49,182 nt of DNA, taken from assembly GCA_035285545.1 (NCBI GenBank), contig JAYKGY010000066.1, positions 1 through 49,182 of the forward strand, in the 5' to 3' direction. The notes under the pieces were generated by a model that saw only the letters and a program-made list of their open reading frames with translations, had not been told where the DNA came from and made no database searches. Each line of letters opens with the position of its first letter. The first letter of the stretch is position 1. This document shows positions 1 through 49,182 of this stretch, piece after piece. Position numbers and translations under genes: made by a program. Source of the DNA: Snowella sp. GTDB lineage: Bacteria > Cyanobacteriota > Cyanobacteriia > Cyanobacteriales > Microcystaceae.

Positions 1-2
1 AC

Positions 3-2423
3 AATGCCACCCAACGTCCTTGGTATAAAGAGGCAGAAAAGCATCCCGATAAGATTGCTTGGACAGATGTTTATATTTTTCGCACGAGTAAGACCCCAGG
101 GATCAGTGCCTCGATTCCGTTAGATAAAAAGGGGAAACGACTCGGCGTAATTAGCATTGATTTTGAACTGCGGCAAATTTCGGATTATCTCAAAGAATTA
201 ATGGAAAAGCGGCGAGAAGGGGTTATTTTTTTGGTTAATGAAAATGATGAGCTAATTGCTTCTAATCTTTTTAACTCGAATAATTCGGATGGCCCCAATC
301 AAACAACCGGTCTAAAACTTAAAAAGTTGGGTGAGTTGGATAATGTTTACCTTAAATTTGTGGAGCAAATTTTAAAGACCTATGACCTATCGCTGAAACA
401 GATTGCGACTGACCCAAAGGCTCAGATTCAATATATCTATCGAGATCCAAAGACCAATAACCGTTATTACATTTCATTAAGTTCCTTGCAATATCCGGAA
501 ACCTTTAAGGCTCAAAATGCGAATTATCCCAAGTGGGTGGTAGGGACTGTGATCCCCGAATCCTATTACGTGGCTGAAATTAATGAGAATCAGGAGCGGC
601 TTTTTTATTTGATTGCGGGGTTTGTGGTATTGACCGGGGGGTTGGCGATTTGGATTGCGGATCGGGTTTTTGTTCAACCCATTTTAGCGATCGCGAAAGC
701 CGCCCAAGCGATCGAAGCCGAACACTTTGAAGCCGTTAACCTCAAGACCGTGACAAAACGCCAAGATGAATTAGGCCATTTAGCCCATCTTTTTATACAA
801 ATGTCTCAGAAAATCCAAGATTCCTTTAATAAGCTCGCAAAAACGAATGAGGAATTGGAAATGCGGGTAGATGAAAGAACCCTGGAATTAAAAGAAGCGA
901 AGGAACAAGCCGAAGAAGCCAACCAAACCAAAAGCCAATTTTTAGCGAATATGAGCCATGAATTACGAACGCCCTTGAATGCCATCATTGGCTATAGTGA
1001 AATGCTGCAAGAAGAAGCGGAAGATTTAGGCGAAGAACTTTTTATCCAAGATTTAAAAAAAATCCAGGGAGCCGGTAAACATCTTTTAGAACTGATTAAC
1101 GATATTTTAGATCTATCTAAAATCGAAGCGGGACGGATGGATTTATATCTCGAAAACTTTGAAATTATCCCCATCCTCACTGAAATTGTGGCGACGATTC
1201 AACCGTTAATTGAAAAAAATAATAACACCTTAATCGTCAATTATCCGCCCGAAATCGGCACCATGTTTGCGGATGTTACTAAAATTAGACAAAGCCTTTT
1301 TAATCTGATTAGTAATGCCAGTAAATTTACTCAAAAGGGAACCATTACCTTAACCGTCAATCGATATTTAAAAAATGATCAAGATTGGGTCTCTTTCCAA
1401 ATTCAAGATACGGGGATCGGCATGACCCCTGAACAATTGGGTAAACTGTTTAAAGCCTTTTCCCAAGCGGACGCTTCAACGACTCGCAAATACGGGGGAA
1501 CGGGTTTAGGGTTAGTCATTACCCAAAAATTTGCCCAAATGATGGGCGGGGATATTTTCGTTGAAAGCGAAATCGGAGTCGGATCCCGTTTTACCATTCA
1601 TTTGCCCACCCAGGTCGCCGATCTTTCCAAGGCTTCTGATCCTAAAAAAACGGAAACGAATCCGAATCTCTCTAGCCTCTTTGCCGGTAAGACGATTTTA
1701 GTGATCGATGATGATCCCACAACCCACGACCTTATTCGTCGTTTTTTAGAACCCGAAGGTTTTCAAGTTTTAGCCACCACCAACCCAGAAGAGGGGCTGC
1801 AATGGGCCAAATCTAAGCGTCCTGACGGCATTATCTTAGATATTATTATGCCCAAGATGGATGGCTGGGCTGTACTCACTCGTCTCAAAGCCGATCCGAC
1901 CCTTGCCGCTATTCCGATTATTGTCGCTACGGTTTTAGAAGATCAAAGTTTGGGATATACCTTGGGGGCGACGGACTATCTCACAAAACCCATTCAACGC
2001 AAACAATTACAAGGCCTTCTCGAAAAATATCGCTCTAAGTTATCTTCCCAGCTTATTTTAGTCGTGGATGATGATGCGAATAATCGAGGAATTTTGCGTC
2101 GCCAATTAGAAAAAGAAGATTGGACAGTGATTGAAGCGGATAATGGACGAAATGCGTTGGCCCAATTAGCGGAACATTCTCCGGCTTTAATTTTATTAGA
2201 TTTGATGATGCCCGAAATGGATGGGTTTGAGGTGATTAATCAACTCCGTCAACAGGAAGCCTGGCGCGATATTCCGGTGATCGTGATTACCGCGAAGGAT
2301 CTCACGGAATCTGACCGGCAACAGTTAAATGGTTCTGTCGAAAGTATTATGCAAAAAGGAGCGTATAATCGTCAGGAGCTATTAAAAGAAGTACGTCATC
2401 TCCTCAAACAAGTTATGGAATAA
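3..2423 (+). CDS. Hybrid sensor histidine kinase (Cache-TM-HAMP-HisKA-HATPase-REC-REC), 5'-partial
   Basis: The frame is open from base 3 ([13 protein letters not shown]..., a Cache-type RPWY motif), so the true start is upstream of the window. It has the H-box [21 protein letters not shown] boxes (DTGIGM, GGTGLGL) and two receiver domains (ILVIDDD...LDIIMP; ILVVDDD...LDLMMP). Confidence 0.93.
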
Positions 2424-2451
2424 TTATTCTTGAATTTTAATCTTTATACAA

Positions 2452-4329
2452 ATGTTGAGAAAGTTTTGGCAAAAAAGTATTAAATTTAAGCTTTTATTAC
2501 CCTTTTCACTGTTGTCTTTGGTGATTGTGGGCACAATGTCGGTGGTTGCCTATAGTATGTCTCGTCGTGAATTACAAAATGGCGTTTTTGAAAGATTAAA
2601 TATTGTAATTCAAATGAAAGAGAGTGAGTTGAAAAATTGGATTAAGGATCAGTCCAAGGATGTCTACATTGCGGCAAATGACCTTCAACAAATTAAGTGG
2701 TTGGGACAAGAATTATTAACGAATTCCATGACGGCTTCAGCCCAAAAGAAAACCTGTCAATCCTTGAGCCAAAATTTTGATCGAATTTCTGGTAGCAAAA
2801 CTAATTTGCAAAATATTTATTTATTGACCATTAATGGAGAAATTCTTTGTTCTAATCGAACGTCTCTCATTGGCCAATATCAACCTGTGATTGCGTCCGG
2901 TACCTTTTTTACGCCAGAAACGATTAATGACATTAAACCGATTATTTATGTTTCTCCTTTAACTCAGCAACGAACGATTACCCTCGTCACGCCTTTTTTG
3001 AATATGGCAGGGACTCAAATCGGATTTTTTAGTGTCGATCTAGATTTAAAATCTCTTGACCAATTGCTTCAGGAATCTACCCATATTTCTTCGATTCATA
3101 ATATTTTATTGATTGCCAGTAATTCCAATTTACTAGAGGCAAAAGCTCAATTTTTTACCGATTCGTTACTTAATATCAAAGTGGCCGAGGATTTAAAAAG
3201 TCCGGCGATCGCGGCCGCACTAGAAGGCCAAAAAGGAGAAAAATTCTATCGAAACCATGAAAATATTCGAGTTTTAGGAGCCTATCGTCCCCTGAGTAAT
3301 CGTTTAATCTTAATTGCAGAAACCGACCAACGCCAAGCCTTCCTTCCTGCCTTTCGCATTACCAAAGAGATTATTAGTATCGGTCTTTTGTTTTCGGCTA
3401 TTGCCTTAGGATTGGTTTATTTGATTTCGGAGCAATTAACAAAACCGATTCGCTCGTTAACCCAGATTGTGCTGGCGTTAGGGGAAGGAAACTTCAATGC
3501 GAGAGTCAAAAATTACGGGGAAGATGAGGTGGGGATTTTAGCCAGAACCTTAAATTCAATGTCGGATTCTCTTCAAACAACCTTTCAACAACTCACCGAG
3601 CAAAAACAACTGGCCGAGGCAGCCAATCGAGCTAAAAATGCTTTTCTAGCCAATATGAGCCATGAATTACGAACCCCTTTAAATGCCATTATTGGGTATA
3701 GCGAAATGTTAGAAGAAGAAGTCAGCGATCGCGATGAAGAAGATTTGATCCCCGACTTACACAAAATTCAAACCGCAGGGAAAAATTTATTAGGCATCGT
3801 TAATAACGTCTTGGATATTTCTAAATTAGAAAGTGGACAAATGGAGGTTCAAATTGAAACCTTTTCCTTGATTTCTTTGATTAACGAAGTCGTCGCCAGT
3901 AGCCAATTATTAATCGAGCAAAATCACAATCAAATTCGCGTAAATTATCCCGAAAACTTAGGAACGATGGCCGGAGACTTTACCAAAATTCGCCAGTGTC
4001 TTTTGATTTTACTCAGTAACGCTGCCAAATTTACCACGAAAGGAACCATTGATTTTTCGATTGATCGCGATTTCGCCGATGATCACGAATGGATTCGCTT
4101 TGAAGTTCAAGATACCGGCATTGGGATTGCTCCCGATAAACATAATTGTCTCTTTGTTCCCTTTAGCCAGGTTGATACTTCTTCCACCCGACCCTACGAT
4201 GGCGCAGGATTAGGATTAGCGATCGCGAAACAATATTGCCAACTGATGGGAGGAGAAATTACCCTAGAGAGCGAACTGGGAAAAGGTTCAATTTTTCAAA
4301 TCAAACTACCGGCTACCCTCTCCCCTTAA
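2452..4329 (+). CDS. Membrane sensor histidine kinase (Cache-like, HAMP, HisKA, HATPase)
   Basis: Two TM segments flank a periplasmic region. HAMP (DEVGILARTLNSM), H-box [20 protein letters not shown] and DGAGLGL are present. Confidence 0.92.
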   Translation: MLRKFWQKSIKFKLLLPFSLLSLVIVGTMSVVAYSMSRRELQNGVFERLNIVIQMKESELKNWIKDQSKDVYIAANDLQQIKWLGQELLTNSMTASAQKKTCQSLSQNFDRISGSKTNLQNIYLLTINGEILCSNRTSLIGQYQPVIASGTFFTPETINDIKPIIYVSPLTQQRTITLVTPFLNMAGTQIGFFSVDLDLKSLDQLLQESTHISSIHNILLIASNSNLLEAKAQFFTDSLLNIKVAEDLKSPAIAAALEGQKGEKFYRNHENIRVLGAYRPLSNRLILIAETDQRQAFLPAFRITKEIISIGLLFSAIALGLVYLISEQLTKPIRSLTQIVLALGEGNFNARVKNYGEDEVGILARTLNSMSDSLQTTFQQLTEQKQLAEAANRAKNAFLANMSHELRTPLNAIIGYSEMLEEEVSDRDEEDLIPDLHKIQTAGKNLLGIVNNVLDISKLESGQMEVQIETFSLISLINEVVASSQLLIEQNHNQIRVNYPENLGTMAGDFTKIRQCLLILLSNAAKFTTKGTIDFSIDRDFADDHEWIRFEVQDTGIGIAPDKHNCLFVPFSQVDTSSTRPYDGAGLGLAIAKQYCQLMGGEITLESELGKGSIFQIKLPATLSP

Positions 4330-4499
4330 AAACCATTAAAAAAAAGAAGAAACTTGTCAAGATCTATCATTTTGGGCATAAAAACATCCCATGATTGATT
4401 TTAAGAATAAAAATAAACAATTAATAAAAATTGTTCCTGATTTTAGCCAAACCGATTATTATCAAATTGTTGATTGAATCAATTTTCTATTATTTGAAA

Positions 4500-4871
4500 A
4501 TGCCTAAAACTAAAATTTTACTGGTAGAAGATAACGAAATGAATCGGGATATGCTGTCTCGGCGGCTAGAACGGAAAGGGTATGATGTTATTATCGCGAT
4601 CGATGGAGCAGAAGGCGTAGCAATGGGGTTAACTGAAAAACCTGACTTGATCTTAATGGATATGAGCTTACCTGTGATTGATGGATGGACAGCCACTCAA
4701 CAGTTAAAAGCCGATCCCCAAGGCCAATCCATTCCCATTATTGCCCTAACCGCCCACGCCATGACCGGCGATCGGGAAAAAGCCCTTCAGGCGGGATGTG
4801 ATGATTATGATACCAAACCGATTGAATTACCCCGATTACTCAGTAAAATTGAAACCCTTCTCAATGGGTGA
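4500..4871 (+). CDS. Single-domain response regulator (CheY/DivK-like)
   Basis: ILLVEDN, LILMDMSLP, ALTA and KP motifs. The ATG at 4500 is preferred to the TTG at 4431. Confidence 0.92.
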   Translation: MPKTKILLVEDNEMNRDMLSRRLERKGYDVIIAIDGAEGVAMGLTEKPDLILMDMSLPVIDGWTATQQLKADPQGQSIPIIALTAHAMTGDREKALQAGCDDYDTKPIELPRLLSKIETLLNG

Positions 4872-5032
4872 TTGGTCTTACAGTCCTGTTTTGGTTGTCA
4901 TTACTCACGAATATCGAGCAATCTAACGATTGGAAATAACCTTTTTGATTATTCTTCAATGATTTAATTAACTTTAAAAATCAATTTTAAAAATCCCTTT
5001 AAGCGTTCTTTAAAAATTATCCCCGATCTTCA

Positions 5033-6844
5033 ATGGAAACTTTTTTTTCTGGATTATCCCAAGACGAGTACTCTAATGATTTTAGTCATTTAATTCCTAA
5101 TTTACGGCATGATTTTCGGACACCGATCAATGCCATTATTGGATACAGTGAAATGTTGCTAGAGGAAATAGAAGAATCCGAAGAAAAAGCAATTATTGAA
5201 AATTTTCAAAAAATCAATGGTGCCGGTCGGGAATTGCTATCTCTGATTAATCAAAACTTAAGCCCTACCCTAGAAAAAGACTTAACCCATTTAACAGCTT
5301 TACAAACGATTTTAGAAACCCTCCATCGAGAAAGCCGCTCCTCTTCAGAACAAATTTTAGAAAACTGTAGATTACTCAAATCCAATGCCGCTGTCACGGA
5401 TTTAATCACCGATATTGATCGCATTGAAACCGCAACAACGCGCTTTTGTGACATGTTAATTCAGGGGTTGAAGTTACCTTCCCTAGAATTGGAGAGTCCA
5501 GACCCGATTTCAACGGCTACTAGCGTTGCGATCTTAGAAGCGGCTTTCGTTCCTAGCAAGAAGCCCTCCGTTGCTGAACACTACACAGCCCATCTGTTGG
5601 TCGTGGATGACAATGAAAATAATCGAGATTTATTTACTCGCCAGTTACAACGGGAAGGTTACACAGTCACAACAGCAAGCAATGGCAGAGAAGCCCTAGA
5701 AATGGTAAAAACAGGTGCATACGAGCTAGTCTTGTTAGACCTCAGAATGCCCGAATTAGATGGCTATCAAGTGTTAGACCAACTTAAACGCGATGAACAG
5801 TGGCAACATATCCCCGTGATTATGATTTCTGCTTCGGATGAAATTGATCAGGTGGTTCGCTGTATCGAAATCGGAGCCGAAGATTTTCTTCCGAAACCCT
5901 TTAATCCCACTTTACTGAAAGCTCGTATTGGGGCGGCCTTGGATAAGAAACGGTTCCGCGATCGCGAACGTAATTACTTACAGCAAGTAGAAAGCTATTC
6001 CCAAAAACTCAATCAAGAGCTAGAGAAAGGCCGCCAAATGCAACTCAACTTTCTCCCCGCCGAGAAACTCAACGTCCCCCAGTGGGAAATTGCCACCTTT
6101 TTCAAACCCGCCCGTCAGGTTGCTGGTGATTTCTACGACACCTTTCCGATTATGGACAATCATGTCGGCCTAGTCATTGCTGATGTGTGCGATAAAGGTG
6201 TGGGAGCCGCCCTCTTTATGGCTTTATTCCGCAGTCTAATCCGTATTTTCTCTAAGCAGACCCAAATGCGAAACCTGTATCGGCATTGGCTGACGGATCA
6301 ATCCTTAACCGAGACGGAAGCAATGAATGTTAATCGTTGTCCCGAAGTCAGTCCCCGTGACGTTCTAGAAGCCGTTTCTTTAACGAATAACTATGTCGCC
6401 GAGCATCATGGAGATTTAGGCATGTTTGCCACGTTGTTTTTTGGGGTTTTAGATCCCGCAACGGGGCTACTGACCTATATTAATGGGGGCCATGAACCCC
6501 TATTTATTATCAATCCACAAGGCGAAATTCAACAACAATTAAATTCGACTGGCCCTGCTGTGGGAATGTTACCCAATCTGAAATTTAAAATTGAACAAAC
6601 CCATTTAGAAGCCGGAAATATTTTATTAGGCTATACCGATGGGGTTCCCGAAGCGCGGGCACTCGATGGCAGCTTTTTCACCAGTCAACGCTTAAAAGAC
6701 CTATTACAACAGCCAACTCCTTCGGCAACGGAACTGCTTAATCGCATCACCGACAGCGTTGTTACCTATATCGGGGAAGCGGATCAATTTGATGATATTA
6801 CCCTATTAGCTATTCAACGGACGCTGGGATCTCCCCTGCCCTAA
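5033..6844 (+). CDS. HisKA-like + receiver + PP2C (SpoIIE/RsbU-type) phosphatase
   Basis: N-terminal [17 protein letters not shown], receiver LLVVDDN...LLDLRMP...KP, and PP2C motifs VAGDFYD, IADVCDKG, YTDG, DDIT. Confidence 0.9.
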   Translation: METFFSGLSQDEYSNDFSHLIPNLRHDFRTPINAIIGYSEMLLEEIEESEEKAIIENFQKINGAGRELLSLINQNLSPTLEKDLTHLTALQTILETLHRESRSSSEQILENCRLLKSNAAVTDLITDIDRIETATTRFCDMLIQGLKLPSLELESPDPISTATSVAILEAAFVPSKKPSVAEHYTAHLLVVDDNENNRDLFTRQLQREGYTVTTASNGREALEMVKTGAYELVLLDLRMPELDGYQVLDQLKRDEQWQHIPVIMISASDEIDQVVRCIEIGAEDFLPKPFNPTLLKARIGAALDKKRFRDRERNYLQQVESYSQKLNQELEKGRQMQLNFLPAEKLNVPQWEIATFFKPARQVAGDFYDTFPIMDNHVGLVIADVCDKGVGAALFMALFRSLIRIFSKQTQMRNLYRHWLTDQSLTETEAMNVNRCPEVSPRDVLEAVSLTNNYVAEHHGDLGMFATLFFGVLDPATGLLTYINGGHEPLFIINPQGEIQQQLNSTGPAVGMLPNLKFKIEQTHLEAGNILLGYTDGVPEARALDGSFFTSQRLKDLLQQPTPSATELLNRITDSVVTYIGEADQFDDITLLAIQRTLGSPLP

Positions 6845-6948
6845 CCATTGCTTGAACTCCCCCTAGCCTAGACGAGTAGGTGATTTATTGAATCTTACAA
6901 GATAAAATTTTTTGAATACTTCAATCTCTAGATACTTTTGTGGGGGCT

Positions 6949-7935
6949 ATGCAGTTTGTTGATTCTTTTAGCTTATCTAAACCGTTGATTTATAATCAAG
7001 TTTTTCAAGATGTTGATGAACTTGCGACAAGCCTAAATAAACAACGATTTTTTTGTTTGACGCAGTTGCAGCCTTACCCTGCACAATACCATTTCTGTCA
7101 TGTGGATTTTGGGCTTGCTCAATTTTTACGAACCGCTTCTTGCCATCCGCTTCAAGTTACAGGAGACAAGTCGGAAGAATTTATTGAATTTGCCGTTTTA
7201 TTGAATCCCGCTGCTAGCAATGTCATATCCCATCATATTTCGTTAAATCAAGATCATCTTTTTGCTTTTGATCTCCATCGAGAAGCGGATCTGATTTTAC
7301 CCGCTAATTTTGACATCACAACTTTTCGTTTTCAAATTGATTATTTTCAAGACTGCTTAGAAGCAATGAATCGTTTGGATATTGACTATTCTTTGTTCAA
7401 ACGGAATTATCTATTTTTACCCCAGACCCTACCCAGTATTCATGCTTATCTCAGAAATTTTTTTAAGTTAGTCAAAAATACACCTCATTTACTGGTTGAT
7501 CATCAATTTACAAAACTGATTTTAGAAGATTTTTTGCCGCTACTAATTATAGCAATTCCCCAGCAAATAGAGTCAAATTCTCAATCTGTTCCTCTGCATT
7601 TTCGTCGGCAGTTAGTGAGAGAAGTGAGAGAATATATGATAGAAAATTTAGATCAACCGATTACGTTAAAAGATCTTTGTCAAAGATTATACACTAGCAG
7701 CCGAACCATTAGTTATGGGTTTGAAGAAGTATTCGGTATTAGTCCAATGCTTTATTTAAAGATTCTGCGTTTACATAGTGTTCGTAGAGCTTTAAAAAGT
7801 GCTAATCCCACGGAAGAAACAGTCATGAAAATTGCAAATCGTTCTGGCTTTTGGAGTATGGGTCATTTTACGCGAGACTATAAAACTTTTTTTGGTGAAT
7901 TACCGTCAGAAACCTTAAATCAAATAAACAATTAG
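6949..7935 (+). CDS. AraC-family transcriptional regulator (EutR-like)
   Basis: C-terminal double HTH (ITLKDLC...SRTISYGFEEVFGISP...IANRSGFWSMGHFTRDYKTFFGELPSETL). The start could also be the GTG at 6940. Confidence 0.9.
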   Translation: MQFVDSFSLSKPLIYNQVFQDVDELATSLNKQRFFCLTQLQPYPAQYHFCHVDFGLAQFLRTASCHPLQVTGDKSEEFIEFAVLLNPAASNVISHHISLNQDHLFAFDLHREADLILPANFDITTFRFQIDYFQDCLEAMNRLDIDYSLFKRNYLFLPQTLPSIHAYLRNFFKLVKNTPHLLVDHQFTKLILEDFLPLLIIAIPQQIESNSQSVPLHFRRQLVREVREYMIENLDQPITLKDLCQRLYTSSRTISYGFEEVFGISPMLYLKILRLHSVRRALKSANPTEETVMKIANRSGFWSMGHFTRDYKTFFGELPSETLNQINN

Positions 7936-8098
7936 CCTTATTAAATTGATATAGTTGAGCTTGGAACTTATGAGGAAAATCCATGTTTAAGTCGATTGAA
8001 TTTCCTTAAAAATGTTTGATTTCCAGCAACCTTGATGAAGCAGACGATAAGATGATCATTAGGCATTACCAATAACAAAATCGATTGAGGGAGTATTT

Positions 8099-8251
8099 AT
8101 GAAACCGATGATTTGGAGACCGGAAGAAAAGGATGAAAAAGTGAATCAATATTTAGATCACGTTAACCATGAACCTTGGGTGCAATTTTTACTGATATTA
8201 ACCGTATTTGTCACCGTATTTAGCATTCTTATTTTTTTAGAAGTTTTTTAA
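8099..8251 (+). CDS. Small 50-aa protein with C-terminal hydrophobic helix (not in ORF track)
   Basis: GAGGGAG RBS at 8087-8093. Translates to MKPMIWRPEEKDEKVNQYLDHVNHEPWVQFLLILTVFVTVFSILIFLEVF*. Confidence 0.6.
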   Translation: MKPMIWRPEEKDEKVNQYLDHVNHEPWVQFLLILTVFVTVFSILIFLEVF

Positions 8252-8443
8252 ACAATAAGGAGAAAAATTCAGAGAGGGTCAATCTCATGTTTCCAAGACC
8301 AAAGACGTTTTAAACCGATTCTTGGATTGATGGGAAAAAGGAGAAAAGCCCGCAATGAGGGAATCAGGCTATGATAATAAGCGCGATCAGGTGAGTTTAC
8401 GACCGATTCCCTGATTAGCGACTATTCATTCCCTTGAGTACCT

Positions 8444-9559
8444 ATGATTCAGACCCTTTCTCCCCATTTACTTAGCCCTGTTCAATTAGGAGAGCTATGC
8501 TTACCGAATCGGGTGGTTTTAGCTCCTTTAACCCGATCGCGAGCCGGAGAGAGCCGTATTCCCAACGATTTGATGGCGACCTATTATGCTCAGCGCGCTT
8601 CAGCAGGATTGATGATCTCGGAAGCAACGGTCATTTCGGAACAAGCCATCGGTTGGTTAAATTCCCCTGGGATTTATAACGAAGAACAAGTCCAGGGATG
8701 GAAAAAAGTGATCGAGGCTGTTCATACCCAAGGGGGTCGCATTTTTCTGCAACTCTGGCACATGGGACGGGCTTCCCATTCCAGCTATCAACCCCATGGC
8801 ACGCTTCCCGTTGCGCCTTCCGCGATCGCGATTAAGGGAGAGGGCCTCATCACCCCCCTGGGCAAAGTTCCCTACGAAACCCCAAGAGCGTTAGAAACCG
8901 ACGAAATTCCTGATGTGGTGGAACAGTACCGTCAGGCCGCAGAAAAAGCGAAACGAGCCGGCTTTGATGGAGTCGAAATTCACGGAGCCAACGGCTATCT
9001 CATTGATCAATTCCTGCAAGCTAAAACGAATCACCGCAGCGATCGCTATGGAGGCAGCAAAGAAAATCGGTTTCAATTCTTAAAGGAAGTGACGGAAGCG
9101 GTTTTAACGGTCTGGGAGGCTGGACGGGTGGGAATCCGTTTTTCTCCCAATGGGACGTTTAATGATATGGGATCACCGGATTTTCGGGAATCATTTCTCT
9201 ACTATGCCGAACAACTCAACCCCTACAACCTAGCCTATCTGCACATTATGGATGGTTTGGGCTTTGGGTTTCATGAGTTAGGCGAACCGATGACCCTGAC
9301 GGAATTTCGGACGGTATTTAAGGGTTGCATCATGGGAAATTGTGGCTATAGCCAAGAAACGGCTGAAATTGCCATTAAGGAAGGGGCCGCTGATCTGATC
9401 GCCTTTGGTCGGCCCTATATCAGTAATCCCGATTTAGTGGAACGCTTTGCCCATGATTGGCCCCTCAATCCGTTATCGGATATGGCCACCTGGTATTCCT
9501 TTGAACCGGAAGGGTATATTGATTTTCTGCCCTATGAAGCTTCATCTCCCGTAGTTTAG
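8444..9559 (+). CDS. Alkene reductase, old yellow enzyme (NemA-like) family
   Basis: NRVVLAPLTRSRA, QLWHMGR, GFDGVEIHGANGYLIDQF and FGRPYISNPDL motifs. Confidence 0.95.
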   Translation: MIQTLSPHLLSPVQLGELCLPNRVVLAPLTRSRAGESRIPNDLMATYYAQRASAGLMISEATVISEQAIGWLNSPGIYNEEQVQGWKKVIEAVHTQGGRIFLQLWHMGRASHSSYQPHGTLPVAPSAIAIKGEGLITPLGKVPYETPRALETDEIPDVVEQYRQAAEKAKRAGFDGVEIHGANGYLIDQFLQAKTNHRSDRYGGSKENRFQFLKEVTEAVLTVWEAGRVGIRFSPNGTFNDMGSPDFRESFLYYAEQLNPYNLAYLHIMDGLGFGFHELGEPMTLTEFRTVFKGCIMGNCGYSQETAEIAIKEGAADLIAFGRPYISNPDLVERFAHDWPLNPLSDMATWYSFEPEGYIDFLPYEASSPVV

Positions 9560-9776
9560 GGATGGACAATTGGGTGAAAATATTGACTGATCAGCCTAAT
9601 TTCAGCCTAGAGATAGAGCCTTAAATTCGACTTAAATTCAACTAGAGCGAGGATTGATCCGTTTTTTTTCCCTTATCCTTAAAGTTAGATAGATTCATTT
9701 GCTGACTAGGGTTTCCCCTTGCCTCAAAACCCAGAGAAAAATTGCAGGGGGGATCAGCGGCGTAGGGCAAAACATT

Positions 9777-10265
9777 ATGGCAAATCATGACGTTTCAGCT
9801 AATTTTCAAGAATCACTCCATCCTAGCGACCATGATAGGAAAAGTCTGAATGAAATGTTGCAGGAATTGCGGGTTTTGCAACAAGGAAGTCAAATATTAA
9901 CAGGTTTTCTCGTTTTGCTACCTTTTACAGATGGATTTATCAAAATTGGTTCTTCTGAAAGGATTTTTTACATTACGGCGTTTATCGCATCACTCATTTG
10001 TTTGATCTGTTTTAGTGCTCCGGCTGCCCAACATCGTCTGAAACGCCCCCTTCACCACCGCGTTAAATTTAAGCAGATGTCAACCCGCATCATTAATCTG
10101 GGAACGTTTGCCCTTTCTATTGCCTTAATTGCTACAACCCAATTAGTTTTGAATGAAGTGGTCGGCGATCGCTGGTCGTATTTCGGCACCTTACTGATTG
10201 CCCTGCTCATTGGAACGATGTGGTGGCTGATTCCCCTAACACAACAGAGACGAAATCATTCCTAA
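9777..10265 (+). CDS. Small multi-TM membrane protein (DUF6328-like)
   Basis: EMLQELRVLQQGSQILTGFLVLLPF and APAAQHR motifs plus about 4 hydrophobic segments. ATG at 9777 preferred. Confidence 0.7.
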   Translation: MANHDVSANFQESLHPSDHDRKSLNEMLQELRVLQQGSQILTGFLVLLPFTDGFIKIGSSERIFYITAFIASLICLICFSAPAAQHRLKRPLHHRVKFKQMSTRIINLGTFALSIALIATTQLVLNEVVGDRWSYFGTLLIALLIGTMWWLIPLTQQRRNHS

Positions 10266-10333
10266 GCTATCTCAGCAACCATAGTTACAACTAAACTGTA
10301 TTTTTGGGGATTTCTCCGCTTTTTCAGTCTCTT

Positions 10334-11206
10334 TTAATCAAAAACCACTGTTCGTAAGCCTAATCCCGATTGCTCAGATTTTCCATAAACTAAGACGCGA
10401 TTATCTAAATGTTGCCGTATTGCTCTTGCTAAAACAATCCGCTCCAAATCCTTACCCTTACGAATGAGATCGGATACGGAATCGCGGTGAGAAACGCGAA
10501 TAACATCCTGCTCGATAATCGGGCCTTCATCCAATTCTTCCGTTACATAATGAGCCGTTGCCCCAATAATTTTTACGCCTCGTTGATAGGCGCGCTGGTA
10601 AGGATTCGCTCCTGCAAAGGCCGGTAAAAAGGAGTGATGAATATTAATCACTTGAGAAAATTGGGCAAGAAAGGCAGGACTCAATACCTGCATATATTTG
10701 GCCAGAACGACCAGATCAATTTGATATTGTCGCAATAGGGCTAATTGCTGCTGTTCTTGCGCCTGTTTGGTTTCGGGAGTCAGGGGAATGTAATGATAAT
10801 TAATGCCAAAGTCATGGGCAATGCTTTCTAAGTCAGGATGATTGCTAATCACAACAGGGATGGTGGCGATAAATTCCTGCGATCGCTGACGCAAAATTAA
10901 GTCATATAAACAATGATTCTGTTTAGATACAAAAATAGCCAAACGAGGAACATAATCTGAAAAATGAATCTGCCATTGGGCTTGAATTGCGATGGCGAAT
11001 GGGGTAAATGTCGGCGCGATTTCTTCCCGTGTTAACGCAAACGCCTCTAAGTCCCACTCAATCCGCATCAGAAATAAATTAATATTGCTATCCGTATGTT
11101 GTGCAGCGTCTAAAATATTGCCATTATGGGAGAAAATCCAGTCCGATATTTTTGCAACTAAGCCTTTTTGGTCAGGGCAAGAAATCAGTAAAGTTGCTGT
11201 AGCCAT
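10334..11206 (-). CDS. purU: Formyltetrahydrofolate deformylase
   Basis: ACT-domain start CPDQKGLVA, INIHHSFLPAF, GVKIIGATAHYVTEELDEGPII. Confidence 0.97.
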   Translation of the reverse strand: MATATLLISCPDQKGLVAKISDWIFSHNGNILDAAQHTDSNINLFLMRIEWDLEAFALTREEIAPTFTPFAIAIQAQWQIHFSDYVPRLAIFVSKQNHCLYDLILRQRSQEFIATIPVVISNHPDLESIAHDFGINYHYIPLTPETKQAQEQQQLALLRQYQIDLVVLAKYMQVLSPAFLAQFSQVINIHHSFLPAFAGANPYQRAYQRGVKIIGATAHYVTEELDEGPIIEQDVIRVSHRDSVSDLIRKGKDLERIVLARAIRQHLDNRVLVYGKSEQSGLGLRTVVFD

Positions 11207-11386
11207 GGGGTTAAATACGATTTTTCATCTATTATTCCTCATATTTTTGAAGATTACTCTCAAGAGTTACGATTAGTAATGATAGAAAAGCATAGGCTAC
11301 TTTTATGAGACAATCTGTCTGTTTTCAGAATTGTCAATTAAGTCAGCGAGTAATCTAAGCAAATCATAATCGCGGGGATTAGGATC

Positions 11387-13879
11387 GTGAACAAAAAAAT
11401 CCGATTGGGCATGATAGGATTCGTAATCTTAGCTGCATTCATGGCGTTGTTTGCCCTACTGTTTACGCCGAAACCGCCCTTAGTCACTCAATCAGATTAT
11501 GCTATAGCACGTCAATTACCCGCCAATCAACTCAGTTACTATCCTCTCCAACAAAGCTTAGATCCTCAACATTACCGCGCGATCGCCGATTGGGTGGGCC
11601 GCTTAATCTTACCGAAAGTCGAAGATTATCAAAAAGATAACCCGAAAGATTGGGTCTGGTTAGAAATTTATCAAGCTCCTCCCCAATATCAAAATTTGAT
11701 CGGAAAAAAAGTGCGTTTAACCTGGCAGCCCTCTCCCGAATTAGACCGATACTTGAAATTAGTAACGACTGATATCAACTTTGATGAAGCCGCGACAGAA
11801 AGTGAAAAGCAAGGCAATGTCTTACCCCGTCGTTTGGATGGTCGTTCTCACGTCGGCCCCCTCCAAGCTTTAGCAGGAGCCAGAACCGATGACGATGTGG
11901 TGATCGGTTTTCCCACCGCCCAGGTGAGTGAAGCGGATCAGGCGACTCCGATTCTGAGGGTTAAACAGATGCCCTTAATGGTGACGGGCCGCTCGGTGGC
12001 CTTAGTGAAAATGCTAGGAGAAGCCCCGCCTCGATCTGCCCAAGATCTTCCGGCACAGTGTCCTGGCGCGGCTCCCTGTCCGAGTGAGTTGATGCGAGTT
12101 CAACATTACAATCCCAACACCCAAACCTTTGATGGAACGGAAGAAATTATTCGCATTCCCCAACAACCCAGAATTTCCGGCGATCGCTTTATTTCCACCC
12201 CACGCCAACTAGCGGAGTCTCCCGAAGGCAAAGATGGCTGGTATATCTATGGGGCCCAAGGCAAAGAGGGTTTATTTACCGTCCAAGCCCTAGCACCGCG
12301 ATCGCTCCTGCAACTGAAGCCCACTGACATCGTATTTGGCCAAAATTCGGGTACGGACTATATCAATCAGGGGAATTGGAAAAATACGCCTGAACGTAAA
12401 GGCACAGCCCAAAGCGTCTTAGTCGATCCGCGCAGTGATTCTCCTGAAATTGCCCTGAAATCTTGGCAAGAAGGCGATCGCGGTTTAGGAATTCATCTGT
12501 TTGGGGGAATTGGGGGTAAAAAAGGAGAATCCGTTTCAGGTGGCACCGTGACAGGACATTTTTCTTTCTTCTTTCCCCAAGTGGTACGTGATCCCTTTAC
12601 CAAGGAGTTGCAATGGCGTATTCCCTACTATCAAGTCTATGCCCACAATCCCCAGGGAATTTTATCGGGAAGTCAAAGTTTTGCGAACTATACGGGCAAC
12701 CTGCAACGGGGGTGGCTGAACTCTCGCCCGATTTCCAACGTTATTATCAAATCCGAGATTTTGAATGACTACGATTTTGGGGGCATTAAACTCTCTCCTT
12801 TGACGGAACTGCAACGACAACTGGAAGTGATGATGGCCCGTTATCGTACTGGGGATGGAAACGGCAATGCCAGTGTAACGCCGGCGGCCTCTTGTGTTCA
12901 GGATTCTAATCAAGCTCTCTACATTACTATCGAAGTTTTAAAGCAACAGGTCGCCGATAATCCCGCCATTCGCGATTGGCTACAAACCAATCCCACCGAT
13001 CCACAAACAAAACGCTTTGAAAAATTAATCCAACTCGGCGATCGCTTAACCCAAGTCTTAGCCCCCAGAGGCGTAATCCGTACCGATTGGAAAAATAATG
13101 CTCAAACTCTAGCTGGCACAACAGCCGATCCCAACAGTCGCTTTATGCAAAAAGACACCTTGGCCAATGCCCTATTAAGTTGGCAATCCATGTTACCCCG
13201 TGTCAGTCATGATGTGCTCAGCCAAATTTTTCTGGATTACGGTGCAACCCTCTGGTTTTTACGTCCTAACCAAGTCGGGGGAAAGATGCCCGAAATTTTG
13301 CCCCTAGCCCCCACCAATCTGTTTGGAGAAACCCCGTTCATTTCTGCGGCTCTACGTCGTATCCTTGCGTCTGTCATCTTGTTACCGACTGCTCAGGAGT
13401 GGGGAATTGCGGTTGCGTTATTAGGGCTTTATGCCGCGATCGCCATTCCGGTGGGCTTAAAATACCAATTTTTACAATGGCAACCGAGCCAGCAACCCTT
13501 ATGGCAATGGATCCTCCCATTGATAGTCTTATTCTTTAAGCCTGCCCTTTGGGAAGAATTGGTGTTTCGAGTCATTTTATTACCCTATCCCGATGGTTCC
13601 GTTTCTTGGCCCCTAAAAATTGGCTTAGCCCTCTTCAGCTTAGGACTTTTTGTGATCTATCACCCAATTAATGCTCGTTTTTCCTATAAAGCCGGTAATC
13701 CTCTCTTTTTTGATCCCCTTTTTCTAAGTTTAGCCGCCTTACTAGGACTCATTTGTACGATCGCTTATTTTGCAACAGGTTCATTGTGGGCGATCGCCTT
13801 GATTCATTGGGTCGTCGTCACCGTTTGGTTATTCGGATTTAATGGCAGATCTAAGCTATCTCAAAATCGTGTTATTTAA
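11387..13879 (+). CDS. Large CPBP (Abi/CAAX-protease) family membrane protein
   Basis: C-terminal TM block with WEELVFR, YHP and IHW motifs, preceded by an N-terminal anchor and an extracytoplasmic region of about 600 aa. Confidence 0.82.
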   Translation: MNKKIRLGMIGFVILAAFMALFALLFTPKPPLVTQSDYAIARQLPANQLSYYPLQQSLDPQHYRAIADWVGRLILPKVEDYQKDNPKDWVWLEIYQAPPQYQNLIGKKVRLTWQPSPELDRYLKLVTTDINFDEAATESEKQGNVLPRRLDGRSHVGPLQALAGARTDDDVVIGFPTAQVSEADQATPILRVKQMPLMVTGRSVALVKMLGEAPPRSAQDLPAQCPGAAPCPSELMRVQHYNPNTQTFDGTEEIIRIPQQPRISGDRFISTPRQLAESPEGKDGWYIYGAQGKEGLFTVQALAPRSLLQLKPTDIVFGQNSGTDYINQGNWKNTPERKGTAQSVLVDPRSDSPEIALKSWQEGDRGLGIHLFGGIGGKKGESVSGGTVTGHFSFFFPQVVRDPFTKELQWRIPYYQVYAHNPQGILSGSQSFANYTGNLQRGWLNSRPISNVIIKSEILNDYDFGGIKLSPLTELQRQLEVMMARYRTGDGNGNASVTPAASCVQDSNQALYITIEVLKQQVADNPAIRDWLQTNPTDPQTKRFEKLIQLGDRLTQVLAPRGVIRTDWKNNAQTLAGTTADPNSRFMQKDTLANALLSWQSMLPRVSHDVLSQIFLDYGATLWFLRPNQVGGKMPEILPLAPTNLFGETPFISAALRRILASVILLPTAQEWGIAVALLGLYAAIAIPVGLKYQFLQWQPSQQPLWQWILPLIVLFFKPALWEELVFRVILLPYPDGSVSWPLKIGLALFSLGLFVIYHPINARFSYKAGNPLFFDPLFLSLAALLGLICTIAYFATGSLWAIALIHWVVVTVWLFGFNGRSKLSQNRVI

Positions 13880-13962
13880 ATAAGCTTGGTGGACAAAAAT
13901 CCGCTTTGAGCAGTAAGATATAAGCATTTTTACTAACATTGCGTGATTGAGGAAATAAAGTT

Positions 13963-14340
13963 ATGGATCCGATGTCCATGATACTTGCTGCACTCGTAGC
14001 TGGAGCGACAAAAGCGGCTGGAGGAGTAGCCCAAGATGCTTATGATGGATTAAAAGCTCTGATCAAGCGTAAATTTGAGACCCAGGGAAAATCTGATTCA
14101 TCGGCTCTTCTCGATAAGTATGAGCAGAAACCTGAAAAAACCCGTGCACTGTTGGAAGATGAAATTGCCGAAGCAGGTCTTGATAAAGACGAAGAAATCA
14201 TCAAACTTGCTCAAGAATTAATGAAACAATTAAATCCCAAAGAAGCAGCAGAGGGAAAATTTAATATCGCAATTTCTGGGGGGACAGTTCAGGGTCTGAC
14301 ACAACAAAATACCGGTACCATCAACCAGACCTTCAACTAA
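13963..14340 (+). CDS. Bell-like helical protein with C-terminal N/Q/G-rich amyloid-type motif
   Basis: MDPMSMILAALVAGA...DAYDGLKALIKRKF N-terminus; ends ISGGTVQGLTQQNTGTINQTFN; GAGGA RBS. Confidence 0.75.
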   Translation: MDPMSMILAALVAGATKAAGGVAQDAYDGLKALIKRKFETQGKSDSSALLDKYEQKPEKTRALLEDEIAEAGLDKDEEIIKLAQELMKQLNPKEAAEGKFNIAISGGTVQGLTQQNTGTINQTFN

Positions 14341-14364
14341 ATTAAGGAATTTCTAGTAATCCCT

Positions 14365-16302
14365 ATGGAAAAGTCGGTTAATATTTCGGGGGGCAGCGTT
14401 CAAGGATTTGTCCAGGAAAATCATGGAACTGTCAATCAATACTTCATCACTCAAATGTCTGAGTTGATTGGTGGTTCTACATCACCCGAAAAATCTTTAA
14501 CTCAGGCAGAATATCGTCAAAGAAAAGTTTTACTCAGTAAGGTCAAGGAATATTGGATTCAAGGGGTTTTAGAAAAATCTTTGCAGGCTAATGCAATGAT
14601 TGATCTGGATTTAGAACAGCGATCAAATGCGGTTGAACGTCCATTTGCGGATTTTGGAGAAGCGTTTGGATCGTCCGAACAACCTTTGTCTGCTGGAAAA
14701 GATGCAACTGAAGTATTCCAACAAATCGGAGAAGGTAGAACGCTACTAATTTTGGGAGATCCCGGCTCTGGAAAAACCATCACTCTCCTAAAACTGGCTC
14801 AAAACTTAGTTAATCGTACTGAAGAAGATTTGAGTCAATTTATTCCAGTGGTATTAAACCTATCCTCTTGGGGAATTAAAGAATCAACAATTGATAATTG
14901 GATTGTAGAAGAGCTTTTTATCAAATACCAAGTTCCCAAAGAAATCGGCAAAAACTGGGTTGAGGAGCAGCAATTAATCCTCTTACTTGACGGGTTAGAT
15001 GAGGTCAGTTCCAATCGCAGAGAGGCTTGTGTTAAAGCCATCAATCAGTTTACCCAAACCCACTCTTTAACGGAGATGGTTGTCTGTAGTCGTATTGCTG
15101 ACTATGAGTTACTGGCTAATCGTTTAAAGTTGCGAGGCGCAATTTATATTCGATCCTTAACCCCTGAACAGATCGATCAATACTTAGAGAATGCTGGAGA
15201 ACCATTAGAAGGGGTTAAAACCTTACTGAGACAAGATACTGCATTACAAGAATTGGCTAAAGTTCCTCTAACTTTAAGTATTATTACCCTGGCTTATTAT
15301 GGTAAAAAAGCGCAAGAAATTCCTCAGACAGGTTCATTAGAAATTCGCCGTCAACATCTTTTCACTACTTATGTCGATCAGATGTTTCAACGTAAAAGGA
15401 TCAATCAGAAATACTCACGGGAAAAGACGGTTCAATGGTTAGCTTGGTTGGCTCAAAAAATGTCTAACCTTTCGCAGTCTATGTTTTTAATTGAGCAGAT
15501 ACAGCCAAGCTGGTTGCCCAACAAACTCGAAAATATTTTTTACCGACTGGGAATTGTTTTGGCTGGAACCTTAGTGATTGCTTTCATCTTATTCATCGGG
15601 ATGACTTTTGATTTAGGCAATATTCAGCTTAATCAATTGAATGTTATTGCTCTCAATATCTTTGCATGGGGTCTAGTTTTATTTGCCTATTTTGGCATAG
15701 GTGCAATTGAAATTAATACATTTGAATCATTGACATGGCCATGGAAGAAAAGTGGTAAAGAATTGCTAGCTGGTTTTGTAAAAGGACTCATCTGGGGTTT
15801 TGCGCTTTGTCCCTTTGCTATACTGTGGTGCGTCCGAATCTGTCGAGACGGAGCGACTCAAGAAAATATTATTGCTAGCATTATTCTCGGACTCGTTTTG
15901 GGGTTAATCATTGGCATAATTGATGCAGTAAAGGGGGCTGAAATAGAAACAAAAACTATCCCTAATCAAGGAATTAGGCAATCAGCGGTTAATGCAGGAA
16001 TCATCACGGTAATTAGTTGGATTATCTTGAGTGTCATGATTCTGAATTTTTTCCCTATGGGACTACGATCTGTCAGTTCTATAATCACTTGGGGTCTGAT
16101 TTTAGGCTTACTGTTTGGAGGCGGAATTGCAGTGATCCAGCATTACGGTCTACGATTTTTCCTTTGGATTAGAAATTATGTTCCCTTTAGTCTGGTTCAC
16201 TTACTCGACTATGCCAGTGAGCGCGTTTTTCTACGAAAAGTTGGTGGTGGTTACATTTTTATTCATCGGATGCTACTAGAATATTTTGCTAGGATGAAGT
16301 GA
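14365..16302 (+). CDS. NACHT NTPase (NLR-like) with N-terminal amyloid-type motif and C-terminal transmembrane region
   Basis: Walker A GDPGSGKT, Walker B LLLDGLDE, CSR sensor and PL motif, about 6 TM helices, terminal GGYIFIHRMLLEYFA. Confidence 0.88.
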   Translation: MEKSVNISGGSVQGFVQENHGTVNQYFITQMSELIGGSTSPEKSLTQAEYRQRKVLLSKVKEYWIQGVLEKSLQANAMIDLDLEQRSNAVERPFADFGEAFGSSEQPLSAGKDATEVFQQIGEGRTLLILGDPGSGKTITLLKLAQNLVNRTEEDLSQFIPVVLNLSSWGIKESTIDNWIVEELFIKYQVPKEIGKNWVEEQQLILLLDGLDEVSSNRREACVKAINQFTQTHSLTEMVVCSRIADYELLANRLKLRGAIYIRSLTPEQIDQYLENAGEPLEGVKTLLRQDTALQELAKVPLTLSIITLAYYGKKAQEIPQTGSLEIRRQHLFTTYVDQMFQRKRINQKYSREKTVQWLAWLAQKMSNLSQSMFLIEQIQPSWLPNKLENIFYRLGIVLAGTLVIAFILFIGMTFDLGNIQLNQLNVIALNIFAWGLVLFAYFGIGAIEINTFESLTWPWKKSGKELLAGFVKGLIWGFALCPFAILWCVRICRDGATQENIIASIILGLVLGLIIGIIDAVKGAEIETKTIPNQGIRQSAVNAGIITVISWIILSVMILNFFPMGLRSVSSIITWGLILGLLFGGGIAVIQHYGLRFFLWIRNYVPFSLVHLLDYASERVFLRKVGGGYIFIHRMLLEYFARMK

Positions 16303-16363
16303 GTTTCCTTCGTTCATCCATTTAATACTAGGTATCAAAAAGGCATCAAAAGGAGCAAAATTT

Positions 16364-16906
16364 ATGTATACCGTAGAAGCTTGTCAATCAATTCTAGATA
16401 CAGGTAGAAGCACGACGGAGGAAGCCTTACAGTTATTTGATTCGCTTGATCCTGTCAATGTAGAGTTTATGTTGGGTCGTTGGCGGGGTTCTGAATTAGA
16501 GACGAATCACCCCATGAATGGTTTGTTAGCGATCGCCAACTGGTATGGCAAAGAATTTATTGATCCTGAAACTGTCCACCCCTTACTCTTTTTGGACAAC
16601 AACGGAGACATCTTGAAAGTGGCTCCCAAAGCCAACTTAATGAAATGGATGTTACAGATTCCACTCCCTCGCAATACCGCATTAAAACCCGTCTTAAGCT
16701 TTATTAATACCTTTTTAAAAACCGAAAATAGCCAGGCTCGATTGCGGATGATGGAATGCCGAGGATCCGTTACCGCCACCATGATTTATGATTATTTACC
16801 CATCAATGACTCGTTTAAAAAAATTGATGACAACACCGTGTTGGGAATTATGGATTATAAAGAATTGGCTCAACCCTTCTTTTTCGTCCTCAAACGGGAA
16901 GTCTAG
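16364..16906 (+). CDS. GXWXG/DUF4334 domain protein
   Basis: GRWRG motif, WYGKEF, MIYDYLPINDSFKK. Confidence 0.82.
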   Translation: MYTVEACQSILDTGRSTTEEALQLFDSLDPVNVEFMLGRWRGSELETNHPMNGLLAIANWYGKEFIDPETVHPLLFLDNNGDILKVAPKANLMKWMLQIPLPRNTALKPVLSFINTFLKTENSQARLRMMECRGSVTATMIYDYLPINDSFKKIDDNTVLGIMDYKELAQPFFFVLKREV

Positions 16907-17151
16907 TGGCTAAGATCGATGACATCCCAACAACAGACACAACAGTAAAAATACACCTAATTTATAAAATTTATTTTTGTTATCCGTAAAAACTCCCAAA
17001 ATCGTAACAAGCATACCAGAAGCTTAAGCCATAGATAGATAGATTAATCGGTTAACACTAGGCCCTAATTTTTGGTTCAGGTTGAATCGCTGACTATTTT
17101 CGTCTAGTGTCGTCCTGTACTTTGACAAAATTTAGGAGTAATTAATCTGTC

Positions 17152-18345
17152 ATGCCCTCAAAGCCATTTAATCTTTCTCGTCGTCAGATCCTGCGGGGGG
17201 TCTTGGCCTCTACTGCGTTTGGAATAACCACAAAATTAGGAACGGGCTGTACCCCTGCCAAAGAAGAATCGGCTACACCCACCGCTGCAAGTTCTCCGAG
17301 TAGCCCTGCGGAAGATATGGTTATTGGGTTTATCTACGTCGGGCCAAAAGATGATTTTGGGTATAACCAGGCCCATGCCGAAGCTGCGGCGAATTTAGCG
17401 AAACTCCCTGGTATCAAAATTGTTGAACAGGCGAGTGTTCCCGAAACCACAGAAGTTCAAGAAGCCATGCGGAGTATGATCGAGCAGGATGGGGCTAAAA
17501 TTCTCTTTCCCACCTCTTTCGGTTATTACGATCCCCATATTTTAAAAATGGCCGAAGAATTTCCCGATGTACAATTTTTCCACTGTGGCGGACTCTATAA
17601 GGAGGGGGTTCATCCCAAAAATGTAGGTAGTTACTTCGGCTATATCGATGAAGCTCAATACATTGCGGGCATTGTTGCCGGCCATACAACCAAATCCAAT
17701 AAATTAGGTTTTATTGCAGCCAAACCCATTCCCCAAGTGCTTCGTAATATTAATAGTTTTACCTTAGGGGCGAAGAGCGTTAATCCTAAAATTACGACTC
17801 AGGTAGTTTTTACAGGAGATTGGGCCGAACCCGTTAAAGAAGCTTCATCGGCGAATAGTATGGCGGATCAAGGCATTGATGTCCTAACCTGCCATGTGGA
17901 TAGTCCCAAAGTCATTATGGAAACGGCAGAAAAACGGGGTATTTACTGCTCTGGTTATCATGCCAATCAAGCTTCGTTAGCGCCCAAAGGTTACTTAACC
18001 GGAGCTGAATGGGATTGGACAAGCGTTTATACCAACTACTTAGACGCGATTAAATCGGGCAAAACCCTGATGAATGGCGGCATTCCCCACTTAGTTCGGG
18101 GTGGTTTCTCGGAGAAATTTGTTAAGTTATCTCCCTATTCGGATAAGGTAAGCGATAAGGCGAAACAGGACGCAGAAGCCATGCAAGCGAAGTTTATGGA
18201 TGGCACGATGGTCATTTATAAAGGGGAAATTAAGGATAATAAAGGCAATATCGTGATTGCATCCGGTAAGGAATACAAACAGAAAGATCCTGCCTTAGAA
18301 GGGATGGATTGGTTGGTTACAGGCGTAATGGGAAGTACCACTTAA
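17152..18345 (+). CDS. BMP-family ABC transporter substrate-binding lipoprotein (nucleobase/nucleoside type)
   Basis: Tat-like SRRQIL, lipobox GTGC, GFIYVGPKDDFGYNQAH and TSFGY. Confidence 0.92.
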   Translation: MPSKPFNLSRRQILRGVLASTAFGITTKLGTGCTPAKEESATPTAASSPSSPAEDMVIGFIYVGPKDDFGYNQAHAEAAANLAKLPGIKIVEQASVPETTEVQEAMRSMIEQDGAKILFPTSFGYYDPHILKMAEEFPDVQFFHCGGLYKEGVHPKNVGSYFGYIDEAQYIAGIVAGHTTKSNKLGFIAAKPIPQVLRNINSFTLGAKSVNPKITTQVVFTGDWAEPVKEASSANSMADQGIDVLTCHVDSPKVIMETAEKRGIYCSGYHANQASLAPKGYLTGAEWDWTSVYTNYLDAIKSGKTLMNGGIPHLVRGGFSEKFVKLSPYSDKVSDKAKQDAEAMQAKFMDGTMVIYKGEIKDNKGNIVIASGKEYKQKDPALEGMDWLVTGVMGSTT

Positions 18346-18429
18346 AACAAATGGGGGATATTTATCGGTAGAGCGCGATGTATCCTTCATTCTTGTTTGA
18401 TATTTAAAATCTGCTTGACCATTCACGCA

Positions 18430-19545
18430 ATGGCTAACGTTATGAGTGCTGCAACGTTTCGAGAAGGAATCAACTGGCGGAAAATTTCGGAATTAATAGC
18501 AATTCCCCTTGCTGCTATTTTGGTTTCCTTAATGATTTTTGGGATTTTTTGTGCTTTTGCTGGAGCTAATCCATTTGGGGTGTATGCTTCGATTTATAAA
18601 GCTGCCTTTGGCAAATGGACTTCCTTTCAAAATACGTTGATTCGGGCTTCCCCGTTGATGCTGAGTGCCCTCTGTACCATTCTGCCTGCTCGTTTGGGGT
18701 TGGTCATTATTGGAAATGAGGGAGCCATCGTCATGGGCGGCTTGGGGGCGGCTTCGGTGGGTTTAGCGATCGCGTCTGCCCCACCAACTATCGTACAAAT
18801 TGCCATGGCCTTGGGCGGAATGATCGCAGGAGGTATTTGGATCGCCATTTCGGGTGCGTTACGGCATTATCGGGGCGTGAATGAAACCATTAGTAGCTTA
18901 TTGATGAACTATATCGCGATCGCCATTTTGAATCATTTAGTCAATGGCCCGATGCGTGATCCCAGTTCTTTGAATAAACCCTCTACTTATCCGATTATTG
19001 AAGCGAATATGTTGGGGACAATCCCAGGAACGCGAGTCCATTATGGGTTGATCTATGGTTTAGTTGCCTGCATCATTGCCTACATTTTAATTCAACGGAC
19101 GACCTTTGGCTTTGCTGCTCGGACTGCTGGGGGAAATATCCGCGCCGCTCGTTTAGCAGGGCTTCCTGTGGGCCAATTAACCACCATTATCTGTTTTCTC
19201 GCGGGTTCCTGTGCAGGCTTAGCGGGCATGGTAGAAGTCGCGGCTGTTCATGGTCGAGCGAATGAATCTTTGAACGCCAATTATGGCTATGGTGGGGTTT
19301 TAGTCGCTTTTGTGGCTCGTCAGAATCCCTTAGCGGCCGTTCTCGTTTCCATTCTCTTTGGGGGCGTGCTGGCTAGTGGCGGCATTTTACAACGGGAACA
19401 CGGTTTGCCCGATGCGACGGTTATGGTTTTTCAAGGGATTATGTTTCTCGTGATCCTTTATAGTGAAACCTTTTACGGAAGATTGGCGATTTTTAAAGAA
19501 AAGGAATCAAATATTGCTCAAAATCGGCAGACTGCTTCAATTTAA
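18430..19545 (+). CDS. ABC transporter permease (BPD_transp_2)
   Basis: Multi-TM protein with GVNETISSLLMNYIA and GGNIRAARLAG; operon context. Confidence 0.9.
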   Translation: MANVMSAATFREGINWRKISELIAIPLAAILVSLMIFGIFCAFAGANPFGVYASIYKAAFGKWTSFQNTLIRASPLMLSALCTILPARLGLVIIGNEGAIVMGGLGAASVGLAIASAPPTIVQIAMALGGMIAGGIWIAISGALRHYRGVNETISSLLMNYIAIAILNHLVNGPMRDPSSLNKPSTYPIIEANMLGTIPGTRVHYGLIYGLVACIIAYILIQRTTFGFAARTAGGNIRAARLAGLPVGQLTTIICFLAGSCAGLAGMVEVAAVHGRANESLNANYGYGGVLVAFVARQNPLAAVLVSILFGGVLASGGILQREHGLPDATVMVFQGIMFLVILYSETFYGRLAIFKEKESNIAQNRQTASI

Positions 19546-19581
19546 AAACTCTATCAATACGTTTACTCAGGAATAACAACA

Positions 19582-20508
19582 ATGGCGACAGAAACAATTG
19601 GTTGGTGGGGGGTTCCCTTGGGAATTCTGGCAGGAACGATCCGAGGCAGCGCGCCGTTTCTGTTTGTCAGTTTAGGGGAGTGCTTAACCGAAAAAAGCGG
19701 CAAAATCAATTTAGGCTTAGAAGGATCGCTATTATTTGGGGCCATGAGTGCTTATGCCATTTCCTATCTCACGGGATCGCCTTGGGTCGGAGTTTTAGTG
19801 GCAGGACTAGCGGGTATGATTTTGGGGGTGATTCACGGTTGGTTATGCCAACAGCCGAGGGTGAGTGATTTCGCCTTGGGGATTGCCATGTTTATTTTTG
19901 GCGGTGGATTAGCCTTTTTTCTAGGAAAACCCTTTATTAAACCCGTTGCGCCCCAATTACCCGCGATTTCTCTGGCTGACTGGAGTTCTATTCCGGCGGT
20001 TCAATCGGCTTTTAAAGTTTCTCCCCTATTTATCATCGGTATCGCGATCGCGTTTTTGATGCAATGGTTTTTTAAATCAACGCGGTGGGGTTTATTTGTT
20101 CGAGCAGTAGGCGATAGTCCCGATGCGGCTAGGGCAATGGGCATCTCTATTTTTAAAGTACGGATGCTGAGTATTGTGACGGGCAGCTTTTTAGCCGGAA
20201 TCGGCGGGGCCTATCTGTCTCTCTATTACCCAGGTAGTTGGACAGAACGCATTTCCAGTGGACAGGGGTTAATGGCGATCGCGCTGGTGATTTTTGCCCG
20301 TTGGAATCCCATTCAATGTCTGTATGCTTCTCTGTTGTTCGGTGGTGCCCAGGCCATTGGGCCCGCCTTACAAGCGGTCGGTTACGATGCCTACTACTAT
20401 CTTTTCAATGCGTCTCCCTATATCTTGACCTTAGTAATTATGATTATCACCTGTTCCCCAAAACGTACTTTGGCGGGACTTCCCGGGGCAATTGGAACCA
20501 ATAATTAG
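19582..20508 (+). CDS. ABC transporter permease (BPD_transp_2)
   Basis: EKSGKINLGLEG, RAVGDSPDAARAMGI, GQGLMAIALVIFARWNP. Confidence 0.92.
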   Translation: MATETIGWWGVPLGILAGTIRGSAPFLFVSLGECLTEKSGKINLGLEGSLLFGAMSAYAISYLTGSPWVGVLVAGLAGMILGVIHGWLCQQPRVSDFALGIAMFIFGGGLAFFLGKPFIKPVAPQLPAISLADWSSIPAVQSAFKVSPLFIIGIAIAFLMQWFFKSTRWGLFVRAVGDSPDAARAMGISIFKVRMLSIVTGSFLAGIGGAYLSLYYPGSWTERISSGQGLMAIALVIFARWNPIQCLYASLLFGGAQAIGPALQAVGYDAYYYLFNASPYILTLVIMIITCSPKRTLAGLPGAIGTNN

Positions 20509-20531
20509 TCAATTTAGTTAATTTTTAAATT

Positions 20532-20918
20532 ATGACAAAAACGGTAGAATTAGCAGTTAATGGCGGCTTAATGCGGGGATTCCCAGATAATAAAAATCTT
20601 TTATTAGTTAACGCAACCTTTGTCCGAGAAGCCCAAACTGAACCTGTTTATCGCTTCTTTTCCATCGGCGATCGCCATCCTGCCATGTTACGGGTTAAAG
20701 AAGGTGGAGTTTCCATTGCGGTAGAAATTTGGGCTATTCCCGTCGAAGGCTTTGCCACAGTTTTACAACTCGAACCCCCAGGGCTTTGTATCGGTAAAGT
20801 GCGGCTGGATGATGGACAAGAAGTGTTAGGCGTTTTGGGTGAATCCATCCTCTGTGAAGCCCACAAAGAAATCACCGAATACGGCAGTTGGCGAGACTAT
20901 ACAGGTAATAAGCTTTAA
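20532..20918 (+). CDS. Stand-alone allophanate hydrolase C-terminal-like (GGCT-fold) protein
   Basis: LAVNGGLMRG, VEIWAIP, EPPGLCIGKVRLDDG and EITEYGSWRDY resemble the AtzF C-terminal domain. Confidence 0.75.
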   Translation: MTKTVELAVNGGLMRGFPDNKNLLLVNATFVREAQTEPVYRFFSIGDRHPAMLRVKEGGVSIAVEIWAIPVEGFATVLQLEPPGLCIGKVRLDDGQEVLGVLGESILCEAHKEITEYGSWRDYTGNKL

Positions 20919-20949
20919 TTTTATTCATCTTCGTTAGGAACATAAACCA

Positions 20950-21636
20950 ATGACCCTTTATGTAAAATCTAGCCCCTATCCCTATCCCTACAATGGCGAT
21001 TTACGACCCGAAAATACGGCGTTAATTATTATTGATATGCAAACGGATTTCTGTGGTGTCGGTGGCTACGTCGATAAAATGGGCTATGATTTATCCCTAA
21101 CCCGTGCTCCCATTGAACCCATTGCTAACGTTTTAAAGGTTTTTCGGGAAAAAGGCTTTTTTATCATCCATACCCGTGAAGGTCATCGCCCTGACTTATC
21201 CGATCTCCCTGCCAATAAACGCTGGCGGAGTCAACGCATTGGCGCAGGTATTGGCGATCCTGGCCCCTGTGGAAAAATTTTAGTGCGGGGTGAAGCGGGT
21301 TGGGACATTATCCCTGAACTTGCCCCGATTTCAGGAGAAGTGATTATCGATAAACCTGGAAAAGGTTCTTTTTATGCCACTGATCTCGACCTGATTCTCA
21401 AACGTAATCAGATTGATAATATTATCCTGACAGGAATCACCACCGATGTCTGTGTTCATACCACCATGCGGGATGCCAACGATCGCGGCTATGAATGTCT
21501 ACTGTTGTCCGATTGTACCGGCGCAACGGATTACGGTAATTATTTAGCGGCGTTAAAAATGATTGAAATGCAAGGTGGGGTTTTTGGTGCAGTGGCGGAT
21601 TCGGCTGCTTTATTAGAGGCAATTGAGACAATTTAG
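20950..21636 (+). CDS. biuH: Biuret amidohydrolase (cysteine hydrolase)
   Basis: [53 protein letters not shown] and MQGGVFG closely match BiuH as recalled; the D-K-C triad is present. Confidence 0.85.
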
Positions 21637-21646
21637 TATTTAAGCC

Positions 21647-23008
21647 ATGTCTACCTTACTGGTTAAAAATATCCATACCCTAGCCACAATGGACACTCAC
21701 AGGCGAGAAATCCAGAATGCGGCTCTATTGGTGCGCGATAAGATGATTGAATCCGTTGGAACTACAGCAGAATTGCCTGATAATGCTGATGAAATCTTAG
21801 ATTTACAGAACAAATATGTTGTTCTGCCAGGCTTCGTTAATACCCATCACCATTTTTACCAAACCCTCACCCGTGTTATTCCTGCGGCTCAAAATTGCGA
21901 TTTATTCCAATGGTTAAAGACGCTTTATCCGATTTGGGCAAAATTAACCCCAGAAGCAATTTATATCAGTGCCCAGACTGCTGCTGCGGAGTTAATGCTC
22001 TCAGGTTGCACCACAGCTAGCGATCATTTGTATATTTATCCCAATGGTTGCCGCTTAGATGACGAAATTGCTGCGATTCAGGAAATCGGACTAAGATTTC
22101 ATGCCTGTCGGGGCAGTATGAGCGTGGGAGAAAGTCAGGGAGGATTGCCGCCTGATTCGGTTGTGGAACAAGAAGCCGATATTTTAAACGATAGTCAAAG
22201 ACTAATTGAACAATATCACGATAATCAGCGTCATTCTATGTTGCGGATTACCCTGGCTCCTTGTTCGCCCTTTTCGGTGTCACAAGATTTGATGAAGGAA
22301 TCGGCCCAATTAGCGCGGGCTTATCCAAACGTTCGTTTACATACCCATTTGGCGGAAAATCAGTCGGATATTGACTACAGCTTGGCGGTTTTCGGAATGA
22401 AGCCCGTAGAATATGCCGAATCTGTTGGCTGGCTAGGAAAAGATGTTTGGCACGCCCACTGTGTCAAGTTAGATGAACCGTCAATTCGTCGCTTTGCAGA
22501 AACGGGAACAGGAATCACCCATTGCCCCTGTAGTAATATGCGTTTAGCTAGTGGTATGGCTCCGATTCGACAAATGTTAGATTGTGGGGTTCCCGTCAGT
22601 TTAGGGGTTGATGGTGCGGCATCCAATGACGGATCAAATTTGTTGAACGAAATGCGGGCGGCTTTTTTGATGGCACGGGTTCGGGAACAAAATGCAGCGG
22701 CAATGACGGCGAGAGAAGCCTTAGAGGTGGCAACCTTGGGCGGCGCAAAAGTTTTAGGACGGGATGATATTGGTTCGCTGGCTCCTGGGATGTCGGCTGA
22801 TTTTATTGCTATTAAGCTAGAACGACCTGAATTAGCAGGGGCATTACAGGACGCGATCGCGGCGGTTGTTTTCTGTCAGGTGAATACCGTAGATTATAGT
22901 TTTATCAACGGTCGTAAGGTAATAAATAACGGACAATTAACCACCCTTGATCACCGAAATTTGGTCAAAAAACATAATCAATTAGCCCGCCAACTCATCC
23001 ATTCTTAA
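21647..23008 (+). CDS. 8-oxoguanine deaminase-like amidohydrolase
   Basis: NTHHHFYQTLTR, APCSPFSVS, HTHLAEN, WHAHCV and GVDGAASND motifs. Confidence 0.88.
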   Translation: MSTLLVKNIHTLATMDTHRREIQNAALLVRDKMIESVGTTAELPDNADEILDLQNKYVVLPGFVNTHHHFYQTLTRVIPAAQNCDLFQWLKTLYPIWAKLTPEAIYISAQTAAAELMLSGCTTASDHLYIYPNGCRLDDEIAAIQEIGLRFHACRGSMSVGESQGGLPPDSVVEQEADILNDSQRLIEQYHDNQRHSMLRITLAPCSPFSVSQDLMKESAQLARAYPNVRLHTHLAENQSDIDYSLAVFGMKPVEYAESVGWLGKDVWHAHCVKLDEPSIRRFAETGTGITHCPCSNMRLASGMAPIRQMLDCGVPVSLGVDGAASNDGSNLLNEMRAAFLMARVREQNAAAMTAREALEVATLGGAKVLGRDDIGSLAPGMSADFIAIKLERPELAGALQDAIAAVVFCQVNTVDYSFINGRKVINNGQLTTLDHRNLVKKHNQLARQLIHS

Positions 23009-23121
23009 ACCCGTATTAATTAATTAAATCGAACTAACTTTAAAAAAGTAGCCCTAAATACCAAATTATTACGATATTTTTGCCACTGTTAGCTTATAGG
23101 CCCTGTTACGGCAAAAAAGCC

Positions 23122-24672
23122 ATGCTCCAAACTAGCCCAGTCACAGAAATTAGCGATAAGCCACCGGAACTCGAAGTGGTTAACATGAGTAAGATCTTCG
23201 GTTCTTTGGTCGCGCTGGATAATGTTTCCCTGAAAATGCCACCAGGAACATTCCATGCCTTGCTAGGAGAAAACGGAGCGGGCAAAAGCACCCTTGTTAA
23301 GTGCATTATGGGTTTTTACACGCCCTCTCATGGTGATATTTTAATTAACAAGCGATCGCGAGACATTAAAAATCCCCGTGATGCCCACCATTACGGCATT
23401 GGTATGGTCTATCAACACTTTACCTCTGTTCCTGCCATGACCGTTGCCGAAAATCTGGTTCTTTCTCGCTATGACAGCAAAAATGTTATTAACTGGAAAA
23501 CCGAATTAGAGCAGTTAAACGATTTCATGGCCAATGCTCCGTTTCAAGTGCCCTTAGACCGCACCATTAGCGAACTGGCGGCGGGACAGAAACAGAAGCT
23601 AGAAATTCTCAAGCAATTGTACTTAAACAGCAAGATTTTAATCTTAGATGAACCTACCTCGGTCTTAACGCCTGGAGAAGCCGATGAAATTTTAGGGTTA
23701 CTGAGGGAACAGGTAACGGACGAGAAATTAAGCGTTTTGATGATTAGCCATAAATTCCGCGAAGTCATGGCTTTTGCTGATGAGATTACCGTATTGCGTA
23801 AAGGCAAATTTGCAGGTCATGGCCAGGTTAAAGACCTAACCGTTGAAGACATGGCCAAAATGATGTTAGGCGAAGAGAAAAAGAATTTTGATGAACAGAT
23901 TGTTAAAGTTGCCGTCACGAAAACCCCTGAACCTGTCCTAGAAACCCTGGATTTGCATGGAAATAAGGATAATGGATTAGAAGCGGTTACCGCCCTAACG
24001 TTGCAGGTCTTTGGTGGAGAAATTGTGGGAATTGCGGGGGTTTCAGGAAATGGTCAACGGGAATTAGTCGAAATTTTGGCAGGGCAACGGGCCACAACGG
24101 AAGGGCAAATCCGCATTAACGGTCAAGTTTATCGCTCAACTCGCCAAGAAATGTTTAACCATCAAGTTTTTATTCTGCCAGAAGAACCCCTACGGAATGC
24201 TTGTGTTCCGACGATGAGCGTGGCGGAAAATATGGCCCTCAGAACTTTTGACCGTGCCCCCCAAGCCAAGGGAGTTTGGCTAATTTTAAGCGCAATTCGG
24301 GAAATGGCAAGCGGATTAATTCACACCTTTTCCGTGAAAACTCCTTCCCCAGAAACACCGATTAGTAATCTTTCGGGTGGAAACGTGCAACGGGCTGTTC
24401 TTGCTAGGGAATTATCTTCTCCTGATATTAAAGTTTTGATTGCCGCGAATCCCTGTTTTGGTTTAGATTTTGCCGCAGTCGAATTTATTCATCAACAGAT
24501 TTTAGAAGCGAGAAACCGAGGGGTAGCCGTGTTACTGGTCAGTGAAGATTTGGATGAATTATTAAAATTGTCGGATCGCATTATGGTGATGAGTGAGGGG
24601 CGATTGGTGTACGAAAGTGAAACGGAATCAGCCGATATTACGATTATTGGTCAAAAAATGGCAGGACATTAA
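23122..24672 (+). CDS. ABC transporter ATP-binding protein (two NBDs)
   Basis: [15 protein letters not shown] and [11 protein letters not shown] at 23122 preferred to TTG at 23080. Confidence 0.94.
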
Positions 24673-24674
24673 CT

Positions 24675-25340
24675 ATGATCACCATTAAAGCCCAACCCTA
24701 CGATTATGAAATTCCCGATCTACAAAGCCTTGCGCTGATCATTATTGATATGCAGCGAGATTTTTTAGAAGAAGGGGGATTTGGAGCCGCTTTGGGAAAT
24801 GATGTCAGCCCATTACGCGCCATTGTTCCCACTGTCAAAACCTTGTTAGAAACCTTTCGTCATCATCAATTACCGATTTTTCAAACTGTTGAAGGGCATC
24901 AACCTGATCTCTCTGACTGTCCACCGTCTAAATTAAAACGGGGTAATAGTTCTTTAAAAATTGGCGATCGCAGCACAATGGGACGAATTTTAATTTTAGG
25001 AGAAACGGGCAATCAAATTATTCCTGAATTAGAACCGCTACCCAATGAGATTATTATTTCTAAACCAGGCAAAGGGGCCTTTTATCAAACCGAATTGCAG
25101 ACTTATTTACAAGCGAAAGGGATTACTCACCTGATTTTTGCGGGTGTGACTACTGAAGTTTGCGTTCAGACGACCATGCGAGAAGCCAACGATCGCGGCT
25201 ATGAATGCTTATTAATTGAAGATGCAACCGCCAGTTATTTTCCCGAATTTAAGCAAGCAACCTTGGAAATGGTACGCGCTCAAGGCGGAATTGTCGGTTG
25301 GACGGCCTCTGCTAATAACGTGTTAGCTGCTTTAAGGTGA
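24675..25340 (+). CDS. trtA: Triuret hydrolase-like cysteine hydrolase
   Basis: [34 protein letters not shown] and AQGGIVGW match the TrtA subfamily as recalled; co-located with biuH. Confidence 0.75.
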
Positions 25341-25397
25341 TTTTTACAAATCTAAATTTTAGAAAAGCAAAAAAATTTAGGAATTTTCAGAGGATCA

Positions 25398-28300
25398 GTT
25401 TCAATCCCTCATAAGGCTTTGAATTAATTGCAATATTTAATCGAGTCTGGCGTTAGTGGTGCGGCTTTGTTTCAATCCCTCATAAGGCTTTGAATTAATT
25501 GCAATGTGTTACGCTTCCGTCTAGCCTCCGTTTTTTGTGGTTTCAATCCCTCATAAGGCTTTGAATTAATTGCAATATTAGCGTTTTTCTGGTGGTACTA
25601 AAAAAACTTTTTGTTTCAATCCCTCATAAGGCTTTGAATTAATTGCAATAACCGTTCTGGTACTGACCTGTAATGCCTTAGCTGTTTCAATCCCTCATAA
25701 GGCTTTGAATTAATTGCAATCAGTAACAGGTCTATTCGTGTAATATGGAGACTTGTTTCAATCCCTCATAAGGCTTTGAATTAATTGCAATAAGAAACCG
25801 TGATTCGGTTGCTCATTCTGGACTTTGTTTCAATCCCTCATAAGGCTTTGAATTAATTGCAATTGACCATTGGATTTCTCCTAAAAGTAGCTGCTCTGTT
25901 TCAATCCCTCATAAGGCTTTGAATTAATTGCAATGGGGGTGTGGAGCTTTGCGGTTTAAGACTTTACGTTTCAATCCCTCATAAGGCTTTGAATTAATTG
26001 CAATCTTTTGTCACCAGCCGCAAAAGCATAATATTCAATGTTTCAATCCCTCATAAGGCTTTGAATTAATTGCAATAGTTATCGTTGCCAGTAATGTCTT
26101 TCTCCATGTCAAGTTTCAATCCCTCATAAGGCTTTGAATTAATTGCAATGGTGATTGAGGCAACCGAGCCAAATACCCGTACTAGTTTCAATCCCTCATA
26201 AGGCTTTGAATTAATTGCAATACATCTCAGCTAGGGGAGGCAATTAAGACGGCTTTAGTTTCAATCCCTCATAAGGCTTTGAATTAATTGCAATGTAAAT
26301 GCTGACCATTGGTGCAAACTTTACGAATTGTTTCAATCCCTCATAAGGCTTTGAATTAATTGCAATGCTGAGCAAGCCGAACGGGAAAAAGAACGTTACA
26401 AGTTTCAATCCCTCATAAGGCTTTGAATTAATTGCAATTCGGGTTAGAGTCCAAATCAACCCCAATAGATTCGTTTCAATCCCTCATAAGGCTTTGAATT
26501 AATTGCAATCGAGGTTTATCCCACCAAAAGCCTGCTACATCTGCTGTTTCAATCCCTCATAAGGCTTTGAATTAATTGCAATCGTCAAATAGGGCTTTGT
26601 AGCAGTCGCTTTCGATGTTTCAATCCCTCATAAGGCTTTGAATTAATTGCAATTCGGGGTCGTCAACCTTTATAAAGCCAGAAACGTGTTTCAATCCCTC
26701 ATAAGGCTTTGAATTAATTGCAATCATGTTTTAAAAAATATGAAAGCTCATCTAAGCTACGTTTCAATCCCTCATAAGGCTTTGAATTAATTGCAATTTT
26801 TAGCTACTTCAGAGTCGGCAGGATATTCAGTGTTTCAATCCCTCATAAGGCTTTGAATTAATTGCAATGGCTGATGCGTTAACTTTTACGGATTAGATTA
26901 TTATGTTTCAATCCCTCATAAGGCTTTGAATTAATTGCAATACGGCCCGCCGCAAGGTCATTGTCCATGTTTAGGTAGGTTTCAATCCCTCATAAGGCTT
27001 TGAATTAATTGCAATATGGGATTGCCTGTCTTCTCGTCATTGCCAGATTGAATGTTTCAATCCCTCATAAGGCTTTGAATTAATTGCAATGAACCCATAG
27101 GCGATCGCCCAGGTGATCCTTACTGGTGTTTCAATCCCTCATAAGGCTTTGAATTAATTGCAATTTGTCAAGTCAAATAGTTATAATCTGGGCTTATAAG
27201 TTTCAATCCCTCATAAGGCTTTGAATTAATTGCAATCTATAGGGTGTGATTAGGCTTTGACTAACTACTGTTTCAATCCCTCATAAGGCTTTGAATTAAT
27301 TGCAATATAGCAGTGGTGTTTGATTATGATAATAAGGGCGTTTCAATCCCTCATAAGGCTTTGAATTAATTGCAATTCAATTCCATCAGCCATTACAGCT
27401 TTAGTGCCGACTTTGTTTCAATCCCTCATAAGGCTTTGAATTAATTGCAATTGCTGGCTCAGGTACAACGGGTGTGGCTGCAATCGTTTCAATCCCTCAT
27501 AAGGCTTTGAATTAATTGCAATTTATCACGCCTACGGGTTTGAGCCTTTTGACTTGTTTCAATCCCTCATAAGGCTTTGAATTAATTGCAATTTGATTAG
27601 GCGATCGCGGAGCAAGACCTGAATTCGTCCGTTTCAATCCCTCATAAGGCTTTGAATTAATTGCAATTTGAACAACCTTGTACGGGCCACTACTGTCATG
27701 CTCTGTTTCAATCCCTCATAAGGCTTTGAATTAATTGCAATAATCATGACCACTAACACTAAAATCATTCAAATTCTGTTTCAATCCCTCATAAGGCTTT
27801 GAATTAATTGCAATAATTTCTTCAAAGGTTGGAGTGTCTACCATTCGCGTTTCAATCCCTCATAAGGCTTTGAATTAATTGCAATTAGGACAACTACTAG
27901 GATTAGGAATAGATTGAGAGTTTCAATCCCTCATAAGGCTTTGAATTAATTGCAATTAACACGGAAGGAGGTAAGGAAGCCTGCTCTAAGTTTCAATCCC
28001 TCATAAGGCTTTGAATTAATTGCAATGATTATCTAGCCACGTACCTCCATCCAACTTTTGAAGTTTCAATCCCTCATAAGGCTTTGAATTAATTGCAATG
28101 CTGAGAATCGATAGTCAAAACATCATTAGTATCAAGTTTCAATCCCTCATAAGGCTTTGAATTAATTGCAATGTGTTCCGTTTAGTTCAACCTCAGCTAG
28201 AATTTATGTTTCAATCCCTCATAAGGCTTTGAATTAATTGCAATGGGGAGGCATCGAGTCACAGATTAGGGCTATTCGACTGTTTCAATCCCTCATAAGG

Positions 28301-29036
28301 CTTTGAATTAATTGCAATGCCAAACCGATCTTAATCCCTGCTATTAATTCAGGTTTCAATCCCTCATAAGGCTTTGAATTAATTGCAATGCGCAAGTTGT
28401 TCAAGCTGTCCATCTGCACGAATTCGTTTCAATCCCTCATAAGGCTTTGAATTAATTGCAATGCGTTTCCTGTAAGGAATTATCGTGGACAAAATTCAGT
28501 TTCAATCCCTCATAAGGCTTTGAATTAATTGCAATTAGAATCTAAAAATCGAATGTTCGCTTATACCAATGTTTCAATCCCTCATAAGGCTTTGAATTAA
28601 TTGCAATTGTCGAGTTCGATTATGTCCTATCTGCCAGTGGCGGTTTCAATCCCTCATAAGGCTTTGAATTAATTGCAATATGATTTAGAGATTGACCTAT
28701 ACGGTGAGACAAAGTTTCAATCCCTCATAAGGCTTTGAATTAATTGCAATTTGAAGAACGCGATCGCGTAATCTCCCAACTTGAGTTTCAATCCCTCATA
28801 AGGCTTTGAATTAATTGCAATTTGAGTTAATCCATGCTTGTAGCCTTCCACCATAGTTTCAATCCCTCATAAGGCTTTGAATTAATTGCAATATTAACAG
28901 CGACTACAAATATAGGAGGCTGTAAAGTTTCAATCCCTCATAAGGCTTTGAATTAATTGCAATTCATACGCACTAGCCCAGATTCCATCTCTCTCTTTGG
29001 TTTCAATCCCTCATAAGGCTTTGAATTAATTGCAAT
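25398..29036 (-). CRISPR. CRISPR array: 51 repeats of 37 nt and 50 spacers of 33-38 nt
   Basis: + strand repeat GTTTCAATCCCTCATAAGGCTTTGAATTAATTGCAAT, counted by hand from 25398 to the last copy at 29000, with no variant seen. The minus orientation ATTGCAATTAATTCAAAGCCTTATGAGGGATTGAAAC ends in the usual GAAAC, and the leader lies on the right. Confidence 0.99.
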
Positions 29037-29270
29037 CGCGGTTGCCTAGACAGCTTATCCAGTAATCTTTTTGAGCCAGCATTGCGCGGCTAATAGAATA
29101 ATTACTAGAATCAATTGCTACCTTAAGATGCGTGATTGCTAAAACCATTACTGTGTAAGGTGCGCGAAACAAAACGCATAAATTTATTCTTCAAACCCCT
29201 TCTAGATAAAAGTTTGAGAGAATTTTTATAGAAGAGTATATTTCTACACCCCCACCCCCGCGCATAAAAA
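29037..29270 (-). promoter_or_regulatory. CRISPR leader
   Basis: Non-coding stretch adjoining the 5' end of the array on the minus strand. The junction CGCGGTTGCCT (+) resembles cyanobacterial type I-D leaders (recalled, not searched). The boundary is approximate. Confidence 0.65.
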
Positions 29271-29287
29271 CTTCAAATAGATACCCC

Positions 29288-29454
29288 AAAAAGAAGGGAT
29301 TAATGAGTAATCTCTCATTGTGCGAATCTGTCTATTTCTAGACGACCCACTTCTTGCTGACAATGCACTTAGACATTCAAAGGCAAGCTTATACGGTCTT
29401 TCACCGTCGTTCCCCCTTGAAACTTGGGTACGGTGGCGAATAGCCATAGGGGGT
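29288..29454 (-). ncRNA. Candidate tracrRNA (about 167 nt)
   Basis: TATAAT at 29466-29461 (-), several stems, a split anti-repeat (GUUUCAA 29423-29417; AAUCCCU 29301-29295) and a terminal U5 run at 29292-29288. Confidence 0.7.
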
Positions 29455-29460
29455 ATCTTG

Positions 29461-29466
29461 ATTATA
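29461..29466 (-). promoter_or_regulatory. Putative -10 box (TATAAT) for the candidate tracrRNA
   Basis: Perfect TATAAT 7 nt before the first stem; no correctly spaced consensus -35. Confidence 0.45.
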
Positions 29467-29536
29467 TTTAGTTGTCAATGTTCAGAAAAATCTATGATTG
29501 CTATTATACCGAAAAAAATTACATTCGCATAGTTCT

Positions 29537-31009
29537 TTATTCATCTTTACAATCTAAATCGCCAAAAGCCTCCATTTCCATATTGATAGCCGCATTAAGA
29601 TCAGCATTAATACTGAGACCACAATTTAGACATTCAAAACTTGCTTGAGTTTCCCTATTTTCCTTCTCAGTATGCCCACATCGGGAACACCTTTGGGATG
29701 TATGCTTGGCATTTACTCTCACAACCTCACGATTAGGATGATTGCTTGCCTTACTTTCAATCATTGCCCTGATTTGACCGATACCTGCGTCCTGTATTGC
29801 TTTGTTTAATTGTGCTTTTCTCTTTCTTCCATTTTGCTCATAACCCTTACCATTTTCACTTTTTTTTGCTTTTGGTGCGCGTACCATATTGACAAGCCTT
29901 GTATCCTCTATCGCGATCGCATCATATTCATGAACAAGATGAGTTGAAACTTTTTGAGCATAATATTTACGACGATCAGCAATTTTTTTATGAACCTTCG
30001 CGATAAGTTGTTGCGTTTTTCTCCAATTTGACCCCCCTTTTTCCTGACGAGCTAAACTGCGCTGTAATCTTTGTAATCGCTTATAGTCTTGTTTTAAAAA
30101 TCTTGGATTAGGTACAGAACGACCATTGCTTAACGTTAAAAGGGTGACAATTCCAGGATCTATGCCGACTCTATTCTTATTATCAGGTAAAGGCTGAATA
30201 TCAGTATAAAAAACAAGATTTAAATAATAACCGTCTGCTTTTTTCGTTAAAGTTCCCGTTCGTGGCTGAATTTCACCCTTATTGCGATTATGTAAGCCTC
30301 GAAACTTAATTAAGCCAAATTCTTTTCCTAACAAAAGACAATCATTCGCTTCTGGATAAAATTTAATGCCCTCAGTTTGTTTATAAGGCAAAGAAGTGAC
30401 AGGAAACCGACGAGACTTAAATTTAAGCTTACGGGTATTATTTTTAGGGTCTTCATAACGTTTCCAAGCTTCTAAAAGGTGCATTGTAATACAAGCTTGT
30501 CTGATCTTCATGGGAATATCAATCAAACGCTCCACTTGCCATTGAGGAAGTAAACCAGAATTTTCAAGCCATTTGTTCGTATAACAATTATTGGTCGCGA
30601 TTTTTTTAGGATCTTCAACGTGCCAATAGGTTCGATAAGGAATCGAAAAATAACCATCTCGGTTGGTAATACGACACGCAAGAGCAAAAGTTTTATCTTT
30701 TTTACGCACTTCGTTTTCTTCTTTACTTAGCCAATCGCATTCTGGCAAAGCCTTTGTCCAGTGCCACTCAACAGGATAGGGATCAAAATTATCGAGTATA
30801 TTTAGGTCTGGAGCAATTTTGTTTAATTCTTTCGCACTCTTTTTGCGCCAAATTCTCTGTTGATTTTCGTAGAGCAGAGCAAGTCCCAAATTGTAGAGAG
30901 GTCTTAGGCTATTTGTCCATTTTTCAAATAGTGCTTGCTGAGGGCTGGTTAGATAAGCCTTAAGCTGAATTGTAAAGAGTGGCCTTTTTTCTGAGGTGGG
31001 GACTTCCAT
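29537..31009 (-). CDS. c2c8: Compact type V CRISPR effector, TnpB-derived (C2c8/V-U2-like)
   Basis: RuvC-I VGID284PG, RuvC-II IAIE368D, Zn ribbon C441xxC444...C460xxC463 and RuvC-III NAD470LNAA. It is 490 aa, adjacent and co-oriented with the array, with no tnpA. The TnpB/Cas12 fold is near certain; the subtype is inferred from size, host and context. Confidence 0.7.
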   Translation of the reverse strand: MEVPTSEKRPLFTIQLKAYLTSPQQALFEKWTNSLRPLYNLGLALLYENQQRIWRKKSAKELNKIAPDLNILDNFDPYPVEWHWTKALPECDWLSKEENEVRKKDKTFALACRITNRDGYFSIPYRTYWHVEDPKKIATNNCYTNKWLENSGLLPQWQVERLIDIPMKIRQACITMHLLEAWKRYEDPKNNTRKLKFKSRRFPVTSLPYKQTEGIKFYPEANDCLLLGKEFGLIKFRGLHNRNKGEIQPRTGTLTKKADGYYLNLVFYTDIQPLPDNKNRVGIDPGIVTLLTLSNGRSVPNPRFLKQDYKRLQRLQRSLARQEKGGSNWRKTQQLIAKVHKKIADRRKYYAQKVSTHLVHEYDAIAIEDTRLVNMVRAPKAKKSENGKGYEQNGRKRKAQLNKAIQDAGIGQIRAMIESKASNHPNREVVRVNAKHTSQRCSRCGHTEKENRETQASFECLNCGLSINADLNAAINMEMEAFGDLDCKDE

Positions 31010-31116
31010 TAAATAATATTTTTAAGTGCGATAAGTTAAACAACCCAATAAATTGAACCCATTTCATTTTAGCTTGACGGCTCAATTATTGCAAAAACTT
31101 AAACGCGATCGCGCGC

Positions 31117-31227
31117 CTACTTTCTCCACGGCCACCGAGTTCCCATTTCCGTCATAGCTGAGAAAATCAGATATAGCACTAGTAAAGCTACCCCTGTCAG
31201 AAACGGTAATAAATCTTCTTTCATCAT
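31117..31227 (-). CDS. Small 36-aa single-TM protein (not in ORF track)
   Basis: MMKEDLLPFLTGVALLVLYLIFSAMTEMGTRWPWRK*, a clean ORF with one hydrophobic helix and a basic/aromatic tail. Confidence 0.6.
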   Translation of the reverse strand: MMKEDLLPFLTGVALLVLYLIFSAMTEMGTRWPWRK

Positions 31228-31371
31228 TGTTATCTCTTACTGAAAATAGCTAATTTACACTGTTGGTTACTTCCTAGACAATTACTTTATTGAATTACAA
31301 GATCGCTCATATCATTGAGCATCGGTTCTATGATAAATAGAAGATTAATGAAGCAGAGCAACTAAGGAGCA

Positions 31372-32133
31372 ATGTTATCTATGGATGGGGAATTTTCGAC
31401 ATTAATGACGAATCCTTGGGGTCTTGCTGTTCTGTTAAATAGTTTGTTGTTGGCGATCGCGTTTATTTTGCCCAAGAAATTATTAACACCAATGGGTTAT
31501 CTCCATGCCTGGGTACTGGGGGTCATCGTCTGGGGAACCTTGGGATGGCGGGGTTATGCCGTTGTCATGTTCTATTTCTTGTTTGGTTCAGCCGTTACCC
31601 GTATAGGTATCAAGCAAAAGGAAGCCGAGGGCATTGCCGAAAAACGATCAGGGCAACGAGGGCCAGAAAATGTTTGGGGATCGGCCTTTACCGCTACCCT
31701 CTGTGCGTTATTAACCTTAGTCCTAGAACCCACTTGGCAGCCCTTGTTAATTTTGGGTTATGTGGCGAGCTTTAGCACCAAATTATCCGATACAACCGCC
31801 AGTGAAGTGGGGAAAGCCTACGGAAAACGCACTTTTTTAATTACGACCTTGCAACCTGTACCGAGAGGAACGGAAGGAGCCGTCAGCTTAGAAGGAACCT
31901 TAGCGGGAATCGTCGGATCGCTGTTAATTGCGGTGTTAGCTTGGGGTTTGGGGATGATTGATCTCTATGGGGTGGGTTGGTGCGCGATCGCTGCTTTTAT
32001 TGCTACCAATTTAGAAAGTGTGATCGGGGCAACCTTACAAAATCAATGGAACTGGTTAACCAACGAAGTCGTTAATGGGATTAATACCTTGATCGGGGCC
32101 GCGATCGCTATTGCGTTAGGAGCTTGGATTTAA
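31372..32133 (+). CDS. TIGR00297/DUF92 membrane protein (VTE6-like)
   Basis: GIAEKRSGQRGPENVWGSA, KLSDTTASEVGKAYG, GTEGAVSLEGT. Confidence 0.9.
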   Translation: MLSMDGEFSTLMTNPWGLAVLLNSLLLAIAFILPKKLLTPMGYLHAWVLGVIVWGTLGWRGYAVVMFYFLFGSAVTRIGIKQKEAEGIAEKRSGQRGPENVWGSAFTATLCALLTLVLEPTWQPLLILGYVASFSTKLSDTTASEVGKAYGKRTFLITTLQPVPRGTEGAVSLEGTLAGIVGSLLIAVLAWGLGMIDLYGVGWCAIAAFIATNLESVIGATLQNQWNWLTNEVVNGINTLIGAAIAIALGAWI

Positions 32134-32136
32134 ATA

Positions 32137-33135
32137 ATGACGAAACGGATGTTTGTGACAGGGGGAACGGGATTTGTTGGAGCCAATCTCATTCGTTTAT
32201 TGTTGGCCGAAGGTTATCACGTCAGAGCCTTAATTCGTCCCCAAAGTTGTTTCGATAATCTCGAAGGCTTAAATATCGAATGGGTGAAAGGAGATTTAAC
32301 AGATCGGAATTTGGCCGAAAAAATGCAGGGATGCGAGGGCTTATTCCATGTGGCGGCTCATTATTCTCTCTGGCAAAAAGACCGTGAGCAACTGTATCAA
32401 AGCAATGTGTTAGGGACTCGAAATATATTGGCTTCAGCAAAAAAAGCAGGGATTGAACGCTGCATTTATACCAGTTCCGTTGCCGCTATTGGGTTGGATA
32501 AAACAGGCGAACCTGTCGATGAACGCTTCCAAAGTCCTGTGGAAAATTTGGTGGGAGAATACAAAAAATCGAAGTATTGGGCAGAGCAAGAGGCGGTTAA
32601 AGCCGCTAAATCGGGGCAAGACGTAGTAATTGTTAACCCTAGCACTCCCATCGGCCCTTGGGATATTAAACCGACTCCGACGGGCGATATTATTCTGCGA
32701 TTTTTGCGGCGACAGATGCCTGCCTATGTGGAAACGGGGTTAAATCTCATTGATGTGCGGGATGTGGCCAAAGGTCATCTTCTTGCTTGGGAAAAGGGCA
32801 AAAGCGGAGATCGCTATATTCTGGGTCATCAAAACGTGAGTCTGAAAAATATGTTAGAAATGCTATCGGAGATCACAGGATTACCCGCCCCGAAAAATAC
32901 CGTTCCCTTATGGTTGCCCCTAACCGTTGCCTGGGTTGATGAAAATGTATTAGCTCCTTTGGGTAAAACGCCCTCTGTCCCCTTAGATGGGGTAAAAATG
33001 TCGGCCCATCCTATGTACTACGATGCCAGTAAAGCTGTGAGGGAATTAGGTTTGCCCCAATCTCCCATTCAGCAAGCTCTCAAAGATGCTGTCGAGTGGT
33101 TTATTCAACAGGGCTACGTTAAAGGAGATCGCTGA
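32137..33135 (+). CDS. hpnA: Hopanoid-associated sugar epimerase (extended SDR)
   Basis: VTGGTGFVG, HVAAHYSLW, YKKSK, NPSTPIGPWDIKPTPTG. Confidence 0.88.
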   Translation: MTKRMFVTGGTGFVGANLIRLLLAEGYHVRALIRPQSCFDNLEGLNIEWVKGDLTDRNLAEKMQGCEGLFHVAAHYSLWQKDREQLYQSNVLGTRNILASAKKAGIERCIYTSSVAAIGLDKTGEPVDERFQSPVENLVGEYKKSKYWAEQEAVKAAKSGQDVVIVNPSTPIGPWDIKPTPTGDIILRFLRRQMPAYVETGLNLIDVRDVAKGHLLAWEKGKSGDRYILGHQNVSLKNMLEMLSEITGLPAPKNTVPLWLPLTVAWVDENVLAPLGKTPSVPLDGVKMSAHPMYYDASKAVRELGLPQSPIQQALKDAVEWFIQQGYVKGDR

Positions 33136-34163
33136 TTGAACCAATCTAAAACCCGATTCCAAGCCCACCATTGATCGGGATCGTTGGCCAACCGTTGACC
33201 CACTTTGCTGCTGATGTAACCCACATGACCTCCATAACGAGTCACCATTAAATCTAGAGCCGAATTTGCTTTTCCAATAGCTTCTAATTCAGGTACTAAT
33301 TGGGGATGAAATAAGGGATCATCGGCGGCGTAAATAATCAACGTGGGTTTACTCAAATAGGGTAAAAACGGTAAGGCACTACTAGCTGTGTAATAATCCG
33401 ACACTGACGCAAACCCTAAACGGGGAATCACTAATTCTTGATCAAAGCCCCAAATACTATTGGCTCGTTGAATGGCTGCTGGATCAATCTCTTGGGGATG
33501 AAACTGATGGAGGTGCCAAGCTAAACGCTGAAGTTGTTGGGTAATGGCTTTCTCCATGTATTGTCCTATCGGATGGGCCATTAAATAGCGCAATGACCGT
33601 TCCGAATCCAAACTCGGACAAATGACGGCTCCCCCTGCAATCTCAGAGGTTTTTAAACCGAAATTGGCTTCTAAGGCTTCGGCTTTTTTGATACCCCATA
33701 ATGCTAACTGTCCCCCCAAGGAATACCCCGTAAACCAAAAAGGGGCAGGACAGCCTAATTTCTTCGATTGAGCGGAAATTCTAACAAAATCTTCCCCTTC
33801 GTATAAGCCATCCGAGGTTAAGGTGGGAGACAATTCAGCCGTTTTTCCGTGGGCCCGCCAATCAAATAACACCACTGCAAACCCCTGAGCAAAAGCTTTT
33901 CGTCCTAATAGGCGAAGAAACCACTGATTATTTAAATCTCCCGTAATGCCATAGGTTCCCACAATGGTAGCCTTGGGATTTTCTGGGATCGCGACCCAAC
34001 CAAAAAGGGGAACATCATCAGATCCCTGAAAAATGTGTTCCTGATAGATTGGTTCGGGATGAGGGGTTGTTTGTTCCCAATGACGACTAGCTCCCCAAAC
34101 ACTATAGAGGGTCATGGAGACCCCATTTTTTAACGGGAATGGCGGAATAAAATCGGGAAACAT
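33114..34163 (-). CDS. YheT-family alpha/beta hydrolase
   Basis: GYSLGG nucleophile elbow, DDP and GGHVGY. Confidence 0.88.
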   Translation of the reverse strand: MFPDFIPPFPLKNGVSMTLYSVWGASRHWEQTTPHPEPIYQEHIFQGSDDVPLFGWVAIPENPKATIVGTYGITGDLNNQWFLRLLGRKAFAQGFAVVLFDWRAHGKTAELSPTLTSDGLYEGEDFVRISAQSKKLGCPAPFWFTGYSLGGQLALWGIKKAEALEANFGLKTSEIAGGAVICPSLDSERSLRYLMAHPIGQYMEKAITQQLQRLAWHLHQFHPQEIDPAAIQRANSIWGFDQELVIPRLGFASVSDYYTASSALPFLPYLSKPTLIIYAADDPLFHPQLVPELEAIGKANSALDLMVTRYGGHVGYISSKVGQRLANDPDQWWAWNRVLDWFNQRSPLT

Positions 34164-34280
34164 TCTGGCGATGGGAAATGGTTAGATTGATTCGGCTTCT
34201 TAATTCCTAAAACGAATCAGAAGAATGACCTCAAAAGGACTTTGTTACCTTTCTTAACAATCTATTCTATCGCGCTTAGT

Positions 34281-34709
34281 TTAGTTGTTGGTTTTAGTGC
34301 TTGCTGGCTTAGTTTGCTTTTTTTGAGACTTGCTAGCTTCTTTTTTGCCTTGCTTTTTAGCATTTTTTGCGTTTTTATTTTCCTGTTCTTTGATCCCCAT
34401 CGTGGTTTTAACTTGCTTAATGATCTGATTCTCGTTGATGGGTTTAAAGGTTACCATTCTTTGTGAGGTGGCAAGCCCCTCTTTTTTCTTCACGGGCTTA
34501 TCTAGAAGTTTTTGGCTGGGATTGACTTCAGGTTGAGAAACGCCTTTTAAGGATTCTTCGCCCAATTTAAACCCTAAGAAACTGCTCCCTAAAGCCGTTA
34601 ACAGCGCGATCGCGACGACCCAGGTTAAGGGAGAGTGGAGGTCAAAGTGAATATTTTTGAAAGAATGAGTCAATTTATTCTTTAAGGAGTCAACGGAAAG
34701 GGTTTTCAT
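34281..34709 (-). CDS. Hypothetical single-TM protein with Lys-rich tail
   Basis: TM segment followed by GEESLKGVSQPEVNP; start uncertain (ATG 34709 or TTG 34715). Confidence 0.7.
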   Translation of the reverse strand: MKTLSVDSLKNKLTHSFKNIHFDLHSPLTWVVAIALLTALGSSFLGFKLGEESLKGVSQPEVNPSQKLLDKPVKKKEGLATSQRMVTFKPINENQIIKQVKTTMGIKEQENKNAKNAKKQGKKEASKSQKKQTKPASTKTNN

Positions 34710-34886
34710 CGGCAATAAAATTTAAAATATTTAGAAATTTAGCATTAACGCTAGCATTGTGACATAGATATGCAGAAAAATAAAATAGAAAAGGGAACAA
34801 AAATCTAAAAATTCTTGTCTTTACTCAACTTCGTTCTTTTAATGATAAGGCTTTGCTCGTTTCAGGGATAAAGCTTGGATTCTAAT

Positions 34887-35700
34887 TCATTGTTCAATCC
34901 GTAGCCGTTGTGTTACCCAAATCATGCCATCGTAGCCAATGACAACTCCCGATAACCAGCGATCGCCAGGTTTTAATGGTGCTTTGGCCCGCTTAAATAA
35001 TCCCCCCGCTTGTAATAGTTCTAATTCTAAATTCGCAGGATAAAGGTAATTTTCCCCATTAATCACTTGATTGAGAGCCGCACCTGCAAATAAGTTGTTG
35101 CCGAGAGGGTCTTTTAAAATAACATCAAAATCAAACTCCTGACCCGGACGAACACTTTCAGGAAGCTTGATATCTACTTCCGGTGGCTTTTTGCCCGATT
35201 TTACCGTAATTTTTTCGTTTAAAATCTGTTGACGAACTAATTTATCCCCTTGAATGGTTTGTTGAGAAAGGATGGTTCCACTCAGAATGGACTGGGCCTC
35301 TTGAAATTGACCCGTTCCTTGAATTTGGGTTCTTGTTTTCGCAATGATATTATTGCCGTCTTGTTGCCAGGAAATCAGTTCTGTTGTGTACTTTAAATCA
35401 GGATACTGTTGCCAAAGATCCTGAAGGGCTTTTTCGAGGTTGGTGTAATTGAGTCCGTCATTGTTAATAAAATTCGGGCTATAAAATTGCTTGATTTGCT
35501 CTATATTTCGCTGATTGGCGGCACTATCTATTTGGTTGATTAAGGTTTTTAAAGAAGCGGGAGCATTTGCTGGTTCTGCGGCTTTGAGATAGCTAGCCAC
35601 ACTGAGGGTCATTCCTAAACTAAGCAAAAAAGCCATTGACCAGTTTACCGACTTGAAGCGAATGGATGAGGATAAGCGAGAGAACAGAACACGCATCATA
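34887..35700 (-). CDS. Secreted NTF2-like domain protein
   Basis: Signal peptide, then IDSAAN...FYSPNF.NNDGL...LW.QYP; start uncertain. Confidence 0.7.
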
Positions 35701-35819
35701 AAATTGGTTGATTTAAGAAAATAGCAGCGGCGAGCAAGAAACCCTTCAATGGGAACATGGTACAAGATATATTATGTCTTTACCGTAAAAAACTGACAAA
35801 TTGTAATTATTATTTGACG

Positions 35820-36878
35820 ATGCCCCAACCGATTCGTTTATTAATTGCAGCCAGTGGCACGGGGGGACACCTCTTTCCGGCCCTTGCGCTTGCTCAACAG
35901 TTACCGGATTATCAAATTGAATGGTTAGGGGTTCCTAATCGCTTGGAACAAACCCTTGTCCCCAAGGAATATTCGCTATATACGATTCCGGTAGAGGGGT
36001 TTCAAGGCGGATTCAGTCTCAAAACCGTAAAGGTGCTTTGGGGATTAGTTTCTTCCGTTTTTAAGGTACGAAAGCTGTTAAAACAACACAAGATTGATGT
36101 GATTTGTACAACGGGCGGTTATATTGCTGGGCCAACGGTGGTAGCGGCGCGATCGCTGAAGATTCCCGTGATTCTCCATGAAGCGAATTTCATTCCAGGT
36201 AAAGTAACTAAATTATTTGCTTCTTCCTTTCATACAGTAGCCTTAGGCTTTGCCGGAACCGCCCAATTTTTGCCGAAAATTAAAACCGTTTGGGTGAGTA
36301 CCCCCGTGCGATCGCCGTTTTTAAAACCTCAAACTTTAGATTTACCGATTCCCGAAGATAAAACCTTAATCGTTATTGCGGGTGGTTCCCAGGGGGCGGT
36401 GTCTGTCAATCAAAAAATTCGTCCTTGTGTGGCGGCTTGGGTAGAAGCCGGAGCCTATATTGTGCATCTCACGGGAAATAATGATCCTGAAGCCGAAACC
36501 TTTAGCCATCCTAATTATTTAGCCTTGCCCTTTTATGACAATATGGCAGGTTTACTGCAACGAGCAGATTTAGCCATTAGTCGAGCGGGTGCCGGAACTT
36601 TAACCGAATTAGCGGTTACCCAAACCCCTTCTATTTTGATTCCCTATCCTTTTGCGGCTGAAGATCATCAACGCTACAATGCCAAAGTTTTTGAGGAAGC
36701 GGGCGCGGCCTATGTCTATGCCCAAAAACAATTAACTGCTGAGGGGTTAGAAAAAGCCGTCTTGGATTTACTGCGATCGCCGGAAGAACTCGCCAAGATG
36801 GCCGAAGCCGCCAGTTCCCTTGCCATGATCGATAGTGCCGAGCAATTAGCCCAACTCGTCCGCCAAGCCGTCGAATAA
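35820..36878 (+). CDS. murG: Undecaprenyldiphospho-muramoylpentapeptide GlcNAc transferase
   Basis: SGTGGHLFPALA, GGYIAGP, HEAN, GGSQGA, SRAGAGT, DHQ..NA. Confidence 0.96.
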   Translation: MPQPIRLLIAASGTGGHLFPALALAQQLPDYQIEWLGVPNRLEQTLVPKEYSLYTIPVEGFQGGFSLKTVKVLWGLVSSVFKVRKLLKQHKIDVICTTGGYIAGPTVVAARSLKIPVILHEANFIPGKVTKLFASSFHTVALGFAGTAQFLPKIKTVWVSTPVRSPFLKPQTLDLPIPEDKTLIVIAGGSQGAVSVNQKIRPCVAAWVEAGAYIVHLTGNNDPEAETFSHPNYLALPFYDNMAGLLQRADLAISRAGAGTLTELAVTQTPSILIPYPFAAEDHQRYNAKVFEEAGAAYVYAQKQLTAEGLEKAVLDLLRSPEELAKMAEAASSLAMIDSAEQLAQLVRQAVE

Positions 36879-36883
36879 TGAAT

Positions 36884-36908
36884 AAAAAACTCCCTGATGA
36901 AAGGGAGT
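36884..36908 (-). terminator. Intrinsic terminator between convergent murG and petH
   Basis: Stem ACTCCCT/AGGGAGT with an A6 run on the left (a U-tract for the petH transcript). Confidence 0.7.
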
Positions 36909-36934
36909 CAATGATTTTTGAAAGATGGCAAACC

Positions 36935-38200
<1,266 letters not shown>

Positions 38201-38398
38201 TCAAACTAAATTAAATTATTGACGGTACTATTTAGACTACCATCGTAGGGTTATTTGATTGAGTCAGAAGGCGCGAGAACCGTTCCCCTCCTATTTCGCT
38301 TCACGATAGCAAAAGCGTCTTAGGCAAAACTGTTAAGCTAGTATCATTTCTCTCTTCGATCAGGGGCTTTTCCTCTCGGAGATTAGGAACTGAAGCTT

Positions 38399-38412
38399 GT
38401 AGAAGAGAATAC
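38399..38412. promoter_or_regulatory. Candidate NtcA box (GTA-N8-TAC)
   Basis: GTAGAAGAGAATAC in the divergent petH-prk intergenic region; short motif, so a chance match is possible. Confidence 0.4.
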
Positions 38413-38664
38413 CGTTCTGGTAAAATTTAGTGTCATAAGTTTGTATCTAGAATTTAGCTGGATCTTGCTTGAGTCTTGCGGATGATATTGCCGCGATCGC
38501 CTTCAGGAAATCTCTTGAGATCAGTGGTAAGCTCAACGAAAGGCCTTTAAACCCATAGGCTTTGGGTTAACTCTCTTTAAATTTACTTAAGAAAAAAATT
38601 TAAGAGAAAGTTTATTTTCATTTGAAATCGGGTTAACAATCAGTTTTGCATTTAGAGGACAGTT

Positions 38665-39663
38665 ATGACCACTCAGCCAGACCGCGTGGTTCTTATCGGT
38701 GTTGCTGGAGATTCCGGTTGCGGTAAATCAACCTTTTTACGCCGTTTAATCGATTTATTTGGCGAAGAATTTATGACGGTTATCTGCCTTGATGACTATC
38801 ATAGTCTTGACCGTCAGGGACGTAAGGTAGCAGGTGTTACAGCCCTCGATCCCAAAGCCAACAATTTTGACCTTATGTATGAGCAAATCAAGGCACTCAA
38901 AGAAGGTCAATTTATCATGAAACCGATTTATAACCACGAAACAGGAATGATCGATCCGCCAGAAAAAATCGATCCCAACAAAGTGGTTGTAATTGAAGGT
39001 TTACATCCTTTATATGACGCAAGAGTTAGAGAATTAATTGATTTCAGCGTTTATCTTGATATTAGCGATGAAGTTAAAGTTAATTGGAAAATTCAACGGG
39101 ATATGGCAGAACGGGGTCACACCTACGATGATGTTATTGCCTCCATTAATGCCAGAAAACCCGATTTTACCGCTTATATCGAACCTCAAAAGCAATACGC
39201 TGACGTAGTAATTCAGGTACTTCCTACCCAACTGATGGACGACAAAGAAAGTAAGCTCTTACGAGTCCGCCTTGTCCAGAAAGATGGGGTTGAATTCTTC
39301 GAGCCTGCCTACCTATTTGATGAAGGGTCTACCATTGATTGGCGGCCTTGTGGTCGGAAGTTGACCTGTACCTATCCGGGTCTCAAGATGTACTACGGCC
39401 CCGACAATTTCATGGGGAACGAGGTTTCTATCCTTGAAGTCGATGGTAAATTCGATAATTTAGAAGAAATGATCTACGTCGAAAGCCATCTGAGCAAAAC
39501 AGGAACGAAATATTACGGTGAAATGACCGAATTATTGATTAAACACAAGGAATATCCGGGTTCTGATAATGGAACGGGCTTATTCCAGGTGTTAGTCGGC
39601 TTAAAAATGCGCGAAGTTTATGAACACTTGACGGCTGAAGCTAAAGTTCCTGCGGCTGTCTAA
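38665..39663 (+). CDS. prk: Phosphoribulokinase
   Basis: GVAGDSGCGKST, ICLDDYHSLDR, KIQRDMAERGH. Confidence 0.98.
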   Translation: MTTQPDRVVLIGVAGDSGCGKSTFLRRLIDLFGEEFMTVICLDDYHSLDRQGRKVAGVTALDPKANNFDLMYEQIKALKEGQFIMKPIYNHETGMIDPPEKIDPNKVVVIEGLHPLYDARVRELIDFSVYLDISDEVKVNWKIQRDMAERGHTYDDVIASINARKPDFTAYIEPQKQYADVVIQVLPTQLMDDKESKLLRVRLVQKDGVEFFEPAYLFDEGSTIDWRPCGRKLTCTYPGLKMYYGPDNFMGNEVSILEVDGKFDNLEEMIYVESHLSKTGTKYYGEMTELLIKHKEYPGSDNGTGLFQVLVGLKMREVYEHLTAEAKVPAAV

Positions 39664-39691
39664 AACTAAAATTCATTTTTGATCGTCTTCG

Positions 39692-39724
39692 GTCGTGGGG
39701 GTTAATTCGCTCTCACGATTTTTT
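39692..39724 (+). terminator. Intrinsic terminator after prk
   Basis: GTCGTGGGGG/CTCTCACGAT stem followed by a T run. Confidence 0.7.
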
Positions 39725-39805
39725 ATAGATTACCCTAAAAACAGAAAAGAGAAGCAGCTAACTTCTCCTTGCCAAATTCTTAAAAACCTAAAAAAATGAT
39801 GAATT

Positions 39806-40114
39806 ATGACAACAACGATTGAAACCGACTTGAAAGACGTTCTCGCTAGATTAGATCAACGCTTTGATCGCTTAGAGCAACGATTAGATAAGATTGATTC
39901 CGATATAACCGATTTAAAGATCAATCAAGTTCGGATGGAAGAAAAACTATCAGGACAAATAAACGCTTTAGATGAACGGTTATCGGGACAGATAAGTGTC
40001 TTAGACGAGAAAGTGACGGGATTTGGTAAACGCTTAGAAAATCAAGAATTTACCAATCGTGGTATTTTCATCGCTCTGATTAAAGGAAAAGTAAGATCAT
40101 GTTGCAATTTTTAA
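39806..40114 (+). CDS. Small coiled-coil protein (cyanobacterial DUF4164/XhlA-like), C-terminus possibly truncated
   Basis: Heptad repeats (LDQRFDRLEQRLDKID; LSGQI twice). The hydrophobic tail breaks off after IFIALI and the ORF runs 16 nt into the next gene. Confidence 0.6.
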   Translation: MTTTIETDLKDVLARLDQRFDRLEQRLDKIDSDITDLKINQVRMEEKLSGQINALDERLSGQISVLDEKVTGFGKRLENQEFTNRGIFIALIKGKVRSCCNF

Positions 40115-40398
40115 TTTTGACGGTTTTTGTGTTATTTGGAGCGGTTGAGTTATTCCAATGGCTAAAGGGCGTAATGTTACCGTTACCGATTTATGTTTTG
40201 GCGGGGGCTTTTTTGGCGATCGCGTCTAATTACGATAAAGGCATGGGTCTATTACTCAATTTACGCACCACTTCCAATGAAAACTTAGTCCAAACGGCCG
40301 TGATAGTTGAACCAGATCCCCTGGTGTTGACTGCTGATAACTCAACTGGCTCAACAGTTACAGAAAATTCTCAGGAATCCTCGGTTAACATAGAATAA
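40099..40398 (+). CDS. Hypothetical membrane protein
   Basis: FVLFGAVELFQW...LPLPIYVLAGAFLAIASNY; AGGA RBS upstream. Confidence 0.72.
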   Translation: MLQFLILTVFVLFGAVELFQWLKGVMLPLPIYVLAGAFLAIASNYDKGMGLLLNLRTTSNENLVQTAVIVEPDPLVLTADNSTGSTVTENSQESSVNIE

Positions 40399-40468
40399 GG
40401 CTGGAAATAAAAAGTCGGTTGAAGCAGTCGTTAACATGGAAGAAAATTCAATTTAGGAGTAAAAATTG

Positions 40469-40762
40469 ATGGAAAAACTGTTACCAGCCGAAGCAGATAT
40501 TAAAGATATTTTAAATAAAATAGACCAGAAATTAGATGGCTTATTAGATGATATAAATGATATTCGGGTTAGTGGGATAACGCTCAACACTAAAATTGAT
40601 CAATTAGAGAAAGATATTAGAGAAATTAAAGATTTTCACCGTACACAAATCTGGAGATTAATTTGGATCTTAGTTTGGACTTTAGTGGGGATTGTTTCAA
40701 CGATGCTTTTAGGAGCGATCACCGCCTTTATTTTGATTGCCTTGCCTAATAAAATCGCTTAG
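40469..40762 (+). CDS. Small coiled-coil protein with C-terminal TM (XhlA-like)
   Basis: AGGAG RBS, heptad pattern, then QIWRLIWILV hydrophobic tail. Confidence 0.65.
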   Translation: MEKLLPAEADIKDILNKIDQKLDGLLDDINDIRVSGITLNTKIDQLEKDIREIKDFHRTQIWRLIWILVWTLVGIVSTMLLGAITAFILIALPNKIA

Positions 40763-40810
40763 ACTAAGAATTAAATTTATCCACGATTAGGATTAAAAGA
40801 GAGACAAAAT

Positions 40811-41608
40811 ATGGATAAACAAGAACTCCCAATTAATAATCCTGCTGAAAGACTTTACGTTATTTTAACTACAGCAGCAGAAACTTCAAATGGGTATTAT
40901 ATTTCACAGGTAATATGTAAGGCGATGCAAATAGAACATACCAAGGAAAATTTTATTAAAGGTTTTAATGAATTACTTACATTATTAGAAGTCATTGAAA
41001 AAGAAGTCAAACAATACTTTTCTTCTCGTAAACAAAGAAGTTATTTAAGCTTAATCAAGGAAATTAAAATATCTATTGTTAATGCTTTTGCTTTAGGTGT
41101 TTATAATAATAATAGTAAATGGAGTGATGTAGAAAATTTAAACGATAAAAATTGGCCAATATTGCAATCATTTAACGCTTGTGTAGACGATTTTGAAGAA
41201 AATGGAATGCGCTATGGAATTAGTATCAAAAAAGATCTTTTAAATGATTTGATAAATGATGTAGATATTTGGATTAAAGAAATTAATGAATCTCAACTTG
41301 ATAAAGATGTTAAAGATTTTTTTATTCATAAATTTATGGAAATCAAACATCTTTTAGAAAAATATTATTATTATGGCTCATCTCGCATCAAAACAGAAAT
41401 TTATGCCACGATCATGGAAATTGGAATTTATCAAGGAAATTTTACAGAAGATAAAAAAGATGAAAGTAGGAATTTTTTAAATACTTTTTTGGGCAAACTT
41501 TTTGATTTGGCTGCTAAATTTGAACCGCTAGTAAGTTTATTAGCTAATGGATCAGTAGTAATTCCAGGAGGAATAAATATAATAAAAAATCTTCTTTCAG
41601 GTAGCTAA
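40811..41608 (+). CDS. Hypothetical protein (AT-rich gene)
   Basis: 265-aa ORF with no recognised motif; markedly AT-rich. Confidence 0.7.
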   Translation: MDKQELPINNPAERLYVILTTAAETSNGYYISQVICKAMQIEHTKENFIKGFNELLTLLEVIEKEVKQYFSSRKQRSYLSLIKEIKISIVNAFALGVYNNNSKWSDVENLNDKNWPILQSFNACVDDFEENGMRYGISIKKDLLNDLINDVDIWIKEINESQLDKDVKDFFIHKFMEIKHLLEKYYYYGSSRIKTEIYATIMEIGIYQGNFTEDKKDESRNFLNTFLGKLFDLAAKFEPLVSLLANGSVVIPGGINIIKNLLSGS

Positions 41609-41634
41609 AATATAAGTTGAATGATTTTTATAAA

Positions 41635-43563
41635 ATGGACATTCCTCGGCTTCATCCCGATACGATTGAAGAAATAAAACAACGGGTTGATATTGTTGAT
41701 ATCATCTCCGAGCACGTTGTCTTAAAAAAACGAGGAAAAGATTTCTCAGGACTTTGCCCCTTTCATGACGAAAAATCCCCTAGTTTTACCGTTAGTCCGA
41801 CTAAGCAAATGTATTATTGCTTTGGTTGTGGACAGGGGGGAAATGCCTTTAAATTTTTAATGGAATTGGGTAAACGGTCTTTTGCGGATGTGGCTTTAGA
41901 TTTAGCTAAACGCTATCAAATTCCTATTAAAACCCTAGAACCTGAGCAGAAAAAAGAATTTCAACGGCAACTATCCCACCGTGAACAACTCTACGAAATT
42001 TTAGCGGTGACAACCCATTTTTATCAACACGTTCTCCGTCAACCCGAAGGACAAAAAGCACTAAGTTATTTAGTTGAAAAGCGGGGATTAAAAAAAGAGA
42101 TTATCCATCAATTTCAACTCGGTTATGCCCCTGAAGGTTGGGAAACGCTGTATCGCTATTTAGTCGAACAAAAACGCTATCCCCTGGCATTAGTCGAAGA
42201 AGTCGGTCTGATTAAACCCCGCAAAAATAGTAACGGGCATTATGACCAATTTCGCGATCGCCTGATGATTCCCATTTGTGATATTCAAGGGCGAGTGATT
42301 GGCTTTGGTAGTCGTACTTTAGGTAACGATGAACCAAAATATTTAAATTCTCCCGAAACCCCTTTATTTGATAAAGGCAAAACTTTATTTGGTTTAGATA
42401 AGGCGAAAAATGCGATTCAGAAACAGGATCAGGCTATTGTGGTTGAAGGTTATTTTGATGTGATTGCCCTCCATTCGGTGGGAATTAATCAGGCGATCGC
42501 GGCATTAGGAACGGCATTTAGTCAAGAACAATTAACCCTATTACTGCGTTATACCGAGTCCAAACAAGTCATTTTTAACTTTGATGCGGATAAGGCAGGT
42601 GTTAAAGCAACCCAACGCGCGATCGGTGAAATTGAACCTTTGATTTATAGTGGACAAGTTAATTTGAAAATCCTCAATCTTCCTGAAGGAAAAGATGCCG
42701 ATGAATTTTTAAAAGCTAATCCTGAAAACTTACAGAAATATTATCAATTAGTAGAAAAAGCTCCCCTCTGGTTTGATTGGCAAATTCAACAGTTATTAAA
42801 AGATAAAAATCTCAAACAAGCGGATCATTTTGAACAAGTTGCTAAAGGAATGATTCAGCTATTAAATCAATTAAAAGATAGTAATCAACGTTCCTATTAT
42901 TTACAACATTGTGCTGAAATTTTGAGTCAAGGAGACATCCGTTTATTATCCATTCAACTCAATAATTTATCCAGTCAGTTAAACAGTAAAGGAGGTGTTG
43001 TTAAACCCAGAGTTAAAGCAGAGCAAAATGTTACTCATCAAGAAATTTTAAGTTTTGACACAAATGGCCGTTTAAAAGCTGCTGAAACCTTAATCTTACG
43101 AATTTATCTTCACTGTCCTGAAGCTCGAAAAGAAATTACTGAAAAATTAGAAGAAAAAGATTTAGTTTTTAATTATGCTCACTATCGTTTTCTCTGGCAA
43201 AAAATCCTAGAAATCCAAGATACTATTTCACTGGGGAGTGATCCCAATAATCGTTTGATGAGTTTGCTACAAGATACCTATTTAGAGTCTTTTGATCAAA
43301 TCGAGCCAGTCCAATTTTTATTTCATTTAGACGAGAAAACTAATGAAGATATTTTCCGTTCTTCTCTACAAATAAACGAAGCGATCGCGACTATTGAAAC
43401 AATTTCCATAGAGCAATACTCCCAGCATTGTTTAATAAGATGGAAAGAGTGTTTAAAAATCAATGATCTAGAACGCACTCAATATTATTATCAAGAATTC
43501 CTAAAATCTAAACAAGAAATTGAAATACTGAATCAGCAAAGAATTGGTCAGAATATTTTATGA
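41635..43563 (+). CDS. dnaG: DNA primase
   Basis: CPFH...CFGC zinc-binding domain, KYLNSPET, EGYFDV, FDADKAG, KDADE. Confidence 0.98.
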   Translation: MDIPRLHPDTIEEIKQRVDIVDIISEHVVLKKRGKDFSGLCPFHDEKSPSFTVSPTKQMYYCFGCGQGGNAFKFLMELGKRSFADVALDLAKRYQIPIKTLEPEQKKEFQRQLSHREQLYEILAVTTHFYQHVLRQPEGQKALSYLVEKRGLKKEIIHQFQLGYAPEGWETLYRYLVEQKRYPLALVEEVGLIKPRKNSNGHYDQFRDRLMIPICDIQGRVIGFGSRTLGNDEPKYLNSPETPLFDKGKTLFGLDKAKNAIQKQDQAIVVEGYFDVIALHSVGINQAIAALGTAFSQEQLTLLLRYTESKQVIFNFDADKAGVKATQRAIGEIEPLIYSGQVNLKILNLPEGKDADEFLKANPENLQKYYQLVEKAPLWFDWQIQQLLKDKNLKQADHFEQVAKGMIQLLNQLKDSNQRSYYLQHCAEILSQGDIRLLSIQLNNLSSQLNSKGGVVKPRVKAEQNVTHQEILSFDTNGRLKAAETLILRIYLHCPEARKEITEKLEEKDLVFNYAHYRFLWQKILEIQDTISLGSDPNNRLMSLLQDTYLESFDQIEPVQFLFHLDEKTNEDIFRSSLQINEAIATIETISIEQYSQHCLIRWKECLKINDLERTQYYYQEFLKSKQEIEILNQQRIGQNIL

Positions 43564-43656
43564 TTTTTTAACTGGCTATTTAATGAGATAAATTAAACTT
43601 TTTAAACATTTTCCTTAATTTAATAAACAAATTCTCTCTAGTTTTTTAAATCTCTC

Positions 43657-44220
43657 ATGGTACAAACCCCTTCTAAAATCTTAACCCTAGAAGCCTTTCT
43701 AGCTACTCCTGAAACTAAACCTGCCAGTGAATATATTGACGGTAAAATCATTCAAAAACCTATGCCTCAAGGTGAACATAGTACTATTCAAGGTGAATTA
43801 CTGATTGCCATTAATGCAGTTACTAAACCTCAAAAAATAGCACGAGCTTTTCCAGAACTACGATGTATTTTTGCCAATAGAGCGATTGTTCCAGATATTG
43901 CTGTTTTTTGCTGGGATAGGATTCCTCGTAATGAAGCGGGAGGGATTGCTAATCTTTTTGCGATCGCGCCTGACTGGATCATTGAAATTCTTTCTCCTGA
44001 ACAAAGTTCAACTCAAGTGATTGCTAAAATTCTCCATAGCCTCAAGCATGGAACCCAACTCGGTTGGTTAATTGATCCCAAGGAAAAAGCTATCTTTATT
44101 TTTTACCCTAATCAATCTCTCGACTGGATTGATCAACCAGAGCAATTACTTCCTGTCCCAGATTTTGCCAGTAATTTACAACTAACGTTAGAAGACATTT
44201 TTAATTGGTTATTAGAATAA
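43657..44220 (+). CDS. Uma2-family endonuclease
   Basis: PETKPASEYIDG, VPDIAV, PDWIIEILSP, GWLIDP. Confidence 0.92.
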   Translation: MVQTPSKILTLEAFLATPETKPASEYIDGKIIQKPMPQGEHSTIQGELLIAINAVTKPQKIARAFPELRCIFANRAIVPDIAVFCWDRIPRNEAGGIANLFAIAPDWIIEILSPEQSSTQVIAKILHSLKHGTQLGWLIDPKEKAIFIFYPNQSLDWIDQPEQLLPVPDFASNLQLTLEDIFNWLLE

Positions 44221-44221
44221 A

Positions 44222-44998
44222 TTAACGGGAATAATATAAAGCGCAGAAATGCAAAACTTTATTTAAATCATTAGTCTGCTGGGGATAACTAATTTTGGGG
44301 CGAGAAATAATGATTAAAGGAATTCCCAATTGTTGAGAAACTACTTGTTTAATCTCTTCTCCTCCTGCTTGACCAGAAGCTTTACTAACCGCTAAAGAAA
44401 TATTCCATTGTTGCCATAAAGCTGTTTCTAGTTCAGCGTTAATTGGCGGACGAATAGCAATTAATCGATCTGGGGTAAACCCCGATTCCAAAGCAATTTT
44501 AATTGATTCCAGATTGGGCAAAATTCGAGCAAATAAAGTAGCTTGCGATTGCCATTGTCTAAACTTCGGTAAAGCCTTACATCCGATGGTCAATAAAACC
44601 CGTTGATTGGTTAAATAATTTCCCTTTAATAGCGTGTCAACGCTATCTAACTCAATAACGTTCCTGTTGGACAATACTTCTGCCCGTTCATAGCGTAAAT
44701 AGGGAATTTGTAGCCGTTCGACAATTTGAATAACTGCCTGAGAAATCGCGATCGCGTAGGGATGGGAAGCATCAACAATGGCAATAATTTGCTCCTGTTC
44801 AATAAAAATCAAAATTTGAGACTCGTTTAATTGGCCAACCTGAACCCGTAAATAGGGCGAAACAGGATAAAGCTTAACCGCTTCGGGAGTGGTAACCGTG
44901 ATCGTACAGGGGAATTGATGAGCCGCGATCGCCTGAGCCAAAACCGCACTTTCACTCGTCCCCCCAATTAACCAAAGTCTCTGCTGAGAGCCTAACAT
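44222..44998 (-). CDS. cobK: Cobalt-precorrin-6A reductase
   Basis: LIGGTSES, VDASHPYA, YLRYER, KASG..GG...K. Confidence 0.93.
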   Translation of the reverse strand: MLGSQQRLWLIGGTSESAVLAQAIAAHQFPCTITVTTPEAVKLYPVSPYLRVQVGQLNESQILIFIEQEQIIAIVDASHPYAIAISQAVIQIVERLQIPYLRYERAEVLSNRNVIELDSVDTLLKGNYLTNQRVLLTIGCKALPKFRQWQSQATLFARILPNLESIKIALESGFTPDRLIAIRPPINAELETALWQQWNISLAVSKASGQAGGEEIKQVVSQQLGIPLIIISRPKISYPQQTNDLNKVLHFCALYYSR

Positions 44999-45007
44999 GA
45001 CAAGAAG

Positions 45008-45355
45008 CTAACCAACTTCATGATAATAACGCTCTAGTTCGATGCTATTTTCGCCATAGACCCCTTCGATTTGTTGTTCGCAGCAATCTATGGCAAACGC
45101 ATTAAACTCCTCTAAAGACACCTTAAACATCTGCTCAAAGGTTTCAGGTAAAACTCGACAAAAACGGGGACGTTCATCGTAAATCCGACATTCCCGTGTT
45201 TCTGGATCAAAATTAATACACCAGCCCCCTTCTCCCACCAAGCTTAGATACAGGCTCAGTTCCTCTGGGGATAGATAGTTTTCTAAATCGGGGCGATCGC
45301 TGGGATCGAGATTACAACAAGCTCCACACCCCTTAATACATTGCCAAGTTGCCAT
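45008..45355 (-). CDS. YkgJ-family cysteine cluster protein
   Basis: CIKGCGACC, WC, CRIYDERPRFCR, CC. Confidence 0.88.
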   Translation of the reverse strand: MATWQCIKGCGACCNLDPSDRPDLENYLSPEELSLYLSLVGEGGWCINFDPETRECRIYDERPRFCRVLPETFEQMFKVSLEEFNAFAIDCCEQQIEGVYGENSIELERYYHEVG

Positions 45356-45519
45356 TTGAAAGTCCTCCAATATCTGAATTTACAGCCCTTAACAAAACTT
45401 TATGAACATTCGTGTCTTTTTTGAAAAAGAGCGAAACCATCCCAAGGTATTATAGACAGTGGTTTTCTTGGTGTTTTGTTTTATCACGTTAATACCACTG
45501 GTGATTTTCAGGAGAAAAT

Positions 45520-45639
45520 ATGGATTTAATAGCCGCTCTTAATTTAGAACCTATTTTTCAGTTAACCTTTGTGGCTCTCATTTTGATTGCTGGCCCCGTC
45601 GTCATCTTTTTGTTGGCGTTTCGCGGCGGCGACCTCTAA
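45520..45639 (+). CDS. psb30: Photosystem II reaction centre protein Psb30/Ycf12 (not in ORF track)
   Basis: [47 protein letters not shown]. Confidence 0.95.
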
Positions 45640-45673
45640 AATCACAGCTTCTGTTTCTCGGTTGCTGTAATTT

Positions 45674-45702
45674 AGCCTTCCTCCTAGTCAGGGAGGTTTT
45701 TT
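45674..45702 (+). terminator. Intrinsic terminator after psb30
   Basis: GCCTTCCT/AGGGAGGT stem followed by a T run. Confidence 0.65.
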
Positions 45703-46347
45703 ATAGGGAATTTGAAAAAGTGGCTAAGCGGCGATCGCCACTCTAATATCCTTAATCTATTGTTTGAGATATCAATAAAAAAAGCAAGAATAATTGCCAA
45801 AAAGGTTTATCGACTTCATCATTCTTGATTAAAAAAAAAAAAGACGTTCAAATCATCATTAGCAAGGTTAAATAAGCTACAGACGAAGTAAAATGAACAA
45901 GTTTAAATTTATTTTTAAAAATAACTTGCCGATTTTGATAAACCCGTGTACGATAGACCCCTAGTTGTGATGAAATGAATCTTCACAATTTAGTTGAATC
46001 TGTAAAGTTCAACATAATAAATATTATTTTTGTCCCAGCATTTTTTGCTGTAAGTTTTTTTGAGAAGACACCATTTGAGTGCACTCTAAAGCTTTAGGAA
46101 GTAAGTTTTTTAGTCTCTATTTTCGTATTTTTGAGTAAATATTACTAGATATAGAGAGTTTAAAAAATACGAGAAAGAGCAAGTATTATATCTTTTTATC
46201 AAGATAAAATTCTACTGTTTTCTGAATCATTGATTCAGACTTCTACTATTCTAATTAACTAAATTAGCTAAATTAACAATTGATCCCAACAAGGCAAATA
46301 ATTAATTCACTGACAACCTACTTTTTAGTTCTAGTTTAGTTAGGATT

Positions 46348-47145
46348 ATGACATTATCTATCCCTGTAGCAATTTTATGTGGCGGAAAAGGAACTCGTTT
46401 GCGTGAAGAAACAGAGTTTCGTCCAAAACCCATGATAAACGTAGGCGATCGCCCGATGATCTGGCACATCATGAAGACTTACGCTCATTTTGGATTCAAA
46501 GATTTTATGTTGTGTATGGGTTATAAGGGAGAACAAATCAGAGATTATTTCATTAATTATGACTGGAACCATAGTGATATATTGTTAGAGCTAGGGAACA
46601 AAAGTATTACTAAGTTGAATAGTGGTCACGATGAAGAAGATTGGAGATTGTGGTTAATCGATACTGGGCAAGAAACTTTAACAGGTGGAAGATTAAAGCG
46701 ATTAGCCCCCTATCTAGACAAAATTGGAACCGATCTTTTTTTAGCAACCTATGGGGATGGCGTGGCGGATGTCGATATTAAAGCCTTAGTTGACTATCAT
46801 AAAAGTCACGGTAAATTAGCAACAGTAACAGCCGTCCGTCCTCCCTCTCGTTTTGGCGAAATGGTTATTCAGGATCAACTGGTAGGCACTTTCAAAGAAA
46901 AGCCGCAAACTAGCGAAGGTTGGATCAATGGTGGTTATTTCGTTCTCCATCGAAAAGTTCTAGACCTAATTCAGGATGACAGCACTGTTTTTGAGGCTGA
47001 ACCATTACACATTCTGGCCGAAAAGGGAGAACTTGCTGTCTATCAGCATCAAGGTTTTTGGCAATGTATGGACACCTACCGAGAATTAGAACTTCTCAAT
47101 GATCTTCATCACAAGAATCAAGCTCCTTGGCAGGTGTGGCGATGA
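46348..47145 (+). CDS. rfbF: Glucose-1-phosphate cytidylyltransferase
   Basis: LCGGKGTRLREETEFRPKPM, TGGRLKR, TYGDGV, GFWQCMDT. Confidence 0.96.
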   Translation: MTLSIPVAILCGGKGTRLREETEFRPKPMINVGDRPMIWHIMKTYAHFGFKDFMLCMGYKGEQIRDYFINYDWNHSDILLELGNKSITKLNSGHDEEDWRLWLIDTGQETLTGGRLKRLAPYLDKIGTDLFLATYGDGVADVDIKALVDYHKSHGKLATVTAVRPPSRFGEMVIQDQLVGTFKEKPQTSEGWINGGYFVLHRKVLDLIQDDSTVFEAEPLHILAEKGELAVYQHQGFWQCMDTYRELELLNDLHHKNQAPWQVWR

Positions 47146-48233
47146 ATGTGAGTTTTTGGGAAGGAAAAAAAGTCTTCTTAACAGGACATACGGGATTTAA
47201 AGGATCTTGGCTTTCTACTTGGCTCTTAGAGCTAGGAGCGGAAGTTATTGGTCTGAGCTTACCGCCCAATACTCAACCCGCTTTATTTGAACAATTAGAA
47301 CTAGATAAACATCTCACCCATCATTTAGGGGATATTCGAGATGCTAATTTAGTTTCTAGACTTATCCAAGAATCCCAACCTGATATTGTTTTTCACCTAG
47401 CTGCTCAACCCTTGGTTAGGCTTTCCTATGTGGAACCTGTTGAGACATGGAATGCCAACGTCATGGGAACAATTCATGTCCTAGAAGCTCTCAGAAAAAT
47501 TAATCATCCTTGTGTTGGAATTTTTATTACAACCGATAAGTGTTACGAAAATCGAGAGTGGGTCTATGGATATCGAGAAAACGATCATTTAGGTGGACGG
47601 GATCCCTACAGCTCTAGTAAAGCAGGGGCCGAATTAGCGATCGCCTCTTGGAGAAATTCTTTTTTTAGTGATAGTAAATGCCCCGTTAAAATTGCTAGTG
47701 TCAGAGCAGGTAATGTAATTGGAGGCGGTGATTGGGCAAAGGATCGCATTGTCCCTGATGCTATCCGTTCCCTTCAAAAGAAAGAAAAAATTCCTGTTCG
47801 TAATCCCCAAGCCACCCGACCCTGGCAACACGTTTTAGAGCCATTAAGTGGCTATTTACTTTTAGCTGAAGAAATTTATCAGGCTCTAACTAAACATAAC
47901 TTAGAGAGATTAACTCAGCTTTGTACCGCCTTTAACTTTGGCCCATTGCTTAGTTCCAATAGAACAGTAGAAGATTTAGTTTTGGAAATACTGTGTCATT
48001 GGCCCGGAAATTGGCAAGATCAATCTGACCCCAATGCCCCCCATGAAGCGGGTTTACTTAATCTAGTAACGGACAAAGCCTACCATCAGTTGGGATGGCA
48101 ACCTCGTTGGAATTTTGAAACGACGATTAAGCGCACAGTTAATTGGTATTATCAAACCTTCGAGGATCCTTCAACAACCCCAGCGAATGTCTTAGCTGAT
48201 ATTGTGGCCTATTCCCAAGCTTTAATTCAATAA
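47142..48233 (+). CDS. rfbG: CDP-glucose 4,6-dehydratase
   Basis: TGHTGFKGSWL, HLAAQPLVR, TTDKCYEN, DPYSSSK and RPWQHVLEP; ATGA overlap with rfbF. Confidence 0.96.
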   Translation: MNVSFWEGKKVFLTGHTGFKGSWLSTWLLELGAEVIGLSLPPNTQPALFEQLELDKHLTHHLGDIRDANLVSRLIQESQPDIVFHLAAQPLVRLSYVEPVETWNANVMGTIHVLEALRKINHPCVGIFITTDKCYENREWVYGYRENDHLGGRDPYSSSKAGAELAIASWRNSFFSDSKCPVKIASVRAGNVIGGGDWAKDRIVPDAIRSLQKKEKIPVRNPQATRPWQHVLEPLSGYLLLAEEIYQALTKHNLERLTQLCTAFNFGPLLSSNRTVEDLVLEILCHWPGNWQDQSDPNAPHEAGLLNLVTDKAYHQLGWQPRWNFETTIKRTVNWYYQTFEDPSTTPANVLADIVAYSQALIQ

Positions 48234-48258
48234 ATTTTCAATTATTTCTAATGAAATT

Positions 48259-48453
48259 ATGAGCATTACGATTCTTAAAGAGGGCGATACCGTTCGCCTA
48301 CTACAGAGTGATATCCAAATTCCAGAAGGCGAACCCATTATTCTATTTACAAAAGAAGAAATGATCCAGCAAATCCAAGATGAATGGGTCAACTTACAAA
48401 TGCCCAGTTTTGTTCGGGATGATGAAGATGAAGATGGGGAGGAATTATTTTGA
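48259..48453 (+). CDS. Small acidic protein, putative antitoxin
   Basis: 64 aa with a very acidic C-terminus (DDEDEDGEELF). Its stop overlaps the start of the MazF-like ORF (TTGA). Confidence 0.6.
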   Translation: MSITILKEGDTVRLLQSDIQIPEGEPIILFTKEEMIQQIQDEWVNLQMPSFVRDDEDEDGEELF

Positions 48454-49182
48454 ATTTACAAGGTCAATTAGTCTATATCGTCTGGCCTTTTGCTGAAATA
48501 GAAAGCAGTAAAAAACGTCCTGCATTAATCTTAACCGAACCTGATTCCCAGGGAGATATCACTTTATTAAAGATCACGGGTAAGAGCAACTATGAAAATA
48601 GTCTTCCAATTACGCAAAAAGATTTAGCGTCTGGAATCCTTAAAAAAGACTCTTACATTCGTATTGATCGAATTATTTCTGTTCATCAATCTCAAATAAA
48701 AGGACTAGGAATTCAACTAAAATCTGAAAAATTAGCCGAAGTGCACCGTGCTTTGGTTTTATTAAATACCCGTCAATTTTCTCACCTCAAGCATCTTCAA
48801 AATAGACCAGCAATTGATCCTTTACGTCCCACTTTTTCAGAGGGAAGTGTTCCCTATGCAGGACGAGTATTCACTAGTGAGGAAGTAGAAGCGGCCATTT
48901 CTACTACTTTAGATTTTTGGTTAACCTTAGGTGTTGAAGGAGCAGCCTTTGAGAAAGAATTAGCTACTTTTTTAGGTGTTCATTACTCTTTAGCTGTTAA
49001 TTCAGGATCATCCGCTAATTTAATCGCCTTGAGTGCGTTAACTTCTCCTTTGATTGAAGAATCTAGAAGACTTAAAAAAGGAGATGAGGTTATTACCTGT
49101 GCCGCAGGATTTCCAACAACAGTCTCTCCAATCATTCAAAATGGCTGTATCCCAGTTTTTATTGATAATGACCCTGTTACCA
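48450..49182 (+). CDS. rfbH: Fusion of a MazF/PemK-like domain and RfbH (CDP-4-keto-6-deoxyglucose 3-dehydratase-like, DegT family), 3'-partial
   Basis: Translated by hand from TTG 48450 with no stop to the window end: MNLQGQLVYIVWPFAEIESSKKRPALIL...ITG...GILKKDSYIRIDRI...LKSEKLAEV, then VPYAGRVF...LDFWLTLG...VNSGSSANL...GDEVITCAAGFPTTVSPIIQNG. Confidence 0.85.
   Translation, partial: MNLQGQLVYIVWPFAEIESSKKRPALILTEPDSQGDITLLKITGKSNYENSLPITQKDLASGILKKDSYIRIDRIISVHQSQIKGLGIQLKSEKLAEVHRALVLLNTRQFSHLKHLQNRPAIDPLRPTFSEGSVPYAGRVFTSEEVEAAISTTLDFWLTLGVEGAAFEKELATFLGVHYSLAVNSGSSANLIALSALTSPLIEESRRLKKGDEVITCAAGFPTTVSPIIQNGCIPVFIDNDPVT

Follow-up and report, generated by a model that had tools for sequence, protein, structure and literature searches.

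The window analysed here, a stretch of 49,182 nucleotides from Snowella sp. (GCA_035285545.1 JAYKGY010000066.1:1-49182), contains c2c8, a gene encoding a small TnpB-derived protein, followed on the same strand by a candidate tracrRNA, a leader and a long CRISPR array (Table 1). The repeats of the array are identical in 51 of 51 copies, both end repeats included, while the 50 spacers are all unique and 33-38 nt long (mean 35.0). The first repeat (29036) begins 500 nt downstream of the c2c8 stop codon (29537), and no further copy of the repeat, allowing for up to 3 mismatches, was found elsewhere in the 4.16-Mb genome. In Rfam the repeat gave a sub-threshold match to CRISPR-DR5 on the minus strand (31.4 bits vs the gathering score of 40).

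Table 1. Features of the C2c8 locus, in positions of the whole window
Feature	Position	Strand	Remarks
Island of ~6 kb with the whole system	25343..31323	.	In the same-genus genome G456, these two flanking genes enclose no such island
CRISPR array, 51 identical 37-nt repeats and 50 unique spacers	25398..29036	-	Minus-strand form of the repeat ends GGGATTGAAAC
Leader	29037..29258	-	Boxes CGCGCACCTTA (29166-29156) and CGCGCAA (29088-29082), common to type I-D array leaders
Candidate tracrRNA	29259..29467	-	Conservation, covariation, metatranscriptome contig
Structured core of the candidate tracrRNA	29279-29458	-	Closing helix AGAUACCCC/GGGGUAUCU; delimited from conserved structure
Anti-repeat 2, UUAAUCCCUU	29294..29303	-	Unpaired in the predicted fold; 10 possible pairs (2 G-U) with GAGGGAUUGA of the repeat
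Anti-repeat 1, GUUUCAA	29417..29423	-	Hairpin loop before the conserved GGGAACG motif; complementary to UUGAAAC, the last 7 nt of the repeat
c2c8, TnpB-derived effector, 490 aa	29537..31009	-	RuvC residues D284/E368/D470; zinc ribbon C441/C444/C460/C463
Promoter-like site upstream of c2c8, TTGCAA-17 nt-TAAAAT	31066..31095	-	Consensus match only

The protein matches the Pfam families OrfB_IS605 (E 1.7e-26) and Cas12f1-like_TNB (E 1.4e-18) and exhibits the hallmark of type V effectors, namely one RuvC-like nuclease domain with a zinc finger inserted into its D..E..D triad. In an alignment of 10 sequences of the family D284, E368 and C441 are invariant, and D470, C444, C460 and C463 nearly so; the triad, intact here, is nearly invariant across 32 family members, and these intact motifs suggest that the protein is catalytically active. 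Its residues 236-482 align with residues 139-373 of the ISDra2 TnpB, which leaves ~97 extra residues before the common part. The AlphaFold model, in which confidence is low for residues 77-94 and 105-125, exhibits a fold that was matched by Foldseek to Cas12p, TnpB and Cas12f. The long C-terminal tail present in many relatives is missing from this protein. The scan that yielded the promoter-like site was weak, with 11 sites found vs 7.4 expected.

A Pfam scan of all listed ORFs of at least 100 aa in the window (40 rows, one of which is a nested alternative start of another) revealed no cas1, cas2, cas4, cas6, tnpA or Tn7 genes. An earlier sequence-only reading had described a minimal type V locus: a 490-aa TnpB-like ORF with the same RuvC and zinc-binding residues, expanded at the N-terminus compared to ordinary TnpBs, a tracrRNA candidate at 29288-29454, and a co-oriented array of 51 repeats 500 nt away, with none of the above-mentioned genes in the window. 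This anatomy was confirmed by the ORF, the Pfam matches and the family alignment; the proposed tracrRNA falls inside the conserved structured core, and the locus consists of just the small nuclease gene, the helper RNA and the 50-spacer array, with no other cas gene found in the window. The whole system lies on an island, the limits of which were set by inspecting the sequences. The flanks to its left (window 23500-25346) and right (window 31364-33100) have counterparts in G456 of 86% and 89% identity, respectively, which are separated by 195 bp there and by 6017 bp here. The locus is an insertion or deletion of ~6 kb relative to this congener, and no transposase gene was found in the island.

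The protein was matched by the NCBIfam model NF038192 (V_cas_c2c8) with an E-value of 2.3e-126 and 422.6 bits, vs a cut-off of 350, over residues 13-451 of the protein and positions 2-457 of the 457 in the model. In a tree obtained by a quick search, without bootstrap, and with six ordinary TnpBs as the outgroup, the C2c8-like group as a whole was split from these TnpBs at 99% support, and the clade made up of W, P0002, L125 and P0005 received 100% SH-aLRT. The C2c8 protein described here groups with P0003, the reference protein of the subtype, which its source names Rippkaea orientalis PCC 8801 and to which it is 61% identical. The genome contains a single copy of c2c8 and only two other TnpB-like matches, which are 36% and 32% identical. 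The locus is a new member of the already catalogued subtype V-U2 (C2c8), and not a new kind of system: its cyanobacterial host, 37-nt repeat and small TnpB-like effector next to an array without other cas genes are all as in that subtype, and nothing was found that excludes membership. The sequence-only reading had mentioned precisely V-U2/C2c8, and the HMM and phylogenetic placement that it called for agrees with this. Another of its checks was whether orthologues also adjoin arrays, and relatives were found that do. An adjacent array is present in 11 of the 20 evaluable genomes with an over-cut-off gene (one of the 11 being weak), co-oriented and downstream in 10 of these 11, and of 23 full-length relatives from viruses or metagenomes, 13 also have a downstream array; on the other hand, 9 over-cut-off relatives have no array within ~8 kb, so that not all members of the family use one. 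Among 136 loci of partially matching TnpBs, none has an array of at least 4 copies.

V-U2/C2c8 was reportedly named in the 2017 survey of class 2 systems. A 2024 review gives Cyanothece as the V-U2 source and presents V-U2 as the sole one of the five original V-U groups still without a Cas12 letter or a PAM; our search of the literature found no experiment on any C2c8 protein. According to a 2024 paper, the 2020 classification placed V-U2 in V-F; the Cas12f2 model gave 72.5 bits for the protein, vs a cut-off of 450. The locus of cyanophage vB_AphaS-CL131 is a V-U2 example for which the paper (PMC6293099) reports no tracrRNA, whereas here a tracrRNA is supported.

The candidate tracrRNA stretch is conserved with respect to the relative L125: of the 31 predicted pairs, 7 differ at both positions and are nevertheless retained. 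Its minimum free energy is -63.2 kcal/mol (z -3.58), and none of 200 shuffled sequences was as stable. A 209-nt contig from the metatranscriptome run X3 is identical to 29259-29467 at every position; it comes from one library at a depth of 2.7, its strand and true ends are not given by the contig, and RNA libraries can hold DNA. In run X2, which represents a 97%-identical strain, the 7 listed differences within the same stretch fall in loops or unpaired positions or keep a pair (C-G to U-G, U-G to U-A). Unlike in many relatives, the RNA scaffold lies wholly outside the c2c8 ORF. Anti-repeat 1 covaries with the repeat across clades in three repeat types (AAAC/GUUU, AAAG/CUUU and CAAG/CUUG) and is predicted to form a pseudoknot with the end of the repeat, next to the guide; anti-repeat 2 covaries in four (GGGATTG/AATCCC, GGGACTG/CAGTCCC, GGTTAATTG/CAATTAACC and TTGATTG/CAATCAA). 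The case for both anti-repeats is made by their homologous position and by covariation that was judged by eye in a small number of clades, since stretches complementary to the repeat tail are not more numerous than in shuffled controls, and the duplex energies are no better than with shuffled repeats.

A near relative of C2c8 is Cas12p ("Cas12 hacker", type V-P; PDB 9jfs, 9jg3), studied biochemically and structurally (bioRxiv 10.1101/2025.01.20.633832), which came out first both among the PDB entries matched by the family profile (E 3.7e-75) and in Foldseek (TMq 0.65). The system described in that preprint cleaves dsDNA, has a GTN PAM and combines a 37-nt repeat with a 185-nt tracrRNA and an AAAC:UUUG pseudoknot; to this the locus described here corresponds in its 37-nt repeat ending in AAAC, its long tracrRNA and the predicted AAAC:GUUU pseudoknot by the guide. 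Both proteins also possess a basic insertion after RuvC-II, which is missing in ISDra2 TnpB. However, Cas12p comprises 741 aa in the solved chain, ~250 residues more than C2c8, comes from phage-like MAGs and binds the thioredoxin of the host via an extensive REC part; the C2c8 protein by itself aligns with it in residues 327-478 only (E 1.7e-20). With TnpB and its omega-RNA (ISDra2; PDB 8bf8, 8h1j, 8exa) C2c8 shares the WED-REC-RuvC-zinc finger core (TM-scores of 0.72-0.74, normalised to the TnpB chain) and a guide scaffold encoded directly 3' of the gene, but it is apparently not mobile, being single-copy, without TnpA and with no transposon ends seen, its guide is split into a tracrRNA and array-derived crRNAs, and it has the N-terminal extension and the extra basic loop. 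Cas12f (V-F) and Cas12n (V-N), which are also close to TnpB, are miniature type V nucleases that depend on a tracrRNA; the Cas12f chains match C2c8 by sequence only in the C-terminal ~70-90 residues.

We consider it quite probable that this type V-U2 (C2c8) CRISPR-Cas locus, with an array and leader of the I-D format, operates by a dual-guide (tracrRNA and crRNA) DNA-cutting mechanism. Transcription of the minus strand would proceed through c2c8, the tracrRNA, the leader and the array, in this order. The protein would bind the ~180-210-nt tracrRNA encoded just past its stop codon, which in turn would pair with the 3' portion of every 37-nt repeat via the two anti-repeats. Of these, the GUUUCAA loop would form the pseudoknot with the bases that end the repeat, just ahead of the guide, and the single-stranded UUAAUCCCUU would serve as the other anti-repeat. 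The tracrRNA and crRNA together would thus constitute a dual guide RNA replacing the single omega-RNA of TnpB, and the complex would find PAM-flanked dsDNA matching a spacer and cut it via the intact RuvC site. We infer the binding of RNA, the maturation of crRNA, a PAM, DNA cleavage and a role in defence; cutting would be as in the characterized relatives TnpB, Cas12f and Cas12p, and the activity, PAM and tracrRNA requirement of C2c8 are extrapolated.

The array and the leader are, by their sequences, of the type I-D format. The repeat is identical in 31 of 37 positions to that of the array behind the cas3-csc2-cas6-cas4-cas1-cas2 genes in the same-genus genome G453, and in 29 of 37 to that of the I-D array of G437; the leader, aligned with the cas2-to-array leaders of these two genomes, has boxes in common with them, and the same leader box is present in other C2c8 loci. 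The array was apparently taken from a different CRISPR type, and since the repeat is of the kind processed by Cas6, it could have been made for another effector. Neither cas1, cas2, cas4, cas6, csc2 nor cmr2 was found in this genome (assembly 95.38% complete, 151 contigs), and the array has no spacer in common with the other array of the genome. The sequence-only reading had proposed ongoing use and spacer acquisition in trans; given the missing adaptation genes, this proposal finds no support for this genome. The array was probably filled by a I-D Cas1-Cas2-Cas4 module, and, as no such module was found in the genome, the 50 spacers were likely inherited and are not still growing.

Another explanation is that the array and leader are a remnant of a I-D system that lost its cas genes, with the array unused by anything in the cell and c2c8 a TnpB-derived bystander. 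For this speak the I-D character of repeat and leader, the fact that no genes for adaptation, Cas6 or a I-D effector were found in the genome, the position of c2c8 in G204 between cas6 and cas2 of a I-D-type operon, and the spacers, for which no target was found among phages, plasmids, 89 family genomes or the genome itself. A decaying array, however, would not be expected to retain 51 identical repeats up to both ends, the gene-to-array layout recurs in 10 of the 11 array-bearing genomes, the anti-repeats beside the gene match the repeat of their own locus and covary with it, and the RuvC and zinc residues are conserved; we regard a relic as unlikely. A little less likely still is a guided binder or regulator that blocks transcription or replication as Cas12m does, or that serves some other non-defence task. 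A regulatory role was suggested for V-U effectors, in view of their small size, by the authors of the CL131 paper (PMC6293099), Cas12m structures are among the fold matches, and no phage-matching spacers were found; yet the RuvC triad is nearly invariant in the 32 family members, whereas the Cas12m and Cas12k lineages, according to the literature, lost or altered this site, and 50 diverse spacers, none of which matches the own genome, fit defence better than regulation of self genes.

It is highly improbable that the gene is that of a normal IS200/IS605 or IS607 TnpB which, together with an omega-RNA, lies by chance beside an unrelated array. The OrfB_IS605 domain and the weak matches to the models IS200_TnpB (174.5 bits) and IS607_TnpB (102.7 bits) point in this direction, but these scores stay under the respective cut-offs of 425 and 350 while that of C2c8 is exceeded, the gene is single-copy, tnpA is missing from the window and a transposase gene from the island, and the partially matching TnpB loci mentioned above have no arrays of 4 or more copies. 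An IS-type TnpB had been named beforehand as the finding that would speak against a CRISPR effector, and the single copy, the lack of tnpA and the scores below the IS cut-offs already contradict it. Cas12k, the effector of type V-K CAST systems, resembles C2c8 in being cyanobacterial and TnpB-derived, in its 37-nt repeats with similar ends, in a tracrRNA between gene and array, and in lacking adaptation genes of its own. However, it has no active RuvC site and works with Tn7-like genes; here the triad is intact, no Tn7 genes occur in the window and NF038191 gave no match, in accord with the earlier statement that Cas12k does not fit. A separate Cas12k locus is present elsewhere in the same genome (C94); its array and that of the c2c8 locus have no spacer in common. 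A preprint (10.1101/2021.02.06.429022) proposed that Cas12k relies on I-D adaptation in trans.

Returning to the dual-guide V-U2 reading, we tentatively suggest, as somewhat more doubtful than probable, that C2c8, together with its tracrRNA, adopted an array and leader of type I-D, that it matures the Cas6-format repeats via this tracrRNA, and that in this genome it keeps the 50-spacer memory working after the loss of all I-D and adaptation genes. If true, V-U2 would show that in nature a CRISPR type can inherit the memory bank of a different type and come to depend on it. The I-D format and the absent adaptation genes bear on how TnpB-derived effectors acquire arrays, and on whether the cyanobacterial class 2 systems (V-K and V-U2) depend on I-D machinery. 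The locus also offers a clean test case for V-U2: its 490-aa nuclease without the long tail, its tracrRNA outside the ORF and its uniform 37-nt repeat allow direct design of a guide RNA for PAM and cleavage tests.

The 490-aa protein encoded at the locus had been described, on the sequence-only reading, as TnpB-like with an intact RuvC triad and a four-cysteine zinc ribbon, and database comparisons bear this description out. Pfam recognizes in it OrfB_IS605 and the Cas12f1-like TNB zinc ribbon, and the family alignment shows no change at D284 or E368, almost none at D470, and conservation of C441, C444, C460 and C463. Both HMM comparison and phylogeny place it with C2c8, the effector of type V-U2 CRISPR systems: it scores 422.6 bits on the NCBIfam model NF038192 against a cut-off of 350, with nearly the whole model covered, and a maximum-likelihood tree built in a quick search from 55 proteins, without bootstrap and with several long branches, splits the C2c8-like group from six ordinary TnpBs (99% SH-aLRT) and unites the protein with P0002, P0005 and the protein of locus L125 in one clade (100% SH-aLRT). 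The closest full-length relatives by identity are P0002 (92%), P0003 (61%, Rippkaea orientalis PCC 8801 by its source's naming) and P0005 (44%), followed by a group at about 33%. The Cas12k model gave no match to the protein, in agreement with the earlier rejection of Cas12k. The reading of the gene as the TnpB of an insertion element was dropped, because c2c8 is present in a single copy in the genome (the remaining TnpB-like matches are only 36% and 32% identical, in the C-terminal half) and because the protein passes the C2c8 cut-off while scoring far under those of the IS200/IS605 and IS607 models; the Cas12f2 score is likewise far under its cut-off. In the accessible text of a 2024 review, the V-U2/C2c8 entry, from Cyanothece, still carries neither size nor PAM. 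The locus is a fresh member of this known but experimentally untested subtype, with a function predicted from sequence; the earlier reading was right about the kind of system and overstated its novelty.

Features of the c2c8 locus and its surroundings, in window coordinates
Feature	Position	Strand	Description
Gene pair upstream of metabolic operon	11387-16302		CAAX-protease protein and NACHT/STAND NTPase
Island edges	~25343 and ~31323		homology with G456 breaks
CRISPR array	25398-29036		51 copies of one 37-nt repeat
Candidate tracrRNA stretch	29259-29467	-	predicted fold
Closing helix, one arm	29458-29450		AGAUACCCC
Closing helix, other arm	29287-29279		GGGGUAUCU
Anti-repeat 1	29423-29417		GUUUCAA; hairpin loop, directly before conserved GGGAACG motif
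Anti-repeat 2	29303-29294		UUAAUCCCUU; unpaired in predicted fold
c2c8 ORF	29537-31009	-	490 aa
Terminator-like hairpin	31119-31100		after 36-aa peptide ORF
Peptide ORF	31117-31227	-	36 aa, hydrophobic
Stretch missing in X2 strain	31087-31304		218 nt
Uma2-family endonuclease gene	43657-44220	+	
ORF running off window	48450-49181	+	PemK/MazF-like and DegT parts

The array of 50 spacers reported earlier stands as described; each spacer is different, and their lengths are 33-38 nt (mean 35.0). No further copy of the repeat with up to 3 mismatches was found elsewhere in the 4.16-Mb genome, and Rfam returned for the repeats CRISPR-DR5 alone, under the gathering score. Searches for protospacers in phages, plasmids, 89 genomes of the family and the genome itself yielded repeat-to-repeat and chance 16-18-nt matches only, and with no true match no PAM can be derived. 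A lone look-alike of the repeat family, ending TAGGGATTGAAAC, lies between two hypothetical genes of Cyanophage MaMV-DH01 (locus L322, ~300-342; OP394178.1, ~163595-163636), unaccompanied by an array; it might act as a decoy in the manner of RNA anti-CRISPRs, or be a remnant.

The candidate tracrRNA, placed earlier at 29288-29454, falls inside a longer stretch that is conserved, structured and bears anti-repeats. The window and L125 share a conserved segment of about 180 nt that begins about 80 nt past the c2c8 stop codon, though the two proteins are just 61% identical, and 7 of the 31 predicted pairs are altered on both sides yet still paired; thus AAUGAG-AGAUUA-CUCAUU in the window corresponds to the hairpin AGCCUG-AGAUUA-CAGGCU in L125. 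The predicted minus-strand fold has an energy of -63.2 kcal/mol (z -3.58; 0 of 200 shuffles equally stable), the plus strand giving z -2.47, and the counterpart of its closing helix in L125 is AGAUCCCCU with AGGGGAUCU. The DNA run X2 contains a 97%-identical strain whose repeat at the array junction is the same, and seven of the differences listed for this strain fall in this stretch (a further 181 across four runs are outside that list); mapped by hand on the predicted fold, five affect loops or unpaired positions and two preserve pairing (C-G to U-G, U-G to U-A). In the metatranscriptome run X3, kept as contigs, one 209-nt contig with a depth of only 2.7 is identical to the whole stretch, which shows its presence in an RNA library, not its strand, true ends or level. 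None of the contigs of X3 reaches the c2c8 ORF or the leader, which counts as evidence neither way. A scan for a promoter and terminator of the tracrRNA found nothing decisive; TATAAT at 29466-29461 is unlikely to be the -10 box, since it lies inside this RNA contig.

Anti-repeat 1 is complementary to the final 7 nt of the repeat, and anti-repeat 2 could form 10 pairs with GAGGGAUUGA in the 3' part of the repeat. Judged by eye, both appear to covary with the repeat at homologous positions across clades. For anti-repeat 1, the repeat and anti-repeat read AAAC and GUUU in the window and L125, AAAG and CUUU in L124, and CAAG and CUUG in L018, L215 and L225; for anti-repeat 2, they read GGGATTG and AATCCC in the window, L125 and L126, GGGACTG and CAGTCCC in L124, GGTTAATTG and CAATTAACC in L018, and TTGATTG and CAATCAA in L017, where the L125 element (7 bp) is under the threshold of the complementarity search and was picked by eye. 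The case for the anti-repeats is built on position and covariation only; contiguous stretches complementary to the repeat tail are no more numerous than for shuffled tails, and duplex energies between the repeat and the intergenic region were no better than those of shuffled repeats and were abandoned as a criterion. Rfam gave no match to a tracrRNA family, and an nhmmer profile from the two-sequence alignment A2 found only marginal matches at a similar offset in L217, L214, L216 and L130 (E 0.08-0.3), too weak to be counted.

The AlphaFold model of the protein (mean pLDDT 81.1, pTM 0.72) matches, in order, Cas12p (TMq 0.65), the TnpBs of ISFba1 and ISDra2 (target-normalised TM-score 0.72-0.74), and Cas12f, LaTranC and Fanzor2; the best solved match in a profile search is also Cas12p (PDB 9jfs, E 3.7e-75). 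Cas12p and C2c8 both possess a basic insertion after RuvC-II, which ISDra2 TnpB lacks. According to the accessible part of a preprint (bioRxiv 10.1101/2025.01.20.633832), Cas12p uses a 37-nt repeat and a 185-nt tracrRNA, whose GUUU forms a pseudoknot with the final four bases of the repeat, AAAC, and it cleaves dsDNA with a GTN PAM, requiring host thioredoxin. Anti-repeat 1 of the window would form the same pseudoknot, as predicted here from sequence. Because of the profile and fold match to Cas12p and this common AAAC/GUUU pseudoknot, we propose that the tracrRNA and crRNAs bearing the repeat 3' tag would constitute a dual-RNA guide, with which RuvC would cut PAM-flanked dsDNA; for C2c8, RNA binding, crRNA maturation, a PAM and cleavage are all inferred.

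The family is sparse and patchy: a gene over the C2c8 cut-off occurs in 6 of 401 genomes sampled from the phylum, 19 of 401 of the order and 7 of 89 of the family, and the 5 other genomes of this genus lack one. Among the 22 genomes with such a gene, 20 could be evaluated, a 1.7-kb contig and a short-flanked locus being left out. An adjacent array was found in 11 of these 20 (weak in G410, with four degenerate copies) and was absent in 9 within the ~4-9 kb fetched per side, so array adjacency is common but not universal. In 10 of the 11 the array lies downstream in the same orientation, 264-621 nt past the end of the model match (1302 nt in G204, where cas2 intervenes); in the exception, G172, it lies upstream in divergent orientation, and two ORFs make up the split gene. 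The array trait is scattered on the tree (10 changes). Of the full-length cyanobacterial matches in the genome collection, 4 of the 6 that could be evaluated also have arrays, and so, downstream, do 13 of 23 full-length matches on viral or metagenome contigs, plus one doubtful; no array of at least 4 copies was found at 136 partial-match TnpB loci, and a looser 3-copy criterion gave a raw 3-4-copy signal at 5 of 73 partial-match loci. The genes of the nine arrayless loci (L313-L321, in G575, G660, G670, G602, G680, G732, G707, G699 and G492) are single-copy, with C2c8 model scores of 367-619 bits; six of these genes make up one tight clade. Many relatives (L126 on G204:C209, L017, L018, L211, L215 and others) have a long C-terminal tail overlapping the RNA scaffold, whose closing QLxxWD motif (e.g. 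QLTIWD) falls immediately ahead of the first repeat or within it; such a tail is wholly absent from the window's protein and L125.

Judged by sequence, the repeat is a member of a family serving type I-D systems in relatives. In G453, of the same genus and with no c2c8 over the cut-off, a repeat identical at 31 of 37 positions stands directly behind a type I-D operon (cas3, a 1192-aa gene without family match, csc2, a 219-aa gene, cas6, cas4, cas1, cas2), and in G437 one identical at 29 of 37 follows cas3, cas6, cas4, cas1 and cas2; the boxes CGCGCACCTTA and CGCGCA recur across the leaders, about equally far from the first repeat. In G204, an operon of this type contains c2c8, with cas6 on one side and cas2 on the other (L126, G204:C209:1800-14949); the gene is ahead of a 110-repeat array, degenerate repeat-like pieces lie within and after its 3' tail, and this looks like an insertion replacing cas4-cas1. 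The accessible part of another group's preprint describes near-identical spacers across Cas12k, I-D, III and V-U2 arrays and proposes shared I-D adaptation.

Among window ORFs of at least 100 aa (40 rows, one a nested alternative start) there is no cas1, cas2, cas4, cas6, tnpA or Tn7 gene, as had been noted before. Neither were Cas1, Cas2, Cas4, Cas6, Csc2 or Cmr2 found in the genome, although in an assembly 95.38% complete, in 151 contigs, absence is not proof. The sole other array has 14 repeats and is part of a Cas12k locus on a different contig (L012; gene at G000 C94:2740-6113, 935.8 bits on NF038191), with IS701-like transposase genes and a type I restriction-modification set on its flanks; two TnpB-derived class 2 effectors are thus present in a genome where no adaptation genes were found. 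The 50 spacers of the window and the 13 of the Cas12k array have none in common. Acquisition in trans is plausible as history; the earlier claim that it is ongoing is unsupported, because no adaptation genes and no common spacer were found.

The locus occupies an island: its two flanking genes are 195 bp apart in same-genus G456 and 6017 bp apart here, and no integrase or transposase genes were found within it. The peptide ORF, without Pfam match, lies directly upstream of the c2c8 promoter region, and the stretch missing from the X2 strain includes it entirely. Flanking genes include a cyanobacterial PetH/CpcD reductase and phosphoribulokinase, and the host is therefore a cyanobacterium. Upstream of the metabolic operon, an 830-aa CAAX-protease (Rce1-like) protein and a 645-aa NACHT/STAND NTPase, which weakly matches antiphage families, are a possible defence pair. 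The ORF running off the window joins a PemK/MazF-like toxin domain to the start of a DegT aminotransferase and may in fact represent two separate genes; nearby is a gene for a Uma2-family endonuclease.

Follow-up and report, generated by a model that had tools for sequence, protein, structure and literature searches.

A MazF/PemK-type domain joined in frame to the sugar dehydrase RfbH in cyanobacteria, preceded by an overlapping gene for a small acidic protein

A contig of Snowella sp. ends in a reading frame that appears to begin as a MazF-type toxin and to continue as the sugar enzyme RfbH, which raises the question of whether such a protein is real and, if so, what a toxin-type domain does on a biosynthetic enzyme. 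The window, i.e. the whole stretch of 49,182 nt that was analysed, is one entire contig of a 151-contig genome, and its end cuts the fusion gene. The frame (48450-49181) starts with TTG and stays open for 244 codons, up to the contig end; the rest of the gene (∼343 codons) was searched for in the window's own assembly and not found there. The preliminary description had reported the coordinates, the GGGGAGGA ribosome-binding site, the TTGA overlap with the preceding small ORF and the open frame, and every one of these elements was confirmed. The features are collected in Table 1.

Table 1. Features of the operon and of the fusion gene at the end of the window
Feature	Coordinates	Strand	Evidence
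rfbF-like gene, first of the operon	46348..47145	+	Pfam NTP_transferase, E 2.2e-19
rfbG-like gene, NDP-sugar 4,6-dehydratase family	47127..48233	+	Pfam GDP_Man_Dehyd, E 6.3e-39; Epimerase, E 9.6e-32
Small acidic protein ORF, 64 aa, candidate antitoxin or partner	48259..48453	+	ORF list; no Pfam or NCBIfam match
Shine-Dalgarno-like GGGGAGGA	48436..48443	+	6 nt before TTG 48450
MazF/PemK-like β-barrel core, codons 1-91 of the fusion ORF	48450..48722	+	Pfam PF02452; PDB profile match; AF2; Foldseek
Joining helix, residues 92-117	48723..48800	+	AF2 helix; HMMER alignment; N-termini of stand-alone RfbH
RfbH part, residue 129 to contig end	48834..49182	+	NCBIfam NF011936

The product of the first gene is presumed to be a glucose-1-phosphate cytidylyltransferase, the gene name being taken from its family and operon context, and this gene overlaps the rfbG-like gene by 19 nt. 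The same order of an NTP_transferase gene, a GDP_Man_Dehyd gene and the module is seen at loci L042 and L066-L068, and an rfbG-like gene precedes the module in L042, L043, L046, L047, L066, L067 and L068; in L066-L068, the end of rfbG and the small gene that follows it overlap as well. The 64-aa ORF of the window terminates in ...DDEDEDGEELF, and its TGA stop (48451-48453) is overlapped by the TTG start of the fusion frame (TTGA). The pair of a small gene and a MazF-type gene is genuinely embedded in an rfbF-rfbG-rfbH operon, that of CDP-dideoxyhexose synthesis, and the structural claim of a MazF-type domain fused to RfbH, with a small coupled gene ahead of it inside this operon, is supported.

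Domain search of the fusion ORF gave a match to PemK_toxin (PF02452) at residues 4-103 (E 8.9e-8; 32.8 bits against a cut-off of 23.1; profile positions 2-106 of 109) and to DegT_DnrJ_EryC1 at residues 144-244 (E 4e-19), while residues 129-242 correspond to positions 32-144 of the NCBIfam RfbH profile NF011936. There is no stop between the PemK_toxin and DegT/RfbH parts, and the earlier proposal of both in a single frame is thereby borne out; the MazF domain is not a free single-domain protein of ∼110 aa, as its frame continues into RfbH. The fusion of L042 also passes the PemK_toxin cut-off (30.3 bits). The low score of the window fragment against the RfbH equivalog (158.1 bits, cut-off 423) is explained by the gene being cut at residue 244; the full-length relative P0001 (93% identical) reaches 624.8 bits, with its residues 129-586 aligned to profile positions 32-438 of 440. 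In the fusion, the MazF domain and the joining helix stand in for the first 31 RfbH profile positions, and it appears that the MazF domain took the place of the first few residues of RfbH. RfbH is, as we take it, a PMP-dependent E1 dehydrase in which His replaces the Schiff-base Lys and a Cys cluster holds 2Fe-2S; these sites are past the end of the window. By eye, SFYPPHHLTMGEGG and DCWCPSGKDNTC can be made out in P0001.

The AF2 model of residues 1-140, built on 22 aligned sequences (pLDDT 82, pTM 0.69), displays seven strands (6-10, 23-27, 36-43, 51-54, 59-61, 68-79 and 83-90) and a long helix (92-117). The top PDB matches of this model in Foldseek are all MazF proteins, from M. tuberculosis, S. 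aureus, B. subtilis and E. coli (probability 1.00, E 1e-5 to 2.5e-4, TM by target 0.56-0.75). Furthermore, with the PDB sequence set as target, a profile of 15 N-terminal regions finds S. aureus MazF (E 0.0014-0.0025), the C-terminal helix KMKEVDNALMI of the latter being aligned with KLAEVHRALVL. The model thus predicts that the N-terminal part is a MazF fold, a β-barrel with a C-terminal helix, in agreement with the PemK fold assigned earlier. R23 (CGT, 48516-48518) aligns with the Arg of ..VRP.. and T43 (ACG, 48576-48578) with the Thr of ..ITG.. in S. aureus MazF, so that the retention of these two positions, which had been pointed out before, holds; we take the equivalent Arg and Thr to be the catalytic residues of MazF.

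The joining helix has two origins. Its first half aligns in HMMER with the MazF C-terminal helix, and its second half, NTRQFSHLKH, with the N-terminal helix found in stand-alone RfbH from this subfamily; these proteins begin M..(5-10 aa)..LK.EILRLTR.YS.L.H..RP. This match to the stand-alone N-termini identifies the second half as the N-terminal helix of RfbH itself and the first half as the C-terminal helix of MazF. In the model, the MazF C-terminal helix and the RfbH N-terminal helix are merged into one.

An open frame at the end of a metagenome-assembled contig could also result from a chimeric join or an indel error. The window is the whole contig of a 151-contig assembly and ends within the gene, and the sister genome G001 has the same junction with two 1-nt insertions, 72 nt apart, that disrupt the frame in the same region; both points would fit such an error. 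Against it, the same in-frame junction is present in independent assemblies from several sources, and a second assembly of the likely source run gives the identical sequence, the contig from run X1 covering 48427-49182 with 0 differences and extending 2358 nt past the window end. A 682-nt contig of run X2, from a separate study, spans 48234-48915, ungapped and with 45 substitutions, and a 236-nt contig of run X7, taken from an RNA library of yet another study, spans 48578-48811 without a gap. Runs X2 and X3 share only small parts of the stretch, and pieces of conserved motif are uninformative on habitat. The junction, said earlier to be free of stops and indels, shows neither in the contigs of three runs or in 7 complete relatives. 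An assembly artefact is refuted as far as the present data go, and we give it practically no credence. The X7 contig is also weak evidence for transcription, since RNA libraries can carry DNA.

The architecture also recurs in other genomes. A search of long proteins with residues 1-130 returned 5 full-length fusion proteins of 587-595 aa (55-93% identical), and a profile of the N-terminal 140 residues found at least 51 protein clusters with the fusion at E<=1e-10, mostly of 587-606 aa. This count is a lower bound, because only the 8000 candidates sharing most words were scored. Where the clusters bear a name, it is solely 'CDP-6-deoxy-D-xylo-4-hexulose-3-dehydrase'. A metagenome scan yielded 9 fusion loci, with 7 complete ORFs of 587-601 aa; L045 leaves its contig and L050 is frameshifted. 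The small gene is rare among sampled genomes. In a picocyanobacterial family, it was matched in 4 of 401 genomes, three of them with the module and the fourth with a remnant; in the phylum sample, it was found in 1 of 401 genomes, the window's own. The scan of genome contigs gave the sister genome G001, one unrelated weak match and nothing else. The fusion is real and conserved and is not an accident of assembly.

A second alternative is that two products are made, RfbH being translated from GTG 48741 or TTG 48753, while the MazF frame merely lost its stop and the fusion is a by-product or is not made. In the window, these two codons (98 and 102) are the in-frame starts between codon 1 and the RfbH part, with no in-frame ATG among them, as already described, and they lie close to where stand-alone RfbH starts, which speaks for this alternative. 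Neither codon is conserved, however: in G001 they read GTT and ATT, in the X2 and X7 contigs both are changed (48743 G>T, 48755 G>A), L042 is devoid of the GTG, and in L046 the stretch between codons 32 and 139 is free of ATG, GTG and TTG. There is also no purine-rich motif before GTG 48741 or TTG 48753, and the frame across the junction is open in 51 clusters. A start codon is present at codon 1 in all six coding sequences compared, with no other start position common to them, and GAGGA is kept before codon 1 in G001, L042, L043, L046 and L047. Judged from this conservation, the fusion is translated from the MazF start, and synthesis of RfbH from an internal GTG or TTG alone, named earlier as what would overturn the proposal, is not supported. 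We regard the two-product explanation as very improbable.

The evolution of the fusion was followed on the RfbH domain. A FastTree of 85 rows, which is unrooted and made by a quick method, groups every one of the 17 fused rows in a single 26-row clade (SH-like support 99). This clade further contains 8 rows labelled stand-alone, of which P0056 is really a truncated fusion, and one row with another N-extension. The simplest reading of the tree is that the fusion arose once in one RfbH subclade, followed by several losses or disablings of the domain. Compared with L043, the window's MazF core is synonymously saturated (pS 0.80) and its RfbH is at pS 0.48, and the window and G001 show a jump in DNA identity near codon 88. 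The contrast in pS and the jump in identity indicate that the MazF and RfbH parts have different histories and point to recombination at the domain border.

The earlier functional proposal, an active pair that might stabilise the cluster or act as a defence switch, goes beyond the structural claim and is an inference. The function of the module can be read in two ways. In the reading we prefer, at a probability of about 0.5, it is a toxin-antitoxin-like module, in which an active MazF RNase is carried on RfbH and held inactive by the small protein. The large product is a ∼587-aa polypeptide of a MazF-type endoribonuclease domain, a continuous helix and RfbH, translationally coupled to the small gene. 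The MazF domain of the window would still bind and cut RNA. MazF and RfbH are both dimeric, and the MazF domains of two chains would probably pair in a MazF-like manner atop the RfbH dimer. The disordered acidic tail DDEDEDGEELF of the small protein would then fill the RNA groove, as the tails of MazE-type proteins do. Both genes, with no space for a separate promoter, would be slaved to the rfb operon. Were the operon to fall silent or the small gene to be lost, a stable, tethered toxin would remain without its inhibitor.

The other reading, which we consider a serious possibility though a less probable one, is that a non-toxic, domesticated MazF-like module forms the N-terminus of RfbH, with the small protein as a regulatory subunit rather than an antitoxin. 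Such a domain could provide a platform for dimerisation or assembly, act as a regulator that binds RNA or a ligand, or dock a pathway partner. A precedent for MazF-like domains in multidomain, non-toxin roles is found in the report on CalpT (bioRxiv 10.1101/2024.05.08.593097).

The small protein bears on both readings. Its family comprises 295 clusters at E<=0.001, mostly of 68 aa and all unnamed or 'hypothetical', including two records from Cyanobium or Cyanobacteriota, with the motif M(S/T)(I/L)T..(R/K).G....(V/L)L.....(L/I)PEG..(V/I).L(F/Y)T..E......LQMPSF(I/L/V)R(G/D)DEDE...(E/D)LF. The AF2 model is poor (pLDDT 62) and shows a β-hairpin (strands 3-8 and 11-17), a helix (32-46) and an unstructured acidic tail (47-64). 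Of the 13 loci whose upstream sequence can be seen, 9 have the small gene (the window, L042, L044, L045, L048, L050, L066, L067 and L068), and in these it overlaps the start codon of the fusion or ends within a few bases of it. The overlaps are of the TTGA, ATGA or GTGA type in the window, L042, L045, L048, L066 and L067, and TGATG or GTGA in L044 and L050. Seven cluster pairs of small protein and fusion also match in the size of their longest contig, an indirect support for co-location. The overlapping stop and start, the acidic tail and the aromatic C-terminus make up the layout of a type II pair, which argues against mere domestication.

No known antitoxin family and no DNA-binding domain was matched by the small protein in Pfam, NCBIfam or hhalign, the Pfam search including queries of 6 and 48 members, and the profile search of the PDB gave no antitoxin homology. 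This lack of detectable homology to any antitoxin favours the domesticated reading and, together with the poor model, weighs against the toxin-antitoxin one. Of the earlier claim of an antitoxin-like gene upstream, the small coupled gene stands, with its TTGA overlap and its presence in 9 of the 13 loci. The Atlas search with the small protein returned scores of at most 0.78, and the structural rows with antitoxin names were at TM 0.34-0.36, under the bar. A DUF2281-type identity found no support in hhalign against the antitoxins of the nearest stand-alone MazF genes (probability 0.2%), and an AF2212-like identity none in hhalign against two AF2212-like proteins (2.8 and 0.6%). An 'LPEG..V.L' pattern is common to the small protein and the AF2212-like proteins, in register and not significant, and serves as a lead only. 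The acidic, aromatic-ended tails of the small protein and of DUF2281-type antitoxins look alike by eye, a likeness that failed the profile test.

The catalytic positions were compared across 54 fusion sequences. The Arg is kept in 44 of them, and the Thr in 45, with Ser in 4 more; this is more than a purely structural role needs and speaks against the domesticated reading. Conversely, the absence of the Arg from 10 of 54 fusions tells against the toxin-antitoxin reading and for domestication. Among the 9 loci with the small gene, this position is Arg in 7, Tyr in L045 and Cys in L066; the last two have lost the Arg yet keep the small gene, which is again a point for domestication and against a toxin-antitoxin pair, and shows that the small protein is not strictly tied to an intact catalytic site. 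L040, L043, L046 and L047, all of one clade and with Gln at the Arg position, are without the small gene. The correlation between the small gene and the Arg is weak, because this Gln clade amounts to one evolutionary event.

Selection on the MazF core was estimated from dN/dS by the method of Nei and Gojobori, with a script of our own. The values for the core are 0.136 for the window and L042, 0.15-0.40 for five pairs within the Arg-to-Gln clade and 0.18 for L048 and L049, against 0.02-0.10 for RfbH in all comparisons. The core is under purifying selection, and with 0.14-0.40 it is constrained less than the enzyme. The purifying selection persists in the Gln clade, which has lost both the Arg and the small gene; this counts for the domesticated reading and against the toxin-antitoxin one, and it suggests that some members, at least, have a function that is not RNA cleavage. 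Taken as a whole, the family resembles a series from an intact pair, through loss of the Arg with the partner kept, to loss of both with the domain kept.

In the promoter scan, no promoter-like site was found before the small ORF in the window; the scan found 9 sites as against 10.0 expected from shuffled sequence, and is therefore weak evidence either way. In classical type II modules, the pair controls its own promoter, so that the missing site stands against the toxin-antitoxin reading, and a pair without space for a promoter, coupled to rfbG, suits the domesticated one. The occurrence of stand-alone RfbH in this subfamily shows that the MazF domain is dispensable for RfbH; that close relatives do without it is an objection to domestication, and the existence of these stand-alone forms has also been set against the toxin-antitoxin reading. 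Both readings may hold, in different lineages.

If the MazF domain is active, the toxin-antitoxin reading can be carried further, to a guard embedded in the operon, in which a labile small protein, translated from the shared mRNA, is all that restrains the stable, tethered MazF RNase. The block would lapse when the rfb operon is shut off, e.g. by a phage that halts host transcription, and likewise if the upstream part of the cluster is deleted or the small protein is degraded. The freed RNase would arrest translation, and survival would be tied to expression of a glycan cluster that makes a phage receptor. We hold this extension to be doubtful; if true, it would be a new way to stabilise or guard a biosynthetic island, with a new antitoxin family.

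Among known systems, the module is closest in its parts to MazEF and PemIK (Kid-Kis), with which it shares the PF02452 match, the MazF fold, the Arg and Thr positions, the small upstream gene, the overlapping stop and start, and the acidic tail with an aromatic residue. It differs in that the toxin domain is the N-terminus of a 587-aa enzyme and not a free protein of ∼110 aa, that the partner is not MazE/AbrB, RHH, PHD or DUF2281 in the searches run, and that the pair is without a promoter region of its own, lies within a sugar operon and has no Arg in 10 of 54 cases. Stand-alone MazF genes akin to the fusion domain (109-132 aa; E 1e-14 to 1e-17) are present in other cyanobacteria with antitoxins of their own, and the nearest of them use DUF2281-type antitoxins ending ..SESSL.KDWL..EEDEAW..L. 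The enzyme part resembles RfbH/DdhC/AscC (E1, CDP-6-deoxy-D-xylo-4-hexulose-3-dehydrase), as the full-length relatives pass the equivalog cut-off and the gene follows rfbF and rfbG; it differs in having the MazF domain and helix in place of the first 31 profile positions, and the subfamily is ∼55 residues longer than canonical RfbH (459 vs ∼403 aligned). Other RfbH proteins carry extra SDR epimerase or reductase domains at either end (P0009, P0010, P0020, P0021 and P0111) or tolerate inteins (P0024, P0025 and P0031); what is joined or inserted there is an enzyme from the same pathway or a selfish intein, and not an RNase domain of toxin type.

MazF-like folds within a larger protein or system, rather than as free toxins, are described in two reports on phage defence, namely CalpT, a MazF-like domain with DUF2080 (bioRxiv 10.1101/2024.05.08.593097), and GajC, a split MazF-like domain in type II Gabija (PMC13069673). 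Both are part of dedicated phage-defence systems, with neither a fusion to a metabolic enzyme nor such a small protein. Makarova et al. (2009, PMC2701414) present the Kid/CcdB/PemK/MazF superfamily as seemingly without any other cellular role. In open-access full text and bioRxiv, we found no paper combining MazF and RfbH, none on a fusion among those on MazF and DegT as judged by title and the start of the abstract, and nothing relevant on PemK domain fusions or on a 3-dehydrase with a toxin. The MazF-RfbH architecture is apparently undescribed, though domain-architecture databases may list it without comment.

MazF-type toxins are generally treated as small free proteins with a toxin role only. 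At this locus, a MazF domain is joined covalently to a core enzyme of dideoxyhexose synthesis and is kept by selection across many cyanobacterial lineages. It is accompanied by a dedicated small protein family that no database names, and public annotation gives the fusion as a plain 'CDP-6-deoxy-D-xylo-4-hexulose-3-dehydrase' and the small gene as a 'hypothetical protein'. If the domain is active, this would be a toxin-antitoxin pair carried by a metabolic enzyme, linking RNA decay to the synthesis of cell-surface glycans, a main target of phages. If it is inactive, the family would provide a clear natural series of the domestication of a toxin fold.

When the window is set against L043, a fusion-carrying locus of the other clade, synonymous sites in the MazF core prove to have reached saturation (pS 0.80), as compared to a pS of 0.48 for the adjoining RfbH part of the same pair. 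A jump in DNA identity is also evident at about codon 88 when the window is compared to its sister genome, G001. The difference in pS across the domain border, together with this jump, suggests that the N-terminal domain has been swapped as a cassette, with or without the small gene encoding the candidate antitoxin, by recombination.

The MazF-RfbH junction is also present in G001, where the frame is broken by two single-base insertions, 72 nt apart. This copy carries Gln at the position of the catalytic Arg and is not accompanied by the small ORF. It is either a pseudogene or the product of sequencing error; unbroken fusions of the same type were found elsewhere (P0004, L043, L046 and L047). 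In the metagenome contig of L050, the fusion carries a frameshift near codon 95, and the small ORF upstream of it is intact. At L069, in a picocyanobacterial-family genome, a frameshifted small-gene remnant adjoins transposase-like ORFs, with no fusion gene alongside; the module seems to have decayed at this site.

Table. Coordinates of the features compared
Feature	Locus	Positions	Strand
MazF core of fusion	window	48450-48720	
MazF core of fusion	L043	4733-5000	
MazF-RfbH junction, sister genome	L021 (G001:C49), same as L040 5935-6426	1745-2234	minus (L021)
Frameshifted fusion	L050	1393-2121	
Small-gene remnant	L069 (G689:C12)	1089-1358	minus
Uma2-family genes	L042	4025-5353	
ORF resembling Uma2-family genes	window	43657-44220	

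At L052, L055, L056 and L058-L062, in other cyanobacteria, relatives of the fused domain are encoded as separate MazF genes (109-132 aa, listed ORFs). Each of these genes is preceded by a DUF2281-type antitoxin gene, the stop and start of the pair overlapping, and the tail of the antitoxins is strongly conserved (SESSL.KDWL..EEDEAW..L).

In the fusion subfamily (P0001, a full-length fusion, and its relatives), the RfbH domain spans about 459 aligned residues as compared to about 403 in canonical RfbH, and the subfamily therefore appears to contain an insertion of about 50 residues. Other RfbH proteins (P0006, P0011, P0012, P0014, P0018, P0049 and P0103) bear N-terminal extensions (110-135 aa) similar in length to that of the fusion, in which Pfam gave no match. 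A MazF-core profile (set of 155) gave weak in-register matches to P0012 (E 0.014) and P0011 (E 0.06), and the extended proteins may be older, degenerate forms of the fusion. RfbH is also fused, at either end, to SDR epimerase or RmlD-type domains (P0009, P0010, P0020, P0021, P0111), and is interrupted by inteins with LAGLIDADG domains in P0024, P0025 and P0031. P0038, in which phosphoglycerate kinase is joined to a partial DegT domain, may be a chimera.

In L042, a close relative of the window, genes assigned by Pfam to the Uma2 family (putative restriction endonucleases) lie directly 3' of the fusion; an ORF of the window resembles such genes, as judged by eye. Further downstream in L042 are genes for an SDR epimerase, an FkbM methyltransferase and the N-terminal half of a transketolase, which hint at a modified or branched dideoxyhexose.
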